This document shows positions 1-64,000 of a stretch of DNA of 64,000 bases, one piece after another. The DNA lies in contig OZ219802.1 of assembly GCA_964291655.2 (NCBI GenBank), positions 1,184,001 through 1,248,000 of the forward strand, in the 5' to 3' direction. How positions within the stretch are numbered: position 1 is the first letter of the stretch; every line of letters starts with the position of its first letter. The stretch is from Chloroflexota bacterium (GTDB lineage: Bacteria; Chloroflexota; UBA11872; VXOZ01). The position numbers and the translations under genes were made by a program. Under the pieces are notes generated by a model. That model was not told the DNA's origin and searched no databases. It saw only the letters and a program-made list of their open reading frames with translations.

Positions 1-2
1 GC

Positions 3-659
3 GGCCAACTCACCGAGGCGGTGCGACGGCGCAGCTACTCGGTGGTGCTCCTGGACGAGATCGAAAAGGCCCACCCTGACGTCTTCAACGTGCTGCTCCA
101 AATCATGGAGGACGGTCGGCTCACCGATGGCAAAGGCCGCACGGTAGACTTCCGCAACACTATCCTCATCATGACCTCCAATGTTGGCGCGCATCTCATC
201 AAACGCGACGCCGCCGTCGGCTTCCGGCTGGAGGCCAACGACCTGCGCAATGAGGGACAACTCTACAAAGAGATGCGGGAACGCGTGATGGCGGAAATCA
301 AGAAGACATTCCGGCCTGAATTCCTCAATCGCGTGGATAGCGTGGTGGTGTTCCGTCACCTGTCAAAAGAGGACATTATCAGCATCGTCGATATCCAGCT
401 CGACGAAGTGCGGGCACGCCTCACGGAGCAAGAGATTACGTTGGAAGTGACCGACGAGGCCAAAGAACTGCTGGTGGAACAGGGCTACGACCCAGATAAC
501 GGAGCGCGGCCGCTCCGGCGCGTAATTCAAAATTTGATTGAAAATGAACTCGCGGAAGGACTGCTGGCGGACAACTTCCACGCGGGCGATACGGTCGTGA
601 TTGACCGCGAAGGTGAAGAACTGCGCTTGGAAGTGCGCATGCTTGTGGAACAAACGTAG
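3..659 (+). CDS. clpC: ATP-dependent Clp protease ATP-binding subunit ClpC, C-terminal part (truncated by window edge)
   Basis: Second AAA module motifs VVLLDEIEKAHPDVFN, DGRLTDGKGRTVDFRNT, FRPEFLNR and GARPLRR; adjacent to radA. Confidence 0.9.
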   Translation, partial: GQLTEAVRRRSYSVVLLDEIEKAHPDVFNVLLQIMEDGRLTDGKGRTVDFRNTILIMTSNVGAHLIKRDAAVGFRLEANDLRNEGQLYKEMRERVMAEIKKTFRPEFLNRVDSVVVFRHLSKEDIISIVDIQLDEVRARLTEQEITLEVTDEAKELLVEQGYDPDNGARPLRRVIQNLIENELAEGLLADNFHAGDTVVIDREGEELRLEVRMLVEQT

Positions 660-841
660 TCCGACCGTACAATCTTCCTTTGCACGAACAATAAGCAGCC
701 CGGCGCAAGCTGGGCTGTTGGCGTTAAGCCGGCTGGGAGTGTGGCGGGGCCGCTTTCGCTACAATATATGAGACGGCAGAAGCAGAGGTGGGCATGGAGC
801 CTGCCGGCGCACAGAAGTAAGATTCCAGAATAGGGCAGCCG

Positions 842-2287
842 GTGAGCAAGACCAAGAGCGTGTACGTCTGTCAGCAGTGCAGCTACGAATCCCCAAAGTG
901 GGCGGGACAATGTCCTTCCTGCCAAAGCTGGAATAGCCTGGTGGAAAGCGTGCAGCGCGAGGGCAGGGCGGGCACTGCACGTTCAAGGCGCCGCCCGTCT
1001 GCTGGCACACCGCAGGCACAAAAGCTGCAGGACATTCCTCCCAGCGACCTCATCCGCATTCCGGTACCGATCGGCGAACTCCACCGGGTCCTGGGCGGCG
1101 GGCTGGTACCGGGGAGCGCCGTGCTCCTCTCCGGGGACCCGGGGATAGGGAAGTCCACGCTCTTGCTGCAGTTTGCGCTCGCATTGGCGCACGCCGACCG
1201 GCCGGTGCTCTATGTATCCGGTGAAGAGAGCGCGGCGCAGATTCGCCTGCGGGCGACGCGGCTCGGTCTCGACCCGCAGGAGCTCTACGTACTTGCCGAA
1301 ATCGGCCTTGCGGACATACTGGATTCTATCGCTGACGTGCGGCCCGGTCTCGTCATCATTGATTCGATTCAGACTCTGGTCAGCGCGGAGCTCACCGGCG
1401 TACCGGGCAGCATCGGTCAGGTGCGGGAGTGCGCCTCCCAGTTGGTCGCCTTGGCAAAGCAGACTGGGATTACGCTCTTCTTGGTCGGTCACGTAACCAA
1501 GGAAGGCAACGTGGCCGGACCGAAGACGCTGGAGCACATGGTGGACACGGTGCTCGCGTTGGCCGGCGACCAGCACCACAACTACCGGATTCTCAAGGCG
1601 ACCAAGAACCGCTTCGGGTCTACGAACGAAGTAGGCATCTTCGCCATGCAGGAGCGGGGGTTGGTGGAAGTGCCCAACCCCTCGGCAGCCTTCCTGGCTG
1701 AGCGGGAGCCGATTCCGGGGTCTGCCGTCGCCGTGCCGCTGGAGGGTTCGCGGCCGCTCCTCGTCGAGGTGCAAGCGCTCGTAACGTACAGTCCGCTGGC
1801 GGTGCCGCGCCGCATGGCGAACGGCTTCGACCAGAGCCGTCTGCACATGCTGATTGCGGTGCTCACCAAGCGGGCGGGCCTGCGCTTGGTCGATCAGGAT
1901 GTCTACGTAAACGTAGTCGGCGGCCTGGAGTTGGATGAACCCGCCGTAGATATTGCCGTCTGCTTGGCAATTGCCTCCAGCGTCGCAGACGTGGCGCTGC
2001 CGGGCGATCTGGTTTCAATTGGTGAAGTGGGGCTGGCCGGTGAATTACGCAGTGTCTTCAAGCTGGAAGAACGTGTACTCGAGGCGACGCGTCGCGGCTA
2101 CAACCGGGCCCTGCTGCCGCGCGCGAGCAAGCTTGGCGCGCTTGGTGATGCTCGCCCCGACCTCTCTCGCGCGGAGAGCGTGCGGCAGGCAATTCGCCTT
2201 GCGCTGAGCAAGACGCCGCCGCAGGGCCGCGCAGGTAAGAGTGGGGGTGCGCGCGAAGGCACGGAAGAGGCCGCTGCCCACCGGTAA
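842..2287 (+). CDS. radA: DNA repair protein RadA/Sms
   Basis: C4 zinc finger CQQC..CPSC, Walker A GDPGIGKST, KNRFG motif, Lon-like C-terminal domain. Confidence 0.96.
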   Translation: MSKTKSVYVCQQCSYESPKWAGQCPSCQSWNSLVESVQREGRAGTARSRRRPSAGTPQAQKLQDIPPSDLIRIPVPIGELHRVLGGGLVPGSAVLLSGDPGIGKSTLLLQFALALAHADRPVLYVSGEESAAQIRLRATRLGLDPQELYVLAEIGLADILDSIADVRPGLVIIDSIQTLVSAELTGVPGSIGQVRECASQLVALAKQTGITLFLVGHVTKEGNVAGPKTLEHMVDTVLALAGDQHHNYRILKATKNRFGSTNEVGIFAMQERGLVEVPNPSAAFLAEREPIPGSAVAVPLEGSRPLLVEVQALVTYSPLAVPRRMANGFDQSRLHMLIAVLTKRAGLRLVDQDVYVNVVGGLELDEPAVDIAVCLAIASSVADVALPGDLVSIGEVGLAGELRSVFKLEERVLEATRRGYNRALLPRASKLGALGDARPDLSRAESVRQAIRLALSKTPPQGRAGKSGGAREGTEEAAAHR

Positions 2288-2324
2288 TAAAGTGAGAGCT
2301 CAAGGTTCAATGTGAGCGCAAGCT

Positions 2325-2390
2325 AAGCCGCGCACTCTAGCGAAGCCGCGCACTTAGCGAAGCTGGGCATACTAGCGGAACTGGGCTTAC
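2325..2390. repeat. Degenerate 17-18 bp tandem repeat, about 4 units
   Basis: aagccgcgcactctagcg / aagccgcgcacttagcg / aagctgggcatactagcg / gaactgggcttac. Confidence 0.55.
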
Positions 2391-2391
2391 T

Positions 2392-2419
2392 TGTCATTTC
2401 GAGCGCAGCGAGAAATCTA
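2392..2419. repeat. REP-like palindrome of the TGTCATTYCGAGCG..AGCGAGRAATCT family
   Basis: tgtcatttcgagcgcagcgagaaatct; related copies near 2631, 2718-2760, 42029, 42095-42144 and 42377-42404. Confidence 0.8.
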
Positions 2420-2554
2420 AGGCGCTCGACTGCATTAGCTCTGCCAACGTATTTTCTAACGTCGGAACGTTTGCTGCTCTGGGCAGAGCTAGCTTCCCGC
2501 TTGAGTTGGTGTACAGATGGTGTCAAACAGATGGATTCCCGATTTCGCGGGAAT

Positions 2555-2821
2555 TGTAAATGTCAGGTAATTCGTTGACAGATTTGGTAGAAGAAACATG
2601 GGAGCAGAACTCTGTGCTCGCCTACATACATGTCAATCCGAACGGAGCGTAGCGGAGTGTCGCTCTTAGCGCGGAATCTAGAGTGCTGAGGCCGTGAAAG
2701 TGTGTTGAGCAGGGACCCTAGATTCCGCGAACCCTGTTCGACGCTCCGCTCGGAATGACATGCACCGTCAACTCCTCAGAATGGAAAGCGAATTCTGTCA
2801 ACGAATTACTCAACACTTGCA
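2555..2821. mobile_element. MITE-like non-autonomous element, copy 1, inserted in a REP palindrome
   Basis: Ends tgtaaatgtcaggtaattcgttgacaga and tctgtcaacgaattactcaacacttgca; flanks GGAAT/GGAAA (degenerate 5-bp duplication); same ends as 41968-42221. Confidence 0.75.
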
Positions 2822-2928
2822 GGAAAGACTCACAGGCTTGAATGCTATTGTCATAGCAAATACGATCTATCTTCCGAGCGTGCAATGCAACGTAGCCGAC
2901 GTTTTCGCGCCGGAGGGGGCCCGGGCTC

Positions 2929-3633
2929 GTGACTGATACCAGCCTGGCAGCAATCATCGTCGGCGGCGGCCGCAGCAGCCGCATGCAAGGGAGCGACAAG
3001 CTCTACGCCTCCATTGGCGGGCGACCGGTGATTGCCGCGACCGTGGAAGTCTTCGAGTCGGCTGCGGTGGTCGACACCATCGTACTGGTCGTGGCGGCCG
3101 ACCGTGTCGCGCACTGCCGAAAGCTCGTCCACGAGCGAGGCTGGAGCAAGGTCAAGACTGTGTGCACGGGCGGAGCGAGCCGCAGCCATTCGGTAGCCAA
3201 CGGTCTGCACGCGCTGCAAGAAACACCGGCGGCATACGTAGCCGTACACGACGCAGCGCGTCCTCTTGTAACCTCGGAACTCATTGCGCGCGGCCTGAGC
3301 GCAGCGCAGCAGCACGGTGCGGCGGTTCCAGGGATACTCTGCGCCGATACCATCAGGCGCGTCGACGAGCAAGATCAATCCCGCGAGACGCTCCCGCGCA
3401 ACGCCTTGCGTGCCGTACAAACGCCACAGGTCTTCGCGCGCGATTTACTCGAACGGGCGTACGCAGAACAAGAGGCGAACTTGGGTTCATTCACCGATGA
3501 TGCGGCGGTGGTGGAGTCTATGGGCGCGCCCGTCCATGTGGTGCCGGGGGACTATGGTAACATGAAAATCACCACGCCGACGGACTTGGCATTCGCCAAA
3601 TGGCTGGTGCAACGGAGCGATGGAGAAGCCTAA
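2929..3633 (+). CDS. ispD: 2-C-methyl-D-erythritol 4-phosphate cytidylyltransferase
   Basis: GGGRSSRM..DK, VHDAARP, QTPQVF, TDDA and NMKITTPTDL motifs. Confidence 0.95.
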   Translation: MTDTSLAAIIVGGGRSSRMQGSDKLYASIGGRPVIAATVEVFESAAVVDTIVLVVAADRVAHCRKLVHERGWSKVKTVCTGGASRSHSVANGLHALQETPAAYVAVHDAARPLVTSELIARGLSAAQQHGAAVPGILCADTIRRVDEQDQSRETLPRNALRAVQTPQVFARDLLERAYAEQEANLGSFTDDAAVVESMGAPVHVVPGDYGNMKITTPTDLAFAKWLVQRSDGEA

Positions 3634-4223
3634 TGGAGGCCGGGCAGACGGAAACGGCGCCTGCCGAACGGAATGAGAGTGAGGCGACTACTCGCGCACC
3701 GGTAATCCCACCGCTTCGCATCGGCGTTGGCTACGACGTTCACCGTCTTGTGCCCGCTCGTCCGCTCGTGCTGGGAGGCGTGCGTGTGGCGCACGAACCG
3801 GGTCTCGCGGGACATTCGGACGCCGACGTATTGGTGCATGCGATCATGGATGCGCTGCTCGGCGCGGCGGGACTGCCCGACATCGGTCGTCAATTCCCCG
3901 CGGACGATCCGCAGTACCAGGACGCTGATAGCTTGCAATTGTTGGATGACGTGCGTAAGCTACTGACTGAACAACAATGGCGTGTCGTCAACGTAGATAG
4001 TACAATCTTGGCACAAGCACCTAGGCTCGCAAGCTATATCCCTGAGATGCAATCAAACATTGCCGGGACGCTGGGTGTCGAAACAGTGAACATAGGTATC
4101 AAAGCCACTACCACAGAAGGACTTGACGCCATCGGTGCCGGCCACGGCATCGCGGCGCATGCCGTGGCGCTCCTTATGCACGACCCATCGCTACAAGACT
4201 GCGCGTGTATCTCGCCCCGCTAG
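3633..4223 (+). CDS. ispF: 2-C-methyl-D-erythritol 2,4-cyclodiphosphate synthase
   Basis: RIGVGYDVHRL, GHSDADVLVHA, DIG and KATTTEGL motifs; ATG overlaps the ispD stop (start uncertain). Confidence 0.95.
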   Translation: MEAGQTETAPAERNESEATTRAPVIPPLRIGVGYDVHRLVPARPLVLGGVRVAHEPGLAGHSDADVLVHAIMDALLGAAGLPDIGRQFPADDPQYQDADSLQLLDDVRKLLTEQQWRVVNVDSTILAQAPRLASYIPEMQSNIAGTLGVETVNIGIKATTTEGLDAIGAGHGIAAHAVALLMHDPSLQDCACISPR

Positions 4224-4314
4224 GGGCTTTTGGCGATCGCGCACGGGCGTCAAGCTCAGTCTGCGCGGTCCAATGTTCACTGATGCGCAGTGTTGAGACG
4301 AGGGGATTTTTCTC

Positions 4315-5004
4315 ATGAGCATTCTCCGTGCGCTGCGGCAGGACATTCGTGTGACGCTCGAGCGTGACCCTGCCGCGCGCAACGTAATCGAAATCATTTT
4401 GGCCTATCCAGGCGTGCACGCTATCTGGTTCTATCGCCTTACCCACGCGCTGTGGCAATTGGACGTGCCGGTCGTGCCGCGTTTTATCTCCCATATCGCT
4501 CGCTTTCTCACCGGCATTGAGATTCATCCGGCGGCACAGCTCGGCCCGGGCCTCTTCATCGATCACGGCATGGGCGTCGTGATTGGCGAGACCGCGAAGA
4601 TTGGTGAAAATGTCACTCTCTATCAGGGCGTCACCCTGGGTGCGCAGACGCTGCATACCGGCAAGCGCCATCCCACCTTGGGCAACAACGTTGTGGTTGG
4701 CGCGGGAGCGAAGGTCCTAGGGCCGGTGACAATTGGCGAAGACTGCGTCATTGGCGCGGGGGCCGTTGTCCTCAATGACGTGCCGCCCCATGCCACCGTG
4801 GTGGGCGTGCCGGGTCACGTGGTGGCGATGCGCGATCCCCACACAGGCGAGAGCGCGCGAGTGGTACAGCCCGATCCCATGGCCGAAGCGCTCTACGCCC
4901 TGCAGAAACGCGTCGTAGACTTGGAGGCGCGGCTAGCGCGCTTTGAGAATGGTGGAGCGCCGGCAGAGCATGAAGAGTCGCTGGAGAGATGCCGTGACGC
5001 TTAG
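4315..5004 (+). CDS. cysE: Serine O-acetyltransferase
   Basis: [35 protein letters not shown] and KRHPTLG motifs. Confidence 0.96.
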
Positions 5005-6409
5005 CATTTCCAATACCCTCGGCGGCCAAAGAGAGCCGTTCGCGCCCCTCGACGGCAAGAACGTCAAGATGTACGTGTGCGGTATGACGCCCAAGCGCGA
5101 GCCGCACATCGGCCATGCGCGGCTCTTTGTCGCTATGGACATGATTCGACGCTACCTTGCCTACCAAGGCTACGAAGTCCAGCACGTCCAAAACATCACC
5201 GACGTCGACGATAAGATTATTGCGGCGGCGGAACGCGAAGGCGTGACGCCGGATGAAGTAGCGCAAATGTATACGGACGCCTATGACGCGGTGATGGGCA
5301 ACCTGAACGTGCTGCGGGCCCATGAGTTTCCCAAGGTTACCAAGACCTTGCCGCAGATCATCGCTATGATCGAGGGACTGATTGAGAAAGGGGCAGCGTA
5401 CGCGGCCGAAGAGGCGGTGTATTTCTCGGTCCCGGGCTTTGCGGAATACGGCGCGCTTTCCACGCGTACCGAAGAGAGCGGTATCCAGGCCGGCGCTTCC
5501 GGACGCGTGGATGATGAGCCGGGCAAGCGCGACCCCCGTGACTTTGCTCTGTGGAAGCCGGCGAAACCCGGCGAACCCTGGTGGCAGAGCCCGTGGGGCC
5601 AGGGTAGGCCCGGTTGGCACATCGAGTGCAGCACGATGATCTATGAGACGCTCGGCGAGCAAATCGACATACACGGCGGCGGCGCCGACCTCATCTTCCC
5701 CCACCACGAGAATGAGATCGCGCAGAGTGAAGCTTTTACGGAGAGAGTCCCGTTCACCAAGTACTGGCTCCATACCGGTCTGCTGACGATCAACGGCCAG
5801 AAAATGGCGCATTCGCTCGGCAACTTCATCACGATCGAGGACATTCTCAAAGAGTACAGCGGGCCGGTGCTGCGGCTCTACCTGCTCTCCGTACACTACC
5901 GTTCGCCCCTCACCTATTCACCGGACAGCCTCGATCAAGCGCGGTCCGGCATGGCGCGCTTGACCGGCGCGTTGCGTGTGCAAGCCGGGGGCAGCGGCAG
6001 CACCGATGCCGCACTAAGCCAGGCAACGCAGCAGGCCGAGACCGGCTTCTTTGCCGCCATGGACGGCGACTTCAACTCCGCCGGTGCGTTGGGGCAACTC
6101 TACGAACTCGTGCGCGAGATCAACCGTTTGGGGGCTGAGGCGCGGCCGTCCACCTTGCAGGCCGCTCAGGAGACGCTGGTGAACTTGGCCGATATCTTGG
6201 GTATTGACTTGCAGGAGATGCTGGAAGCGGAAATGGCGACCGGTGACGGCGACGCCGCCGGGTTCATTGACCTGCTTGTGGAGTTGCGTTCCGACCTGCG
6301 CCAGGAAAAGCAATTCGCGCTGGCGGACAAAGTGCGGGATGAGTTGGCAGCACTGGGAATTGCGCTAGAAGATTCGTCTAGCGGCACAGAGTGGCGACGC
6401 AAGAACTAG
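4994..6409 (+). CDS. cysS: Cysteine--tRNA ligase
   Basis: HIGH motif, [43 protein letters not shown]; GTG start after GGAGAG inferred. Confidence 0.94.
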
Positions 6410-6509
6410 CCTGGACGACGTGCCCCGACTGCGTTCTCACCCAATGTGGGCAAAACTCGAGGAAGCCGTACGTCGTCTTATTTTGCGCAGGGTCTGTTCG
6501 CTCGCGGAA

Positions 6510-6983
6510 GACCGGAGCGGGGGACAAGCCCCCGCGCTACATGGCCGGAGCGACCTCCGGTAGGTGCAGGTTTGCAACCTGCACGCGCCAAATTGGTTGC
6601 CTAGCCCGTCCGATCACGGCCCAATTTGGCAACACACACGCTGACCTGGCGGTAGACAAGCCCCCGCGTTACGCTCTGACTAGCCGCCCTCCGCGCCAAT
6701 CCCAGCCACCGTTCGCGCTTTGGGTTGCGCAAAGCACCTGTCGAAGCATAATCGGCATGTGCCTGATCGACCGGAGCGGGGGACAAGCCCCCGCGCTACA
6801 TGGCCGGAGCGACCTCCGGTAGGTGCAGGTTTGCAACCTGCACGCGGCGCATGGGTAGCTTTGGCCGAGCGATCGCGAACCAATTTGGCAACACACACGC
6901 TGACCTGGCGGGGGATAAGCCCCCGCGCTACGTTCAAACAACAGGGCATCATGTGCTTAGGACTTTGCCGTTCGCGCTGAGCT
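6510..6983. repeat. Mosaic of GTAG-type REP palindromes in two ~259-bp direct units (BIME-like)
   Basis: gcgggggacaagcccccgcgctac x4 (some degenerate), gtaggtgcaggtttgcaacctgcac x2, ccgttcgcgct..tgtcgaagc x2; units start at 6510 and 6769. Confidence 0.9.
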
Positions 6984-7012
6984 TGTCGAAGCGCAAGTGG
7001 CGGCCTCTGGGC

Positions 7013-8530
7013 TCAGGGCCCAGGTTCGTCACTCTCTTCCTCAAAGATGTGCTGGATACTCTCGCCAAAGTCTCGCGCTTCGTCGTCGTACGTTGCAAAG
7101 GGATTCGGCATTTCCAGCACCCGGCCGTGGGCGGCGATGGCTTTCCAGTCCAGCACGTAGGGTATGACTTCCCAGCTATTGTTGGCGGCCACGTCCTCCC
7201 AGTCGTCCACGTAGTCATAGGCGAGAAAGAAATAGCGCCGATCCCACATGAGGTTCTCCAAATTTGACCTCAGGTCCTGCCACGGTATGGCCGTATCGGC
7301 CCCGGCGGCGGCCAGCGCGCGCAACGCCAGACTCCGCCCGTGGGCGCGCGTGTCGATTGGCGCTTGCGTCTCGGCCGTATAGACGGCGTCGCCTTCCGCC
7401 CAATAGAGATTCCGGTGCAGTTTGGCCAGCACGTCGAAGAGACTGATCGACGGGTCAATTTGGTGATAGGAAAGATCGAGTTTTATCAGGTCAGGGTCGG
7501 TCCAGGCCTGGTCGCTGCCGGCATAGCGCTTGATTTGCTCATGCTTCGTAACCCAATCCAAATAGCCATCGAGCCGCGCCGGGTCTCGCTCAAGTTCGTC
7601 CAGCACCCACGCCCAATTTTCCAGAGTCCATTCCGTATCCGCGTCGCGCCCTACAAAGCGCCGCTCGGCCTCACGCAGATAGCCTCGCTGCACCTCAATG
7701 GCGGGGATGTACTCGTCGTTATCGGTTCCCACCGTCCAACGGCCGCCGGTGGTCGCGGCAATGCGGCGGAGGTCGCGCACGGGATCAGCGAGAACAAGCT
7801 GCGGGCTCCAGCCCTGCTCGAGCAACTGAGCAACCAGCGCGGTTGTGCCAATCTTCAGCGCCGTCGTGTACTCCGAACGATTTACGTCGCCGACGATGAC
7901 GTGCAACCGGCGGTACGTGCGCTCCGCCAGTGGCTCGTCCCGCAGATTGATGATGGGCCGGCCGCCAAAGCGCACGCGATGGCTTACATCGATGGTTACG
8001 AATTGCGCCCGCTGGGAGAGGGCAAAAGCAGCCGGGGTATCGTCGCCGCGGGGCAGCAGGCAGCCGGCTCCCGTGTAGATCTGGCGGGTAACGAGAAACG
8101 GGAGCATGCCATCGACAAAGTCGCTATCGTACGGACTCTGCCGGATGCAATAATTCTCATGGTAGCCGAACGTATGGCCGAAATAGTCCGTGTTGTTCTT
8201 GACGAAGTAGGCCTGTGACTGCAGCTCGGCGGCTTTCACGGCTTGGTTGATAATGGTCTCGCCCGCTCGCTCATGGGCGACGATGTCGGTCAGCGTGCGG
8301 CACTCAGCCGTAGCATGTTCCAGGTGACCGAGGTCCAGGTACATACGTCCGCCATTGAACAGAAAGCCGCCGTTTCCCGGCACCTCGCCCCATTCGCGGG
8401 GAGGCGGGTCTATCAGACCGTGTCGACACCCGCGAAAGATAGCATCCTTCACCAGCAGGGCAGCGCGCACAGGCTGCATACTGCCTACACAGCCGTATTC
8501 TATTTCGGTGCCGAACAGAGCATCTTCCAT
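7013..8530 (-). CDS. pafA: Pup ligase (PafA-family) homolog
   Basis: FGTEIEYG, FLFNGGRMYLDLGHLEHATAEC, KNNTD..GYHENY, SQRA, RDEPLA..YRRLHVIVGD and DLSYH motifs; the ATAEC segment is PafA-like rather than Dop-like. Confidence 0.82.
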   Translation of the reverse strand: MEDALFGTEIEYGCVGSMQPVRAALLVKDAIFRGCRHGLIDPPPREWGEVPGNGGFLFNGGRMYLDLGHLEHATAECRTLTDIVAHERAGETIINQAVKAAELQSQAYFVKNNTDYFGHTFGYHENYCIRQSPYDSDFVDGMLPFLVTRQIYTGAGCLLPRGDDTPAAFALSQRAQFVTIDVSHRVRFGGRPIINLRDEPLAERTYRRLHVIVGDVNRSEYTTALKIGTTALVAQLLEQGWSPQLVLADPVRDLRRIAATTGGRWTVGTDNDEYIPAIEVQRGYLREAERRFVGRDADTEWTLENWAWVLDELERDPARLDGYLDWVTKHEQIKRYAGSDQAWTDPDLIKLDLSYHQIDPSISLFDVLAKLHRNLYWAEGDAVYTAETQAPIDTRAHGRSLALRALAAAGADTAIPWQDLRSNLENLMWDRRYFFLAYDYVDDWEDVAANNSWEVIPYVLDWKAIAAHGRVLEMPNPFATYDDEARDFGESIQHIFEEESDEPGP

Positions 8531-8841
8531 GCTGCGTATTCCAATGTGGCGTGGGCTTAGCCGGACGAGTGCGGCGCTAGTTTTCCGCGTGCGATTGTAA
8601 TGGACATTCTGACCTAGCGGACAATGTAAACTCAGGCGACCTACTTTTCACGGGAGTTCATGGAGAAAGGCCGAACGGCTACCGGACCATGCGGAAGTAG
8701 ATACATGTGGCAAGAGCGTTCGATTGTTCGCCGGCCTCTCAATAAAGATTGCCATTAGCGTGGGGTTCACGGGGGGATAATTCGAACTTAACCGAGAGTT
8801 ACTCGACCGGCGCCTCGGATGCTTGGCTTCTCGACCGTTGG

Positions 8842-9066
8842 CTACTCTCCACCAGGCTGCGGTGTGGGGTCGGGCACCTCGCGAATGATGCGCTTGATCT
8901 CTTCGTCAAGATCGTCGGTTTCGGTTTTCTCCGGCGCCTCAGTGGGCGTTTCCGTAGGCGCATCGGCGCCTGCCAAAACAGAACGCGGGCCGCCCCGCAG
9001 CAACCCCTGCCACACTGTAGTGTTGGAGTGTTCTATCTGAAATCCATTCCCAGCATACCACGTCAC
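8842..9066 (-). CDS. Small Pup/UBact-like modifier protein (74 aa) ending in QPGGE
   Basis: AAGGAGG RBS and GTG overlapping the dop stop (GTGA); acidic Pro/Thr-rich sequence; C-terminal GGE-stop; lies between dop and pafA. Confidence 0.8.
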   Translation of the reverse strand: MTWYAGNGFQIEHSNTTVWQGLLRGGPRSVLAGADAPTETPTEAPEKTETDDLDEEIKRIIREVPDPTPQPGGE

Positions 9067-10577
9067 GAGCCGCCTCCTTGTTGCACTGCTCGGCGGAGTT
9101 CTTCGATTGTTTGACACCCATCCACCAATTCTTGCTGTCTCTCCACTGTGGCCCCCCACAGTTCATTCAGAGATAGAGTGAAGGACGCCCCGTTGTGCCC
9201 AAATGTGACGGATCCCCACTCCATTTCCGTAATGTACGGCGCGAACTTGGCGAGGCAAGCTGCGCGCACCGTGGCACGCGTGCCTGCGGGCGCTGTATTC
9301 TCCGCGCGGTCGATATCCGCATCCGTCACAATGCGCTGCATCCGTCCGGCGCGGGTCAGCATGTGGTAGAGGCTCACCGCAGGGTCCACCATATGGTACG
9401 CGAGATCGAGCCGCAGCACCGCCGGGTCATCCCAGTCGACGGCGTCATCACCGCTGACCTGGGCGAAGAGCGCGAGCTTTGCCACCCAGTCCAGACGGTC
9501 GCGCAAGCGCGTGGGGTTCGCATCCAGCAGATCAAGCACGGTTCCCCATTCGTCCAGCACCCAATCGGTCTCGTCGTCGCGATTGTGGTATCGTTGCGCC
9601 GCTTCCCAATAGAGGCGCTGAATGTCAATGGCACGCAGTGTAGAGCCGTCGGCCATTGCAAGAGGCTGCTGCAATTTGAGATCGCGAGAGACCGCTCGCA
9701 GTGCCTGCACAGGGTGTCGGAGTTGCACCCGTGGCGTAAGACCCTCCTCGACCAAATCGAGCATCAAGGCCGTGGCACCGACGCGCAAGGCCGTGGCAAA
9801 CTCGGAGCAATTGGCGTCGCCAATGATAACGTGCAACCGGCGGTACTTCTGAGGATTGGCGTGCGGTTCGTCCCGCGTATTGAAGATCGGGCGTTGTGTG
9901 GTGGTATTTATGCCCACTTCTGTTTCAAAGAAGTCCGCCCGCTGGCTGATTTGAAAACCGCCGGTGCGGCTCGTTGCCGTCTCATACGCCGCTTTCCCCG
10001 CGCCCGCATAGATCTGACGGGTGACGAAAAAGGGGATGCAGGCTGATATCAGATAGTCCAAAGGCACACTACGGCTTACAAGATAATTTTCGTGGCAGCC
10101 GTAACTCCTACCGTGATAGTCTGAGTTATTCTTGACGAGGCGTACGCCATTCTCTTGTCCCACGGCTGTGTTACGCGCTTGTTGGGCACGGAAGACCACA
10201 CGCTCGCCGGCCCTGTCTTGGGCAACAAGATCATGGAGCGAGAGGCACGCATCGGTGCAGTATTCGGGATGATTGTGGTCGTTGTAGAGACGGGCGCCGT
10301 TGGCAAGCACGGTATCGGCGAGGAGGTCCTGCCGGCTGAGATGCCTGCTCTTGGCAGTGTTACCGCGCAGGTCGTGCGGATCTTGGTCGAGGCGTTTAAC
10401 TCGTTTGCCGCGCAGGTCTACGCGCGGGTTTTCCGCCGTGTAGTCCCACCCGCGGAAGCAGTCCGCCAGCGGCGCGCTGCGCACGAGCATGGCCGCCTCG
10501 TAGGCGAAATCCACGGTTTCCGCGGCGTTGGCGCAGAGCATGCCGTACTCGGTCTCGATTCCCACCGGGCGATTCAT
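9063..10577 (-). CDS. dop: Depupylase/deamidase Dop-family (PafA2) homolog
   Basis: GIETEYG, LANGARLYNDHNHPEY (Dop-type DHxHPEY), KNNSD..SYGCHENY, SQRADFFE and RDEPHA..YRRLHVIIGDAN motifs. Confidence 0.88.
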   Translation of the reverse strand: MNRPVGIETEYGMLCANAAETVDFAYEAAMLVRSAPLADCFRGWDYTAENPRVDLRGKRVKRLDQDPHDLRGNTAKSRHLSRQDLLADTVLANGARLYNDHNHPEYCTDACLSLHDLVAQDRAGERVVFRAQQARNTAVGQENGVRLVKNNSDYHGRSYGCHENYLVSRSVPLDYLISACIPFFVTRQIYAGAGKAAYETATSRTGGFQISQRADFFETEVGINTTTQRPIFNTRDEPHANPQKYRRLHVIIGDANCSEFATALRVGATALMLDLVEEGLTPRVQLRHPVQALRAVSRDLKLQQPLAMADGSTLRAIDIQRLYWEAAQRYHNRDDETDWVLDEWGTVLDLLDANPTRLRDRLDWVAKLALFAQVSGDDAVDWDDPAVLRLDLAYHMVDPAVSLYHMLTRAGRMQRIVTDADIDRAENTAPAGTRATVRAACLAKFAPYITEMEWGSVTFGHNGASFTLSLNELWGATVERQQELVDGCQTIEELRRAVQQGGGS

Positions 10578-10725
10578 GGGTCTATCCTGACTTTGCGATT
10601 GTAGAATCTAGTATAGCAAGCCGCAGCGCGATTGGACGCCCCGTCCGCGAGACCGTCGCGTCCGCGGAGTCGCCGCACGTCGAGAGGGATTTGCACAACG
10701 TGCTCAGGATTGAGGCACACAGAAA

Positions 10726-10980
10726 TGTAGCGCGGGGGCTTGTCCCCCGCTGGCCTGGCACTTGGTACCCAAACGGGCTGCTCTTGGCCGGCGGAGTAAC
10801 TCTCGCGCCTCGTCCAGGTTGCATAACTGCACCTACCGGAGATCGCTCCGGCCTTGTAGCGCGGGGGCTTGTCCCCCGCTGGCCTGGCACGTGGTTCCCA
10901 AATGGGCTGCTCTTGGCCGGCGGAGCAACTCGCGCGCCTCGTGCAGGTTGCAAACCTGCACCTACCGGATGTCGCTCTGG
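10726..10980. repeat. Two ~129-bp tandem units of GTAG-type REP mosaic, inverted relative to 6510-6983
   Basis: tgtagcgcgggggcttgtcccccgctggcctggcac at 10726 and 10855, each followed by caggttgca..ctgcacctaccgga. Confidence 0.9.
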
Positions 10981-10999
10981 GCAGACATGCGCCGCCGGC

Positions 11000-11884
11000 T
11001 TACCGCGGATCCTGCGGGCCGATGTCGCCTTCCGCCAGGATGCCGTAGAGTTCCGGCCGGCGGAAACGGGGATGGAAGACTCCCTGCGAACGGCGCTCGG
11101 CCAGGAGTTGCTTATCGAGGTCGGCAGTGACCATCACTTCGTCATCGGCGTCATCCGGGGAGGCCGCCACCAGTTGTCCCAGCGGGCTATAGACCACGAC
11201 CATGGGATTACTGTAGTGCGCGCTCCCGCCGGTTGGCGGCGGCCCGCAGGCGTTGATAGCAACGAGAAAGACCCCGTTATCGATGGCACGTGCGGGAAAA
11301 GTACGGCCGGCGTAGTCTTTCCAGGCGCGGTTGCGGCTGGCGTGGTCCGGCGGCTCGCCCCACTCGCCGACTGACCAGACGTAGGGAGCGAGGATGACCT
11401 CAGCCCCTTGCAACGCCACCATGCGGCTCGACTCCGGCAGCCAGTTGTCGAAGCAGATGTTCACGCCAACTTTGGCAACACCAATGTCGATTACGGGGGG
11501 AGTGCCGCCGCCGCGCCAGTAACCCACCTCCGCCGGTGGGATGTGTATCTTGCGCGACTTGCCAATGTACCCATCAGGACCCACGATCACGTAGGTGTTA
11601 TACACAATGTCGCAGTCGTTTTCGGCAATGCCGGCGGCGAGCATGACGTTGTGCTCCCGCGCCAGGTCTACGAGCGCCTGCGTGGAAGGTCCCGGCACCG
11701 GTTCGGACGCCTCCCAGATTGCCGGTGTGATGGAATAGCCGCTCAGACCAAGTTCCGGAAAGCAGATGAGTTCGGGATTCTCCGCCTTGGCCCGCACGAC
11801 CCACGCGGCGTGATGGTCCAGGTTCTCCCGCGGCGACGCCGGCTTGCTGCACAGCGACACCGCCGAAACGCGAAAGCTCTGCAT
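11000..11884 (-). CDS. Carbon-nitrogen hydrolase (nitrilase/amidase family)
   Basis: Catalytic triad context FPEL, RKIH and ICFD. Confidence 0.9.
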   Translation of the reverse strand: MQSFRVSAVSLCSKPASPRENLDHHAAWVVRAKAENPELICFPELGLSGYSITPAIWEASEPVPGPSTQALVDLAREHNVMLAAGIAENDCDIVYNTYVIVGPDGYIGKSRKIHIPPAEVGYWRGGGTPPVIDIGVAKVGVNICFDNWLPESSRMVALQGAEVILAPYVWSVGEWGEPPDHASRNRAWKDYAGRTFPARAIDNGVFLVAINACGPPPTGGSAHYSNPMVVVYSPLGQLVAASPDDADDEVMVTADLDKQLLAERRSQGVFHPRFRRPELYGILAEGDIGPQDPR

Positions 11885-12301
11885 TCGTCATTCCTCGCTA
11901 GCCGTCGGGCCCTTTTACTTCATCCGTCTTTCCCAGAGAAAGCGCCGGAACCGCTTCAGCACCTAGCATCGCACACCGTCTCGTTACCTGCAATGAAAGG
12001 CTTTTGAGCTAGGGCACACACGTATTTGCACTGACCGCCCTGTGAGGGACGCAGACAACTGATCAATCCGAAAAAGGTACGACTCAATCTCCCCGTGGTC
12101 TTACCATCTCCCTGCCTCATCTGTGGCAGGGAAACAGAGATCTTCCCAGAGCATGTAGTCTACATGTTAAGGGGATAAGACGAGTAGGCCCTCGGCTACA
12201 GCAACCTCAGTGATGCAAGTTGGCCACTGACAAAGCCGATTGTGCGCAGACGTGATCTGCCTTTGAAAGCGGCAAATACCCGAAAACTAGAACGCTCTCG
12301 T

Positions 12302-15300
12302 TCAATCTGTAGGTATCTCTAGTTGGTCGTATTTGTTCCAGCCCCAGCAGAGGGCCGTGCCGTTCTCTCTCAGTCCGCAAGCATGCATTCTGCCGGTAGT
12401 GATGTCCGTGAAGCGCTCGCCTTCCGGCGGTGAAGCCTTGCCATAGGCGTCGTCACCCCAGCAGACGGCAGTGCCGTCCGTTCGCAGGGCGCAGGTGTGG
12501 TCATAGTTGGAGCTTATCGCCGTATAGCGCTGGCCCGTGGGCGGGGATGCTTCCCCGTACCAATTTTGGCCACCCCAGCATACAGCGGTGCCGTCAGTGC
12601 GTAGAGCACATGCATGAGAACTACCGCTGCTGATCACCCTAAAGCGTTCGCTCTCCGGCGGCGATGTCGCACCACTATAGTCGTCGCCCCAGCAAATGGG
12701 CGTACCGTCTTCTCGCAGTGCGCATGTGAACAAACTGCCGCTGCTTATAGACGTGAAGCGCTCTCTTTGAGGCGCCGATGTTTGAACGTAATCATCCCAG
12801 CCCCAGCAAGCGGCAGAACCATCCTCGCGAAGAGCACAAGTGTGGCCACTGCCAGTGCTGATGGCAGTAAAACGCTCGTTCGCAGGTGGCGTTGCCTGTC
12901 CGCCGCTATTGTTGCCCCAACAGATAGGTGTTCCATCCTCACGCAAGGCACAGATGTGCCCACTAGTGCTAATTGCGGTAAAGCGTTCGTTATCAGGTGG
13001 CGCTAAGCCAATTCGACCCCAGCACACGGGTGTTCCGTCCGTGCGGAGCGCACACGTGTAGCCTGAGGTGCTGCTGATCGCCATGAAGCGAGGCGCAGGT
13101 GTGGGCGTTACCGATGCGGACGTAGAAGGCGAAGGCGTTGGGGGTGGAAGCGGAGCGTGATAGGACTCCGGTGAGGTTTGGCCGTAGTCCTCCCATCCCC
13201 AGCAGACGGCGCTGCCGTCCGCACGCAGGCCGCAGGTGTGGGAACTGCCAGCGCTGATGTCCTTAAACTGCTCATCTGCCGGCGCCGAGGATTGTCTTGA
13301 GTGATCATCTCCCCAACATACGGCCGTGCCATCCGGACGAAGCGCGCACGTGTTGCCCGACCCACTGCTGACAGTTGTAAAGCGCTCACCTTCCGGCGGC
13401 GTTGCAGCGTGAACATATCCCCAGCAGACGGGAGAGCCATCATCCCGCAGCGCGCAGGTGTGGCTAACTCCACTGCTAATCGCCGCGAATTGCTCTCCTT
13501 CCGGGGGAGCTGCCTGTTCCTGGCCGTTCTCTCCCCAGCAGACCGGGGTGCTGTCTGCACGGAGTCCGCAGCCGTGCGAAGCGCCCGTGCTCAAGCTAGT
13601 GAGAGTCTCACCCTCTAGGGGACTCTCATCAATGAACTCCCGGCCCCAACAAACCAGGCTTCCGTCCGTCTTGAGGGCGCACGTGTACGAGCGCCCGTAG
13701 CCGGAGCTGACCGCCGTGAAACGGTATTCCTCTGGCGGCGACCGAGGCGGCGAGGGCTCGCCTCCGCCCGACGGCCAGCAATACACCGTGCCGTCCTTAC
13801 GCAGCCCGCAAGGTTCGGCTCCAACGCTGACGGAACTGAACCGCTCGTTGCGTCCTAAGTAGTAACTGGAATCCCAGGGTCCCCAACAGTAAAGAGAACC
13901 GTCTGTACGGAGACCGCAGGCCTGATTGTAGCCGCTGCTGATGGCGGTAAAGCGCTCTTCCGCAGGCGGAGAGGCGTCTATGCCCCAACAAACCGGCGTG
14001 CCGTCCGCGCGCAGCGCGCAAGTGTGCAAGTCCCCGCTGCTGATAGCCACGAAGCGCTCTTCCTCCGGCGGCCGCGCCTGCCCGAAGTTGTCTCGATGGG
14101 GGCTAGCGTCTGCTTGCACGCGAAACCCCCAGCAAACCGGAAAACCATCTTTGCGCAGCGCGCACGTGTACTTTCCAGCACTACTGATGGCGATGAATCG
14201 TTCGTCCTCAGGAGCATCGGCCCGACCATCGTAGTTTTCACCCCAGCAGACGGGAGATCCGTCTTCACGCAGAGCGCACGTGTGGTATTGACCGCTGCTG
14301 ATAGTAACGAACGCCTCACCGAGGGGTGGAGCAATGGCTCCTGGCAAACCCCAACAAAGAGGCTTGCCACCAGCAAGTAACCCACAAACATGGTTGCCAC
14401 CGCTGCTAATTGCCAGGAAGCGCGCGCCTTTTGGTGGCGATGCCTGTCCTGAATGATTTGATCCCCAGCAGATTGCAGTGCCATCTGCTCGCAATCCGCA
14501 GGAATGGCGCTCACCACTGGTGATGGCAACGAAGCGCTCATTCACTGGAGGCGAAGACTCGCCGTACTTGTCGTCATCGCTCCAGCAGACGGGAGAGCCG
14601 TCCTCACGCAGCGCGCAGGTGTGCTTGTCACCGCTGCTGACGGCGACGAAGCTCTCGCCCGCCGGCGGCGCCGCCTGGCCTTCACGATTCGATCCCCAGC
14701 ATAACGCCGTGCCGTCCGGCCGCAGGGCGCACGTATGTAATCTCCCGCTGCTGATGGCTACTAGGCCTTCCGCGGCGAGCTGCGCAAAGACAGGCGTGGG
14801 GGCCGACCTCGCCACGAGCGGCTGCGCGGGTGGCGGCTTGGAGGCATCCATCGGCAGCGATGCCTTGCCGTAACTATCATCTCCCCAGCAATAGATAGTC
14901 CCGTCCGCGCGCAGGGCACAGAAGTGGTTTCCGCCACTGTCGAGCGCCACGAAACCCTCACCTTCCGGCGCTATCGTTGTACTTTCAAACCTACCGCCCC
15001 AGCAGAGTGCCGTCCCGTCCGCCTGCAAACCGCAGGCGCGGAAAAAGCCGACGATTACTGCCGTAAAGCGTCGGTCTTCAGGAGGCGAAAGATCGGCAAG
15101 CAGGTCACGGCCCCAGCAAACGGCTCCGCCGTTTGCGCGTAAGGCGCACGTGTCATTCGCACCGCTGGCTATGGCAGTGAAGCGCTCCTCTGTCGGGGCC
15201 TCGGTCTGGCCATCTTCGCTATTGCCCCAACATGAGGCGCCACCATCTGTCCGCACCGCACAGAAAAAGTTTCCGCCACTGCTGATGGCAATATAGCGCT

Positions 15301-15871
15301 CGCCCTCCGGCGGCGTTGCCGCCCCGCCACTGTCCAAACCCCAGCAGACGGCGCTGCCGTCTTCACGCAGGGCGCAGGTGTGCAAACTGCCGCTGCTGAT
15401 GGCCGCAAAGCGTTCGTTACTTGGTGGGGGAACCTGCCCAAATCTATCATCGCCCCAACAGACTGCCGTCCCATCCGCTCGCAGGGCACACGTGTGCCCC
15501 CAGCCGCTGCTGATGGCGGTGAAGCGTTCGCCTGTGGGAGCCGATACCTGACCAAAATAGTCCGAGCCCCAGCAAACTGCGCTGCCATCCTCCCGCAGTG
15601 CACAGGTATGATCATAGCCGGTGCTCACCGCAATGAAGCGATGCGGAGGTGTCGGTGTAGCTGTCCCCATAGGGTAAGGACTAGGCGAGGCGACAGGCCC
15701 AGAGAGAAGATCCTGTGCGTCCGCTGGTTGCGGTGCCGCAGGCAAGACCCGCTGATCGCCTGCGCATGCCGCCAGCAGCGCTACTGTCAGCAGGAAGAAC
15801 AAGCCTATTCTTGCCAATAGGCACACAAACTCTTGTACGGGGAGCAGCACGAGGTATGAGAGTGTCGACAT
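12302..15871 (-). CDS. Large RCC1/BLIP-II-like repeat lipoprotein (28 repeats)
   Basis: Hydrophobic signal and LAAC lipobox; repeat FxAISSGxxHTCALRxDGxxVCWG; Pro/Thr-rich linkers. Confidence 0.88.
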   Translation of the reverse strand: MSTLSYLVLLPVQEFVCLLARIGLFFLLTVALLAACAGDQRVLPAAPQPADAQDLLSGPVASPSPYPMGTATPTPPHRFIAVSTGYDHTCALREDGSAVCWGSDYFGQVSAPTGERFTAISSGWGHTCALRADGTAVCWGDDRFGQVPPPSNERFAAISSGSLHTCALREDGSAVCWGLDSGGAATPPEGERYIAISSGGNFFCAVRTDGGASCWGNSEDGQTEAPTEERFTAIASGANDTCALRANGGAVCWGRDLLADLSPPEDRRFTAVIVGFFRACGLQADGTALCWGGRFESTTIAPEGEGFVALDSGGNHFCALRADGTIYCWGDDSYGKASLPMDASKPPPAQPLVARSAPTPVFAQLAAEGLVAISSGRLHTCALRPDGTALCWGSNREGQAAPPAGESFVAVSSGDKHTCALREDGSPVCWSDDDKYGESSPPVNERFVAITSGERHSCGLRADGTAICWGSNHSGQASPPKGARFLAISSGGNHVCGLLAGGKPLCWGLPGAIAPPLGEAFVTISSGQYHTCALREDGSPVCWGENYDGRADAPEDERFIAISSAGKYTCALRKDGFPVCWGFRVQADASPHRDNFGQARPPEEERFVAISSGDLHTCALRADGTPVCWGIDASPPAEERFTAISSGYNQACGLRTDGSLYCWGPWDSSYYLGRNERFSSVSVGAEPCGLRKDGTVYCWPSGGGEPSPPRSPPEEYRFTAVSSGYGRSYTCALKTDGSLVCWGREFIDESPLEGETLTSLSTGASHGCGLRADSTPVCWGENGQEQAAPPEGEQFAAISSGVSHTCALRDDGSPVCWGYVHAATPPEGERFTTVSSGSGNTCALRPDGTAVCWGDDHSRQSSAPADEQFKDISAGSSHTCGLRADGSAVCWGWEDYGQTSPESYHAPLPPPTPSPSTSASVTPTPAPRFMAISSTSGYTCALRTDGTPVCWGRIGLAPPDNERFTAISTSGHICALREDGTPICWGNNSGGQATPPANERFTAISTGSGHTCALREDGSAACWGWDDYVQTSAPQRERFTSISSGSLFTCALREDGTPICWGDDYSGATSPPESERFRVISSGSSHACALRTDGTAVCWGGQNWYGEASPPTGQRYTAISSNYDHTCALRTDGTAVCWGDDAYGKASPPEGERFTDITTGRMHACGLRENGTALCWGWNKYDQLEIPTD

Positions 15872-16210
15872 GACCTACCTCTGTAGGCAGTTCCTGAACT
15901 CAAGCTTCACAGTACGTTCATATTAGTACAATTGAAGGGTGATTGACAAAGTAATTATTCAGTCGCCCTCAGCATTAATGTTGGCTTAGGACAATGATGA
16001 GGCTCTACAAGAATTCTTGCCCTGTGTTCTCTCCGTCCGATAACTCTCACGCACTCACAGAGTTTGCCACTCTTGCGAGGAGAGCAGCATGCCGTTTGCC
16101 GACGACGCATTGCGCCCATGAGTCCTTCCTCCTACTTGCCGGATTGACGGGAAGGTGCTAAATTACATAACAATATGGGTATCGTACGCATTCTCAGAGA
16201 GGAGCATGCT

Positions 16211-17422
16211 ATGCGACTTCTTGACTGGAAAAGAACCATTCTGCTGGCGGCACTGGCGCTGCTGGCGTCGCTCGCGATTGCCTGCGGCGGGGATGCCGCT
16301 CCTGACGAAGAGAAGGACATGGCGGCGGCGGAATTGCCGCCCTTTAAGATTGGCGTGATGGAGTCGCTCACTGGACCGGGCGAGACCTACGGCAGCGTGG
16401 CTCTGCAAGCCAAGCAGATGGCCGTGGATGAGATTAACGCGTCGGGCGGCATCAATGGCCGCATGCTGGAGCTCATAGTCGAGGACTCCAAGTGCTCCGC
16501 CCAGGACGCCATCACCGCGTATAACAAGCTTACCGACGTGGACGGTGTCAAGATTATTCTGGGCACGTCTTGCAGCGGCGCCATGCTGGGCGCGGCGCCC
16601 TTGGCGGAAGCCGACGGCGTGGTCCTCTTCTCCGGTTTGGCGACGAATCCGGATATTGCCAACGCTGGCGACTATATCTTCCGCACGTCCATGAGTGACG
16701 CCCAGCTTGGGGTAGACGCCGGCAACGTCATGTGGGCGGACGGTGTGCGCAATCTGGCGACCATCTCCGAGACCACCGACTATGCCGAGGGTGTGCGCCG
16801 CACATCGGTTGCACAGTTTGAGAAGCGCGGCGGCACTGTGGTTGCTGAAGAGCGCTATGGTTCGGATACCACCGACTTCAGGACCCAGTTAACGAAGCTG
16901 ATCGGGGAGAGCCCCGATGCCCTGCTCGTGGCCGCTCAGTCCGAATTCACCGGCGGTACCATCATCAAGCAGGTGCGCGAGTTGGGCTTTGAAGGGCAGA
17001 TATATGCCGACATCGTGCCGGTTGGCGCCACGGCTCTGGAAATTGCCGGCGATGCTGCAGCCGGCACCAAGGCCATCTTGGCAGACATTTCTCCTAGCAA
17101 TGCCAAGGGTCAAGAAGTGCTGGCCAATTTCCGGGCGCGTTACGACTACGTCACACTGGCCTGGTACATTGGCTCGGTCTATGATGACGTTTACATCACC
17201 GCCGAGTGCCTCAAGCAGACCAATGACGATCAGGATGCCGATGGCTTCCGCGACTGCCTGTACGCCATCACCTGGACCGGCGCTATCGGCGAGAATTACA
17301 CTTTCGATGAGAACGGCGAGGTCGTCGGACTTTCCAACGTGGTGGTGGAAGTACTGCCCGTAGCCGAGCGGACTGAGGAAAACCAGGGCTACAAGGTGCT
17401 GGGCAGCGCGCCGACGGAGTAA
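16211..17422 (+). CDS. Branched-chain amino acid-type ABC transporter substrate-binding lipoprotein (LivK-like), paralog 1
   Basis: AIAC lipobox; KIGVMESLTG, EINASGGINGR and YIFRT motifs; followed by liv permeases. Confidence 0.9.
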   Translation: MRLLDWKRTILLAALALLASLAIACGGDAAPDEEKDMAAAELPPFKIGVMESLTGPGETYGSVALQAKQMAVDEINASGGINGRMLELIVEDSKCSAQDAITAYNKLTDVDGVKIILGTSCSGAMLGAAPLAEADGVVLFSGLATNPDIANAGDYIFRTSMSDAQLGVDAGNVMWADGVRNLATISETTDYAEGVRRTSVAQFEKRGGTVVAEERYGSDTTDFRTQLTKLIGESPDALLVAAQSEFTGGTIIKQVRELGFEGQIYADIVPVGATALEIAGDAAAGTKAILADISPSNAKGQEVLANFRARYDYVTLAWYIGSVYDDVYITAECLKQTNDDQDADGFRDCLYAITWTGAIGENYTFDENGEVVGLSNVVVEVLPVAERTEENQGYKVLGSAPTE

Positions 17423-17795
17423 TGCCACTGCACGTTGTGTTTGCGGTGTATTTGCGGTTCGGCCGTGGACTGCGGGTATGAACTTTCCGCACGACCGCTC
17501 ACAATGAAGTGCTTGCCAAACCGTTCCTGCTGCAAGGAGAACTGCGCGAACACCACTCAGCATGAACGGTTTGGCGCTCTCCGCGCCTGCGCAAGACTCT
17601 GCGCAACACCATGTGGACACATGGCGCCATGCGTTCGCAAGAGGATTGCGCAGACCCAGACTCCCTGTAAGTCCTATGCGATTGCGCGCAAACAGTGCTT
17701 ATGTGTTTCTCCGTGCACTTGCCGCATTGACGGCATTGGTGCTAAAGTAACTACCCAATTAGTAAACCTAGACCATTCTCACAAAGATGTGTGCT

Positions 17796-18998
17796 ATGCG
17801 AATCGTATCTTGGCAGCGTTTGATTTGGCTCTCGGCAATTTGGCTGCTCGCTCTGCTTGTCATTGGCTGCGCCGCCGCGGACACGGAACAAGACGCGGGA
17901 GACGATGAGAAAGCGCCCTTTAGGATTGGCGTGATGGAGTCGCTCACGGGCCCTGGCGAGACTTACGGCAATGTTGCGATCCGCGCCAAGCAGATGGCCG
18001 TGGACGAAATCAACGCCGCGGGCGGCGTTGACGGCCGCTTGCTTGAACTCGTGGTGGAAGACTCCCAGTGCAGCGCCAAGGAAGCGGTCGCCGCGTACCG
18101 CAAGCTGACCGACGTCGACGGTGTGAAGATCATCCTTGGCACCTCCTGCAGCGGCGCCATGCTCGGGGTCGCTCCCCTGGCGGAGGCCGATGGGGTCATC
18201 CTGTTTTCCGGGCTGGCGAGCAACCCGGACATCGCCAACGCGGGCGACTACATCTTTCGCACCCAGATTAGCGATGTCGAAGTCGGCATCGGCACCGGGA
18301 ACCTGATGTGGACCGACGGCGTCCGCAAGCTGGCTACCATCACCGAAGCCACCGACTACGCCGAGGGCGTGCGCCGCACCACAGTGGCCCAGTTCACGAA
18401 ACGGGGCGGACAGGTGGTGTCCCAGGAGTCGTACGCGTCCGACGTTACCGACTTTCGGACCCAACTGAGCAAACTGTTCGACGAGCAGCCGGACGCGCTG
18501 CATCTGGCGCCGCAGTCCGAGTTCGCGGCCGGTGTCATCATCAAGCAGGCGCGAGAGTTGGGCTACGCAGGCCCCATCTATGCCGAGACGATTTCCGTGG
18601 GGACGACGGCCCTGGAGATCGCCGGCGACCACGCCACCGGGATGAAAGCAATCACGGCAGACTTGCACCCCGACAACGCCAAAGCCCAAGAGGTCCTTGC
18701 AAACTTCCGGCAACGTTACGACTACGTCACATTGCCGTGGCACCTCGGTTCCGCCTATGACAACGTGTACATCGCCGCCGAATGTCTCAAACGAACCGGC
18801 GATGACCAGGACGCGGATGGCTTCCGCGACTGCATGTACGAATTAACCTGGAGCGGCGCGATCGGCAACGACTACAGCTTCGACGCCGACGGCGAAGTGG
18901 TGGGCCTCTCCAGGCTGGTCGTGGAGGTCCTGCCCGTCGCCGAGAGAACGACGGAAAACCACGGCTACAGGGTGCTGGGCAGCGCGCCGACCGAATAG
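17796..18998 (+). CDS. Branched-chain amino acid-type ABC transporter substrate-binding lipoprotein, paralog 2
   Basis: VIGC lipobox; closely similar to 16211-17422, with the same C-terminus VLGSAPTE. Confidence 0.9.
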   Translation: MRIVSWQRLIWLSAIWLLALLVIGCAAADTEQDAGDDEKAPFRIGVMESLTGPGETYGNVAIRAKQMAVDEINAAGGVDGRLLELVVEDSQCSAKEAVAAYRKLTDVDGVKIILGTSCSGAMLGVAPLAEADGVILFSGLASNPDIANAGDYIFRTQISDVEVGIGTGNLMWTDGVRKLATITEATDYAEGVRRTTVAQFTKRGGQVVSQESYASDVTDFRTQLSKLFDEQPDALHLAPQSEFAAGVIIKQARELGYAGPIYAETISVGTTALEIAGDHATGMKAITADLHPDNAKAQEVLANFRQRYDYVTLPWHLGSAYDNVYIAAECLKRTGDDQDADGFRDCMYELTWSGAIGNDYSFDADGEVVGLSRLVVEVLPVAERTTENHGYRVLGSAPTE

Positions 18999-19252
18999 GA
19001 GAAGCGGCCACAACGTCAACCGTCCATGGGACGAATGCTTGGCCGGAAAACGCAAGTCTGCGGGCAAGCGGCTGCTTACTCACTATTCCACATGGGTCGG
19101 CAAGCGCTGCGGACAAACTGACCATCGCGTTCGACTTCGTCATTGCACGCAAAGCATTCCATCGGCTTGTAATGGAGCCTTCGGTAGAGAGCGGTACGTC
19201 AGGTCCTGCGTGACCACTACACCTACGGAGATTCTGCGGAGAGAGAACGCAC

Positions 19253-20602
19253 TTGATTGCACAACGTGTCAGCCTGAATAACCTCCTGGCAATCGCGCTC
19301 ACCGCAGCCGCTGCGGCCTATGTCGGCTGGAAGATTAGCCAGTCGCCCGATCAGGCCTTGCAGTTCGCGTTCAATGGTTTGTCCGTTGGAGCCGTATACG
19401 CCATGCTCGCCATGGGGTTTACCCTGGTCTACAGCACGGTCTGGTTCTTCGATCTCTACTATGGCGCGGCGGCTGCGCTCGGCGCGTACGGCGTCTTCTA
19501 CCTGCGGTCGCAAGAGACCCTCGGCGGGCTCTACGCAGTAAACAACGTATTCGTGAATGTCCTGTTCGCCGCGGTGACCGCCGGCGTCGTGGCCTGGGCC
19601 CTCTACGAGAGCCTGTACCCTCGCTTCCGTGCGCGTTTCAGCCCAATTGCTCTGCGCGCTATCCTGGGCCTCTTGGCGGCAGGAGCAGGCGTCTATATGG
19701 GCTATGTACTTTCGTTTCCCAAAGACCTGCACCTCACCCTAAGTCCGGTGATCGCTGTCGGTGTAGCCGTGGCTCTCACCTGGTCTCTGTACCAGGTCTT
19801 GCAGGGAGTTTGCGCCGGCCGCGTATTGCTGGGGCTCGTGAGCGTTACCGGCCTCGTGGCGGCGGCTCTGGGAGCATATTGCGGCTATCTTATCGCCAAC
19901 GCTCCCGATTCAAAGCTCTACTTGAGTTGGGGGCTCTCTTGCTTTCTGGCGGGCATCGTCGGTCTTGCCTTCTATCGGGGGTTATACGTGTACATGCGAG
20001 AGCGGTCGCGGTCGCCCCTCATAATGCTGGTCGCGTCGCTCGGTATCCTGCTGGCTATCACGGCACTCACGAGCATTGTCTTCGAAAGCACGCCACGCCC
20101 GCTGCCTGAGGCGCTTGGCAACGATCCGTTGGCCATCGCCGGGGCGACCATCAAAGGCTTCAACGTCTTCACCGTGGGTGTGGCGCTCGTAGGCTTCTTG
20201 TTTCTGCAGTTTCTACTCAAGCAGACCGCCTTCGGCAAGGCAGTGCGCGCAATTGGCGATGATGAAGAAGTCTCGAAAGTGGTGGGCATTAATACTACCA
20301 CGGTCATTGCCGTCGTCTTCTTCATCGGCGCAATCTATGCCGCCATGGCCGGACTGCTGAGCGGCCATGACACAGCCATTCAGCCCAGAATGGGATTATT
20401 GCTCCTCTTGAAAGGCTGGATCGCCTCTGTGGTCGGCGGTATCGGCAACCTGCAAGGCGCCATTGTTGGCGGGTTCGTGCTGGGCATGATCGAGCAGTTC
20501 GGCATCTGGGACTTAGCAGGCGAATGGAGAGACGTCATCTCCTTCATACTCCTTATTCTCTTCCTTTCCTTCTGGCCCACGGGCCTTCTGCCGAGGAAGT
20601 AG
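19253..20602 (+). CDS. livH: Branched-chain ABC permease (LivH-like) with an internal hydrophobic insertion
   Basis: NGLSVGAVYAMLAMGFTLVY, FGKAVRAI..GIN and VVGGIGN..GA motifs. Confidence 0.8.
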   Translation: MIAQRVSLNNLLAIALTAAAAAYVGWKISQSPDQALQFAFNGLSVGAVYAMLAMGFTLVYSTVWFFDLYYGAAAALGAYGVFYLRSQETLGGLYAVNNVFVNVLFAAVTAGVVAWALYESLYPRFRARFSPIALRAILGLLAAGAGVYMGYVLSFPKDLHLTLSPVIAVGVAVALTWSLYQVLQGVCAGRVLLGLVSVTGLVAAALGAYCGYLIANAPDSKLYLSWGLSCFLAGIVGLAFYRGLYVYMRERSRSPLIMLVASLGILLAITALTSIVFESTPRPLPEALGNDPLAIAGATIKGFNVFTVGVALVGFLFLQFLLKQTAFGKAVRAIGDDEEVSKVVGINTTTVIAVVFFIGAIYAAMAGLLSGHDTAIQPRMGLLLLLKGWIASVVGGIGNLQGAIVGGFVLGMIEQFGIWDLAGEWRDVISFILLILFLSFWPTGLLPRK

Positions 20603-20608
20603 GCGCGC

Positions 20609-21664
20609 ATGCAGACAAACGCAGAGAGCAGCAGCAAGCCCACGCGGCTTCTTGGCAATCCTCAGGCACTCCTGGCATCCGCCAAGGGCAACCTGGAACT
20701 GTGGGCAAATCTGCTCATTATCGCCTGGGCGCTTGGTTTCATGCTGTGGCAAGGGGTGGGGTTCGCCATTACGGTGGGCACCGTCTTTGCCATCTGGGCG
20801 ATACTCAGCGTCAGCCTGAACCTCGTCGTGGGGTTTACCGGCTTGCTCTCGGTGGGCCACGTTGGCTTCTTCGGTATCGGCGCGTACACCGTGGCGATCC
20901 TCACCTCGCGGGCTGAGTACGAACAACTGCGCACCGAAGCCATCCCCACGTTTGGCTGGCCCTTCTTCGCGGCGCTGCCTGTGGGCGTACTGCTCGCCGG
21001 GATTGTCGCCATTGCAGTGGGCGTGGTGTTTAATCGCTTCCGAGACGATATCTACGTGCTCGTCTCATTTGGATTTGCCATTATCAGCTTCAACATCTTC
21101 TTGAATTGGCGGGGGCTCACGCGTGGAGCGTTCGGCATTCACGAAATTGCCCGGCCGGCGGTAGGTGGCTGGGCGCTCGACGACGAATTAGGATTCCTCA
21201 TATTCGCCCTCGCAATTCTCGCGATCGTCGTGCTGCTTTCCTGGCTCATCGTGACCTCCTCGTTCGGTCGCGTGCTCACCGCCATCCGCGAGGACGAGGA
21301 GGCGATTGCGGTATTTGGCTTCCGGACTACCCACTATAAGCTCGCAGTGTGGACAATATCGGCCATGATGGCAGGTCTGGCCGGCGGGCTCTTTGCAAGC
21401 TGGACAACGTTTGTAGACCCGAATTCATTCATTTTGCTTGAATCAATGCTGCTGGTCGCTATCGTGATTCTTGGTGGGCTGGCCACCATATGGGGTTCGC
21501 TTCTCGGCGCCATGACCTTTGTGCTTTTAGAAGAGGGCATGCGCTTCCTGCCGTTCCTGCCCACTATTCACGTCGGCCAAGCGCGGCTGGTCGTGCTGGG
21601 CATACTGTTAGTGCTGTTGATGCTCTTCCGGCCTCAGGGCCTGGTTGGGAGGTATAAGTTATGA
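20609..21664 (+). CDS. livM: Branched-chain ABC permease (LivM-like)
   Basis: SLNLVVGFTGLLSVGH, FGRVLTAIREDE and RPQGL motifs. Confidence 0.85.
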   Translation: MQTNAESSSKPTRLLGNPQALLASAKGNLELWANLLIIAWALGFMLWQGVGFAITVGTVFAIWAILSVSLNLVVGFTGLLSVGHVGFFGIGAYTVAILTSRAEYEQLRTEAIPTFGWPFFAALPVGVLLAGIVAIAVGVVFNRFRDDIYVLVSFGFAIISFNIFLNWRGLTRGAFGIHEIARPAVGGWALDDELGFLIFALAILAIVVLLSWLIVTSSFGRVLTAIREDEEAIAVFGFRTTHYKLAVWTISAMMAGLAGGLFASWTTFVDPNSFILLESMLLVAIVILGGLATIWGSLLGAMTFVLLEEGMRFLPFLPTIHVGQARLVVLGILLVLLMLFRPQGLVGRYKL

Positions 21665-22422
21665 GACCCGGTGCTGAACAAATCGACGATCCGTATGTCA
21701 TTCAGACGGATAGCATTTCCAAGAATTTTGGCGCAGTGCGGGCCGTGCGGAAACTTTCCATTTCCATTCCCAAGCGGGGCCTGACCAGCATCGCCGGGCC
21801 GAATGGTTCGGGAAAGTCCACGTTGGTTAACCTCCTGAGCGGCGTACTGCCGCTGGACGGAGGCATCGTCATTGTAGCCGGCACCAGCCTGAAGGTGGTA
21901 AAAGCCCACGACAATCCCGCCTTCGGCTTGACCCGCACGTTCCAGGAAGTGCGGCTCTTCGATCAGGTCACCGTGTGGAACAACATCATGGTGGTGCTGT
22001 CCGAACGCGGACCCTTTCGCGCGCTGCTGGAGCGCGTAAAGCCCGCGCAACGGGATAAGGTGCGCGGCATCTTGGAGAACGTCGGCCTCTGGGATAAGCG
22101 GGATGCCCTGGCCATGAATCTTTCCTACGGTCAGCGCAAGCTATTGGAAATCGGCCGCGCTATGGCTATGGAGGCCGATATCTACCTCTTCGACGAGCCC
22201 TTTGCCGGCCTCTTCCCCGAGATGGTGGAGAAGGTGAAGGAAATCATGAACCGGATGCGGGAGCAGGGCGACACCATCGTCTTCATTTCCCACAATATGG
22301 ATATCGTGCGCGAGCTTTCCGATCACCTTATTATCCTGGATAGCGGCAGCCTGCTTGCGGAAGGAGCGGTAGACGAGGTATTGAGCCGCCCGAAGGTGAT
22401 CGAAGCTTACTTGGGAGCGTGA
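21661..22422 (+). CDS. livG: Branched-chain ABC ATP-binding protein (LivG-like)
   Basis: GPNGSGKST, RTFQ, LSYGQRKLLEI, DEPFAG and C-terminal VIEAYLG. Confidence 0.88.
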   Translation: MRPGAEQIDDPYVIQTDSISKNFGAVRAVRKLSISIPKRGLTSIAGPNGSGKSTLVNLLSGVLPLDGGIVIVAGTSLKVVKAHDNPAFGLTRTFQEVRLFDQVTVWNNIMVVLSERGPFRALLERVKPAQRDKVRGILENVGLWDKRDALAMNLSYGQRKLLEIGRAMAMEADIYLFDEPFAGLFPEMVEKVKEIMNRMREQGDTIVFISHNMDIVRELSDHLIILDSGSLLAEGAVDEVLSRPKVIEAYLGA

Positions 22423-22718
22423 ATTCAAGCGACGAGTGTGTTAGAAAGCTCTCGATGGTGATGAACTGAAGCTACAGGCAGGTTCCTATTCCCTGACTGT
22501 TGCCAATGCTGGAATACTCTAGTAGCAGAAAAACACCTGAAACGGCCTATAGAACAAACGCCACTCCTGCCTCGGGGAGAGGGCCGGGGTGAGGGAAAAA
22601 CTCCAGAGCACTTTCAAATTCCTTTAGCATCCGCCGCACATTCAAATCGCGAGAAACTCGATCCAGGACAACACAATGGGCACCCCCACAACCAACTAAT
22701 CAGGGGAATTAGTAGAAC

Positions 22719-22747
22719 TTGACTTAATGGTGTCTTGTGTCTAGTCT
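22719..22747 (+). promoter_or_regulatory. Sigma70-like promoter at the left end of the IS1595 element, facing the passenger genes
   Basis: TTGACT-N17-TAGTCT. Confidence 0.55.
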
Positions 22748-22891
22748 ATGGGGTGCCACAGTTTGATACGTACGCGAGCCCGGTAGGAGCACACCGCAGG
22801 TTTAGGATATTCATGTCTCCTTGCGGCTCGCGTGCTAGGTTTCAAACTGTGGCAAGTCTAAAACCTTCAGTGTGTCGCAAGGAGGCACCTC

Positions 22892-23539
22892 ATGACTAGC
22901 ATACTGCGTCGTTCCTTGATTATATTGGCAGTGCTGCTATTAGTCACCCCAGCAGCATTGTTTGCACAGTCCGAGACTGCGTCCGAGATTATCGATCTGA
23001 TCTTCTCCGATGACGAATCCAAGATTACGATCTCGGAGACCATCGAGACCAACGCCCGGGTTGCCTTTACCCATGACGGCCAGGACTACGTCATACGCGT
23101 GCCGGTCACGATTGCTGTGGACGAGACGCTCCCCCTCTTGGATAACGTGAGCTCCACGACCAGCGCTGCTCGCGTTGGGGTGTTTGCCATCGAGGTTACG
23201 GGGATAGACGAGACTGAAGACGAAATCACCGTAGGCTACTTTGACTACGCTCCCAGCGAAGGCAACAAGCTCGTCGGCGTGTTCTTCACACTTACGAATA
23301 TCAGCCAGTCACCTCATCGCTTCGCCCAGTGGTCAAGTGATGGCGTAGTCGTCGGCATCGACGACCTGGGGCAGCGGTACGATACGGCGGAGCTCCTCGG
23401 ATGCGAGGAAGTGAATCCAGGCAGCAAGGTAGAGTGCCTTGCTCTATTCGACGTGAAACTGGATGTGACGCTTTCCTCAATGGACATCCAGGCAATCGAT
23501 CAACTAACCGTGACGCTGGAGGAAGCGTCTAATGAGTAA
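22892..23539 (+). CDS. Exported protein with a DUF4352-like Ig-fold C-terminal domain (IS passenger)
   Basis: AGGAGG RBS, signal peptide, APSEGNKLVGVFFTLTN..DDLGQRY..VNPG..FDV pattern. Confidence 0.6.
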   Translation: MTSILRRSLIILAVLLLVTPAALFAQSETASEIIDLIFSDDESKITISETIETNARVAFTHDGQDYVIRVPVTIAVDETLPLLDNVSSTTSAARVGVFAIEVTGIDETEDEITVGYFDYAPSEGNKLVGVFFTLTNISQSPHRFAQWSSDGVVVGIDDLGQRYDTAELLGCEEVNPGSKVECLALFDVKLDVTLSSMDIQAIDQLTVTLEEASNE

Positions 23540-23789
23540 CCCGATCAACCGGACGGAGCGCGTCGAATTGAAAAGCGGTTGGCTCAAACTTGGGGAAAGC
23601 CAGGGGCGCGCCGTAGACCGTGTCATCGAGCGCATGAATGAGGATGGTTACCGACTAGTCTTTATTACTGAGGACAGGTGGTCGTTTGGCAAGAAGCTCG
23701 GTACCTTTCTCTTGTTTTGTATCTCGTTCGGATTCCGAGGGCGGAAACCAAGCGTCTTGATCGTCGGGGAACGCATCATCGAGGATTAA
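23532..23789 (+). CDS. Small DUF4177-like hypothetical protein (IS passenger)
   Basis: Overlaps the upstream stop; ERMNEDGYRLV..LIVGER pattern and a hydrophobic stretch. Confidence 0.55.
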   Translation: MSNPINRTERVELKSGWLKLGESQGRAVDRVIERMNEDGYRLVFITEDRWSFGKKLGTFLLFCISFGFRGRKPSVLIVGERIIED

Positions 23790-23811
23790 TGCTACACTTG
23801 GAATAGGCGTA

Positions 23812-23911
23812 TAAAGAACACGCCCTCGGTGCTGATAACACCGAGGGCAACCCTCCCGAAGGAGTTGTATCTAGATATGTTTATCGTAGACAGCGCATTC
23901 CCTATTGTCAA
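23812..23911 (-). ncRNA. Putative ~65-nt antisense small RNA (coordinates include its promoter)
   Basis: TTGACA (23911-23906)-N17-TACGAT (23888-23883) on the minus strand, then a 10-bp perfect hairpin 23822-23848 and a short U-rich tail. Confidence 0.45.
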
Positions 23912-24027
23912 GAATCCCGCTCTTGACCGTGCCCGGCGTTGATCGAGGGCGGGGTCCTACTGGTAAGCGGTGTGGTTGTGCTTGCCGTATTCCTGTACTT
24001 GTGGATTCAAGAGAATCTAAACACTGA

Positions 24028-24231
24028 TTAGTCCTCTGTTTCTTCAATCCACCAATCCGCTATTCTTCCGGTGAACTTGCCGACAATCTCCCCGTCGCGT
24101 TTCAGTGTGACGTACTTCAAATTGAGGTCGCTCTCGGTACAAATCGTGTCCGCATGAACGAGGGCTTCCGGTTTGTCGTCAATGCGTATATGGTAGATGC
24201 GCTTCTTAGGTTCTTCCGTTGTCGGCGTCAT
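24028..24231 (-). CDS. Small hypothetical protein directly downstream of the IS1595 transposase
   Basis: ATG immediately follows the transposase stop; GGAG upstream; globular composition. Confidence 0.6.
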   Translation of the reverse strand: MTPTTEEPKKRIYHIRIDDKPEALVHADTICTESDLNLKYVTLKRDGEIVGKFTGRIADWWIEETED

Positions 24232-25092
24232 TTACGCTACTCCCATCGCTCGCTGCATGAAGTCGCTAAAGGGCGTTTCCGATTCCCTAGTATTGTACTT
24301 GTAGCTTGCCTCGTCAATATAGCGGTCTGCCCACTCTATCGTGTAGTGGTGGTGCTGGCCGGAGATAGCGCGCTTCACCAGCGCCCAGAAGCCCTCGATG
24401 GTGTTCGTGTGAATCTCGCCATCAACGTACCGCTTGGAGTGGTTGATCCGCTTGTGGCTGATCCAGTCGTGGGCATCGTTGTAGACGGAGTACATGTCGG
24501 TAATGAGCATGGCGCGTGGGTCAACGTTCCGGCGCAGGAATGCGTTGATGAGTTTGGAAGTGACACGGGGAGACGGCTCCGCTCTTACTTTGCCGTCGCG
24601 CTCGACTACGCCGACCACGGGAGTTTTCTTGCTTGGTCGGCGTTGCCCTGGCGTTTTGGGGCCGCGCGGCTTGCCACCTATGTAGGTCTCGTCAGCTTCC
24701 ACGATGCCCCGGAGGAACGCGCCGTCCTCTTTCATGGCTTTGCGGATTCGCATCGCCATGTACCATGCCGTTTTCTGATTCAGGTCTAGGTCGCGGGCAA
24801 GCTGGCAACTGGATACTGACTTCTTGGCGTTCAGCAGAATCGCGATTGCCGCGAACCACTTAGGGAGCGGTATCTTGGTTCCCTGGAAGATGGTACCGGA
24901 AGTGACCTTGAACGCTGACAGGCAGTTGTGGCAGTTCCAGCGGCCTACGCCGGCATTGTTCTTGATGCGCCGCGCCACTTCCAAACTCTGGCAGTAGGGG
25001 CAGTAGGGCTTGCCTTGCCACTTCACCTTTTCAAGCAGATCGATGCACGAATCTTGGTTGCCGAATTGCTGGACGATGCTGATTACGTTCAT
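24232..25092 (-). CDS. IS1595-family DDE transposase
   Basis: CPYC..CHNC zinc ribbon, VEADETY, LITD and HTNTIEGFW motifs; AGGAGG RBS. Confidence 0.95.
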   Translation of the reverse strand: MNVISIVQQFGNQDSCIDLLEKVKWQGKPYCPYCQSLEVARRIKNNAGVGRWNCHNCLSAFKVTSGTIFQGTKIPLPKWFAAIAILLNAKKSVSSCQLARDLDLNQKTAWYMAMRIRKAMKEDGAFLRGIVEADETYIGGKPRGPKTPGQRRPSKKTPVVGVVERDGKVRAEPSPRVTSKLINAFLRRNVDPRAMLITDMYSVYNDAHDWISHKRINHSKRYVDGEIHTNTIEGFWALVKRAISGQHHHYTIEWADRYIDEASYKYNTRESETPFSDFMQRAMGVA

Positions 25093-25112
25093 GACTTCTA
25101 CCTCCTAAAGAC

Positions 25113-25141
25113 ATTGTACTAAATGCCGTTTAGGTAGTCAA
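25113..25141 (-). promoter_or_regulatory. Sigma70-like promoter of the IS1595 transposase
   Basis: TTGACT-N17-TACAAT followed by AGGAGG and ATG. Confidence 0.7.
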
Positions 25142-25199
25142 GTCTTATTCTACTAATTCCCCTAATCAGGAACCATTCCTGCCCCCTCTCCTCGGGGAG

Positions 25200-26464
25200 T
25201 GTACAGACTGGGCTGATAGGTAACAGGTGTTCGGGTTGATAGGTTACACATTTTGTTCTCTGAGGTCTATGGTTTTGATGCGTTGTATTGAGAAGTGCAC
25301 GTTCCAGATGCCGTCGGTTTGGGCAGGCCTGAGTGCGACCTGTTTGTGGGTGAAGGCCCTGCCCACACGGAGCCGTCTGCCCTGGAAGGAGATGCGACCG
25401 GAGACATCGACGCTGCGCACGTGGTCGTCAGGAGCGTAGTCGAGGGCAGGCAACGTCTCAGGGAAGGGGCGCGGACTAGGCGTGTATCTGGTGATGGGTG
25501 TGTCGAGATCGAGGGCATGATGGGGGCGTTCCAAGTTGTAGAAGTCGCGCCAGGTGTCGAAGGCGCCCTGGCAGTGCTCCAGGTCGGTGAAGCTGGTTCC
25601 TGCCAGCAGTTCGCTCTTGAGCGAGCGGTGGAAGCGTTCCAGCTTGCCGAGTGTCTGGGGATGATAGGGTCTACTGTGGAGCACGCTGATGCCCAGCTGC
25701 ATGAGCCAGACGGTGAGGGGCGTAAAAGGCTGGGCACTGTCGTTGCCCCAGGGGGAGCCGTTATCCATGAGCATGGCCTGGGGCAGGCCGTAGCGCCGAA
25801 AGACAGTGGTGAGGCGGTCTTGAACCGTCTCTCCCCGCTCGTTGGCGCAGGCCTGTAAACCTAGGTTGAAGCGGGAATGATCGTCCAGGAGGGTAAGCGG
25901 ATGGCAGCGGTTCTGCTGCATGACGAAATGTCCCTTGAAGTCCATCTGCCACAGCTCGTTGGGCTGGGGTCGTTCGAAGCGCACATGGGGCGTGTGCTTG
26001 GCGCTCTGGGCTGGATCGATGAGCCCATGGCGTTTGAGAATGGCATTGATGGTGCTCTTGGCCGGCACGTCGGTATGCCCCTGGTCCTGCAGCATTCTGC
26101 GCAGCACATGGGCGCCCTTCGTAGGATGCGCCAGACGCAGCGCGATGATGCGTTCCTCCATCGCCGGGCGCGTGCGGTGCGGACACGTGTGCGTGCGGTG
26201 CGAACGGTCACGCAGGCTCTGCGCTCCCCCCGACGCGTACCGCCGCAACCACTTGTAGCCAGTCTTGCGGCTGATGTTGAACCGACCGCACAATTCGCTC
26301 ATTCTCACCGCGCCACTATTGGCCAGAGCAATAAACTCTTCCCGGGCAGACATAAGCGTTTCCACCTTCCACGACATGGTCATCCTCCCGCTGCAAGATT
26401 CTCCATGCCTATAGGTGTAACCTATCAACCCGAACAAGCGTTACCCATCAACCCGGTCTATACA
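25200..26464 (-). mobile_element. IS481-family insertion sequence, copy 1
   Basis: TGTACAGAC..GTCTATACA ends with doubled internal repeats; GGGAG duplication; target is a CCCTCTCC..GGGGAGAGGG REP. Confidence 0.92.
25244..26377 (-). CDS. IS481-family transposase
   Basis: MSWK start after GGGAGG; HTH, WQMDFKG, DDHSRF, DNG and GKLERFHR motifs. Confidence 0.93.
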   Translation of the reverse strand: MSWKVETLMSAREEFIALANSGAVRMSELCGRFNISRKTGYKWLRRYASGGAQSLRDRSHRTHTCPHRTRPAMEERIIALRLAHPTKGAHVLRRMLQDQGHTDVPAKSTINAILKRHGLIDPAQSAKHTPHVRFERPQPNELWQMDFKGHFVMQQNRCHPLTLLDDHSRFNLGLQACANERGETVQDRLTTVFRRYGLPQAMLMDNGSPWGNDSAQPFTPLTVWLMQLGISVLHSRPYHPQTLGKLERFHRSLKSELLAGTSFTDLEHCQGAFDTWRDFYNLERPHHALDLDTPITRYTPSPRPFPETLPALDYAPDDHVRSVDVSGRISFQGRRLRVGRAFTHKQVALRPAQTDGIWNVHFSIQRIKTIDLREQNV

Positions 26465-26719
26465 GGGAGAGGGCCGGGGTGAGGGGAAAACTCCAGAGCA
26501 CTATCAGATTGCAGAAGCACCCGCCGCGCACTCAAACCTCAAGAATCTCGACTAAGGACAACACAATGGGTACCCCCACATCCAACTAACCAGGGACCAC
26601 TCCTACCCCCTCTCCTCGGGGAGAGGGCCGGGGTGAGGGGATATCTTCAGAGTACTATCAGATTGCAAAAGCACACGCCACAAACTCAATCCGCGAGAAT
26701 CTCGAGCTAGGACTTCACA

Positions 26720-27514
26720 ATGGATACTCCACAAGAGACAGCCCAGGCGCAGGACCCCAATCCGCCTGCTGCCGGTACCATCACGAACGACGCGCCCATT
26801 CTCGAGCTCTCCGGCATCTCCGTGCACTACGGCGCCGTGGTCGCGCTCAATGACGTTTCGCTGGGGGTGCGCCGCGGCGAGGTGGTGGCTGTGATGGGCC
26901 CTAACGGCGCCGGCAAGTCCACGGTGCTCAAGGCTGTCATGGGGCTGGCGCCCGTGGTTTCGGGTGAAGTCCTGTGGCGGCGGGAACGGCTGGCGGCAAA
27001 GACCCACGAGATCGTGAAAGAAGGCATTGCATTCGTGCCACAGGGCCGGCGCGTCTTCACGCATCTCACCATCCAGGAGAACCTGGAAATGGGCTGCCTC
27101 CACTTGAAAGACAAGGCGGAGAAACAGCGCCGTCTCGAGTCAGTGATGCGGATCTTTCCAATCTTGGAAAGCAAGCGCCGCGACCTCGCCAGCGCGATGT
27201 CCGGCGGACAGCAGCAGATGCTCGCCCTGGGCCGCGGCCTCATGGCCGGTCCCGACGTGCTCCTGCTCGATGAACCCACCCTCGGCCTGGCGCCCATCGT
27301 GGTCAAAGAGGTCTTCGAGCGCGTATCCGAGATCAGCGAACGGCTCAAGACCACGATCATGATCGTGGAGCACAACATCAAAGGCGTGCTCGACATCGTC
27401 GACCGCGCCTACGTCCTCGATAAAGGCCGCGTCGTCTTCACCGGCACCCCCGACACCATCCGCGAAACCGACATCCTCACCCAAGTCTTCCTCGGCAAAT
27501 CAGGTGCGAGCTAG
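26720..27514 (+). CDS. livF: Branched-chain ABC ATP-binding protein (LivF-like)
   Basis: GPNGAGKST, VPQGRRVF, MSGGQQQMLALGR and LLLDEPTLGLAP motifs. Confidence 0.92.
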   Translation: MDTPQETAQAQDPNPPAAGTITNDAPILELSGISVHYGAVVALNDVSLGVRRGEVVAVMGPNGAGKSTVLKAVMGLAPVVSGEVLWRRERLAAKTHEIVKEGIAFVPQGRRVFTHLTIQENLEMGCLHLKDKAEKQRRLESVMRIFPILESKRRDLASAMSGGQQQMLALGRGLMAGPDVLLLDEPTLGLAPIVVKEVFERVSEISERLKTTIMIVEHNIKGVLDIVDRAYVLDKGRVVFTGTPDTIRETDILTQVFLGKSGAS

Positions 27515-27764
27515 CCTAGATAGCGAGGTAATTGAAGAATCTGTCGCTATGCGCGGAATGTACAATTGATCCAAAAGGGAGTCTCGACCACGCGGTGCGC
27601 GGATCATCGCTATGAGGATGCTTAGAGAGTAGTGGGAGCGGCACGCCAGAGCTGAAGGCCTGCTACGCGATAGGAACAAGAGAGTCAAGTAGCAGTGTTC
27701 TTGGATGAGGAGTGAATTGAGACGCTGGCGGAGGGCTGAGGATTAGGGGAGGAGGGAGACGAAG

Positions 27765-28253
27765 ATGATGGACTCGATAGTCCAAGGTGCCATAGCTGGC
27801 CTCATCGCGGCATTAGCAACGACGTTCATTCTTGGCGCAGCAAGGGTCGTTTACAATGGGTTGGAGAGGCACCGAGAGGCAAGAATCATTCGTGAGATAC
27901 TCGTTGAAGGAAGCAAGCTCGTCTTAGAAACGGAGGATGCACCTGTTGAGAATATGCAGGCTGTCCTGCCAGCAGATAAACTACGCGCAGCGCGGTACAA
28001 TCGAATGCTAAAGAAGGTTGGGTTTGCCCTTGAGAAACGAGTGAAGCATTTGAGAATTGACCAGATAGAAGAACTGTATTATGCCTTAGACTGGCACAAC
28101 ACTGAAGGTTTGCACGTTACCAAGCGTACTGATGGTAGAATCGAATTCCACAATGTCCCTGACGGGCAATGGCCCGGGACAACGATGACGACTGAGATCG
28201 CAAAGCATAGATTTGAGCAGATTCAAGCTGTTTCATGGCTCAATTTGATCTAA
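27765..28253 (+). CDS. Hypothetical protein with an N-terminal membrane anchor
   Basis: GGAGG RBS, hydrophobic N-terminus, 162-aa ORF. Confidence 0.6.
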   Translation: MMDSIVQGAIAGLIAALATTFILGAARVVYNGLERHREARIIREILVEGSKLVLETEDAPVENMQAVLPADKLRAARYNRMLKKVGFALEKRVKHLRIDQIEELYYALDWHNTEGLHVTKRTDGRIEFHNVPDGQWPGTTMTTEIAKHRFEQIQAVSWLNLI

Positions 28254-28427
28254 TTGCGGAATCCCTGGCCTTTACCGGGGGTTCCGCTATAGCAGCTATT
28301 CCTGCCTGGCCCAATATTCAAAGCAAGTACGTTAGTTTCAAGTATTGTACACTGGACGCGTTGCATGCATACGCTTTGTCGGCACAAATGCCGATTACAG
28401 CCGCATCAATGCAGTGGAAGTGTCTCC

Positions 28428-28775
28428 ATGACAAGAGTTGAGAGAATCCGCACCGAGGCTGATTACGACGCAGCCTTGGGCCGGATTTCCAAACTTATGG
28501 ATGCCCTGTCAGGACCGCAAGGGCAGGTAACGGATCCGAATCACCCCCATCGAGTCGAACTCGATTCCCTTGTCAGCCAAGTCGAACGCTTCGAAGACAA
28601 GCACTACCCAATCGACTCTCCTAGCCCCAAAGAGGCTATCGAGTTCTCCATCGACCTGACCGGCAAGGCCCCGCGTGACTTGACCGCCCGCAGCGAAAGA
28701 CCCGAAAAGGTCTCCTAAGCTTCATCGAGCAAGTGGGATTGGCAGATGTTTTTGAGTCTGCCGTCAACCCAGTGA
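28428..28775 (+). pseudogene. Orphan HigA-like antitoxin paralog with a probable premature stop at 28716-28718
   Basis: IRTEADYDAAL..ELDSLV..EDKHYPID; sequence past the TAA (ASSSKWDWQMFLSL) aligns with the tail of 29253-29573 (EGSSAKLDWQSLSL). Confidence 0.65.
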
Positions 28776-28953
28776 TAGGGGCATTCCTGCGGCACGCACG
28801 CACATCTCATGCCGTTACTGCTACAGCCCACTAGGCGACTGAGTTCGACTTGCGTAGCGTTTCTTGCGAGTGAAACAAGAACGGCACAGAGGTAGGTATG
28901 CTGCGATATAGGCAGTGTATAATCGTCATAAACGAAAGTTTAGCACTCTCGTT

Positions 28954-29250
28954 GTGCATATCGTCAATCCTGATCGGCTCATTAGATTCTGGGAGCGTCA
29001 CTCCGATGCCAAGCAACAGCTAGAAGCTTGGTATGATCGGGTGTGTGAGGAAGATTGGGACACGCCGGCCAAATTGAAAGAACTTCACGGCAGAGCAAGT
29101 ATAGTTGGCAAGCGTCGCGCCGTCTTTAGGGTCAAAGGCAATAGCTATAGGGTGGTAGTAGAAGTCAACTACAAACGCAGGATAGTTGACATCCGATTCA
29201 TTGGTACGCACGCCCAGTACGACCGCATCAAGGATATCAGGGAGGTCTAA
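28954..29250 (+). CDS. higB: HigB-family toxin (RelE-like mRNA interferase)
   Basis: FWERHSDA..LEAWY, ASIVG.RAVFRVKGNSYR and RFIGTHAQYDRI motifs. Confidence 0.92.
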   Translation: MHIVNPDRLIRFWERHSDAKQQLEAWYDRVCEEDWDTPAKLKELHGRASIVGKRRAVFRVKGNSYRVVVEVNYKRRIVDIRFIGTHAQYDRIKDIREV

Positions 29251-29252
29251 GG

Positions 29253-29573
29253 ATGGCACACTCTGAACCCATACGCACGGAGCAGGAATATCAGGCTGCG
29301 CTAACTAGGATTCGTGAGATATTCCATGCAGAGGAAGGCACGCCTGAGGGCGATGAGCTTGAAAGTCTCGTCGACCTTGTAGAGAAATATGCAGAAAAGC
29401 ACTACCCGGTCGATCCGCCCAGCCTAATTGCAGCTATCGAATATGACTTGGACCAAAGAGGCCTGACTCTAAGAGATTTGATCCCTTTCGCTGGCGTCTA
29501 TGCCAAGGTGACTGAAGGCTCATCAGCCAAGCTGGACTGGCAGTCATTGAGTCTGACATCAGCACAACAATAG
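29253..29573 (+). CDS. higA: HigA-family antitoxin with a degenerate C-terminal HTH
   Basis: PIRTEQEYQAAL..GTPEGDELE.L..LVE.Y..HYP; directly follows higB. Confidence 0.8.
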   Translation: MAHSEPIRTEQEYQAALTRIREIFHAEEGTPEGDELESLVDLVEKYAEKHYPVDPPSLIAAIEYDLDQRGLTLRDLIPFAGVYAKVTEGSSAKLDWQSLSLTSAQQ

Positions 29574-29604
29574 GGTACATCACTTCAACTAAGGAGGTCG
29601 GTCA

Positions 29605-31389
29605 ATGATCAATGAGTTGGCCACCGCTATTGATGATGACCTTTCTTTACATGACAGTGCGTACACGGAATTCCAAAAAGGCTTTGCATGTCAGAATAGG
29701 GCAGATGAAGCGAAGACTTCGGCAACAAAGAATCATCTGCTAGAGAGTGCAATCTACCACTACGATAGATCGATAGAACGCAAGCCGGATCTCGCCGTAG
29801 CCTATAATAACCGAGGCAATGCAAGAACCGAACTTGGCCGCCGTGAGGACGCTATATCCGATCACAATAGAGCAATTTTCCTAAGGCCTGACTATGCCGT
29901 GGCGTTCAGTAACCGAGGAATTACAAAACAGACGCTTGGCAAATATGAGTCTGCCATTTCTGACTTTGATAAAGCTATCTCCTTGGACCCAAATCTTGCC
30001 GAAGCGTTCATCAACAGGGGTGTCGCATACTACGAACTAGGAAAATTCGAGTTGGCGATCTCCAACCATGATCGGGCAATACATCTCTACCCAGAATCCG
30101 CTGTTGCTTACTATGATCGCGCTCTAGCGAAAAACAAGCTTGGTTTCTATGCGGAAGCCATTGTCGACTGCAACCAAGCAATCCTCCTTAAAGCAGATTA
30201 CGCCGACGCCTACAATAACCGAGGCGTCGCTAAGGAATATCTAGGCCGATACACAGATGCGATTGCCGACTATGACAGGGCAATTTGCTATAACTCAAAG
30301 TATGCCGAAGCCTACAATAATCGGGGCGTCGCAAAGAGCAACCTGGGCCATGACGAATGTGCAATCGTCGACTATGATAGGGCAATTTGCCTCAATCCAG
30401 ACTACGCAGAAGCTTACAACAATCGAGGCGTTGCAAAGAACAACCTGGGCAGGCATACAGAAGCTATCGCCGACCACGACAATGCTATCTGCCTAAACCC
30501 GAGCTATGCCTTGGCCTACACCAATCGGGCAGGCGCAAAGATCGAACTCGACCGCCACGAAGATGCTATCGCAGACTGCAACAGAGCCATCGAGTTGCAG
30601 CCATCTGCTTCAGCCTACTTTAATCGGGGACAGATAAAGAACAAACTCGGTCACATAATAGAAGCAATCTCCGACTACAATGAGGCTTTGCTCCAAGATG
30701 AGAAGTATGCCAGAGCTTACTTGGCTCGCGGCAATGCGAAAAGCGCTCTCCACAAATATGAGAACGCTATTTCCGATTTTGACCAGACAATTCTCCTTGA
30801 CCCGAATAACGCGGAATCTTATAACAACCGGGGTATGGCCAAGGCAAAACTGGGGCTATACCAGGATTCAATTGCCGACTACGACAGAGCGATACGTCTA
30901 GGGACATCCTATGCTGAAGCCTACTATAATCGGGCGAATGCCCATGTTGCCCTAAGTCACTATGAAGAGGCTATTCCCGATTACGATGAAGCAATCAGGC
31001 TACAACCAGATTCTGCCCCGGCTTACTACAACCGGGGTCATGCAAAGAGCACCCTTGGCCTCTATGAGAATGCCATCCCTGACTACGACCAAGCGATTTG
31101 CCTTCAACCAGACTTGGCCACAGCCTACGCCGCCCGAGGCAATGCCAAAGCAGGCCTTGGCCAACATGAGGAGTTCATGGCCGACTATGAGGAGGCAATC
31201 CGCATAAAGCCAGACTTTGCCGAAGCCTATTACATTCGGGGCGCGGTCAGAGCCGCGTTGGGAAGCGGCGAAGATGCCAGAGAGGATCTTGAGACCGCTC
31301 TAAGTCTCGTAGAAGAGGCAAGCAACGACAAACTCAAAGCCGCCATTGAAGCAAGCCTTCAAGAGCTCAATAAGGAACAAGAGGACTGA
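29605..31389 (+). CDS. Tetratricopeptide-repeat protein (about 16 TPRs)
   Basis: 34-aa repeat AYNNRGxAKxxLGxYxxAIxDYDxAIxLxP over the whole length; AGGAGG RBS. Confidence 0.92.
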   Translation: MINELATAIDDDLSLHDSAYTEFQKGFACQNRADEAKTSATKNHLLESAIYHYDRSIERKPDLAVAYNNRGNARTELGRREDAISDHNRAIFLRPDYAVAFSNRGITKQTLGKYESAISDFDKAISLDPNLAEAFINRGVAYYELGKFELAISNHDRAIHLYPESAVAYYDRALAKNKLGFYAEAIVDCNQAILLKADYADAYNNRGVAKEYLGRYTDAIADYDRAICYNSKYAEAYNNRGVAKSNLGHDECAIVDYDRAICLNPDYAEAYNNRGVAKNNLGRHTEAIADHDNAICLNPSYALAYTNRAGAKIELDRHEDAIADCNRAIELQPSASAYFNRGQIKNKLGHIIEAISDYNEALLQDEKYARAYLARGNAKSALHKYENAISDFDQTILLDPNNAESYNNRGMAKAKLGLYQDSIADYDRAIRLGTSYAEAYYNRANAHVALSHYEEAIPDYDEAIRLQPDSAPAYYNRGHAKSTLGLYENAIPDYDQAICLQPDLATAYAARGNAKAGLGQHEEFMADYEEAIRIKPDFAEAYYIRGAVRAALGSGEDAREDLETALSLVEEASNDKLKAAIEASLQELNKEQED

Positions 31390-31428
31390 ATTACAGACCT
31401 GCTCACCGAGAGCGGGAGCAAATCGCGG

Positions 31429-32502
31429 CTAATTGATTACCACGCCCTCTTGGCCGGCGATGCTGATCTGTTGGGCTACTGCGCCAGCGACCTCGCGGTA
31501 GATGGCGGCCAGGGGTGAGTCCGGTTGGGTGGCCGCGATGGGTTTGCCTTCATCGCCGCCCTCGCGGATGGCGACGTTCAGAGGCACCTCGCCGAGGAAG
31601 GGCACGCCCATAGCTTCCGCCGCCTGGCGCGCGCCGCCGTGGCTGAAAATTTCCGTACGCTCGTCGCAGTGGGGGCAGAGGAAGTAGCTCATATTCTCCA
31701 CGATACCCAGGATGGGCACGCGCAGTTGTTGGAACATGCCGATGGCTTTGCGGGCGTCTGCCAGCGCCACGTCCTGCGGCGTGCAGACGATCACCGCGCC
31801 CGCGCCGGGAATGGATTGCGCCAGGCTGAGGGGGGCGTCGCCAGTGCCGGGGGGCAGATCGACAACCAGGTAGTCGCGCTCGCCCCAGTGGACGTCGCCG
31901 AGAAATTGCGTGAGCAAGCGGTGGACGATAGGCCCACGCCAGATCATGGCCTGCTCCGGCTTAATGACAAAACCGGCGGACATGAGCGTAATGCCGTAGG
32001 CCTCAGCGGGGATCACCTTGCTGCCCGCGCCGCGCAGTTGCGCCTGCGATCCCATCATCATGGGAATATTCGGGCCGTAGACGTCGGCATCCAGCAGACC
32101 TACCTCCGCGCCGGTCTGCGCCAGCGCAATTGCCAGATTCACAGCGGTGGTGGACTTGCCCACGCCGCCCTTGCCGCTGGCAACAAAGAGCACGTTCTTC
32201 ACATCCGTCAAGAATTCCGCCGACTCAGGGGCCAGGCGCTTGGCCACTTCCGACCGCGTATCGATCTCCACGGCCTGTACGCCGGGCACGCCCAAAAGCG
32301 CCTTCCGGCACTCGTTTTCCAGGTGCTCCTTCATGGGGCAGGCGGGGGTAGTCAGTACCAATTGAAAGGCCGCCGTACCCTTCTCAAAGGTCATTTCCCG
32401 CACCATGTTCAGCGTAACGATGTCTTTATGCAGATCGGGGTCCTGCACCACGCGCAGCGCGTTTACCAGGTCGTCAGTTTGCGGAGTCCCATTCACTGCC
32501 AT
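31429..32502 (-). CDS. mrp: Mrp/NBP35 (ApbC) Fe-S cluster carrier ATPase
   Basis: N-terminal DUF59-like LTTPACP, SGKGGVGKST, DLPPGTGD and ENMSYFLCPHC motifs. Confidence 0.95.
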   Translation of the reverse strand: MAVNGTPQTDDLVNALRVVQDPDLHKDIVTLNMVREMTFEKGTAAFQLVLTTPACPMKEHLENECRKALLGVPGVQAVEIDTRSEVAKRLAPESAEFLTDVKNVLFVASGKGGVGKSTTAVNLAIALAQTGAEVGLLDADVYGPNIPMMMGSQAQLRGAGSKVIPAEAYGITLMSAGFVIKPEQAMIWRGPIVHRLLTQFLGDVHWGERDYLVVDLPPGTGDAPLSLAQSIPGAGAVIVCTPQDVALADARKAIGMFQQLRVPILGIVENMSYFLCPHCDERTEIFSHGGARQAAEAMGVPFLGEVPLNVAIREGGDEGKPIAATQPDSPLAAIYREVAGAVAQQISIAGQEGVVIN

Positions 32503-32697
32503 GCCCTAAAGCCTCTCTCTCAGTTTCTTGATTGTGCCGAATGTCCTGCGTTTGTAGAATGCAGCCAGTCTTGAGATTTCAACGTAAATTGACCAAGCGA
32601 GCGGGATTGCATGGCACTTGCCCTAATCCTCTGTCTGAGTGAAGCTGCCACGTAGCTCCGTCAGGCACCTGAATGCCTACACTATCGACACCTGGCA

Positions 32698-32734
32698 ACC
32701 CCTCACCCAGGCCCTCTCCCCAGGGAGAAGGGGA
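32698..32734. repeat. REP-like CCCTCACCC..CCCTCTCCC palindrome, uninterrupted copy
   Basis: cccctcacccaggccctctccccagggagaagggg. Confidence 0.75.
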
Positions 32735-33077
32735 AATCCCCGCCCTTCTGGCGAAAGAAGCGCAAAAGTCTTATTTGGTAAAAGCCGAGCGCCTCATCCC
32801 CTGCAACGCGCCGTGCCATTCAAGCAACACAACGCGGTTGCTTTACTTCAATAATTGCAGTATCGCTCAAGCTCAACGATAGCATGTTTGAAAACGGAGT
32901 GTAAAGCAATCACACGCGCGATTCGCCTCGTGGTCGGGCGCGCGACGCGTCGTATCGCGGCCGGTACGTGCAGAATCACAGGGTAGAGTACAATGGGTTT
33001 TGATGGGAATTAGTGTCAGGTGCGACACCAATTGAGATTTCGTTTCGTGAAACTAAAAGACGAAGGATTGCTTGTCT

Positions 33078-34343
33078 ATGTTCGATAAGACTGCCTTGGC
33101 AAACGGTATGCGCGTAGTCTCCGCCACACTTCCGCACACGCGCTCGGTATCGGTGATCGTGCTTGTGCGTGCCGGGTCTCGCTATGAGCGCGACCCTGAA
33201 GCCGGAATCGCCCATGTGTTTGAGCACATGCTCTTCAAAGGCAGCAAAGGTTGGCCGACGGCGCAGATAGTCAGTGAGTCCATCGAGGGTGTTGGCGGAT
33301 CGATGAACGCCAGCACGGATAAGGAAATCGTCGACTACTGGTGCCGCGTGGCCCAGCCGCACTACACATTGGCGATGGACTTGCTCGCCGACATCTTCCT
33401 GAACCCGCTGCTCGAGCATGAAGAACTGAAGCGCGAGCAAGGCGTCATCTTGGAAGAGCTGCGCATGTATCATGACGATCCCCGCAGTTGGGTCAGCATC
33501 CTGAGCGATCAGATCTGCTGGCCGGGGCACCCCCTGGGCAGGGATATTGGCGGCAGCGCCGAAACCGTGCAAGCAATCACGCCGGAGATGATCCACGATT
33601 ACCGCGGCCGCATGTATAGTCCGGAGAATACCGTGCTGGCAGTAGCGGGCAACATCACCCACGAGCAGGTGGTGGCCGATGCCGAACGCCTCTACAGCGC
33701 TTGGACGAACGGCGCGCCGGGGGACTACCTGCCCTGGACTGAAACCGATGCAGGACCCAATGCCATCGGCGAAGCGCGAGAATCTGTCGAGCAGATGACT
33801 ATGCTGCTTTCCTTCCCGAGCCTCTCGATGTTCGATGAAGACCGGTATGCGCTGGGCCTGCTCAATACCATCCTGGGTGAGGGCATGAGCTCACGCCTAT
33901 TCCTGGAGGTCAGAGAAAAGCGCGGTCTGGCCTATAGCGTCGGCTCCTACCCGCGCCACCAACTCGACACCGGCATCTTTACCATCTATGGCGGCGTTGA
34001 TCCCGATCATGCAGCGGATGCCCTGCACTGCATCATGGAGCAAGTACACGGTCTGCTAGAACCCGTTCCGGAGACGGAGCTGCGGAAAGCGAAGGAGTTT
34101 ACAAAAGGACACCTCCTGCTCGGCTTGGAAAGCACGCAAAGTGTGGCCGGTTGGGGCGGCGTGCGCGAGCTTCTCCACGGGGAACTCATCACGCCCGATG
34201 AAGCCGTTGCCCGCATCGAGGCGGTGACCGTGGACGATATCCAGCGCGTCGCTAAGCGACTCTTCCCTTCCAACGCCGCAAAACTCGCCGTGATGGGACC
34301 ACGTGACCTCAGCCAAGATCTCTTGCCAATCGTGACGCAATGA
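33078..34343 (+). CDS. M16 (pitrilysin/insulinase) family zinc peptidase
   Basis: HxxEH motif HVFEH; GMSSRLF.EVREKRGLAYSV. Confidence 0.93.
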   Translation: MFDKTALANGMRVVSATLPHTRSVSVIVLVRAGSRYERDPEAGIAHVFEHMLFKGSKGWPTAQIVSESIEGVGGSMNASTDKEIVDYWCRVAQPHYTLAMDLLADIFLNPLLEHEELKREQGVILEELRMYHDDPRSWVSILSDQICWPGHPLGRDIGGSAETVQAITPEMIHDYRGRMYSPENTVLAVAGNITHEQVVADAERLYSAWTNGAPGDYLPWTETDAGPNAIGEARESVEQMTMLLSFPSLSMFDEDRYALGLLNTILGEGMSSRLFLEVREKRGLAYSVGSYPRHQLDTGIFTIYGGVDPDHAADALHCIMEQVHGLLEPVPETELRKAKEFTKGHLLLGLESTQSVAGWGGVRELLHGELITPDEAVARIEAVTVDDIQRVAKRLFPSNAAKLAVMGPRDLSQDLLPIVTQ

Positions 34344-34401
34344 GGCAATTGCTCCACATGAGGCGCGACTGACACATTTCGCTTCCGGGAGGGACACGTA
34401 C

Positions 34402-34887
34402 GTGCGGCATAGGCGCAGTTTCAATGTCATTCTCACGACTCTGGGTGCTTTGTCACTCGTGTGCGTGTTCCTGACCGGATGTTCGCTCGGCGATAGCGAA
34501 GGTCCTCGCTTGGCGTTTAGCAGCAGTGTGCGTCTCGATACCGACGGGGCAACGCACATAACGATTGTGGTGCGGAATGTGGGAGAGCGACTCTATACCG
34601 ATGACGAAGAAATCGACGGCCGCGGCGAGGTGTTCAATAGTTCGGAGCAGTTGCTCGCACGCTTCGCAGAACAACCGATAGGGCGACTGGCGGTGAATGA
34701 GGAAGCAACGTTAGCCACCTGGCAGGGCACCCTGGAGCCGGACACGTATCTCATGCGTTGGACCACCTCCCGCTTCGGCGGAGTGGAGCTGGAATTCACC
34801 TTGCTTAAGCGCTATGGGGTGTTGGAAGTTGGCTCAATCAGGGAACGAATACTTGCGCCTGATCCCGCTCCCACATCCCCCTCCTAG
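34402..34887 (+). CDS. Hypothetical lipoprotein
   Basis: GGAGG RBS, signal peptide with LTGC lipobox, beta-rich sequence. Confidence 0.65.
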   Translation: MRHRRSFNVILTTLGALSLVCVFLTGCSLGDSEGPRLAFSSSVRLDTDGATHITIVVRNVGERLYTDDEEIDGRGEVFNSSEQLLARFAEQPIGRLAVNEEATLATWQGTLEPDTYLMRWTTSRFGGVELEFTLLKRYGVLEVGSIRERILAPDPAPTSPS

Positions 34888-35008
34888 TTTGGCGAGTGCT
34901 CGCATCCCTTGCAGCACAATCCGCCTTGGCGGACTTGGGTTGTACGCGTATCCATCCGGTGGACGTAGCTTGTCATTGGGCAAATGCCCGTCTCAATGCA
35001 GATAAGGC

Positions 35009-35866
35009 TCATTTGCAGGCGCTCACCGCCTCTTTTCTCCCTTTACGCGCTCTGATAACGATGCCCACGGAGGGAGTACTCTCAGTGCGAATCGGCTGTG
35101 GATCGTCAAACGCGTTTACCAGACGCCGCGCCCAGGAAATCCAGCGAGAGTTCTTCTCTTCTTGACCGAACCGATTGCACGAAGTGCAGAATCCACTTTC
35201 AATGATGTTCTTGCCGATACCGTATAGCAAGAAGTGGGCAAACGGCAGGCATCGCGGCGTTGTAAACCACAATTCCTCGATCACAAACCCGGCCGCACGA
35301 ACGCTGCGAGTAATCTCTTCCGCCGAATAGAGCCGCACGTGATCCGCCCAAATGCCGGCAAGCCACCAAATATGCGCGGGCACGTGCGTGCCAAAAGCGC
35401 GTTCGAGAATCCAATTCAAAGGGTCCCACAGGAATGGATACTTCGCGTGAGGCACCGAGATGAGTAGCAGTCCGCTATCGCCGAGCACACGATGTAATTC
35501 CGCAAGCGCAGCACCGTCTTCGACAATATGTTCCAGCACTTCGGAGCACACAACCGCATCAAACGCATCTGCTCCGAATGGCAGTGCATAAGCGTCCGCG
35601 CGCCCAAGATCTACGGCTGTGTTCTTTGTCTGCACCTTGGCCGCGGCGACGTAGTCTGCGTTGAAATCTATGCCGATTACACCGGCCTGGGGATAGAGCG
35701 TGCTGAGAGCCTTCACATAGAAACCTCGACCGCAGCCGACGTCGAGAATGTGGCCACCGCCGGCGGGCTGAAGATGGCGCAGGATCAGCGCGGCTCTTGC
35801 GGCAAACGCAGGGTCGATTTCACGTGCCAGGTATCCGGCAATGGACTCGTCAAGAGAAGGTGTCAT
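35009..35866 (-). CDS. Class I SAM-dependent methyltransferase
   Basis: ILDVGCGRG and FDAVVCSEVLEH motifs. Confidence 0.88.
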   Translation of the reverse strand: MTPSLDESIAGYLAREIDPAFAARAALILRHLQPAGGGHILDVGCGRGFYVKALSTLYPQAGVIGIDFNADYVAAAKVQTKNTAVDLGRADAYALPFGADAFDAVVCSEVLEHIVEDGAALAELHRVLGDSGLLLISVPHAKYPFLWDPLNWILERAFGTHVPAHIWWLAGIWADHVRLYSAEEITRSVRAAGFVIEELWFTTPRCLPFAHFLLYGIGKNIIESGFCTSCNRFGQEEKNSRWISWARRLVNAFDDPQPIRTESTPSVGIVIRARKGRKEAVSACK

Positions 35867-36215
35867 GCTTGACTATCCCAGTTTTTCCCTTACAACGACA
35901 TCTGCGCTAAGGACGTGCCTGTAACTGATGTTCTCCTACGTCCAGCACACAATGCGCATCGGCGCGGCACCACCCCGGCCGGCGGCATACCGCGCCGTGG
36001 CTGTTTCTCAACGTAGCGAGGTGCACCGAATCGTAGTAGCATACAAGCTATCACAGAATACAGTCTAGCCTACGTTGTTCTTCGTGCGCTCGCAGGGCAA
36101 TGCTACGTTTTGCAGAGGCGCATCCCAAACTGCCGCGCACCTTCAATTCCTGCCACGAGATGTCACATGTACGCCAAACTCATACCGTCGAGCGCGTGCA
36201 TGTAGGAAATCCGCC

Positions 36216-37421
36216 ATGCGCATCCTCTACCTCACAACGTATTACCTGCCGCACAGCAGTGGCATTACCGCTTACATGCACCGCGTCGCTCGGGGGCTGG
36301 CTCAGCGCGGCCATTCGGTTACAGTGCTTACCTCCCGTCACGACTCTGCGCTGAATGCAGACGAGTTGTTGGACGGCGTTCGCATCGTACGGCTTCCAGT
36401 ACTCTTTCGCGTCAGCAAAGGGCCGGTGATGCCCGCGTTCTTTGGTGTTCTGGGCGCATACTTGCAGGAGCACGATGTAGTTCACGTCCACCTCCCCTTT
36501 CTTGAAGCTGCTTATGCGGCCATCATGAATCGCAGGCGCAGACCGCTAATCCTCACAGTCCATACCGATCTTCATTTGCCTGCGGGGGTTGTCAACCGGC
36601 TCGCGAGTGCCGCAGTCAACGTGATGCAGCGCGTTGCGGCGCGGCGCGCGGATTGGCTATGTTCCTACACGTGGGACTTTGCTCGACACTCGTACCTCCT
36701 TTCCCCCTTACTCAGAAAGGCACTGGTTATTCACCCGCCGGTCACGGTAGCCGCCCCAACTGAGGCAGACATCGCTGCCTTTCGCCTGCAACATGGTCTT
36801 GACGGAACGCTCATTGGGTTTGCCGGTCGCTTTGCCGAGCAGAAAGGCCTCCATGTGCTATTCGACGCCCTAGCTAAAGTGCAATGCCGCGTGCCGCACG
36901 CACGTCTGGTGATTGCGGGTGAGTACCGCAATGTCGTTGGTGAAAGCTACTACGCCCGTTTGCGTCCTCAACTTGACGCACTGGGGGATCGAGTTGTGCT
37001 ACTGGGGCATCTGGAAGGGAAGTCGCTTGCCTGCTTTTACGCGGCATGTGATGTTCTGGCGCTTCCGAGCACAAGCCCGATGGAGTCGTTTGGCATCGTG
37101 CAGGTTGAAGCCATGCTGTGCGGCACACCGGTCGTCGCGTCCGATCTTCCCGGCTGTCGCCAAGCGGTACGCCTCACCGGCATGGGACGCATTGCGTCGC
37201 CAGGTGACAGCGATGCTCTGGCCGAGGCCTTGCTGGCAGTGCTAGAAGACCCCGACCGCTACACGCAGTCACCCCACGAGATTGCCCATGTTTTCGACTA
37301 CGAGCGCACCATAGACTTGCACGAAGAGCTATATCGCACGAATAGGGTTGCCGAGGACGACCGCAAATTCGAGCCGCCGGCTGCTTCCCAAGGGTCACGC
37401 CAAGAGTTGCAAGTGGAATGA
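36216..37421 (+). CDS. GT4-family glycosyltransferase
   Basis: MRILYLTTYY, GRFAEQKG and ESFGIVQVEAM..G.PVV motifs. Confidence 0.92.
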   Translation: MRILYLTTYYLPHSSGITAYMHRVARGLAQRGHSVTVLTSRHDSALNADELLDGVRIVRLPVLFRVSKGPVMPAFFGVLGAYLQEHDVVHVHLPFLEAAYAAIMNRRRRPLILTVHTDLHLPAGVVNRLASAAVNVMQRVAARRADWLCSYTWDFARHSYLLSPLLRKALVIHPPVTVAAPTEADIAAFRLQHGLDGTLIGFAGRFAEQKGLHVLFDALAKVQCRVPHARLVIAGEYRNVVGESYYARLRPQLDALGDRVVLLGHLEGKSLACFYAACDVLALPSTSPMESFGIVQVEAMLCGTPVVASDLPGCRQAVRLTGMGRIASPGDSDALAEALLAVLEDPDRYTQSPHEIAHVFDYERTIDLHEELYRTNRVAEDDRKFEPPAASQGSRQELQVE

Positions 37422-40400
37422 GTAGCCCTGCCACATCCGAAACTGCATCCAGGAGCCAGCGCCGCTCCGGCCGCGCCCTCGCCGGAGATGTGTTTGGCCT
37501 GGGAATTTACGGTATTTGGCGATTCGGACCGTGGCTGCTTCTCGCCACAGCGCTGTTGGTCGGCGCGTGGTTCCGGTTCACCGGCCTGGACTGGGATGCC
37601 AGCACGCATCTCCATCCGGATGAACGTCATATCACCATTACGACGGCGCAGGTGCAGTGGCCGGAATCTCCCTTGCAGTACTTCGATTCGGAGACCTCGC
37701 CCCTCAATCCATACAATCAAGGCGTAGGCTCCTTCGTCTACGGCACGCTGCCCATGTTCGTCACCAAGGCCGCGGCCGGCATTGTGGACAAAGATGCCTA
37801 CGACGGCATTCACCTCGTCGGTCGTTTCCTCACGGCCACATTGGATGTCCTCATTATTCTGCTTGTCTTCCTCATTGCTCGCCGTCTGAGCGGCCGCTGG
37901 GGAGGAGCATTGGCCGCCGCTCTCTACGCGTGCGCGGTGCAGGCGATCCAGCAAGCTCACTTCTATACTGCCGACACGTGGGTAACATTCTTCGCTACAT
38001 TTGCGCTCTGGTGGGCGCTCCGCTGGCAAGAAGATGGCCGGTGGTACAACCTGGTCGGTGTCAGCGTCATTGCCGGCATGGCCCTGGCAAGCAAACTTGG
38101 CGTCGCCACGCTTGCCGTTCCGATCGGCGTTGCATTCATGTTGCGTGCCTGGCGGGAAACGCAACCGCCGGCCTTGGCCCTGACCGGACGTCTGCTGGCG
38201 CGTCTCGGCGGCCATCTGCTGTTGGGCGGTGTGCTGGTGTATGCTACGCTTCGCCTCTTCTTGCCGTATGTGTTTGCATCTGCTTCCCCATGGGTCCCAC
38301 GGCTCAATCCGCGTTATACCCAGGACATCGAGACTTTGCGCTATTTGGCGGGGGGAGAGGCAGACTTTCCGCCGTCGTTTAGCTGGGCTACGGCCAACTA
38401 CCCATTGTTTCCTCTCGAACAAATGTTTCGCTGGGAAATGGGGTGGGCGCTCGCGGCAGTTGCGTGGCTGGGGTTACTCTGGGGCATCTGGCGCATACTA
38501 CGGCACAAAAACCTAGTTTTCGCGCCTGTTGTCGTGTGGGTGATTGTGCACTACGGCTACCAGGCCGCTCAATTCGCCAAACCGGGTCGCTACTTTTTGC
38601 CGGTCTATCCGGCACTTGCTGTACTTGGCGGCGTATTCCTCTGCTGGTTCGCCTACAATCTCTCGCAGGGCAATGTACACGCCTGGCTGCAACGCATCGG
38701 CCCGCTGGCAAGGTTTGCCCGTAGAGAAAGAGCCGCACGGCGCAGCCGATGGCTGCCTTACGCCGGCCTGGGACTTACAGTCGTCGTGCTGATGGGTGCA
38801 TTTGCCTGGGCATTTGCCTACACACGAATCTACACCGAGCCGGTGGCCCGCGTACGCGCTAGCGAATGGATCTATCGGAACGTCCCAGCCGGCGCAGTGC
38901 TCGCAGCAGAACACTGGGATGACGCGCTCCCGCTGCGGCTCTCCGAGCAGGTGGGCACACCCGGCCAATTTCAATATGTCCAGCTTCCCGTCTTCGCCCC
39001 GGACACGAGCGAAAAACTGGAGGAGATGGTCCACGCCTTGACTCAAGCGGACTACGTTGTCATCAGCAGCAACCGCACCCACGGCGTCATCCGGCAGCTG
39101 CCGGCGCGCTATCCCATGACGGCGCAGTACTATCGTCAGATCTTCGCGGGTACGCTTGGCTTTGCACCCCTGCGGACCTTCACGCATTTTCCCAGTCTCT
39201 TCGGCTGGGAAATCGACGATAGTCAAGCGGAAGAGCAGTTCATTGTTTTCGACCATCCGACGGTCCATGTCTTCGTGAAGACCGCCGACTTCGATCCGGA
39301 ACGGGTGAGAGCAGTGTTCTCACCGCACCTTTCGACCTTCCCTCAAGCCCTCACACCGGGTCAACTTGCGTATAACGGCCTCTTACTTACTGCGGCGCAG
39401 CAGGAGGGCCTCAAAGAGCGCGGCACGTGGTCGGCGTACTTCGACCGCAACAGCATCGTCAACGCTGTGCCGTGGCTGGTGTGGTGGCTGGCGATTCTGC
39501 TCCTGGGTTGGATAACCTGGCCCTTGCTGTGGCGCATCTTTCCCGTGGTGCCCGATCACGGCTATCTGCTGGCGAAGAGCATCGGTCTTCTCTTCAGCGC
39601 GTACATCCCCTGGTTGCTGGCAAGTTACGGCATGCCCGTAACCGGACGCGCCGGCACACTGCTTGCCATCGCAGTGATTGGACTGGCCAGCACCTGGGTG
39701 CTTAGCCGCACCTGGCAGCGATTCATTCACTTCTTGAAAAAACAACGCGCGGAAATCTTGATTGGCGAAGCAGTCTTTACCGGCGTCTTTGTGTTCTTCC
39801 TTTGGGTGCGCCTGACGAATCCCGATCTCTGGCATCAGCACTACGGCGGCGAGAAACCGATGGACTTTGCCCACGTGAATGCCCTCATCAAAGCCGGAGC
39901 GTATCCGCCGTACGATCCGTGGTTCGCGGGCGGTTATGTCAACTATTACTACATGGGGCACCAGGTTTTCAGCTCCTTGATTCGCTTGCTCGGAATCGTA
40001 CCGTCGGTGGCGTACAACCTGGTCGTGCCGCTGATTGCCGCCCTTCTGGCGGCAAACGTCTACACGTTTGGGACTACGGTATGGCGTCACGCCACGCGCG
40101 GCATGCGGCTGCTCGCGGGAGTTGGCGGAATCGTCTTCGTAACGTTGCTAGGCAACTTGGAAGCCGCCATGCAGTGGTTTCGGAAACTAGCGGCGATTGA
40201 TACTCCCGACCACTTACCCACAGGCGGCGCATGGCTGGGACAAACCCTGGGCAACCTACTACGGGGCGAGCCGCCACCCGGCTTTGACTACTGGCTCAGC
40301 ACGCGGCTGATCGAAGGCGCCATTCACGAATTTCCCTTCTTCAGCTTCCTCTACGGCGACCTGCATCCCCATGTGCTGGCGCTTCCGTTCACAATGGTGG

Positions 40401-41779
40401 TGCCGGTGGTCGCTTTGGCCTTTGTCTTGAGCTACCGGAATAGACCTGCGTACGAAGCGCAGATCACCGGCCCGGCTCCGGTCAATTGGCTGCGTCCGCT
40501 GCTGCGCTTTCCCACGTTACCGCTGTTGCTTCTCGGTGGGTTTGTGCTGGGCTTTCTCCGTACCGCGAATACGTGGGACTATCCTACCTACGCTTTGCTC
40601 CTCGGCGGCGCGGTGGTGCTGGTCGAACGCCGCGCTCTGATTCGCCTGGAGATTCCGGCATGGGCACGCCTCGGCGCAGCAGGTATCGGACTGTATCTCG
40701 TCGGTCGCATCGCCTTTGCCCCGTATCTCGACCACTACCAGTCGTTTTTCCTCGGCGTAAACGGCACTGAATTCCAGACCCCGCTATGGCAGTATCTCGT
40801 GATTCACGGCGTGCCGCTTCTCTTCGTCGCCGCTTTCTTGGTGCGGGAGTTGCTCCAATTGCGTAGGGGGTACGACATCCGCGTCTTGGGCACATTGCTC
40901 GTACTTCAGATTGCGCTCGCCAGCGTGCTCTGGCAGCGGCCGATCGTCCTCTTGCTTCAGATTGCCCTTGTGTTGGCGCTCCTCGTGGCATTGCGCCCCC
41001 AAGCGGCGCGACCCACTCGACTGCTGGCCGGCATGGTAGCGCTGGCGGCGCTGCTGGGAATCTTCCCTGAATTCCTCGCCATAGACGGCGACGTGGGGCG
41101 CATGAACACCGTCTTCAAATTCTATCTCCAAGCCTGGACTCTGCTGGCACTCGTAGCGGCTGCCATGCTGCCGTACCTCTGGCAGCAGATCCACTTGCGG
41201 CGCATTCTCCTGCCGGTGGGCGCACTGCTCGTCTTGCTGGCCCTGCTTTACCCGCTCTCGGCGATTCCGAGCCGCGGCCAGCACCGCCTGGTGCCGGACC
41301 TCGTCACTCTGGACGGCGCGGCGTTCATGGAGCAGGCGGTAATCCACGATCAGGACCGCGAAATACCGCTCAAGTGGGATGCGGAAGCAATCCGCTGGCT
41401 GCAAGACAATATAGAAGGTACACCCACGATGTTGGAAGCGACCATCCCGTATTTCCGCTGGGGCGCGCGCGTCGCCATTCACACCGGCCTGCCCACGGTG
41501 CTGGGCTGGGACTCGCATGAATGGCTCCAGCGCTGGGAATACCGTCCCATGATCGAGCAACGCAGGGTGGACGTTCAGACGATCTACGAGACCGCCGACT
41601 ACGGCCTGGCTTTGCGGCTGCTGCGGCAATACAACGTGGACTACATCTACCTGGGAGACCTGGAACGCGCCTACTACACGGGCCCGGGCCTGGGGAAATT
41701 CGACCTGATGGGCGATCTGGGAATTAAGCCAGTCTACGCCAACGAACGGGTGACGATCTACCGCGTGGAGCGGGGTTAG
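37418..41779 (+). CDS. Large membrane protein: GT-C/PMT-like N-terminal domain fused to a DUF2298 (YYY) domain
   Basis: HLHPDER, GGEKPMDFA, DPWFAGGYVNYYYMG, EFPFFSFLYGDLHPH, RMNTVFKFY and TGLPTVLGW motifs; many TM segments. Confidence 0.85.
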   Translation: MSSPATSETASRSQRRSGRALAGDVFGLGIYGIWRFGPWLLLATALLVGAWFRFTGLDWDASTHLHPDERHITITTAQVQWPESPLQYFDSETSPLNPYNQGVGSFVYGTLPMFVTKAAAGIVDKDAYDGIHLVGRFLTATLDVLIILLVFLIARRLSGRWGGALAAALYACAVQAIQQAHFYTADTWVTFFATFALWWALRWQEDGRWYNLVGVSVIAGMALASKLGVATLAVPIGVAFMLRAWRETQPPALALTGRLLARLGGHLLLGGVLVYATLRLFLPYVFASASPWVPRLNPRYTQDIETLRYLAGGEADFPPSFSWATANYPLFPLEQMFRWEMGWALAAVAWLGLLWGIWRILRHKNLVFAPVVVWVIVHYGYQAAQFAKPGRYFLPVYPALAVLGGVFLCWFAYNLSQGNVHAWLQRIGPLARFARRERAARRSRWLPYAGLGLTVVVLMGAFAWAFAYTRIYTEPVARVRASEWIYRNVPAGAVLAAEHWDDALPLRLSEQVGTPGQFQYVQLPVFAPDTSEKLEEMVHALTQADYVVISSNRTHGVIRQLPARYPMTAQYYRQIFAGTLGFAPLRTFTHFPSLFGWEIDDSQAEEQFIVFDHPTVHVFVKTADFDPERVRAVFSPHLSTFPQALTPGQLAYNGLLLTAAQQEGLKERGTWSAYFDRNSIVNAVPWLVWWLAILLLGWITWPLLWRIFPVVPDHGYLLAKSIGLLFSAYIPWLLASYGMPVTGRAGTLLAIAVIGLASTWVLSRTWQRFIHFLKKQRAEILIGEAVFTGVFVFFLWVRLTNPDLWHQHYGGEKPMDFAHVNALIKAGAYPPYDPWFAGGYVNYYYMGHQVFSSLIRLLGIVPSVAYNLVVPLIAALLAANVYTFGTTVWRHATRGMRLLAGVGGIVFVTLLGNLEAAMQWFRKLAAIDTPDHLPTGGAWLGQTLGNLLRGEPPPGFDYWLSTRLIEGAIHEFPFFSFLYGDLHPHVLALPFTMVVPVVALAFVLSYRNRPAYEAQITGPAPVNWLRPLLRFPTLPLLLLGGFVLGFLRTANTWDYPTYALLLGGAVVLVERRALIRLEIPAWARLGAAGIGLYLVGRIAFAPYLDHYQSFFLGVNGTEFQTPLWQYLVIHGVPLLFVAAFLVRELLQLRRGYDIRVLGTLLVLQIALASVLWQRPIVLLLQIALVLALLVALRPQAARPTRLLAGMVALAALLGIFPEFLAIDGDVGRMNTVFKFYLQAWTLLALVAAAMLPYLWQQIHLRRILLPVGALLVLLALLYPLSAIPSRGQHRLVPDLVTLDGAAFMEQAVIHDQDREIPLKWDAEAIRWLQDNIEGTPTMLEATIPYFRWGARVAIHTGLPTVLGWDSHEWLQRWEYRPMIEQRRVDVQTIYETADYGLALRLLRQYNVDYIYLGDLERAYYTGPGLGKFDLMGDLGIKPVYANERVTIYRVERG

Positions 41780-41967
41780 GCGAGGACCGGCCTACTCAAA
41801 GGGACTCTCACAGGTTATTGCGCCTTGAACTTGGAATAGAATCGCGCCGCAATTGCCGTCATTTGTATGTTGATGAAGGCGTACAAATGCGCGACTGTCT
41901 GCGGGTAACGCGAGAGGCGCGTCGTCCGTCATTGCCATGAAAATAGCACGGCAGACTCCGTCATTCC

Positions 41968-42221
41968 TGTAAGTGTTGAGTAATTCGTTGACAGAATTCT
42001 CTCCCAAATTGGCAGTGTTGACAGATCATGTCATTCCGAGCGGAGCGAGGAATCTAGGGCCCATGCAACGTGTCGCCCAATAGGCTCAACATCTTAGATT
42101 CCGCGCTCCGAGCGACTCTTCGCTGCGCTCCGTTCGGAATGACATGTGTACTGTTCATGTACAGTACTGCGTTCACCTGCTTTTGTTCTCAAATCTGTCA
42201 ACGAATTACCTGACATTTACA
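41968..42221. mobile_element. MITE-like non-autonomous element, copy 2, inserted in a REP palindrome
   Basis: TGTAAG..TTTACA ends with imperfect ~31-bp TIRs; exact ATTCC duplication (41963-41967 and 42222-42226); removal restores ccgtcattcccgcttgcgcgggaatcc. Confidence 0.85.
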
Positions 42222-42281
42222 ATTCCCGCTTGCGCGGGAATCCATCTTCTCTTAACGTTCGAGTGCGGAAGGTCCCAAGAG

Positions 42282-42530
42282 GCGGGGGACAAGCCCTCGC
42301 GCTACGCTTAGACTTCCGCTCTAGTGGGCGAGGGGCAGGAGAAACTGGGTGGCCATAGTGGTGCTTTGGCATGTTCTAGATTTCTCGCTACGCTCGAAAT
42401 GACAGGAACGGGCAGTAATGCTTCGAGTCGTGCGCCTCAAGCGCCTACCGGGGCAATTGGTGCTGCGGCTGAACCTGCAATTCTAAGCCTCAATTGCAAA
42501 AACGTAGGGGCACGACATGTCGTGCCCCTA
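42282..42530. repeat. Dispersed REP palindromes of three families
   Basis: gcgggggacaagccctcgcgctac; agatttctcgctacgctcgaaatgaca; gtaggggcacgacatgtcgtgccccta. Confidence 0.75.
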
Positions 42531-42626
42531 TGTACGTTTCATGCGAGGTGTGCTATCCAACCGCCATGCTTAACCGGCGGGATTAGCGTGCAACTCTTGC
42601 GCCCATCGCCTGCAGCGCTTACTGCC

Positions 42627-43550
42627 TCACACGTGGGCGGCGACCGTCTCCCGCAGGCCGATCTTGGCAACCGCCGCGTGTACGGCGGCTTTGTCGTCCG
42701 GTGAGAGTTCGGCCAGGGGCGGGCGGACGGGGCCGCCGGCCAGGCCGATGGCCATCATCACCTCTTTCATCACCGTGACCTCGTAGCCGCGCACCTTGTA
42801 GCGGATGTCGTAGATTGGCAGGGTCTCGCGTTCGATCTTTGCCTGCAGTTCGCTGAATCGGCCTTCCCGCGCGAGTTCCAGCGCCTCGATCGATGACTTG
42901 GGATTGTAGTTGGCGTTGCTGGAGGTGTAGCCCTCGGCGCCGGCCGCAAAGTACGCGTGCACCATGTCGTCACCCACGCCCGCCAGCCAGAGCAGCTTAT
43001 CGCCCACGTAGGAGCGGACGCGCTGGAACATGCGCACGTCGCCCTGGCCGTCCTTGAAGGCCACGATGTTGGGCACGTCCGCCAGGCGGTCGACCAATTC
43101 CGGGCCGAGCTTCGCGTGATCGCGCGCGTAGGGGAAAACACCCAAGCTAGTAGAGTCCGCGATGGCCTTGTAGTACTGGTAGAAGCCTTCATCGCTGGCC
43201 TGGCCGTAGTGGGGCGGCATCATAAGCAATCCGTCCACGCCGACACTCTCGGCAAACTGCGCCATTTCGGCGCTGACTGCCGGATTCACCCCAACGCCTG
43301 CCAGCATGAGGCAGCGGCCGTCGGCTGCTTCAACGGTGGCGGCAACCACAGCCTTCCACTCAGTAAACGTCAGCGAGAAGAACTCGCCGGTGCCGCCTGC
43401 CGCCAGGACGGCGGGAGAGCCTTCGCGGGCCAGAAAGTCAACGTTGCGGCGCAGGCCGTCGTGGTCGAGGGAATAATCATCATTAAATGGGGTTACGGGA
43501 AACGGGATCACGGTGCGCAAGCGTTCGCGCAACTCCGCTGGACTCATCAC
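42627..43550 (-). CDS. Dihydrodipicolinate synthase-family lyase, 5-dehydro-4-deoxyglucarate dehydratase-like
   Basis: FPVTPF, GGTGEFFSL, Schiff-base lysine in FKDG and GPVRPPL motifs. Confidence 0.8.
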   Translation of the reverse strand: MMSPAELRERLRTVIPFPVTPFNDDYSLDHDGLRRNVDFLAREGSPAVLAAGGTGEFFSLTFTEWKAVVAATVEAADGRCLMLAGVGVNPAVSAEMAQFAESVGVDGLLMMPPHYGQASDEGFYQYYKAIADSTSLGVFPYARDHAKLGPELVDRLADVPNIVAFKDGQGDVRMFQRVRSYVGDKLLWLAGVGDDMVHAYFAAGAEGYTSSNANYNPKSSIEALELAREGRFSELQAKIERETLPIYDIRYKVRGYEVTVMKEVMMAIGLAGGPVRPPLAELSPDDKAAVHAAVAKIGLRETVAAHV

Positions 43551-43792
43551 TGGTCAAAGCTCCTTCATTCTGTGGACGGTTTCAAGCTATTTTCTACACG
43601 GGGATGCTACGACCTATCGTACCAATGCACACTTGCAATTTCCACTTGCGCCGGGCGCTCCACGGCACAAGCTTAGGGGATGAATCCGACCTAGGAATTG
43701 GCCTGTTTCTCAGGTAGCCCTAAGTCTCACCCCATATAATGAAGGGGGATAATGTAGTCAGGAATACGAAAGAGCAGAAGGAGCCAAGCAGC

Positions 43793-44512
43793 ATGCGGAG
43801 ATTCATTGCACTCATATTCATTGTCGCTCTAATACTCGGGCTGGCGGCATGCGGCGGTGACGATCCGGCAGAACCGGAACCTACAGCAACGCCTGCGGCT
43901 GAAGCTCCCGCTGCGACGGCGGAGCCGGCGGCAACCTCGGCGCCGGAGCAGAAGGATAGTAGTGCCGCTGCCAATGTTGTCTTTACCATCGATCCGGCGC
44001 GCTCCTCCGTCCGCTACCTCATTAGGGAACAACTCGCCAACTTGACCTCACCCAATGACGCCATCGGCGAGACCATGGACGTCACCGGCACCATCGTGCT
44101 GGATGCGGAAGGCAACGTGGTGAGTGAAGAATCGCAGATCGTCGTCGGTCTGGCCGGTCTCACCAGCGACTCCTCCCGGCGCGACAGCTACGTCAAGCGC
44201 AACACCCTGCAGACGGACCAGTATCCCAATGCTACGTTCGTCATTAAGGAGATTCAGGGACTGCCGTGGCCGCTGCCCACCTCCGGCGAGGTAACGGTGC
44301 AGATGGTCGGTGACTTCACGATCCGGGAACAGACCAGCGAGGTGACCTGGGAGACGGTCATCCAGGCCGGCGCTCCCGAGTCGACAAGCACCGCCAAGAC
44401 GACCATCACCTTTGAGCAATTCGGCTTGACCAAGCCGCGCGTGGCCGTGGTTGTCAGTGTGGTGGACGAGATTCGGCTGGAGATTGACTTCACCGTCGTG
44501 CGCGAGAAATAG
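43793..44512 (+). CDS. YceI-family lipoprotein
   Basis: LAAC lipobox; IDP..S.V, L.SD..RRD..L.TDQYP.ATF and GDFTIR motifs. Confidence 0.85.
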   Translation: MRRFIALIFIVALILGLAACGGDDPAEPEPTATPAAEAPAATAEPAATSAPEQKDSSAAANVVFTIDPARSSVRYLIREQLANLTSPNDAIGETMDVTGTIVLDAEGNVVSEESQIVVGLAGLTSDSSRRDSYVKRNTLQTDQYPNATFVIKEIQGLPWPLPTSGEVTVQMVGDFTIREQTSEVTWETVIQAGAPESTSTAKTTITFEQFGLTKPRVAVVVSVVDEIRLEIDFTVVREK

Positions 44513-44756
44513 ACTTTCGTCTCCTGGGATCTCACTCCTCAATGAAGCCGGCCGGGACACGTGACATTCAGACGCAAAGGGTACGGTACGCCGTGCCCTT
44601 TGCGTGTTGAGGGTAATTGTTGCAGACAGGCGGCCACACCCTGGGCACAATCCCCTTTAAGAACTATGCTCCTGCTTGAAACCAGTTGCAGTACAGTTTT
44701 GTGGGAAGACACACTGACCCTTCAATAGCAGGTTTGTCTATACTATAATTGTGAAA

Positions 44757-44972
44757 ATGACTGGCAGAGCATTCGTCAAGAAGGTGTCAGAGATTGGACG
44801 TCAGCGTGGTATTCCAGTACGCGTGGACTCCAAGCGAGGCAAAGGCAGCCACGTCACCCTCTACTACGGGAACCGGAAAACTGTCATGAAAGATCGCCGC
44901 AAAGAAATCGGCGCCGGTTTGCTAACCAGTATGATCCGCCAGCTGGGTCTTGATCGGGAAGACTTCCTTTAG
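44757..44972 (+). CDS. hicA: HicA-family toxin
   Basis: GKGSH motif, EIGAGLLTSMIRQLGL tail, precedes a hicB-like gene. Confidence 0.85.
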   Translation: MTGRAFVKKVSEIGRQRGIPVRVDSKRGKGSHVTLYYGNRKTVMKDRRKEIGAGLLTSMIRQLGLDREDFL

Positions 44973-44984
44973 GAATAAAGCACA

Positions 44985-45431
44985 ATGAGATTTACTTACC
45001 CTGCTCTTGTGGAACGTATCAGCGAGGACGAAGTAGTCGTCTCATTTCGCGACTTGCCGGAGTGTAGGACTGCTGGCATTGATGAAGCCGAAGCCCTCGC
45101 TGAAGCCCAAGATGCACTTTCTGAAGCAATTGCGGGGCGGATGGATGATGATGAATACATCCCAGAACCGAGCACGCTGCGCGGTGACGAATTCAATATC
45201 GCTGTGCCTACTGACATTGCGGCAAAAGCTGCGCTTGTTATCGCTTGCCGCCAGAGCAGGCTTTCACTTGAAGCCCTTGCGGGCATTTTGGAAATAGATA
45301 GACCAGCTATCTCCCAGATGCTCGATCCACGTCAAGTTTCACACACAGACGACATTACCCGAGCGCTGCGCATCCTTGGCAGCGAGCTGGTACTCGAAGT
45401 GCGTGCACTCGACCCAGTCTCCAGCGAGTAG
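44985..45431 (+). CDS. hicB: HicB-family antitoxin with C-terminal HTH
   Basis: YPA..VVSFRDLPEC.T.G..EAL..A.DAL..IPEPS pattern; MLDP..AL..LG tail. Confidence 0.88.
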   Translation: MRFTYPALVERISEDEVVVSFRDLPECRTAGIDEAEALAEAQDALSEAIAGRMDDDEYIPEPSTLRGDEFNIAVPTDIAAKAALVIACRQSRLSLEALAGILEIDRPAISQMLDPRQVSHTDDITRALRILGSELVLEVRALDPVSSE

Positions 45432-45482
45432 CCCCCGCAGCTCTCGTTGCAACGAGCAGCCTCTACTGTTGGTCTAGTCTGC

Positions 45483-46379
45483 CTAGAGTCCCAGCACGCG
45501 CTCGGCGTTGCCTTGCGTGATCGCGTGGTACTTTTCATCCGAGTCGCAATACTCTTTCAGCAGCGGCAGCGTCTGCGAGGCGAAGCAAGGTCGGGACCCC
45601 ATTCCTTCCCAATTGCCCTTGCCGTCCAGGCAGTGGCAGTCGGTGGCCCAGAGCAGTTGCTTCCAGTGGCGGTTCACAAATTCCGCGCCGAATTCAGGAT
45701 CGCGGCTGATGGCGTTCAGGCCCGAACCGGCTGACATGTCTCCATAGAGGTTTGGGTACTTGGACAGCCATTGGTCGCTCAGACCGCCGCGCACCACGGG
45801 ACCCGGCGGATAGCTGGTATAGCCCTCGGCGCGCCAGTCGCGGGGCACTTCGGCGCTCACGTTCGCCCACCACGCCTGGGCGTGGGCTACGAATACCGTA
45901 TCGGGAAACGACTCCAGCACCTGGTCGAAGACCTCGAAGTTATAGTTGTAGTTGCGGTACTCGAAGTGGAGGAGCACCACCCACCCCAGCTTGCCGCAAA
46001 GCTCGTAGATGTCCAGGCTGTCCGGGTGGTCTACCGGCAGCCGCACCTTGTGCTCGCCAAAGCCCATACAGCCCAGTTCATGGAACCGGCGGATTTCGTC
46101 CAAAGCGTCGGGCCGCAAGGGGTCTACGTGGCAGAATGGAATGATGGTATCGGGAAAACGGTCGTAGGCCTGCAGCGCGTAGTCGGTGCGCATAGCCGTC
46201 TGCTCCACGCCCCACTTCTCCTTGGCCATGGCCGTGCTGTTGCCCTTGGCGAGGGGCAGCACGACCGCCTTGCCGCCGCCGTGGGCCTCGATGTGCGCCA
46301 CAACGTGCTCGCCAATGCGCGGGTTGCCAGCGTCGTAGTCCGTCGGCACCATGATGTGTTGATGAAAATCAATCGGCAT
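45483..46379 (-). CDS. Amidohydrolase-family protein
   Basis: IDFHQH, GFGEHK, LLH, AHA and LLWATD metal-ligand motifs. Confidence 0.85.
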   Translation of the reverse strand: MPIDFHQHIMVPTDYDAGNPRIGEHVVAHIEAHGGGKAVVLPLAKGNSTAMAKEKWGVEQTAMRTDYALQAYDRFPDTIIPFCHVDPLRPDALDEIRRFHELGCMGFGEHKVRLPVDHPDSLDIYELCGKLGWVVLLHFEYRNYNYNFEVFDQVLESFPDTVFVAHAQAWWANVSAEVPRDWRAEGYTSYPPGPVVRGGLSDQWLSKYPNLYGDMSAGSGLNAISRDPEFGAEFVNRHWKQLLWATDCHCLDGKGNWEGMGSRPCFASQTLPLLKEYCDSDEKYHAITQGNAERVLGL

Positions 46380-46487
46380 GGACTTCTCACCTCTCTGCTT
46401 TATGGAGACATCTATCGCTGTGCACGTAACATGCTTGCCTCAGGCTACAGTCGTCGCAATCCACCGCCGGAGTTCCGGGCGCAGAGC

Positions 46488-47477
46488 TTACAGCGCAAGC
46501 GACTGCGGCTGCCCGGTCTCGATTGAACTAAAGAAGGCGTGCGCCAAGGCCGTGGCGCGTCTGCCGGCGTGGTGATCGGCGCCGATTTGCCAGGGCTCGC
46601 CGGTATTCAAGCCGTGGACGAATTCGGTAAGTTCTTGCTGCAGTCCCTCCGGGTCGGCATCCTCAGGGGCGTGGCGTTCGCCAGGGCTTGCCACGTTCCC
46701 GCCGGAGACCGTCGCGCGATGCAAGCGGTCGTAGAGTTGTACGCTCGTGCCGTTGTCAAAGACCTCGAAGAAGAACTTTGAGACCGCCGTGGAATCGGCC
46801 GCGTCGCCTTGGACGACACTCGCCGCCGCGCCACTCGCGAAACGAATGACGCCGGCCATGTTATCGGGGTAGGTCTTGTTCTCGTGGGTGTAGTTGCCGC
46901 CGACGGCGAAGACCTCCACCGGCTCAGAACCGGCCAGGTAGCAGACCAGGTCGAACGTATGGCAGCCCTGAGAAAGGATGTTGCCGCCGCCCTTGACCGG
47001 ATCGACCGCCCAGAGCGTGTCGGGCCAGCGGTTGCACATCATCTGTCCTACAAGCAGGAACGGTTCCGGCACCAGCCGTTTGGCCTCTTGAATAAGTGGG
47101 GCGAAGCGCAGCTTGAAGCCGGTCATCAGCCGAACACCGGCCTTTTCCACGGCCTCCACCACCGCGTCGCACTGCGGCACCGTCATGGACATGGGTTTTT
47201 CCATGAGGATGTGCTTGCCCGCTTGCGCCGCGGCCAAACCGAGGGTCACGTGGGTGTCGTGGTGCGTCGAAATGAGCACAGCGTCAATGGCGTCGTCGGC
47301 CAGCACCTCCTTTACGTCCGCCGTAGCGTAAGCGCCGCCAAACTCATTGAGAAACCCTTTGGCGGCATCCGGGAAGACATCGGCATATCCGTGCAGCCGG
47401 ACACCATCCATGACCACCGCATTTTGCATGTGGTTTCGCGCCATGTTGCCGCATCCAATCACACCCAGCGTAATCAT
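46488..47477 (-). CDS. Gfo/Idh/MocA-family oxidoreductase
   Basis: GVIGCG, GKHILMEKP and GGG....GCH motifs. Confidence 0.9.
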   Translation of the reverse strand: MITLGVIGCGNMARNHMQNAVVMDGVRLHGYADVFPDAAKGFLNEFGGAYATADVKEVLADDAIDAVLISTHHDTHVTLGLAAAQAGKHILMEKPMSMTVPQCDAVVEAVEKAGVRLMTGFKLRFAPLIQEAKRLVPEPFLLVGQMMCNRWPDTLWAVDPVKGGGNILSQGCHTFDLVCYLAGSEPVEVFAVGGNYTHENKTYPDNMAGVIRFASGAAASVVQGDAADSTAVSKFFFEVFDNGTSVQLYDRLHRATVSGGNVASPGERHAPEDADPEGLQQELTEFVHGLNTGEPWQIGADHHAGRRATALAHAFFSSIETGQPQSLAL

Positions 47478-47795
47478 TGTTCCGCTGCACTCCTGTAAGC
47501 ATGAGTCGCCCGTTGCAAACCAGCGCCACGCGCCTCGTGGCGGTACGATGTGGACTTGCGCTGTCGTTGCTCAGTGTGAGCATATCATAGCCGCGGTATA
47601 TTTAGATAAGCGAACGCCAACAGGAGAATCGGGTCTGAGCTGTGACTCTACGCGAGGCACCGGCCACCTGGGCGCCAGACTCTGCTCCAAGCGCCATGCA
47701 AAGTAACACATCGACGAGCCATGTTGCTTAATTCAGAAAGGGCCGCAAAAAGAGACAATATTAACCTCTTGACATTCCCAATTATCTACGATGTA

Positions 47796-47804
47796 TGGTA
47801 TACT
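47796..47804 (+). promoter_or_regulatory. Extended -10 promoter upstream of dnaG-rpoD
   Basis: TG-G-TATACT in an AT-rich patch. Confidence 0.45.
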
Positions 47805-48030
47805 GAATGCAACATGCCTCTTGCACGTGACTGTCAGCCCAGGCGATCGGCGACACGAAAAGGGTGGTTTGGGATACGCCGGCCGGCGCGCGGAACCTGC
47901 GTATTGCTACGTTTCGCGGCGTAAGCGGACGATAGTGCAAGGGTTTTTCTCTTCTCAGGGTTGAGACGACAACGCCTTTGCCGCAATCGTGTGGCCGGAA
48001 GAGCACGAGGAGGAAAGTAACGACTAACGA

Positions 48031-49899
48031 ATGCCGTTACCGGTAGAGGACGTAAAAGCGCAAGTCCCCTTGGTGGACGTCGTAAACGCGGCGGTGCGGC
48101 TGCAGCAGAGCGGCCGCTACCTTAAGGGACTTTGCCCTTTTCATGAGGAAAAGACGCCGTCGTTCTTCGTCTTTCCGGAGCGCGGCACCTGGCGCTGCTT
48201 TGGCTGCGGCCGTGGCGGCGACGTGATCTCCTTCGTCATGGAGCGCGAGAAAGCCTCTTTCGTGGAGGCGGTAGAATCCCTCGCCCGCGAGGCCGGCATC
48301 AAACTTTCGCGCCAGGAAGAACGCCAACGCAGCCGCAACCAGACGCTCGGCCAGATTAATCTGGAAGCGGCGCAAATCTACCATCGCTTGCTGAAGGAGT
48401 CGCCGGAAGCGGCCCGCGCGCGCGACTACCTGGCGGAGCGTGGCATAGAACAAGATACTATCGCGCGGTTTATGTTGGGGTATGCGCCCAGCCGGTACGA
48501 TACCGTCCGCTCGCACCTGGTGCAGCTTGGCTTTTCGCCGGAAGACCTGACGGCAGCCGGTCTGCTTACGGAGGGCAATCGCGGGCCGTACGATCGCTTT
48601 CGTAGCAGGATCATGTTTCCCATCCGGGATGCGCGGGGTCGTTTCTGCGGGTTCGGCGCGCGCACGCTGAGCGCCGATATCCAGCCGAAATATCTCAACA
48701 CGCCGCAGACGCCGCTGTTTGATAAGAGCGGGCTTCTTTACGGCTTGGACCTCGCCCAACAGACCATCCGCGAGCGGAAGCAATGCGTCATTGTGGAAGG
48801 CTACACAGATGTGATGATGGCGCACCAGCACGGCGAGACCAACGTCGTCGCGAGCATGGGCACCGCACTAACGGAAAAGCACGTCCGGGCCGTCAAGAGC
48901 CTTAGCACGAACCTTGTCCTGGCGCTCGATCCCGATGCCGCCGGTAGTGCCGCCACCATGCGGGGACTAGAGGTAGCGCGCCGGGCGTTCGACCGCGTGG
49001 ATACGCGCGTCACCGTTGGGGATGTCATGCGGTTGGAAAGCACGCTGGAGGCGGACATTCGCATTGCGGTGCTGCCGGAAGGAAAAGACCCGGATACGTT
49101 GCTGCGCGAGGATAGCGGCGCTTGGAAGACATGCATTGACAGGGCAGTGCCCTTCGTGGACTATGCCTTTCGGCTCATCGCGCAGCAGCATGATCTCAAC
49201 AGCACGCAGGGCAAGCGCAGGGCCGTAGAAGCCTTAGCCCCGCTCATCGCCGACATTGGCGATCCCGTGGCACGGCAACACTACCTCAAGCGACTGGCAC
49301 AGGTGCTTGACCTGGGCATTCAGAGCGAAGTCCTGATGAACTTCATGCACGCCCGGCGAACAGGAAGACCGCAGTCAGCGGCATCCCCACAGCACAATGG
49401 TGAAGTGCAGACCAACGAGAACGGCGAGGAACAAACACCAGATAAGCTTGAACAGTATCTCGTGGGTTTGCTTTCCGTACATCCGCAAGCGCATGAACTT
49501 GCGGCAGAAGTCATCGACGCCGAAGACTTTCGCCACCCCCTGCATAGGCAAGCGTATGAGTACTTGGTAGCAGCGCAAGAAAACAAGACCAATTCGTTTG
49601 ACTTAATGGTGAAAGAGAATGTGCTACACCTGCTCGGCCAACTCAGCCGGGAGCGGGGTGCGGAGCCGCACATCGACGAAGACTATCTGCGCCCCACCGT
49701 AGTCGCCGCTGCCCTGCGGCTCAAGCAACGGAATGTACAGGAGGAATACGAAGACTTGCAGCTCCTCTTGGCAAATGAACCTGCTGATGAGAACAGACCG
49801 CTCGGCTCGCAAGTCCGGCAGGAGATACGCCGGATTGGCGAGCAATTGCGCCAAGTCAACCGCGCGCTCAAGCAAACAAGCTTCATGCGAACGCCTTAG
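48031..49899 (+). CDS. dnaG: DNA primase
   Basis: [35 protein letters not shown] and DPDAAG motifs. Confidence 0.97.
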
Positions 49900-49976
49900 C
49901 CATCACGAGCTGGCGAGGCACTGAGAGCAACGAGGGCCCGCACACATTGCACAGGCATGCCTGTGAAGGAGGAAGT

Positions 49977-51293
<1,317 letters not shown>

Positions 51294-51308
51294 TAAGAGG
51301 ACAGCGAC

Positions 51309-52460
51309 ATGTCCTTAACTAATCAGGACCAGGTTGGCAAAGCGCTGGAGGCGTTGAAGGTCGGTCTATCGCCATTCGTTGAACGAGATTTTACGGCACA
51401 CTACAGAGGACAGACCTGGCAGGTGCTGCAGCAAGTACCTGATGTTAGGATTGCTGATTGGCAGCGACCATTCTGCGGTTTGGATGTAGCGGCTCTCCTT
51501 AGAGTCATGTGGGAATCGTGGAATGATGTTTTTCGTCACACTCTCGGTCACGATGAACGGAGCTTGGTGAGCGAGGTGCGCAGTATCCGAAACCGCTGGG
51601 CGCATCAACAACCGTTCTCAAACGACGACACTTTTCGGGCACTAGATTCTTCCCATCGACTTCTGCTTGCGGTCTCGGCAAAGCCGCAAGCGGAGCAGGT
51701 TGGGAAACTAAGGGACGAAGCACTGAGAGTTCTTGCAAGCGAGCAGTCCCCTGCCCAAGATCATGATTCGGCTTGCGCTAACGAGCCGATGGTTGTCGTT
51801 ATCGTGTGCGCTGCCAGCAAGAGAGATGATGCCGGTACCATGAGGCAGGCGAACGGCAAAACAGTTAGGTTCGTAGCCCATTCTGAGACAATGCCGGACG
51901 ACGCAAAGGATGCAGATTGTGTATATGCGCTTCCAGACGACATTTCCGATACTAAGATCTCGTGGAGGCAGCGGTTATCGGAGTATAACCAGGAGTATAG
52001 GAGAACAGGCCGGAATCCATTTGGCCTTTTACCGGCATACGAGCTCTATAGCCATCCAATCTATCGTGAATTGGTGAATGCGTGCGGTCCAGAGCACGTA
52101 TTTATCCTTTCCGGTGGATGGGGTTTGATTAATGCAGCCTATCTCACACCTTCATACGACATAACCTTCTCCCGACATGCTGAGAAGTGGAAGCGGCGGG
52201 ATCAGCGGGACTCCTTTGGAGACGTATGCCACATTCCAAAGGGATTCAAAGGAACTATTGAGTTTTTCGGAGGCAAGGATTACACAGGGGTATTTGCTGA
52301 ACTCACCCAATCTATCGAGTGTCGAAAGATCGTGAGATACAATTCAACACCGCCTCCATCCGCACCTGGCTGTGAGCTCAAACCCTATCAGTCGCGGGCA
52401 AAAACAAACTGGTATTACCAGTGCGCGAGAGAATTCATCAATGGCGAGATCGAGAGCTAG
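51309..52460 (+). CDS. Swt1-like HEPN domain fused to a DUF6884/YaaA-like domain
   Basis: N-terminal N...VGKAL..L..GL.PFVER and [11 protein letters not shown] (R-x4-H); C-terminal [21 protein letters not shown] and P.YDITF. Confidence 0.65.
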
Positions 52461-52675
52461 TTCGCCTATTCCACAAGCACTCGTGAAACCCAAGAATTAG
52501 CAATGTTTTGAACAGCATCCCGCGGGAACCTGCGAATTGCCGCTATGATGATGTTGCAGTTTATCAGACCCTTCTATGAGAACTTAAATTCTCCTCAATG
52601 CACGGACAGACACATATACTCTCTTTCTGTTAGAGAGCCGAAATAGTCCGCTTCCAGAGCTTGAGGCCAAGTCCA

Positions 52676-53392
52676 CTATATGCAGATCGTCTCGCCCGGC
52701 TGCAGCTCGCTGATCTTCAAGCCGCTGATGTCCCGGGCTGCCGCGCGAAACGCCTCCGGCGTGCCGGTGAGCAGCGGAAATGTGCCGTAGTGGCACGGGA
52801 TCACCTGCCTTATGCCGAGCATCCGGCAGGCTTCGGCCGCGTCGTCGGGTCCCATCGTGAAGTGGTCGCCAATCGGCAGGATTGCCGCGTCGGGACGATA
52901 GCGGCGGCCGATCAACGCCATGTCGCCAAAGAGCGCCGTATCCCCGGCAACATAGAGCTTCAACCCACTGGAAAACGTGACGACATAGCCCACGCTCTCC
53001 CCCGCCGGTATCAGCGTGTCGCCATCCATGATGGTGCTCGTGTGTTCGGCGTGCACCATCATGACGGCAAGATCAGCCACGCGAATTGTACCGCCTTTGT
53101 TCATTCCCACAATATTGGCTACGCCCTGCTGCCCCAGCCAATGTGAAATATCTGCCGTTGTGACCACAGCCTCCGGCTCAGCGCGACGCGCTAAGGGCAC
53201 TGCATCCCCTAAGTGATCACCGTGACCGTGGGTGATGAGAATCACGTCCACAGTCTGCGGCTCTTTGAGATTGGCCGGACATACAGGGTTTCCGGAGAGG
53301 AACGGGTCGATGAGCACGACTTTCCCTTCCGGTGTCCTGATGCTGAACGCGGCATGCCCCAGCCAGGTTATCGCGACGTCGTTTGAAGCCAT
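52676..53392 (-). CDS. Metallo-beta-lactamase-fold metal-dependent hydrolase (UPF0173/YtkL-like)
   Basis: ITWLGHA, THGHGDH, AGDT, LPIGDHFTM and PCHYGTF motifs. Confidence 0.92.
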   Translation of the reverse strand: MASNDVAITWLGHAAFSIRTPEGKVVLIDPFLSGNPVCPANLKEPQTVDVILITHGHGDHLGDAVPLARRAEPEAVVTTADISHWLGQQGVANIVGMNKGGTIRVADLAVMMVHAEHTSTIMDGDTLIPAGESVGYVVTFSSGLKLYVAGDTALFGDMALIGRRYRPDAAILPIGDHFTMGPDDAAEACRMLGIRQVIPCHYGTFPLLTGTPEAFRAAARDISGLKISELQPGETICI

Positions 53393-53564
53393 CACTCTTT
53401 CCTCTCTGCACCCACGGTGCATTCGCAGTCGCCTACTTCATACGCTCTGCATGTCTGCCAGCTATCACCCATCGTAGACAGCAAACACTTGAACACTTCA
53501 CTCCCGATCGGAGACCTTTGCATAACCCCACTTTCAAGCAGGGGCACTCCCTCTCCTGGGGGAG

Positions 53565-54829
53565 TGTACAGACCGGGGACATAGGTAACAGATGTTCGGG
53601 TAGATAGGTTACACATTTTGTGCTCTGAGGTCTATGGTTTTTACTCTTTGGATCGAGAAGTACACGTCCCAGACACCGTCCGTTCGGGTGGGTCGCAGGG
53701 CGACTTGCTTGTGCGTGAAGGCCCTGCCCACACGGAGCCGTCTGCCTTGGAAGGAGATGCGGCCGGAGACATCGACGCTGCGTACGCGGTCGTCGGGAGC
53801 GTAGGCGAGGGCAGGCAAGGTCTCTGGGAAAGGGCGAGGACTAGGCGTGTATCTGGTAATGGGAGTGTCGAGATCGAGGGCATGGTGTGGGCGTTCCAAG
53901 TTGTAGAAGTGGCGCCAGGTGTCAAAGGCGCGCTGGCAATGGTCCAGGTCGGTAAAGGTGGTCCCTGCCAGCAGTTCGCTCTTGAGGGAGCGGTGGAAGC
54001 GTTCCAGCTTGCCGAGTGTCTGGGGATGGTAGGGTCGGCTGTGCAGGACGTTGATGCCCAGCTGCATGAGCCAGACGGTGAGGGGCGTGAAGGGCTGGGC
54101 ACTGTCGTTACCCCAGGGAGAGCCGTTGTCCATGAGCATGGCCTGGGGCAAGCCGTAGCGGCGAAAGACAGCGGTGAGGCGGTCTTGGACCGTCTCTCCC
54201 CGCTCGTTGGCACAGGCCTGTAACCCGAGGTTGAAGCGGGAGTGATCGTCTAGGAGGGTGAGAGGATGACAGCGGTTCTGCTGCATGACGAAATGTCCCT
54301 TGAAGTCCATCTGCCACAGCTCGTTGGGCTGGGGTCGTTCGAAGCGCACATGGGGCGTGTGCTTGGCGCTCTGGGCTGGATCGATGAGCCCATGGCGTTT
54401 GAGAATGGCATTGATGGTGCTCTTGGCCGGCACGTCGGTGACCCCCTGGTCCTGCAGCATTCTGCGCAGCACATGGGCGCCCTTCGTAGGATGCGCCAGA
54501 CGCAGCGCGATGATGCGTTCCTCCAGCGCCGGGCGCGTGCGGTGCGGACACGTGTGCGGCCGCCGCGACCGGTCGTGCAAACCGTCTTCGCCAGCTTTCG
54601 CATACCGCTCCAGCGTCTTGTACGCCGTCTTGCGACTGATCTCCAGACGGCGACACAGCTCGCTGATGTTGGCCCCTTCCATCAGTGCCAGTGCAATGAA
54701 CTCCTTGCGTTCAGACACAACCGTACTCTCCTTCCAAGGCATGGCGCTCCTCCATCTGTAAGAATCTCCATGCCTTAAGGTGTAACCTATGTGCCCGAAC
54801 ATGTGTAACCCATGTACCCGGTCTATACA
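53565..54829 (-). mobile_element. IS481-family insertion sequence, copy 2
   Basis: TGTACAGACC..GGTCTATACA ends; GGGGAG duplication; same REP target as copy 1. Confidence 0.92.
53609..54742 (-). CDS. IS481-family transposase
   Basis: MPWK start after GGAGGAG; DDE core nearly identical to 25244-26377. Confidence 0.93.
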   Translation of the reverse strand: MPWKESTVVSERKEFIALALMEGANISELCRRLEISRKTAYKTLERYAKAGEDGLHDRSRRPHTCPHRTRPALEERIIALRLAHPTKGAHVLRRMLQDQGVTDVPAKSTINAILKRHGLIDPAQSAKHTPHVRFERPQPNELWQMDFKGHFVMQQNRCHPLTLLDDHSRFNLGLQACANERGETVQDRLTAVFRRYGLPQAMLMDNGSPWGNDSAQPFTPLTVWLMQLGINVLHSRPYHPQTLGKLERFHRSLKSELLAGTTFTDLDHCQRAFDTWRHFYNLERPHHALDLDTPITRYTPSPRPFPETLPALAYAPDDRVRSVDVSGRISFQGRRLRVGRAFTHKQVALRPTRTDGVWDVYFSIQRVKTIDLRAQNV

Positions 54830-54980
54830 GGGGAGAGGGTTGGGGTGAGGGGGTCTTTTTGCTACGATGGCCCTTTACGCTGGGCAGTGTCAAGACGTAT
54901 CAGGGCAGACTCGGTGTGCATATTGAGAGATTTCAGGAGAGCCACCCTCACCCTAGCCCTCTCCCGTCGAGGGAGAGGGA
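54830..54980. repeat. REPIN-like unit: two inverted CCCTCACCC/CCCTCTCCC REPs around a conserved spacer
   Basis: Homologous, as reverse complement, to 63615-63788. Confidence 0.85.
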
Positions 54981-55019
54981 ACTATTTCGCTACCGCTTGA
55001 GTTGCGCTGAGGTCTCCGA

Positions 55020-55270
55020 TCGGTAGCGCAGGTTTGCAACCTGCGGCGTCTTGCCGAGATTGGATGAAAGCCGGCGCTCTTCCCCTCAATTGCGCCTGTA
55101 CTGACAGGCCCATTCTCACCCTGGCCCTTTCCCTGGAGAGGAAACCGTTGCGAAACTCTCTCCCCCCTAATTGGGCAAGGTCGAGATGGGGGCAAAGTAC
55201 GGCTTCACGGCAAGCAATCCCAAACTACCCCCGCCCCCGCCTGGATTCCGGCTTTCGCCGGCATGACGGA
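55020..55270. repeat. Scattered REP palindromes
   Basis: ggtagcgcaggtttgcaacctgcg; ctcaccctggccctttccctggagagg; ctggattccggctttcgccggcatgacgg. Confidence 0.65.
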
Positions 55271-55316
55271 GTTATGCAATGGTCTCCTGCTAAGCGAGGT
55301 GTTCTGCGCCCAGAGC

Positions 55317-56177
55317 TTACCACACGTCGCCAAAGCGCCGGCCGATCCAACGGAAGAGGAAGAGAGCGACAAATGTGGCAAGCACGAGCAGTGTGGCCAG
55401 CACGATGGCGGTCTGCAGGTCGGATTCCAACGCTGTCATGATCGCCAAGGGCATCGTCTGCGTGCGGCCGGTGAAGTTCCCCGCGAACATGATGGTGGCG
55501 CCGAATTCACCCAACGCCCGCGCCCAACTCAGCACGGCGCCACCGACAAGGGCAGGCCAGGCCAGAGGCACGGTCACGTAGCGCAACGTCTGCCAGGTTG
55601 AAGCGCCGAGCGTGACAGCAATCTCCTCCAGCTCCGGGTCAACGCGAGCAAAGCCAATCTTTGCCGAGCGCACGTAAAAGGGCGCTGCCACGAAGATTTG
55701 TGCCAACACCACCGCGAGCGTCGTAAAGGCAATGTCAATGCCGAGCGGGTGAAGCCATTGTCCCACCACTCCCAAGCGGCCGAACACCAGCAGGAGAGCA
55801 ACGCCCACCACCACCGGCGGCAGCGCCAACGGCACGTCTATGAATGTATCCAGGAGTCTTTTACCGGGAAAGGAACTCCGCGCGAGCAAGTAGGCGGTTG
55901 GCGTCCCGACCAGCACGATGATGAGGAGGGATGCCAGACTCGTCACAGCGCTCAGCCGCAGTGCGCTCGCCACAATAGGCTGCGTGATCTGCAGGAAGAG
56001 ATCTCCCGTCATGAAGGCGCGCACAGCTAAGGCGAACAGGGGCAGCGCCACGAAGATGGCGAAGAGAAGCGTAGGCACCAGAAAGAGCGCACGCAGGCCG
56101 GTGTCACTCCCTGTGGGGCGAGGGGTTTCGGATTCCCGCTTGCGCGGAAGTGAGGGCGGTAATGGCGAGCGGCTCAT
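55317..56177 (-). CDS. modB: Molybdate ABC transporter permease
   Basis: DVPLALPPVVVG, APFYVR and WARALGEFGATIMFAGN..TQTMPLAI motifs; ATGA overlap with modA. Confidence 0.92.
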   Translation of the reverse strand: MSRSPLPPSLPRKRESETPRPTGSDTGLRALFLVPTLLFAIFVALPLFALAVRAFMTGDLFLQITQPIVASALRLSAVTSLASLLIIVLVGTPTAYLLARSSFPGKRLLDTFIDVPLALPPVVVGVALLLVFGRLGVVGQWLHPLGIDIAFTTLAVVLAQIFVAAPFYVRSAKIGFARVDPELEEIAVTLGASTWQTLRYVTVPLAWPALVGGAVLSWARALGEFGATIMFAGNFTGRTQTMPLAIMTALESDLQTAIVLATLLVLATFVALFLFRWIGRRFGDVW

Positions 56178-57022
56178 TGCGTCGCAACCGGTTGCAGTCC
56201 CGCCTGCCGCAAGATGTCCTGCGCCAGCGGCGACCGCGCGAATTCAATAAATCGCCGCGCGAGCGCTTTTCCATCCGATGCCGCCAGGAGCGCAATCGGA
56301 TACACCGCCTTGACGTTGGTGTGATCGGGGATGTCCAAGGTCACAACGTTGGCAGTCGACGCGGTGACGTCGCTCGCGTACACGAATCCCGCATCGGCTT
56401 CACCGAGCACCACTTTCGCGAGAACCTGGCGCACGTTGAGTTCCTCCGAACGGACGTTGGCGAGTACGGCTTCCTGAAAAGCGCTGCCGTAGACGGCTTC
56501 CGCGCTCAGGTTGGCAAGCACCTGGCGCGTGTATCGGCCCACAGGCACATTCTCCTGCGCCAGGACGATGCGCACACCGGGACGGGCAAGGTCGCGCAAG
56601 CCGGTCACATTCGCCGGGTTCGCTCTGGTAAGCGCCACGATGAGACGGTTCTCCGCAAGTATAGCGGGGTCCTCGGCCAATAGGCCCATATCCTGCAAAT
56701 GGTCCATGTGTACAGTGTCCGCGGAGGCAAAGACATCGGCTGCGGCGCCATGTTCGATTTGGGTGCGAAGTGTCTGCGAACCGGCAAAGTTGAATGCCAC
56801 CTTCACGTCGGCGTGCCCCGCCTCGAATTCCGCGCCGATGGCTGTAAATGCTGCCGTGAGCGATGATGCGGCATACACGACAAGTGTCGTCGTCTGCTTC
56901 GATGCGCAACCGGCCGCCAGCGCGGGCGGAGATAGGAGCAACGCGAGGGAGAGCAAAACTCTCCACAGCGGGGATGCCAATCGCAGAGGCTCATGACGGC
57001 TCGTGTGCACACATGTTCCCAC
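56174..57022 (-). CDS. modA: Molybdate ABC transporter substrate-binding lipoprotein (start uncertain)
   Basis: VYAASSL, FAGSQTL..QI..GA.ADVFASA, VPVGRY and GEADAGFVYASD motifs. Confidence 0.92.
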   Translation of the reverse strand: MGTCVHTSRHEPLRLASPLWRVLLSLALLLSPPALAAGCASKQTTTLVVYAASSLTAAFTAIGAEFEAGHADVKVAFNFAGSQTLRTQIEHGAAADVFASADTVHMDHLQDMGLLAEDPAILAENRLIVALTRANPANVTGLRDLARPGVRIVLAQENVPVGRYTRQVLANLSAEAVYGSAFQEAVLANVRSEELNVRQVLAKVVLGEADAGFVYASDVTASTANVVTLDIPDHTNVKAVYPIALLAASDGKALARRFIEFARSPLAQDILRQAGLQPVATQ

Positions 57023-57156
57023 GTTCGCGACATTCTCCCAGGTCCGTGCATTGCAGCGCTCAATGCTGATTGGGCGTAGCTTAGGTCTAGGCCTTGCCTA
57101 GTAGTATAATAGTGCCAACGTTTGTTGGGTAAGGTCACCGCTAAGGAGAATCTCGC

Positions 57157-58173
57157 TTGGCAGTTGTGCTCGACGCCATGGGCGGCGATCAAGCCCCTCA
57201 GGCCATCGTCGCCGGAGCGGTACAAGCCTCGCGTTCCTCCACGCTGCCAACCATCCTGGTCGGACAACACGACGTCTTGGCCGCGGAGCTGCGCAAGCAC
57301 GATACTGCCGGACTGCCGCTGACCATTCACCACGCGCCGGATGTTATCAGCATGGACGACCACGCCACCGCCGTGCGCCAACGCCCGGAGTCATCCATCC
57401 GCGTTGCCTGCGAATTGGTCAAGAGTGGCGAAGGGCAAGCGCTGGTAAGCGCCGGCCACAGCGGGGCAACCATGGCGGCGTCGCTCATGGCATTCGGGCG
57501 CATTCCCGGCATCAGCCGACCGGCGCTCATCGCCCTCATTCCCGCTCGCATCTCGCACCCAACTCTCCTCATCGACATGGGGGCGAACGCCGATTGTAAG
57601 CCGCCTCAACTCCAACAATTCGGCCTCATGGGCAGCATCTATTCCGAGCAGGTATACGGCGTTCAGGACCCGAAGGTGGGCTTGCTCTCCATCGGCGAGG
57701 AGCCCGGCAAGGGCAACGAACTCTCCCTGGCAGCCCACGCGCTCCTGGAAGACGCACCGGTCAACTTCATCGGCAACATCGAGGGACACCACATCCTCTC
57801 TGAAACGGTAGACGTGGTGGTATGCGACGGGTTTGTTGGAAACATTGCGATAAAGACACTGGAAGGCGCTGCGGCATTCATAAGTTCGCTGCTCAAGACG
57901 GAGTTGCGCGCCAGCCCCCGCACCATGGTTGGGGCTGTACTGGCGCGTCCGGCTTTCAACCACGTCCGCACGCGCATGGACTATGAAGAGCTCGGCGGCG
58001 CGCCACTGGTGGGTCTGAACAACACCGTGATCATCGCCCACGGCCGCTCCAGCGCCAAAGCCATTACCAGCACCCTGCGCCTGGCTCACCAGGCAGTCGC
58101 CATGGATGTGACCGGCAAGATCAACCAGCGCGTGGCGGAATTGCTCACCAGTAGCGAGACTTCACCCGCGTGA
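57157..58173 (+). CDS. plsX: Phosphate acyltransferase PlsX
   Basis: LDAMGGD.AP, VSAGHSGA, DMGAN, CDGFVGN..KT.EG and HGRSS motifs. Confidence 0.96.
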   Translation: MAVVLDAMGGDQAPQAIVAGAVQASRSSTLPTILVGQHDVLAAELRKHDTAGLPLTIHHAPDVISMDDHATAVRQRPESSIRVACELVKSGEGQALVSAGHSGATMAASLMAFGRIPGISRPALIALIPARISHPTLLIDMGANADCKPPQLQQFGLMGSIYSEQVYGVQDPKVGLLSIGEEPGKGNELSLAAHALLEDAPVNFIGNIEGHHILSETVDVVVCDGFVGNIAIKTLEGAAAFISSLLKTELRASPRTMVGAVLARPAFNHVRTRMDYEELGGAPLVGLNNTVIIAHGRSSAKAITSTLRLAHQAVAMDVTGKINQRVAELLTSSETSPA

Positions 58174-58389
58174 GGGCACTGTACAGGGCATGGCACGGTA
58201 CGCCCGATCGTAGACGGAGCAGCCAACTATTCACTCGCGCCCACGGGAAGTTGTGCCTCTGTCAATTGGCGTAGCGCCGCACACTTTACGGTGAAGTAGA
58301 TTGGTGTCGACCACAAGCTAAGCGACTCTGCAATCACCTATCCAAGAGGCAGGGCCACGCGAAAGCGCACACACTAGTTGAATTTTGCC

Positions 58390-59001
58390 CTATGGGTTGC
58401 GGGCGATACTACGCCAGATGATGTCAACGGTCTCCTCGATCAGCTTCCTGGACTCCGGCACTCCCATCACGTGCCGCGCCAGTATCGACCCCACCATCGC
58501 ATGGATAGCGATGTCCAAGTCGGCATCCGCGCGTATCTCGCCGCGTTGGACGCCTCGTTGCAGAATCTTCATTCCTTCGTTTCTGCGGGGCTGCAACACT
58601 CGATCGCGAAACAACTCGAATAGCTCAGGGTTCCGCCGTTCCTCGACGAGCAGCGCGCCGAGCATGCCAAATGCCGGGCCGCGCGCGAACGCGGCTTGCG
58701 CCTGTACCAACATCTGAACCAGGTCATTGCGCGCGCTGCCCGTGTCCGGCGGCGGTCCCAATGAGTCCCGTAGGGAGGCTAAGGCGGCGGCGGCCAATTC
58801 CGCTTTGGTGGCGTAGCGCCGGTAGATGGCCGTCTTGCCGACCCCCGCTTCCGCCGCCACGCGCTCGATGGACGTGCCGGCATAGCCCCGGTCCGTCAGC
58901 ACGCGCAGCGTGGCTTGCAGGATGGCTCGGTCGACCTCCGGGTCTCGCGGCCGACCGGACCTAGTGTCCCGCTGCGCCGGTTTTCCGTCTGATGCTGTCA
59001 T
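58390..59001 (-). CDS. TetR/AcrR-family transcriptional regulator
   Basis: GRPRD..IL.A..GY..TSIERVAAEAGVGKTAIYRRY..K HTH. Confidence 0.93.
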   Translation of the reverse strand: MTASDGKPAQRDTRSGRPRDPEVDRAILQATLRVLTDRGYAGTSIERVAAEAGVGKTAIYRRYATKAELAAAALASLRDSLGPPPDTGSARNDLVQMLVQAQAAFARGPAFGMLGALLVEERRNPELFELFRDRVLQPRRNEGMKILQRGVQRGEIRADADLDIAIHAMVGSILARHVMGVPESRKLIEETVDIIWRSIARNP

Positions 59002-59005
59002 CTTG

Positions 59006-60583
59006 CTATCTCTGTCGTGCGGCTTCTTGCGCGCTTGCCGGGACCTCTTCGGCGGAAGCCGCGCTTCTCTCCTGGGGCAGATGCCGTGCCGGCATGAAGC
59101 GGAAGATGAGAGTCGCGCCAATCAGCGCCGCACACGCCGAAATCAACACTGCCAAGCTTAGCGCATCGGTGAAGGCTATCTCTGCTGCTTTTGTCAAAGC
59201 GCCGGCAATGTTAGCGGGTAGCCTGGCGGCAATCCGGGAGGCCATGCCGACTGAGTCGCTGGCGGCTGCCGCGGCCTCCGGGGGCAAGCCGGCAACGGCG
59301 TCTTCCATGCTGCGGCCATACACCGTGTTTATGGCAGATCCGATAGTGGCCACTCCGAGGGCGCCCGCAACCTGGCGCGTGACGTCATTCATGGCTGAGG
59401 CCACTCCAGCGTTGGCTTCGGGAATAGCTCCCATCACGGCATCGGTGGCTGGCGCCATGGTATTGCCCATGCCAATCGCGAGAACAAACAGTGTCGTGCC
59501 GACAATCCAATACTCCGTGTCCGGCCCCCAAAACGCCAGCGTGGCCAACACCGCGGCCACCAGCAGGAGACCCAACGTCACGACCTTGTCCGTACCCAGT
59601 ATTGCCACCAGTCGATGGCTGTTTCCGGCCCCCACTACAATGCCCAGGGCCATGGGCACCAATCTCACACCGGCCTCCAGAGGCGTATAGCCTTGCACGA
59701 ATTGCAGGAATTGCGTCAGCCCAAACACCATGCCGAACATCGCAAAGAAAGCGATCGCGATCGCCCCCGCTCCCGCTGAAAAGCGCGGGTTACGGAAGAA
59801 CGCGAGGTTCAACATGGGGTGGTCCACCCTGAACTCCCACATGACGAATGCAACTGCCAGAATGCCGCCACCCGCAAAACAGCCCAAGACGAGGGTGTCG
59901 GTCCAACCGCGCGCCGGGGCTTCGATGATGGCGAACACGAGAGCGGTCACCGCGGCTATGGAAAGTATGGCGCCGAGAATGTCCACCGGCACGGGCTGCG
60001 GGTCACGGCTTTCCGGGATTACGAAGAGTCCACCCAAGAGTGCGAGCACGGCTATGGGAATGTTGATCAAGAAGATGGAACCCCACCAGAACTGCTCCAA
60101 AAGGATGCCACCGGTGAGCGGACCGAGACCTATGCCCAGTCCGGCAATGCCCGCCCAGATGCTGATCGCCCGCCCGCGCTCATCTCTGGGGAAGACGTCG
60201 ATGAGAATCGAGAGCGTCGACGGCATGATGAGAGCGCCACCGATACCCATTACGGCGCGCGCGGCAATGAGCTGTTCCACGGTCTCCGCGTAGGCCGCAA
60301 AGAGACTGGAAGCGCCAAATACGACGAGGCCCACCTGGAGCGCACGCTTACGGCCGAATCGGTCACCGAGCGATCCCATCGTAAGCAAGAGACCGGCGAA
60401 AACGAGAATGTACGCGTCAACCATCCATTGGAGGGACGTTGCCGATGCATCGAATTCTCGCTGCAAAGTGGGCAGGGCAACGTTGAGAATCGTGTTGTCC
60501 AAGCCAATGATGAGCAAGCTCATGGAGAGCAAGCCGAGGATCCACCACCGCCGCTGATATGTGGCTGACTGTGGTCCCCTCAT
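59006..60583 (-). CDS. DHA2 (EmrB/QacA-like) 14-TM MFS efflux pump
   Basis: LDNTILNVALP, GDRFGRKR and WWGSIFLINIP motifs. Confidence 0.93.
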   Translation of the reverse strand: MRGPQSATYQRRWWILGLLSMSLLIIGLDNTILNVALPTLQREFDASATSLQWMVDAYILVFAGLLLTMGSLGDRFGRKRALQVGLVVFGASSLFAAYAETVEQLIAARAVMGIGGALIMPSTLSILIDVFPRDERGRAISIWAGIAGLGIGLGPLTGGILLEQFWWGSIFLINIPIAVLALLGGLFVIPESRDPQPVPVDILGAILSIAAVTALVFAIIEAPARGWTDTLVLGCFAGGGILAVAFVMWEFRVDHPMLNLAFFRNPRFSAGAGAIAIAFFAMFGMVFGLTQFLQFVQGYTPLEAGVRLVPMALGIVVGAGNSHRLVAILGTDKVVTLGLLLVAAVLATLAFWGPDTEYWIVGTTLFVLAIGMGNTMAPATDAVMGAIPEANAGVASAMNDVTRQVAGALGVATIGSAINTVYGRSMEDAVAGLPPEAAAAASDSVGMASRIAARLPANIAGALTKAAEIAFTDALSLAVLISACAALIGATLIFRFMPARHLPQERSAASAEEVPASAQEAARQR

Positions 60584-60600
60584 AGCACACGCTCCCTTTA

Positions 60601-60654
60601 TATTACGGTACCGTCTCGTATCTCTACACTAGCGCACGCTACCCGGCGTGTCAA
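60601..60654 (-). promoter_or_regulatory. Promoter and probable TetR operator of the MFS-tetR operon
   Basis: TTGACA-N17-TAGTGT followed by the palindrome ACGGTACCGT (60605-60614). Confidence 0.65.
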
Positions 60655-60842
60655 GAACGTCTGGGAGGAACACGCGACTGGCCGGCCGATAGGCAGTCTT
60701 GTCTGCCGCCGGACCGGACAGGGCGATGAGAGCGTAGCGCCAGCGCTACGCCCAAGAATAGGGAAAGTATCTGACCTGTCCCCGCATAAGATCAAACTCA
60801 GACCAGGGCGAGGACAACCAATCGCGCCAGGTGGCTACACCT

Positions 60843-62615
60843 TCACACCCATGGGAATTGCAGCGTGGGCTGGTTGGCGTAGCGCTGCATGGTGAGCGTG
60901 ATGCGCTCGCCGGCGCCGGGCGCGAGGCGCACGACGAGGTGAGGACCGTTGACTTCGGTGGTAATGCCGCCGGCGGTAGCGCTGATAAACTGGTGCTCGG
61001 CGTACGCGCCGCCTTGCACGATAAGCGTGCGCTCTTCGACCGGATGGAGATTCACCAGATCCACACCAACCTCAGAGGCGGTCAGGTGGTCCACCAGGGC
61101 CGCGACGTCTTCCGGCAGTCCGGCGCGGCGACGGGCGGGATCGAAGTAGCGCAGGCGGCAATAGAGCGGGCCGCCTTCCCTGCCCGTGGGGAAGCCGCCG
61201 AGCGTGAGCCGGGTGAGCGCATCGGTAGTTGCCGGGTTTATGTGGTTCATGTCGTCAGAGAGCCGCGTATCCGGGGTGGTGGTATCCCGCCTCATCTTTT
61301 CGATGCGCTCGCGCACTGTCGCATAGTCGCGCTGCAGCGCTTCCACCGGATAGCCGGGGTTCTTGCCCGCCAGAAAGTCGTGCCAGGGATCGTCCGGCGC
61401 CCGCTCAAGGTCCTGCGGGTCCATGGACAAGTAGTATAACTCGCGCGCGCCGGCCGCGAACGGCGTCGGCTTGAAATCATACCAGCCTTCTTCTCCGTAG
61501 GTATCGCCGTACATGTGGGGATATGTGGGTGTGCCGTCCTCCAGCTTTGCATTGGCGTTTACGGCATCGAGCATGTTGCGCCAGACGGACAAGTAGCTTT
61601 GGTCGCCGGTCATGAGCAGCGCGTTGCCGAAGCCGTAGACGGCGCGTTGCTGCCACGCCGGACGGTGCGCGAGTTTGCCGGTGTTATGGTCGATGACAGA
61701 GAATCCCCAGCCGTAGACGCCGCCGTACCACTTGCCGTCGCAGGCGCCGCCGAGGGTGCCGTCCAGCCCGATATTCGTCGGGACGATGCCGTTGTTCGCC
61801 TTCGTGTGCGCCACCCAGCCGTCTACATAGCGCACGATCCAATCGCGATACTTGGCTTCGCCGGTGAGGGCGAAGGCGGTGAGGGCTACCGTGGTGACGG
61901 AGAGATTCAAGGGATGGTCGCCGGCCACGTCGTTGTAATCCCGGAAGTGATCGAGCATCTGGGCAAAGCTGTTCTCGCCATGCTTGGCGTCAAAGCGCCC
62001 CGCCACTTCGATGGGATCGCCGGCCCAGTCGAGCGCGGTTGACTTGCGCAGCATCGGCCCCCGGCTGCCGTTGAACATGCTGCGAATCACGTTGTGCTCC
62101 GGGTCGTAGTTCGGGGCCTGCGGATCCTCATCCATATAGAAGCCGGCGTAGCGGCGGATGCGCTGTTCGTAGAGGCTGTCCGCGGGATTGCTGAGCGGCT
62201 CCAGAATGAAGGGTGAAATCCACTCGCCGTGGTGCATCCAATCGAACATCACGGAAAACTCTTTGTAATACATGCCCTCACGGGCCATGGGCACGTACTC
62301 GGTCTTGGCCTCGGTATACTGGCGCAGGTGGCCATCCCAGCCCTGCTTGTACATGGTCAAAACGTCGTCAGACGCACCCAGGGCATGGAGCATGGGCCAA
62401 TTGAGCAGATTCTCACCGGCGTCATCGGGGCCGTCGTTGCCGCCCCAACGCGGAATGCAGACCAGGTAGCCCCGGTCGTCAAAATACTTCGCATAGAACG
62501 CCGCGCACGCCGCCTCCTGCGCCCGCAACAACTCTCGCTCCAACAACGCCCAATGCGGCGGGTCAAGCGGTGTGCTCAGGTATACTAAAGCAGAGCGACC
62601 ATCTGTACTGCTCAC
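60843..62615 (-). CDS. Hypothetical protein (590 aa), possibly an alpha/alpha-barrel enzyme
   Basis: GGAGG RBS and long ORF with GC-rich codon usage; DGPDD..EN and DWMHHGE motifs; family not recognised. Confidence 0.75.
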   Translation of the reverse strand: MSSTDGRSALVYLSTPLDPPHWALLERELLRAQEAACAAFYAKYFDDRGYLVCIPRWGGNDGPDDAGENLLNWPMLHALGASDDVLTMYKQGWDGHLRQYTEAKTEYVPMAREGMYYKEFSVMFDWMHHGEWISPFILEPLSNPADSLYEQRIRRYAGFYMDEDPQAPNYDPEHNVIRSMFNGSRGPMLRKSTALDWAGDPIEVAGRFDAKHGENSFAQMLDHFRDYNDVAGDHPLNLSVTTVALTAFALTGEAKYRDWIVRYVDGWVAHTKANNGIVPTNIGLDGTLGGACDGKWYGGVYGWGFSVIDHNTGKLAHRPAWQQRAVYGFGNALLMTGDQSYLSVWRNMLDAVNANAKLEDGTPTYPHMYGDTYGEEGWYDFKPTPFAAGARELYYLSMDPQDLERAPDDPWHDFLAGKNPGYPVEALQRDYATVRERIEKMRRDTTTPDTRLSDDMNHINPATTDALTRLTLGGFPTGREGGPLYCRLRYFDPARRRAGLPEDVAALVDHLTASEVGVDLVNLHPVEERTLIVQGGAYAEHQFISATAGGITTEVNGPHLVVRLAPGAGERITLTMQRYANQPTLQFPWV

Positions 62616-62814
62616 TGAAACTCCTCCGTAAATGGACCTAAATGTCGTAGTGTAAACTCTTCCTTACGTGCTGCTGAGGACAAGTCTGTCACCATTGAAC
62701 CGATTTGGCAATGACAATCAGCTTAGGCACGAAGCAGAGCGCATGCGGCCCCACGTTGTGGCTGTCACTTAGACGCTGGTTCGCGGCACATAAACTGCAC
62801 ACCAAGGAAACACG

Positions 62815-63552
62815 ATGATACGCGGCGTAGTATTCGACCTGGACGGCACGTTGCTCGATCATGATGGCGCCGAACTGGCGGCGCTGTCCAAACTCTATCC
62901 CACGCTTCTCGACGGAGACGATGAACCGCGGCAGTGGCTTCCCTTCCCGGAGTTTGCCGCCGCGTGGCATGAAGCGGCGGAGCGTGGCTGGCAGCGCTAT
63001 GTGGCAGGTGAGTTGAGCTTTGCCGAACATCGCACCTGGCGGGTGCAGCAGGTAATAGCACTGCAAGACGAGACCGGAGCCGGTGGGCGACCGCTGTCGG
63101 AGCAAGAAGTGAGCGACATCTTCGATCGCTACCTTGCCATGTACGAAAAGAGTTGGTCGCTCTATCCTGACGTCTTACTCTGTCTGGAGGCGCTCGCAGC
63201 ATACCCTCTGGGTATGATTACCAACGGAGACGGCAAGCAACAGCGGCAGAAGCTTGACCAATTGGACATCGCTGAACGCTTTCGTTCCGTGCTCGTTTCC
63301 GGTGACGTCGGCGTTGCGAAACCGCAGCGGGAAATATTCGAGCGCAGTGCTGAAGAATTAGGATTCCATCCCAGCGAACTGCTATTCATCGGTGACAATC
63401 CAGAGAACGACGTGCGCGGAGCCATGCAGGCCGGCTGGCATGCTATCTGGCTGAACCGCACGGGCTCAGACCAGGAGGTCGCGGCACACATGGTCGATGA
63501 TCTTTCTGATATTCCGCGCTTGGTTGCCGGCGGCTCTCCACGCTTTCCGTGA
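62815..63552 (+). CDS. HAD-family hydrolase (YjjG-like)
   Basis: FDLDGTL, ITNG, KP..IF and IGDNPENDV.GA motifs. Confidence 0.92.
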   Translation: MIRGVVFDLDGTLLDHDGAELAALSKLYPTLLDGDDEPRQWLPFPEFAAAWHEAAERGWQRYVAGELSFAEHRTWRVQQVIALQDETGAGGRPLSEQEVSDIFDRYLAMYEKSWSLYPDVLLCLEALAAYPLGMITNGDGKQQRQKLDQLDIAERFRSVLVSGDVGVAKPQREIFERSAEELGFHPSELLFIGDNPENDVRGAMQAGWHAIWLNRTGSDQEVAAHMVDDLSDIPRLVAGGSPRFP

Positions 63553-63614
63553 TCCTTTCCTCTAGCCACTCGACCATTGGAGACTTTTGCGTAAGTCTAG
63601 AGCAAGCGAGGCAG

Positions 63615-63788
63615 TCCCCTCTCCCTCTGGGAGAGGGCTAGAGCCTGCCCCGTACGTGATACGGGGGTGAGGGTGAATCTCCTGAAATCTCTCCAAATAC
63701 ACACCGATTCTAACCTGATATGTCTTGACACTGCCCGGCGCAAAGGGCCATTGTAGCAAAAAGGCCCCCTCACCCCAACCCTCTCCCC
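63615..63788. repeat. REPIN-like unit, inverted homolog of 54830-54980, with an extra internal hairpin
   Basis: Same spacer sequence; extra agagcctgccccgtacgtgatacgggg inserted in one REP. Confidence 0.85.
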
Positions 63789-64000
63789 TGTATAGACCGG
63801 GTTGATGGGTAACAGGTGTTCGGGTTGATAGGTTACACCATCGAATATGGGAGTTTTCGTTGTATGCAGTGTCCATGCCATGGAAGTTAGACCAACTCAA
63901 TACCCTTATGGATACGGCTTTTCCCCTGGCACCAGCTCACGAACTGAACATGAGTATGTCGTGGTGCCTGGAACGTCTATTTCTCTGCCCAACCTAAAGC
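63789..64000 (+). mobile_element. Left end of a third IS481-related element (truncated by window edge; transposase frame apparently broken)
   Basis: TGTATAGACCGGGTTGATGGGTAAC..CGGGTTGATAGGTTACACC matches the copy 1 end; same REP target; ATG CCA TGG AAG (MPWK) is followed by unrelated sequence. Confidence 0.8.

Follow-up and report, generated by a model that had tools for sequence, protein, structure and literature searches.

Pupylation is understood almost wholly as a proteasome route. In the actinobacterial Pup-proteasome system the genes follow the order arc/mpa-dop-pup-prcB-prcA-pafA, and even actinobacteria that have no proteasome retain the ARC unfoldase, which reads the tag. A passage of PMC3511204 describes for Corynebacterium and some other Actinobacteria the arrangement arc-dop-pup-pafA, in which proteasome subunit genes are missing and pup stands directly before pafA, and part of PMC8223512 assigns a non-degradative role, ferritin disassembly, to pupylation in such proteasome-less actinobacteria. 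A second tag type, UBact, is known from sequences whose sources include Armatimonadota and Poribacteria. In Plesiocystis and Rhodopirellula, Pup/ligase loci unlinked to the proteasome were described by Iyer, Burroughs and Aravind in 2008, who proposed a regulatory role for them and did not mention Chloroflexi (PMC2588565).

The locus studied here lies in a window of 64,000 nucleotides, the whole stretch of DNA that was analysed, from a genome that the initial annotation had called probably Chloroflexota, which database records upheld. A dop-like gene, a small tag gene and a pafA-like gene follow one another in this order on the minus strand, according to both the ORF listing and direct reading of the sequence (Table 1). 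The reading of two genes of the PafA/Dop fold around a coupled ORF of 74 codons ending in GGE was thus confirmed by the ORFs, by PF03136 and by the overlap of the tag start, GTG at 9066-9064, with the dop stop, TGA at 9065-9063, as GTGA, an arrangement indicating translational coupling. The ORF listing gives a longer form of the tag gene (8842-9159) from an upstream GTG. The 74-residue form, which starts at 9066, is supported by 23 database proteins of 69-74 residues, including the window's own product at 99%, and the start MTWYA is common to the window's tag and 21 of 22 aligned proteins (P0002-P0023), P0023 being the one that differs.

Table 1. Features of the cassette and its flanks, in window positions
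Feature	Position	Strand	Remarks
PafA-like gene (505 aa)	7013-8530	minus	PF03136, 355.7 bits; predicted tag ligase
Non-coding spacer, tag to pafA-like gene (311 bp)	8531-8841	minus	
Tag gene (74 aa)	8842-9066, stop included	minus	GTG start overlaps dop stop; product ends PQPGGE
Dop-like gene (504 aa)	9063-10577	minus	Pfam Pup_ligase PF03136, 512.6 bits (cut-off 25); predicted depupylase, and deamidase in relatives with a Gln-ending tag
Shine-Dalgarno-like AGGAGG	9073-9078	minus	within the dop 3' end, 6 nt 5' of the tag GTG; direct sequence reading
REP-like repeats	10725-10980		upstream of dop
Carbon-nitrogen hydrolase gene	11000-11884		upstream of dop; PF00795, 145 bits

Where arc would be expected, the REP cluster and the nitrilase gene noticed earlier were both found. 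The same repeat family also occurs on the opposite side of the cassette (6510-6935), with 85 blastn matches across the genome. The spacer of 311 bp between the tag gene and the pafA-like gene had been noted as lying where prcBA would be. The gap itself is real, but the notion that it is a scar of prcBA was rejected, as a spacer of variable length is common to close relatives: it spans 24-673 nt in 13 loci with a Dop identity of at least 75%, and 58 loci that are more distant have a median of 12 nt. This spacer is unique in the genome and poorly conserved among congeners; a search of Rfam gave no match for it, and its promoter- or terminator-like signals do not exceed those of shuffled sequences.

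The Dop-like protein scores best with the Dop model TIGR03688 (441.5 bits), despite remaining under the equivalog cut-off of 492.3, and lower with the PafA model (354.1 bits). Its residues 1-499 match Acidothermus Dop (5lrt/4b0r) with 366 bits over the full length, Dop loop included, and the loop insert is also visible in the alignment. Retained are the motifs GIETEYG (the GhExE nucleotide motif), YNDHNHPEY, KNNSD, HENY and RDEPHA, and we take the Asp of YNDHNHPEY to be the catalytic residue. Alignments of 66 sequences for the Dop-like and 68 for the PafA-like family of Chloroflexota show that catalytic motifs are strongly conserved within each. In an unrooted tree from an IQ-TREE quick search with 54 rows, the protein lies inside the Dop clade with actinomycete Dop (20 rows, SH-aLRT 98), and a FastTree tree of 145 rows places it in the Dop clade too. 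It had been expected that Dop would be needed only as an eraser, the tag already ending in Glu. This fits the tag in the window. In the clade, however, Gln is the last residue in 27 of 71 related tags, so that deamidation probably remains part of its system.

The second enzyme is less readily assigned. Its score with the PafA model TIGR03686, 283.5 bits, is far under the cut-off of 551.3, and the Dop model gives 249.6 bits; solved Dop and PafA match it almost equally (206 versus 205 bits). Its predicted fold (pTM 0.84) resembles PafA 4bjr and Dop 7oxy alike, with TM values of 0.75-0.76, and the fold search does not separate the two. The Dop loop comprises about 40 residues and is missing from PafA, as stated in a section of PMC7947786; the PafA-like protein is likewise without it and has only the short insert PPREWGEVPGNGG at the corresponding site. 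The motifs GTEIEYG, Y-L-D and HENY are retained, and 131 columns are invariant across 27 Chloroflexota sequences of this ligase. In actinobacterial enzymes, sections of PMC7947786 report, the alpha-loop decides between ligase and hydrolase and that of PafA is implicated in target binding; Table 1 of that source gives the PafA type as a helix with the conserved pattern H-x-W-E-G-x-S-S-A..R-S. The corresponding loop here, FVTIDVSHRVRFGG, has only V-S in common with actinomycete PafA, while its VSxRVR is common with the ligase of the UBact locus. As this loop differs in sequence and its region is modelled at a pLDDT below 50, ligase activity is only predicted, and we refer to the protein as a putative tag ligase.

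The tag, a single copy in the genome, comprises a variable N-terminal half, a stretch rich in Pro, Thr and Glu, an acidic, helix-like stretch (DDLDEEIKRIIRE) and the tail VPDPTPQPGGE. In the alignment the N-terminal half varies, and the final 40 or so residues are almost invariant. Among the 72 Chloroflexota loci in which both enzyme genes are readable, the tail RI[IV]RE[IVM]P[DGN]PTPQPGG[EQ] occurs in 71, with 44 ending in Glu and 27 in Gln, an alternation also seen in Pup, and it is invariant though the Dop identity between lineages is only 45-58%. Since the order dop, small ORF, pafA and the end PQPGG[EQ] recur together in 71 of 72 loci, their association is far above chance. Upstream of the part that contacts the ligase in the model described below, a further stretch, E-[TA]-[ED]-A-P-x-K-P, is conserved as well. 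Pup-like proteins were delimited in PMC2588565 by a length of 50-90 residues, a C-terminal G[EQ] and a gene adjoining one of the PafA family; the tag is 74 residues long, ends in GGE and is encoded between dop and pafA. By the models of Pup and UBact, it is neither. No family in Pfam or NCBIfam matched it at E<=10, and none of 22 Chloroflexota tags matched the family models of Pup. The Pup models PF05639 and TIGR03687 gave 74 and 71 bits with a control actinomycete tag and no match with the window's, and the UBact models PF20513 and NF033388, which gave 79 and 77 bits with the tag of the class member G017, did not match it either. Profile comparison by hhalign assigned probabilities of 3% against Pup and 0.4% against UBact (34 sequences). 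The tag is thus not significantly similar to either Pup or UBact, and its predicted role draws on where its gene lies, on its size and end motif and on a structural model.

That model, a complex of tag and ligase, reached a score of 0.74, the best control giving 0.00; 58 of 80 solved complexes attained this mark, as did 2 of 110 mismatched pairs. The partners have pLDDT values of 63 or higher, and agreement between runs extends to 74% of contacts or more. Residues 34-44 of the tag and its helix face ligase residues 11-21, 67-69, 108-122 and 332-371, and the tail is modelled in the ligase groove, directed at the active-site strands. The model supports binding of the tag by the ligase. However, as a PafA-Pup complex has already been solved (4bjr), the score may reflect structural likeness to that complex and not real binding of this pair.

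A genome-wide search for prcA, prcB and arc, which had been proposed as a check, found none of them. In the window's own genome (3.47 Mb in two contigs, 97.55% complete, not closed), a PF00227 profile search that was positive in 10 of 14 controls detected no proteasome subunit, and TIGR03689 detected no ARC/Mpa, its best match, of 146.9 bits, covering no more than profile positions 175-391; these matches are the AAA cores of two FtsH proteins and ClpX. The ARC OB domains PF16450 and PF17758 and PAC2 were likewise missing from this genome, tblastn with actinomycete ARC, PrcB and PrcA returned nothing beyond AAA cores, and there is no second tag or ligase. Relatives give the same picture. PF00227 had no match in 51 of 61, many of them single-contig assemblies at 94-99% completeness, and of the matches in the other 10 only that of G017 is linked to its cassette, the scattered ones being solitary ORFs of 246-265 residues with 41-48 bits, far from the cassette. 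ARC exceeded the TIGR03689 cut-off in 0 of 61 class genomes. In five further genomes (loci L083, L084, L088, L077 and L047), PF00227 matched once, as a 29-bit fragment, and ARC was over the cut-off in none. Because neither a 20S proteasome nor ARC/Mpa is present in the genome, nor in nearly all class members searched, the classical Pup-proteasome route is closed, and tagging cannot feed it.

The cassette is a trait of the whole class. In a sample of the phylum, 21 of 201 genomes were positive, all of them in the window's class; PF03136 was found in 59 of 61 relatives, with reading frames that are intact, free of stops within the matches, save in one fragmented assembly. The carriers include a record with the title Thermoflexus hugenholtzii JAD2, presumably a cultured species. 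The neighbours of the cassette are housekeeping genes that vary between lineages, and no conserved neighbour gene and no linked unfoldase or protease gene appeared across 75 Chloroflexota loci; a PADLOC search for defence families gave no match. The groupings of the Dop subtree recur in that of the ligases, and vertical inheritance of the cassette is counted as support for our reading of it.

The initial annotation had asked how the enzymes stand relative to actinobacterial and UBact-type ones. The Dop-like protein belongs to the Dop clade, but the ligase is nearest to the ligases of UBact loci, not to actinobacterial PafA. The Dop-like clade is sister to the Dop of G017 (SH-aLRT 99), whose locus L106 has the full arc-dop-UBact-prcB-prcA-pafA set, and the ligase clade forms a group (SH-aLRT 97) with the ligase of G017, the paralogues of that ligase and a Gemmatimonadota 'PafA2 family' cluster. 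A tree that holds the ligase with actinomycete PafA, against the UBact-locus ligases and every Dop row, is worse by 40.3 log-likelihood units and is rejected (p-AU 0.002), for a group named after the tree had been seen. Both enzymes are closest to those of UBact-type loci. The ligases also share an N-terminal insert (IDPxPREWGExPGNGGF versus IDLHSRDYSFEPAGCGGF), as well as the VSxRVR alpha-loop. In contrast, the Chloroflexota tag fails PF20513 and NF033388 and ends in PQPGG[EQ] instead of the UBact RQR[ST]G[EQ], and the cassette has neither a linked nor an unlinked proteasome or ARC. With the actinobacterial system (comparison loci L099-L103, titled 'uncultured Actinomycetes'), it shares two paralogous enzymes of the carboxylate-amine ligase fold, one with a Dop loop, the catalytic motifs, a tag gene directly after dop whose product ends in GG[EQ], and the order dop-tag-...-pafA. 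It differs in having no prcB, prcA or arc in locus or genome, in a Pro-rich tail (PDPTPQPGGE) where that of Pup is helical (FVKSYVQKGGQ), in a tag that fails PF05639 and TIGR03687, and in a ligase outside the actinobacterial PafA clade. Proteasome subunit genes are missing from Corynebacterium-type loci as well, but these retain the unfolding ARC ATPase, according to the passage of PMC3511204, and their tag and ligase are of other lineages. The loci of Plesiocystis and Rhodopirellula likewise combine a G[EQ]-ended Pup-like tag with adjoining PafA-family genes, unlinked to proteasome genes, but in their ligases four transmembrane segments are inserted, and a membrane-protein gene is linked to them (PMC2588565). 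The Chloroflexota enzymes have neither, nor any hydrophobic segment, the maximum 19-residue Kyte-Doolittle means being 1.27 and 1.02.

What the cassette does has to be weighed against several other readings. An ordinary Pup- or UBact-proteasome system, split, with proteasome and ARC encoded at another place in the genome or in sequence left unassembled, would fit a genome that is not closed and a class in which G017 has a full locus, but we consider it very improbable in view of the empty searches in this genome and its relatives, where the stray PF00227 ORFs lie far from the cassette. Decay of a former proteasome system into a non-functional remnant seems just as implausible: the missing proteasome and ARC and the scores of both enzymes under their equivalog cut-offs speak for it, but the frames are intact across the relatives, the ligase has its invariant columns, the tag tail stays constant while Dop diverges, and coupling and operon layout are conserved. 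The enzymes might instead not tag proteins at all: the tag's terminal Glu could be ligated, for example, to some small amine or part of the cell envelope, or the 74-codon ORF might encode a regulator or a substrate mimic and no transferable tag. Their superfamily does include glutamine synthetase and gamma-glutamyl-cysteine ligases (PMC2588565, and matches of the fold search), the tag falls into none of the known tag families, and the alpha-loop linked to target binding in PafA (in the section of PMC7947786 cited above) differs. Nevertheless, a full-length Dop with its loop, the Glu/Gln alternation and the predicted groove binding follow the pattern of pupylation, and the nearest relatives of both enzymes stand in a UBact-proteasome locus, which makes this reading improbable.

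A degradation tag read by another AAA+ unfoldase or protease (FtsH, ClpXP or others), through the Pro/Thr/Glu-rich motif or the variable N-terminus, deserves more weight, though we think it rather unlikely. The genome has genes for ClpX and for two proteins of the FtsH type, and the N-terminal half of the tag is disordered and variable like that of Pup, which Mpa threads, as part of PMC8755798 describes. Moreover, none of the interface residues placed with confidence belong to E-[TA]-[ED]-A-P-x-K-P, which is therefore free for another partner. However, none of the 75 loci has an unfoldase or protease gene linked to the cassette, and no protein with the coiled-coil and OB domains of the ARC Pup receptor was found.

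A working module for tagging and untagging is the most likely identity of the cassette, and we are fairly confident that it is a complete, selectively maintained module of the Pup type in a distinct Chloroflexota lineage. Computation supplied the gene content, the conservation, the absence of proteasome and ARC, the enzyme kinship and the supported tag-ligase interface model; catalysis, the targeting of lysines, reversibility and what becomes of tagged proteins are inferred. The set would consist of a PafA-like ligase, a small disordered tag with a ligation-ready Gly-Gly-Glu end and a Dop-like amidase. If the enzymes work as PafA and Dop do, the ligase groove would hold the conserved helix and Pro-rich tail of the tag, the Dop-like enzyme would hydrolyse the isopeptide bond, and the Gln-ending tags of relatives would first be deamidated by it. 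The likeliest outcome would be a reversible modification that alters the activity, assembly or partners of the target; the main alternative would be hand-over to an unrelated AAA+ machine. More speculatively, and with considerable doubt on our part, the tags may form a third bacterial gamma-glutamyl family beside Pup and UBact, serving reversible, non-degradative lysine signalling by writer, tag and eraser without a dedicated unfoldase or protease, and the cassette might also be an ancestral minimal form of the UBact- and Pup-proteasome systems and not a reduced descendant.

A whole class thus retains a ligase, a remover and a highly conserved tag without proteasome or ARC, which raises the sharp question of what a Pup-type tag is for when it has no known reader. 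The question is directly testable: three small genes are involved, the tag is ready for ligation, and PafA-type ligases can be assayed by an established co-expression method in E. coli. Since this type of tag escapes current Pup and UBact models, genome annotation overlooks its gene. Finally, the tie of the Chloroflexota enzymes to the UBact branch bears on the origin and spread of such systems.

The three co-oriented minus-strand genes that the initial annotation had claimed are present in the window. Among the NCBIfam models, the product of the first gene scores best with Dop (441.5 bits; cut-off 492.3), and its residues 1-499 align with the solved depupylase Dop of Acidothermus (5lrt/4b0r, 366 bits), the Dop-only loop being covered by the alignment. 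The stop codon of this gene, TGA (9065-9063), overlaps the GTG (9066-9064) that opens the 74-codon frame of the tag; an AGGAGG lies 6 nt upstream of this start, and the C-terminal end of the frame reads ...DDLDEEIKRIIREVPDPTPQPGGE. The PafA-like protein scores 283.5 bits with the NCBIfam PafA model and 249.6 bits with the Dop model, both far under cut-off. It lacks the Dop loop and retains the GxExE strand, the Y-L-D aspartate, and the KNNTD and HENY motifs. Its single-chain model (pLDDT 76.8, pTM 0.84), in which the alpha-loop is poorly modelled, matched PafA and Dop structures equally, and the fold search did not separate PafA from Dop for this protein. In the C-terminal domain of the Chloroflexota ligases, some 45 residues (~424-470 of the window's protein) are inserted relative to actinomycete PafA; the insert has the invariant aromatics Y440, Y458 and W462 and is modelled at low confidence, partly as a small beta-sheet.

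Features of the cassette, its surroundings and the loci of relatives (window coordinates unless a locus or contig is named)
Feature	Position	Strand	Remarks
Dop-like gene, 504 aa	9063-10577	minus	Pfam Pup_ligase, 512.6 bits
Tag gene, 74 aa	8842-9066	minus	
PafA-like gene, 505 aa	7013-8530	minus	Pfam Pup_ligase, 355.7 bits
REP-like repeats	6510-6935 and 10725-10983		inverted orientation, on both sides of the cassette; units of 126-167 nt with GC-rich hairpin core
RCC1-type repeat protein, 1189 aa	12302-15871	minus	21 RCC1_2 stretches, 583.8 bits; hydrophobic N-terminus, Pro-rich linkers
Solitary PF00227 ORF, relative G011	L020 1198-1995		adjoins ornithine cyclodeaminase-family gene
Solitary PF00227 ORF, relative G043	L021 1492-2241		adjoins [2Fe-2S] thioredoxin-like ferredoxin gene
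Solitary PF00227 ORF, relative G051	L022 1243-1983		
UBact-type locus, relative G017	L106, C2:56000-74000		
Locus with both enzymes and no PQPGG[EQ] ORF	L071 876-3772		
ORF without Pfam family, 318 aa	L049 13292-14248	plus	immediately 3' of the pafA-like gene in one lineage; family present in 16 loci

The small frame is a conserved gene. Among 5.8 billion proteins searched, 23 of 69-74 aa matched it, none of them bearing a name; one of these (99% identity) is the product of the window itself. When the window ORF was aligned with 22 of the 23, the MTWYA start was common to it and 21 of them, the first half varied freely, and the last 40 residues were almost invariant, with two of the 22 ending in GGQ rather than GGE. 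Of the 79 related loci retrieved, four have the title 'uncultured Actinomycetes' and 75 a Chloroflexota, Chloroflexi or Thermoflexus title. Three of the 75 lie on contigs that end too early; the other 72 were readable for both enzyme genes, and in 71 of these the small frame between the enzyme genes ends in PQPGG[EQ], preceded by RI[IV]RE[IVM]P[DGN]PT (44 tags end in Glu, 27 in Gln). This tail stays constant even where the identity of Dop to that of the window drops to 45%. The exception, L071, is the sole Chloroflexota locus with both enzymes and without such an ORF; it has a 105-nt gap and an atypical start of the ligase ORF, and may represent either an assembly fault or a real loss. A second conserved stretch, E-[TA]-[ED]-A-P-x-K-P-x-E-x-P, spans tag residues ~33-48 (loci L045-L102; e.g., ETEAPTKPAEAP), upstream of the acidic helix that contacts the ligase. 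It is common to most lineages and is a candidate docking site for a further partner.

By sequence comparison, this tag is neither Pup nor UBact. Even with the threshold relaxed to E<=10, the window tag matches nothing in Pfam or NCBIfam; the Pfam tag models (Pup and UBact) match none of the 22 Chloroflexota tags, and a search of the ESM Atlas with the tag gave no usable match. In profile-profile comparison, the Chloroflexota tag reached a probability of 3% with actinomycete Pup and 0.4% with 34 UBact sequences, so that homology to either is not significant, and positive controls for both models were clearly detected. The likeness by eye of EEIKRIIREVPDP to the ELLRRMRRVDPD of UBact is without statistical support. 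The genome contains no second tag: its six-frame translation yields a single instance of the end motif, and composition-corrected tblastn with 22 Chloroflexota, 34 UBact and four Pup queries matched only the cassette locus. Four Arg-rich, low-complexity matches to UBact tags in uncorrected tblastn all disappeared under composition correction.

The initial annotation saw no proteasome or ATPase gene next to the cassette, and none of prcA, prcB and arc was found elsewhere in the genome (3,473,974 bp in two contigs, 97.55% complete, 1.67% contaminated) either. The genome contains no match to PF00227, a profile for proteasome subunits that also detected HslV in control genomes, and neither the ARC OB domains PF16450 and PF17758 nor the assembly chaperone PAC2 was found. 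With the Pup-AAA model TIGR03689, only AAA cores were matched (best 146.9 bits, profile positions 175-391), in two FtsH-type proteins and ClpX, and tblastn with ARC, PrcB and PrcA from two actinomycete loci of canonical Pup-proteasome order (L099 and L103) returned the same cores only. PF10759 (Bpa) had no match, but its control was silent as well, which makes this result uninformative. No additional pafA-family copy exists, as PF03136 matches exactly the two genes of the window.

The cassette is a class-wide trait. Among 61 genomes from the window's own genus (16 species) and five other families of the class, 59 have Pup_ligase genes, nearly always as a pair 200-900 bp apart, and the two without them are small (2.0-2.1 Mb, 91-92% complete). 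In an even sample of 201 genomes from the phylum, a strong Pup_ligase match was found in 21, all in the window's class: its own genome and 20 of 22 others of the class, against none of 178 from other classes. The ARC cut-off was reached in none of the 61 class genomes, and PF00227 had a match in only ten. One of these relatives, G017, stands apart: its locus has the canonical order arc-dop-tag-prcB-prcA-pafA, and the 73-aa tag is a textbook UBact (PF20513, 79 bits; NF033388, 77 bits). This genome also has three solitary PafA-family paralogues elsewhere (L107, L108 and L109), with no PQPGG[EQ]-type tag adjoining. The other PF00227 matches have low scores. Each of those scanned is a solitary ORF of 246-265 aa (41-48 bits), possibly Anbu- or BPH-like, and lies far from the cassette wherever coordinates are given, e.g., about 375 kb away in G011. 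Five further genomes reached through named loci (two Thermoflexus-titled MAGs and UBA2235 among them) have no ARC over cut-off and, in total, one 29-bit PF00227 fragment; three of the five are not independent, because their match coordinates coincide with class members already counted.

No fourth gene accompanies the cassette across lineages. All-against-all clustering of 1305 ORFs from the 75 loci gave no family beyond Dop and PafA in more than 26 loci, and the family present in 26 is apparently, from the coordinates of one member, an ORF antisense to dop. The neighbours are housekeeping genes, those scanned being genes for ornithine cyclodeaminase, a metallophosphoesterase, acetyl-CoA carboxylase subunits, FabA, a 2-hydroxyacid dehydrogenase, a HAD hydrolase, CysRS and MarR. 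In the window, REP-like repeats and a carbon-nitrogen hydrolase gene lie 5' of dop; on the 3' side, further copies of the repeat are followed by cysS, a serine acetyltransferase-like gene and ispF. The repeats tell nothing specific about the cassette, because the family has 85 blastn matches spread over both contigs; this spread and the class-wide inheritance of the cassette rule them out as a sign of mobility. None of the three proteins matched a PADLOC defence model, and Rfam had no match in 6300-11100. A scan of 6800-11000 gave no signal, with no promoter-like and five terminator-like elements where 1.4 and 3.3 were expected. Lysine avoidance was not seen in the enzymes (9 Lys in ~505 residues, the 30th percentile of the genome's long ORFs).

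The 311 bp between tag and pafA had been taken as a gap at the site where prcBA would be. This reading did not hold: the spacer ranges from 24 to 673 nt in the 13 closest loci and has a median of 12 nt (6-734) in the other 58, and that of the window is unique in its genome, without Rfam match and barely alignable among congeners. Rather than a scar left by prcBA, it is a local, variable spacer. The distance from dop to pafA in the actinomycete loci is 1809-1929 bp, pup included.

The enzymes belong to a large family (4462 clusters at 50% identity, E<=0.001). Two trees, from FastTree (145 rows) and from an IQ-TREE quick search under a site-mixture model (54 rows), were mutually consistent. The Chloroflexota Dop-like proteins fall inside the Dop clade (SH-aLRT 98), as sister to the Dop of G017 (99). 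The PafA-like proteins form a clade of their own (98) that joins not actinomycete PafA but the ligase of G017, its three extra paralogues and a Gemmatimonadota 'PafA2 family' cluster (97). A constraint that placed the Chloroflexota ligases with actinomycete PafA, apart from the UBact-locus ligases and all Dop rows, cost 40.3 log-likelihood units (p-AU 0.002), although this test is weakened by the group having been named after the tree was seen. The grouping of the Chloroflexota with the UBact-locus ligases is backed by two shared sequence features, an N-terminal insert and a VSxRVR alpha-loop. The tree is unrooted; it is compatible with one Dop/ligase duplication and does not tell an ancestral minimal cassette from a reduced one.

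The ligase (27-row alignment) was modelled in complex with the C-terminal 45 residues of the tag (22 rows). Three runs gave a score of 0.74, against 0.00 for the best of three controls; the mark passed is one that 58 of 80 solved complexes and two of 110 mismatched pairs attain. The partner had a pLDDT of 63 or more, and the runs agreed in 74% or more of the contacts. In the model, the contacts on the ligase fall at residues 11-21, 67-69, 108-122 and 332-371, on the strands bearing the GxExE and Asp motifs and in a C-terminal helical groove; on the tag they involve the tail (residues 34-44 of 45) and the helix. Because a PafA-Pup complex has already been solved (4bjr), this pass may reflect likeness to that complex and is not proof for the pair. 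By analogy with the family, the ligase would activate the terminal Glu of the tag with ATP and join the tag to lysines, and the Dop-like enzyme would remove it. The proposal that Dop serves only as an eraser is expected to stand for this genome; it probably does not extend to the lineages with Gln-ending tags, where the enzyme would deamidate too, since 27 of the 71 related tags end in Gln.

Because nearly the entire class lacks the proteasome and ARC, its tag cannot act as Pup does in mycobacteria, nor as in Corynebacterium, where pupylation retains ARC in the accounts of PMC3511204 and PMC8223512. The main rival to a reversible modification is that tagged proteins are handed over to another AAA+ machine; reversible, non-proteasomal modification is the predicted outcome that we favour. 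Pup/ligase pairs unlinked to proteasome genes were noted in Plesiocystis and Rhodopirellula by Iyer et al. 2008 (PMC2588565), but their ligases have transmembrane inserts, unlike the enzymes of the window.

Our literature search found no Pup-type system described for Chloroflexi or Chloroflexota, although the supplementary alignments of PMC2588565 and PMC7947786 might list Chloroflexi sequences. In the latter, Hecht et al. 2020, Chloroflexi are not among the phyla listed with Dop/PafA homologues, and the word is absent from the main text. The NCBI pipeline already names such enzymes 'PafA2 family protein'. The cassette is real and conserved and probably constitutes a functional tagging module of the Pup/UBact type, with a new type of tag that has no known reader.

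Follow-up and report, generated by a model that had tools for sequence, protein, structure and literature searches.

A small GG[EQ]-ending protein encoded between Dop-like and PafA-like enzymes in one Chloroflexota class: a candidate third family of pupylation-type modifiers

Two modifier families are known for pupylation-type tagging, namely Pup (prokaryotic ubiquitin-like protein), which occurs with Dop and PafA in Actinomycetota, and UBact, found in Armatimonadota and other phyla; to our knowledge biochemical study has so far concerned Pup only. In the window analysed here, a stretch of 64,000 nucleotides from a Chloroflexota genome, a short open reading frame that ends in Gly-Gly-Glu lies between two genes of the Pup-ligase family. 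This raises the question whether the frame encodes a protein modifier and, if so, whether that modifier belongs to Pup, to UBact or to neither. We consider it probable that the product is a modifier comparable to Pup and UBact, small and intrinsically disordered, yet from a separate sequence family, which would be ligated, deamidated and removed, with an outcome that we infer to be regulatory. A full-text literature search returned no report of Dop/PafA, or of a tag resembling Pup, in Chloroflexi. Two comparative studies covered other phyla: in the available portions of their texts, Chloroflexi had 0 occurrences in Iyer, Burroughs and Aravind 2008 (PMC2588565) and no mention in a 2020 Mol Biol Evol study (PMC7947786).

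Structure, conservation and reach of the small gene

The GTG start of the small gene overlaps the TGA stop of the Dop-like gene (Table 1), and its 74-residue frame is the tail of a 105-codon open frame. The preliminary description had preferred the 74-aa form because of the ribosome-binding site and the GTG/TGA overlap, and the residues that it quoted are the exact translation of the gene. Both signals were confirmed, and the start with its GGAGG is kept at all genus-level orthologous loci, with ATG in place of GTG in one of them (L018). The 105-aa form from the open reading frame track was rejected: its start is not conserved, and it is excluded by two loci (L006 and L009) in which the frame is open for a single sense codon 5' of the modifier start. 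Gene callers predict 74-aa proteins on other assemblies. No database name was obtained for the protein from 8 looked-up clusters or 23 first matches.

Table 1. Positions in the window of the candidate modifier gene, the flanking enzyme genes and nearby features
Feature	Position	Strand	Remarks
Repeat copies	6516-6541, 6775-6800, 6802-6931		just downstream of the PafA-like gene
PafA-like gene, 505 aa, putative ligase	7013..8530	-	Pfam Pup_ligase 5.1e-106
Spacer, modifier gene to PafA-like gene	8531-8841		311 bp; unique in the genome
Candidate modifier gene, 74 aa	8842..9066	-	between Dop-like and PafA-like genes; tail VPDPTPQPGGE
GTG start of modifier gene	9066..9064	-	
TGA stop of Dop-like gene	9065..9063	-	
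GGAGG ribosome-binding site	9073..9077	-	6 nt 5' of the modifier GTG start; read from the sequence
Dop-like gene, 504 aa, putative deamidase and tag remover	9063..10577	-	Pfam Pup_ligase 1.3e-153
Tandem repeat within the spacer between Dop-like gene and hydrolase gene	10726-10977		129-nt unit in tandem, 2 copies, 91% alike
Carbon-nitrogen hydrolase gene	11000..11884	-	Pfam CN_hydrolase 3.5e-42; upstream of the Dop-like gene, same strand

The protein is laid out as a variable N-terminal part, a Thr/Pro/Glu-rich linker, an amphipathic helix (DDLDEEIKRIIRE) and a proline-rich tail. In the protein collection we found 22 homologues, most of them exactly 74 aa long, in which residues 7-31 differ freely between members, the start MTWYAG is conserved and the last 43 positions scarcely change. 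Members from other families of the class have 56-99 aa, and their genes have an ATG, GTG or TTG start with a ribosome-binding site just past the Dop stop. The portion shared across the family is the C-terminal part only: a linker rich in Glu, Thr, Ala and Pro leads to a helix that is first acidic and then basic, and this is followed by the invariant C-terminus RI[IV]RE-x-P-x-P-x-PQPGG[E/Q]. The aromatic N-terminus, which had been put forward as characteristic of the modifier, is not a feature of the family because MTWYAG, which the models leave unstructured, is restricted to the genus and does not occur in the other families of the class.

Codon usage in the tail was compared among 75 distinct gene tails, drawn from 121 fetched loci of which some had been fetched twice. 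All 75 tails end in GG[EQ], with a final E in 47 and a final Q in 28, and each of the invariant residues (R, I, R, E, P, P, P, Q, P, G and G) is encoded by 2-4 synonymous codons. Over the last 16 codons, pairwise comparisons yielded 20581 synonymous versus 3387 nonsynonymous differences, an approximately sixfold excess that points to purifying selection at the protein level. The small open reading frame is a real gene that is conserved and under purifying selection.

To what extent the gene is spread over the class was seen with a profile of 28 diverse family members (A5), which was searched in 98 genomes of the window's Chloroflexota class. Exactly one copy was present in 89 of the 98 genomes, and the gene occurred in 58 of the 64 good-quality genomes and in 17 of 20 genera. 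Its place is equally constant: the order dop-like, small open reading frame, pafA-like was found in 15/15 genus loci, and frame, stop, start and ribosome-binding site hold even where the Dop proteins have diverged to ∼47% identity. An earlier suggestion had been to look for small GG[EQ]-ending frames at orthologous dop loci, and such a conserved frame was indeed found, since the tail is carried by 71 of the 80 loci fetched around Dop relatives. Seven further loci encode UBact (six titled as Armatimonadota or Chthonomonad lineages and one titled just 'bacterium'), and the two loci with neither tag are interrupted by a contig end and by a 100-N gap, respectively.

Two broader searches returned the same picture. 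A DNA pattern for the tail matched 85 stretches among 185,579 species genomes, and the best 80 of these 85 carry Chloroflexota, Chloroflexi or Thermoflexus titles, with a single 'Bacterium HR10' as the exception. A profile search of 1.84 billion representative proteins gave 27 matches at E<=0.001, among which neither Pup nor UBact appeared; 22 have the complete tail, three belong to the family but lack the end of the tail through truncation or frameshift, and the remaining two, both long proteins, align weakly and in part. The modifier family is confined to one Chloroflexota class.

Relation to Pup, UBact and their enzymes

The Pup (PF05639 and TIGR03687) and UBact models of Pfam and NCBIfam did not match the 74-aa or the 105-aa form at E<=1. 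At the more permissive E<=10, the Pup model matched none of 23 family members, and a genome-wide search with PF05639 did not match the modifier locus; likewise, the UBact models PF20513 and NF033388 gave no match to the family. As a positive control we used the small open reading frame of G366, a UBact-bearing genome of the same class, which scored 1.8e-22 with PF20513 and 7.9e-22 with NF033388. This genome carries a classical mpa-dop-UBact-prcB-prcA-pafA operon (L052; G366:C2:58000-70000) and two further Pup-ligase paralogues at other loci (L053 and L054). It lacks a PQPGG-type tag, and the two tag types never co-occurred in the genomes searched.

For profile-profile comparison, reference alignments were built for UBact (n=36) and for Pup (n=26, translated from actinobacterial and Nitrospira-titled loci). 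Five loci with Nitrospira or Nitrospirales titles (L225, L245, L250, L276 and L279) encode canonical Pup tails (FVKNYVQKGGE), and no Dop-like gene was detected in the 3.5-8 kb fetched around them. With hhalign, the modifier family reached a probability of 1.1% against Pup over 11 columns, in which the first helix alone was aligned, and of 0.3-0.6% against UBact over 10-12 columns. The yardstick for these values is UBact versus Pup, at 5.5% over 33 columns reaching the C-terminus. All three comparisons align one and the same amphipathic helix without a shift in register; it is represented by DDLDEEIKRI in the modifier family, ELLRRMRRV in UBact and DDLLDEIDDV in Pup.

The resemblance to Pup is considerable. 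The family consists of small proteins (56-99 aa) that are disordered when modelled alone, the gene directly follows dop and precedes pafA, the helix is acidic, amphipathic and of the DDL-DE-I type, the chain ends in GG followed by E or Q with both endings present within the family, and the accompanying enzymes belong to the same family and show the same Dop/PafA duplication. The Pup-like GGE end and acidic amphipathic segment noted beforehand are both present. The difference lies in what follows the helix. In the fetched sequences Pup ends in FV[RK]xYVQKGG[EQ], whereas the modifier family ends in PQPGG[EQ], and the second helix of Pup (NAE-FV--YVQK) is replaced by an invariant proline-rich P-x-P-T-PQP. 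The two-helix C-terminal half of Pup is therefore absent: the small protein has one modelled helix (residues 50-57) and then VPDPTPQP, which cannot form the second helix of Pup because four of its eight residues are proline.

With UBact the small protein shares the slot between dop and pafA, the helix in register (ELLRRMRRV versus EEIKRIIRE) with a proline behind it, and the terminal G[EQ]. It is acidic where UBact is basic, and the basic stretch behind the UBact helix, which ends in YRQR[ST]G[EQ] with R-Y-R-Q-R columns invariant in 36 sequences, differs from PQPGG[EQ]. In addition, the UBact operon of G366 contains mpa, prcB and prcA, and the modifier locus contains none of the three. The Pup and UBact endings given in the preliminary description proved correct on the fetched sequences.

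Both flanking enzymes retain the motifs of the Pup-ligase family, match solved Dop and PafA at 1e-57 to 1e-108 and score 512.6 bits (Dop-like) and 355.7 bits (PafA-like) with PF03136, for which the cut-off is 25. The Dop-like enzyme reached 441.5 bits with the Dop model TIGR03688, under its cut-off of 492.3, and residues 1-499 match the solved Dop 5lrt full-length at 2.7e-108, the Dop-loop region included. For the PafA-like enzyme the PafA model TIGR03686 gave 283.5 bits and TIGR03688 249.6 bits, both under cut-off. Against solved structures this enzyme, from residue 54 onwards, also scored much alike with Dop (5.3e-60) and PafA (1.7e-59), so that its assignment as PafA is drawn from the tree and the gene order.

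A quick tree (51 sequences) fell into a Dop half and a PafA half, separated with a support of 100, and the modifier-linked enzymes made up a single clade on either side (100 and 100), with stem lengths of 0.65 and 0.84 changes per site. The window's PafA-like enzyme grouped with UBact-type PafA within the PafA half (support 100). When 16 actinobacterial Dop sequences were added, the Pup-type, UBact-type and modifier-type Dop clades were separate (100, 97 and 100), the quick tree giving no resolved order among them; both trees were quick searches with SH-aLRT support, and their PafA sequences came from non-actinobacterial sources. The two enzyme genes are the only Pup-ligase genes in the window's genome, and among 401 Chloroflexota genomes the family was detected in 44, of which 43 belong to the window's class and one, with a sub-threshold match, lies elsewhere.

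The best reading of these comparisons is that the small protein represents a third sequence family of C-terminal-Glu modifiers, apart from Pup and UBact. A 'third class of modifier', as proposed at the outset, is a fair description at the level of sequence families because the models for Pup and UBact do not match, the profile probabilities are at or below about 1%, and the enzymes form clades of their own. Common descent with Pup and UBact is plausible from gene position and helix. Such homology is beyond demonstration by sequence, and the role as a tag therefore rests on position, terminal motif and enzymes.

Predicted docking on the PafA-like enzyme

Modelled alone, and with low confidence, the small protein was unstructured except for the helix at residues 50-57 (mean pLDDT 60, pTM 0.14). 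A profile search against solved structures gave no hit for it at E<=10, and a search for look-alikes in the protein atlas gave no usable match. The complex prediction that had been proposed as a check was run with the PafA-like enzyme, using alignments for both chains, and scored 0.76 as compared to 0.00 for the best of three controls. This mark is reached by 58 of 80 solved complexes and by 2 of 110 mismatched pairs. The runs agreed in at least 52% of contacts, with a partner pLDDT of at least 48.

In the complex model, residues 49, 53, 56-57, 60-61 and 63-74 of the small protein contact the enzyme. Specifically, residues 53, 56-57 and 60-61, which have helical spacing, touch enzyme residues 332-371, and the tail is placed against residues 11-21 (the N-terminal GTEIEYG, an ExE strand) and residues 66-69 (the YLDLGH loop with its conserved Asp). 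The GTEIEYG strand and the YLDLGH loop are family motifs of the active-site sheet. Since a PafA-Pup complex has been solved (4bjr), the good score may owe something to memory of the groove, and the model, in which the partner's own fold is uncertain, indicates likeness rather than binding. For the 'different ligase-docking mode' that had been envisaged, the model would suggest a Pup-like route in which an extended tail takes the place of Pup's second helix. Concerning the groove that Pup occupies, the available portion of PMC12053664 gives domain boundaries and no groove residues.

Genome context, alternative explanations and proposed function

No PF00227 match, and hence no 20S proteasome by this measure, was found in the window's genome, which is 97.55% complete, and a full-length pup_AAA match indicative of an Mpa-type ATPase was not found there either. 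The best match to the Mpa model or to the Mpa of G366 covered the AAA domain alone, in a 657-aa frame. Of 61 class genomes, the UBact-bearing G366 is the one with a full-length pup_AAA match. Matches to PF00227 occurred in 10 of the 61 and were weak outside G366; with G366 set aside, 60 class genomes were sampled, and eight of these had weak proteasome-family matches. These weak matches had E values of 1e-4 to 1e-11, lay in frames 91-320 aa long and came from three genomes of the window's genus (G414, G418 and G420) and five of genus g5 (G116, G152, G197, G222 and G238), so that some class members may have a link to a protease.

The absence of linked proteasome genes recalls the proteasome-less Pup systems of Corynebacterium and of the Plesiocystis/Rhodopirellula type, which likewise combine a G[EQ]-ending small protein with the enzymes. 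Corynebacterium keeps a canonical Pup (as fetched) and presumably its ARC ATPase, whereas the window's genome has a different modifier family. The Plesiocystis/Rhodopirellula-type systems were predicted by Iyer et al. (PMC2588565), who in the portion available proposed a regulatory role for the proteasome-less cases. According to the same portion, the ligases of that type have a four-helix membrane insertion and stand alone, while the window encodes two soluble-looking paralogues. Pup is defined there broadly, as proteins of 50-90 residues with a G[EQ] end and adjoining PafA genes, and this definition would fit the small protein described here.

The foremost alternative, although an unlikely one, is a fast-evolved orthologue of UBact or Pup that works identically, degradation included, via FtsH, Clp, Lon or the sporadic proteasome-family genes. 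It would account for the location in the very dop-pafA slot that UBact occupies in G366 and for the helix register shared by the three profiles. Because UBact versus Pup itself reaches just 5.5%, weak scores are compatible with common descent; moreover, AAA proteins of FtsH size are present, as are the proteasome-family matches in 10 of 61 class genomes. However, an Mpa-type ATPase with coiled-coil and OB domains was not found in 60 of the 61 class genomes, G366 being the exception, and the window's genome is without a PF00227 match. The proline-rich segment behind the helix is incompatible with the second helix of Pup, and the enzymes form a separate, long-stemmed clade that is not nested in the UBact-type or the Pup-type enzymes.

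Across 21 class loci no conserved fourth gene was found beside the trio, and sub-clade neighbours occur in at most 8 of the 21. Ten of the 15 genus loci contain the carbon-nitrogen hydrolase gene, and two of the five that lack it lie at contig ends; loci from other class families do not have the gene. The spacer that separates the modifier gene from the PafA-like gene varies from ∼25 to ∼675 bp within the genus, and in other families of the class these genes nearly abut; in the window, no open reading frame, RNA family or terminator accounts for the extra DNA. An Rfam search over the whole window gave no match, and a scan of 6800..12400 for promoters and terminators gave 0 promoter-like sites and 6 terminator-like sites, with 4.5 expected. 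The first 26 nt of the 129-nt unit upstream of the Dop-like gene form a GC-rich hairpin of which the genome has at least 59 occurrences, some of them arrayed at intervals of 96-112 nt. As copies of the repeat lie on both the Dop-like and the PafA-like side (Table 1), the operon is bracketed by it.

We regard it as quite improbable that the small protein, rather than tagging other proteins, is a dedicated peptide substrate, its C-terminal Glu/Gln being amidated, deamidated or ligated to a small amine by the two enzymes of glutamine-synthetase fold, in the way of a metabolic carrier or a ribosomal peptide product. This would suit a protein in which a short C-terminal peptide is invariant and the rest variable, the hydrolase gene upstream in 10 of 15 genus loci, and the fact that no machinery acting on tagged proteins at a later step came to light. 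Outside the genus, however, the hydrolase gene is not a neighbour, and no protease, transporter or tailoring gene is conserved with the trio in 21 loci. Furthermore, Dop and PafA, to which both enzymes are closely related over their full length, act on Glu/Gln carried by proteins, and the alternation of E and Q at the last residue is the pattern of Pup. A chance open frame, or conserved regulatory DNA between the enzyme genes, can be dismissed: GC-rich DNA (here ∼60% GC) does yield many spurious frames, and this one is without a database name, but the sixfold synonymous excess in the tail and the conservation of frame, stop, start and ribosome-binding site to ∼47% Dop identity speak against it.

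We therefore return to the reading of a separate family of Pup/UBact-kind modifiers, for which the following mechanism can be proposed. The PafA-like enzyme would bind the modifier through hydrophobic residues on one face of its only amphipathic helix (L53, I57, I60 and I61), and the proline-rich tail would thread in extended form into the cradle formed by the active-site beta-sheet, where the PafA-like enzyme would use ATP to activate the side-chain carboxylate of the terminal Glu and would ligate it to lysines of target proteins. Forms ending in Gln, as in 28 of the 75 tails, would first be deamidated by the Dop-like enzyme, which would also remove the tag again. The tag would most likely serve as a reversible regulatory mark, or recruit a different machine, rather than act as a proteasome signal; a regulatory outcome seems more likely than a proteasomal one because the genome is without a 20S proteasome and an Mpa-type unfoldase. 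Ligation, deamidation, removal and the non-proteasomal outcome are all projected here from Pup-like chemistry.

A more specific proposal is made tentatively, and with less confidence than the family assignment. Possibly, the three genes form a self-contained tagging system that works without proteasome or Mpa, in which docking through one helix and a rigid polyproline-like tail, the latter standing in for the second helix of Pup, leads to reversible, non-degradative modification of lysines throughout the class.

With a third family, co-diverged clades of Dop and PafA and, as far as the complex model can be trusted, an invariant 16-residue docking tail would be added to what is known of such systems, which would amount to a natural experiment on tag recognition by these ligases. 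It also flags a gene that annotation pipelines have missed or left unnamed. It would show that the tagging module can persist through a class-level radiation without proteasome or Mpa, which argues for a function beyond proteasomal degradation. If the proposal of non-degradative tagging is true, the system would be a bacterial counterpart of regulatory ubiquitination, operating across a class that includes sponge-associated lineages.
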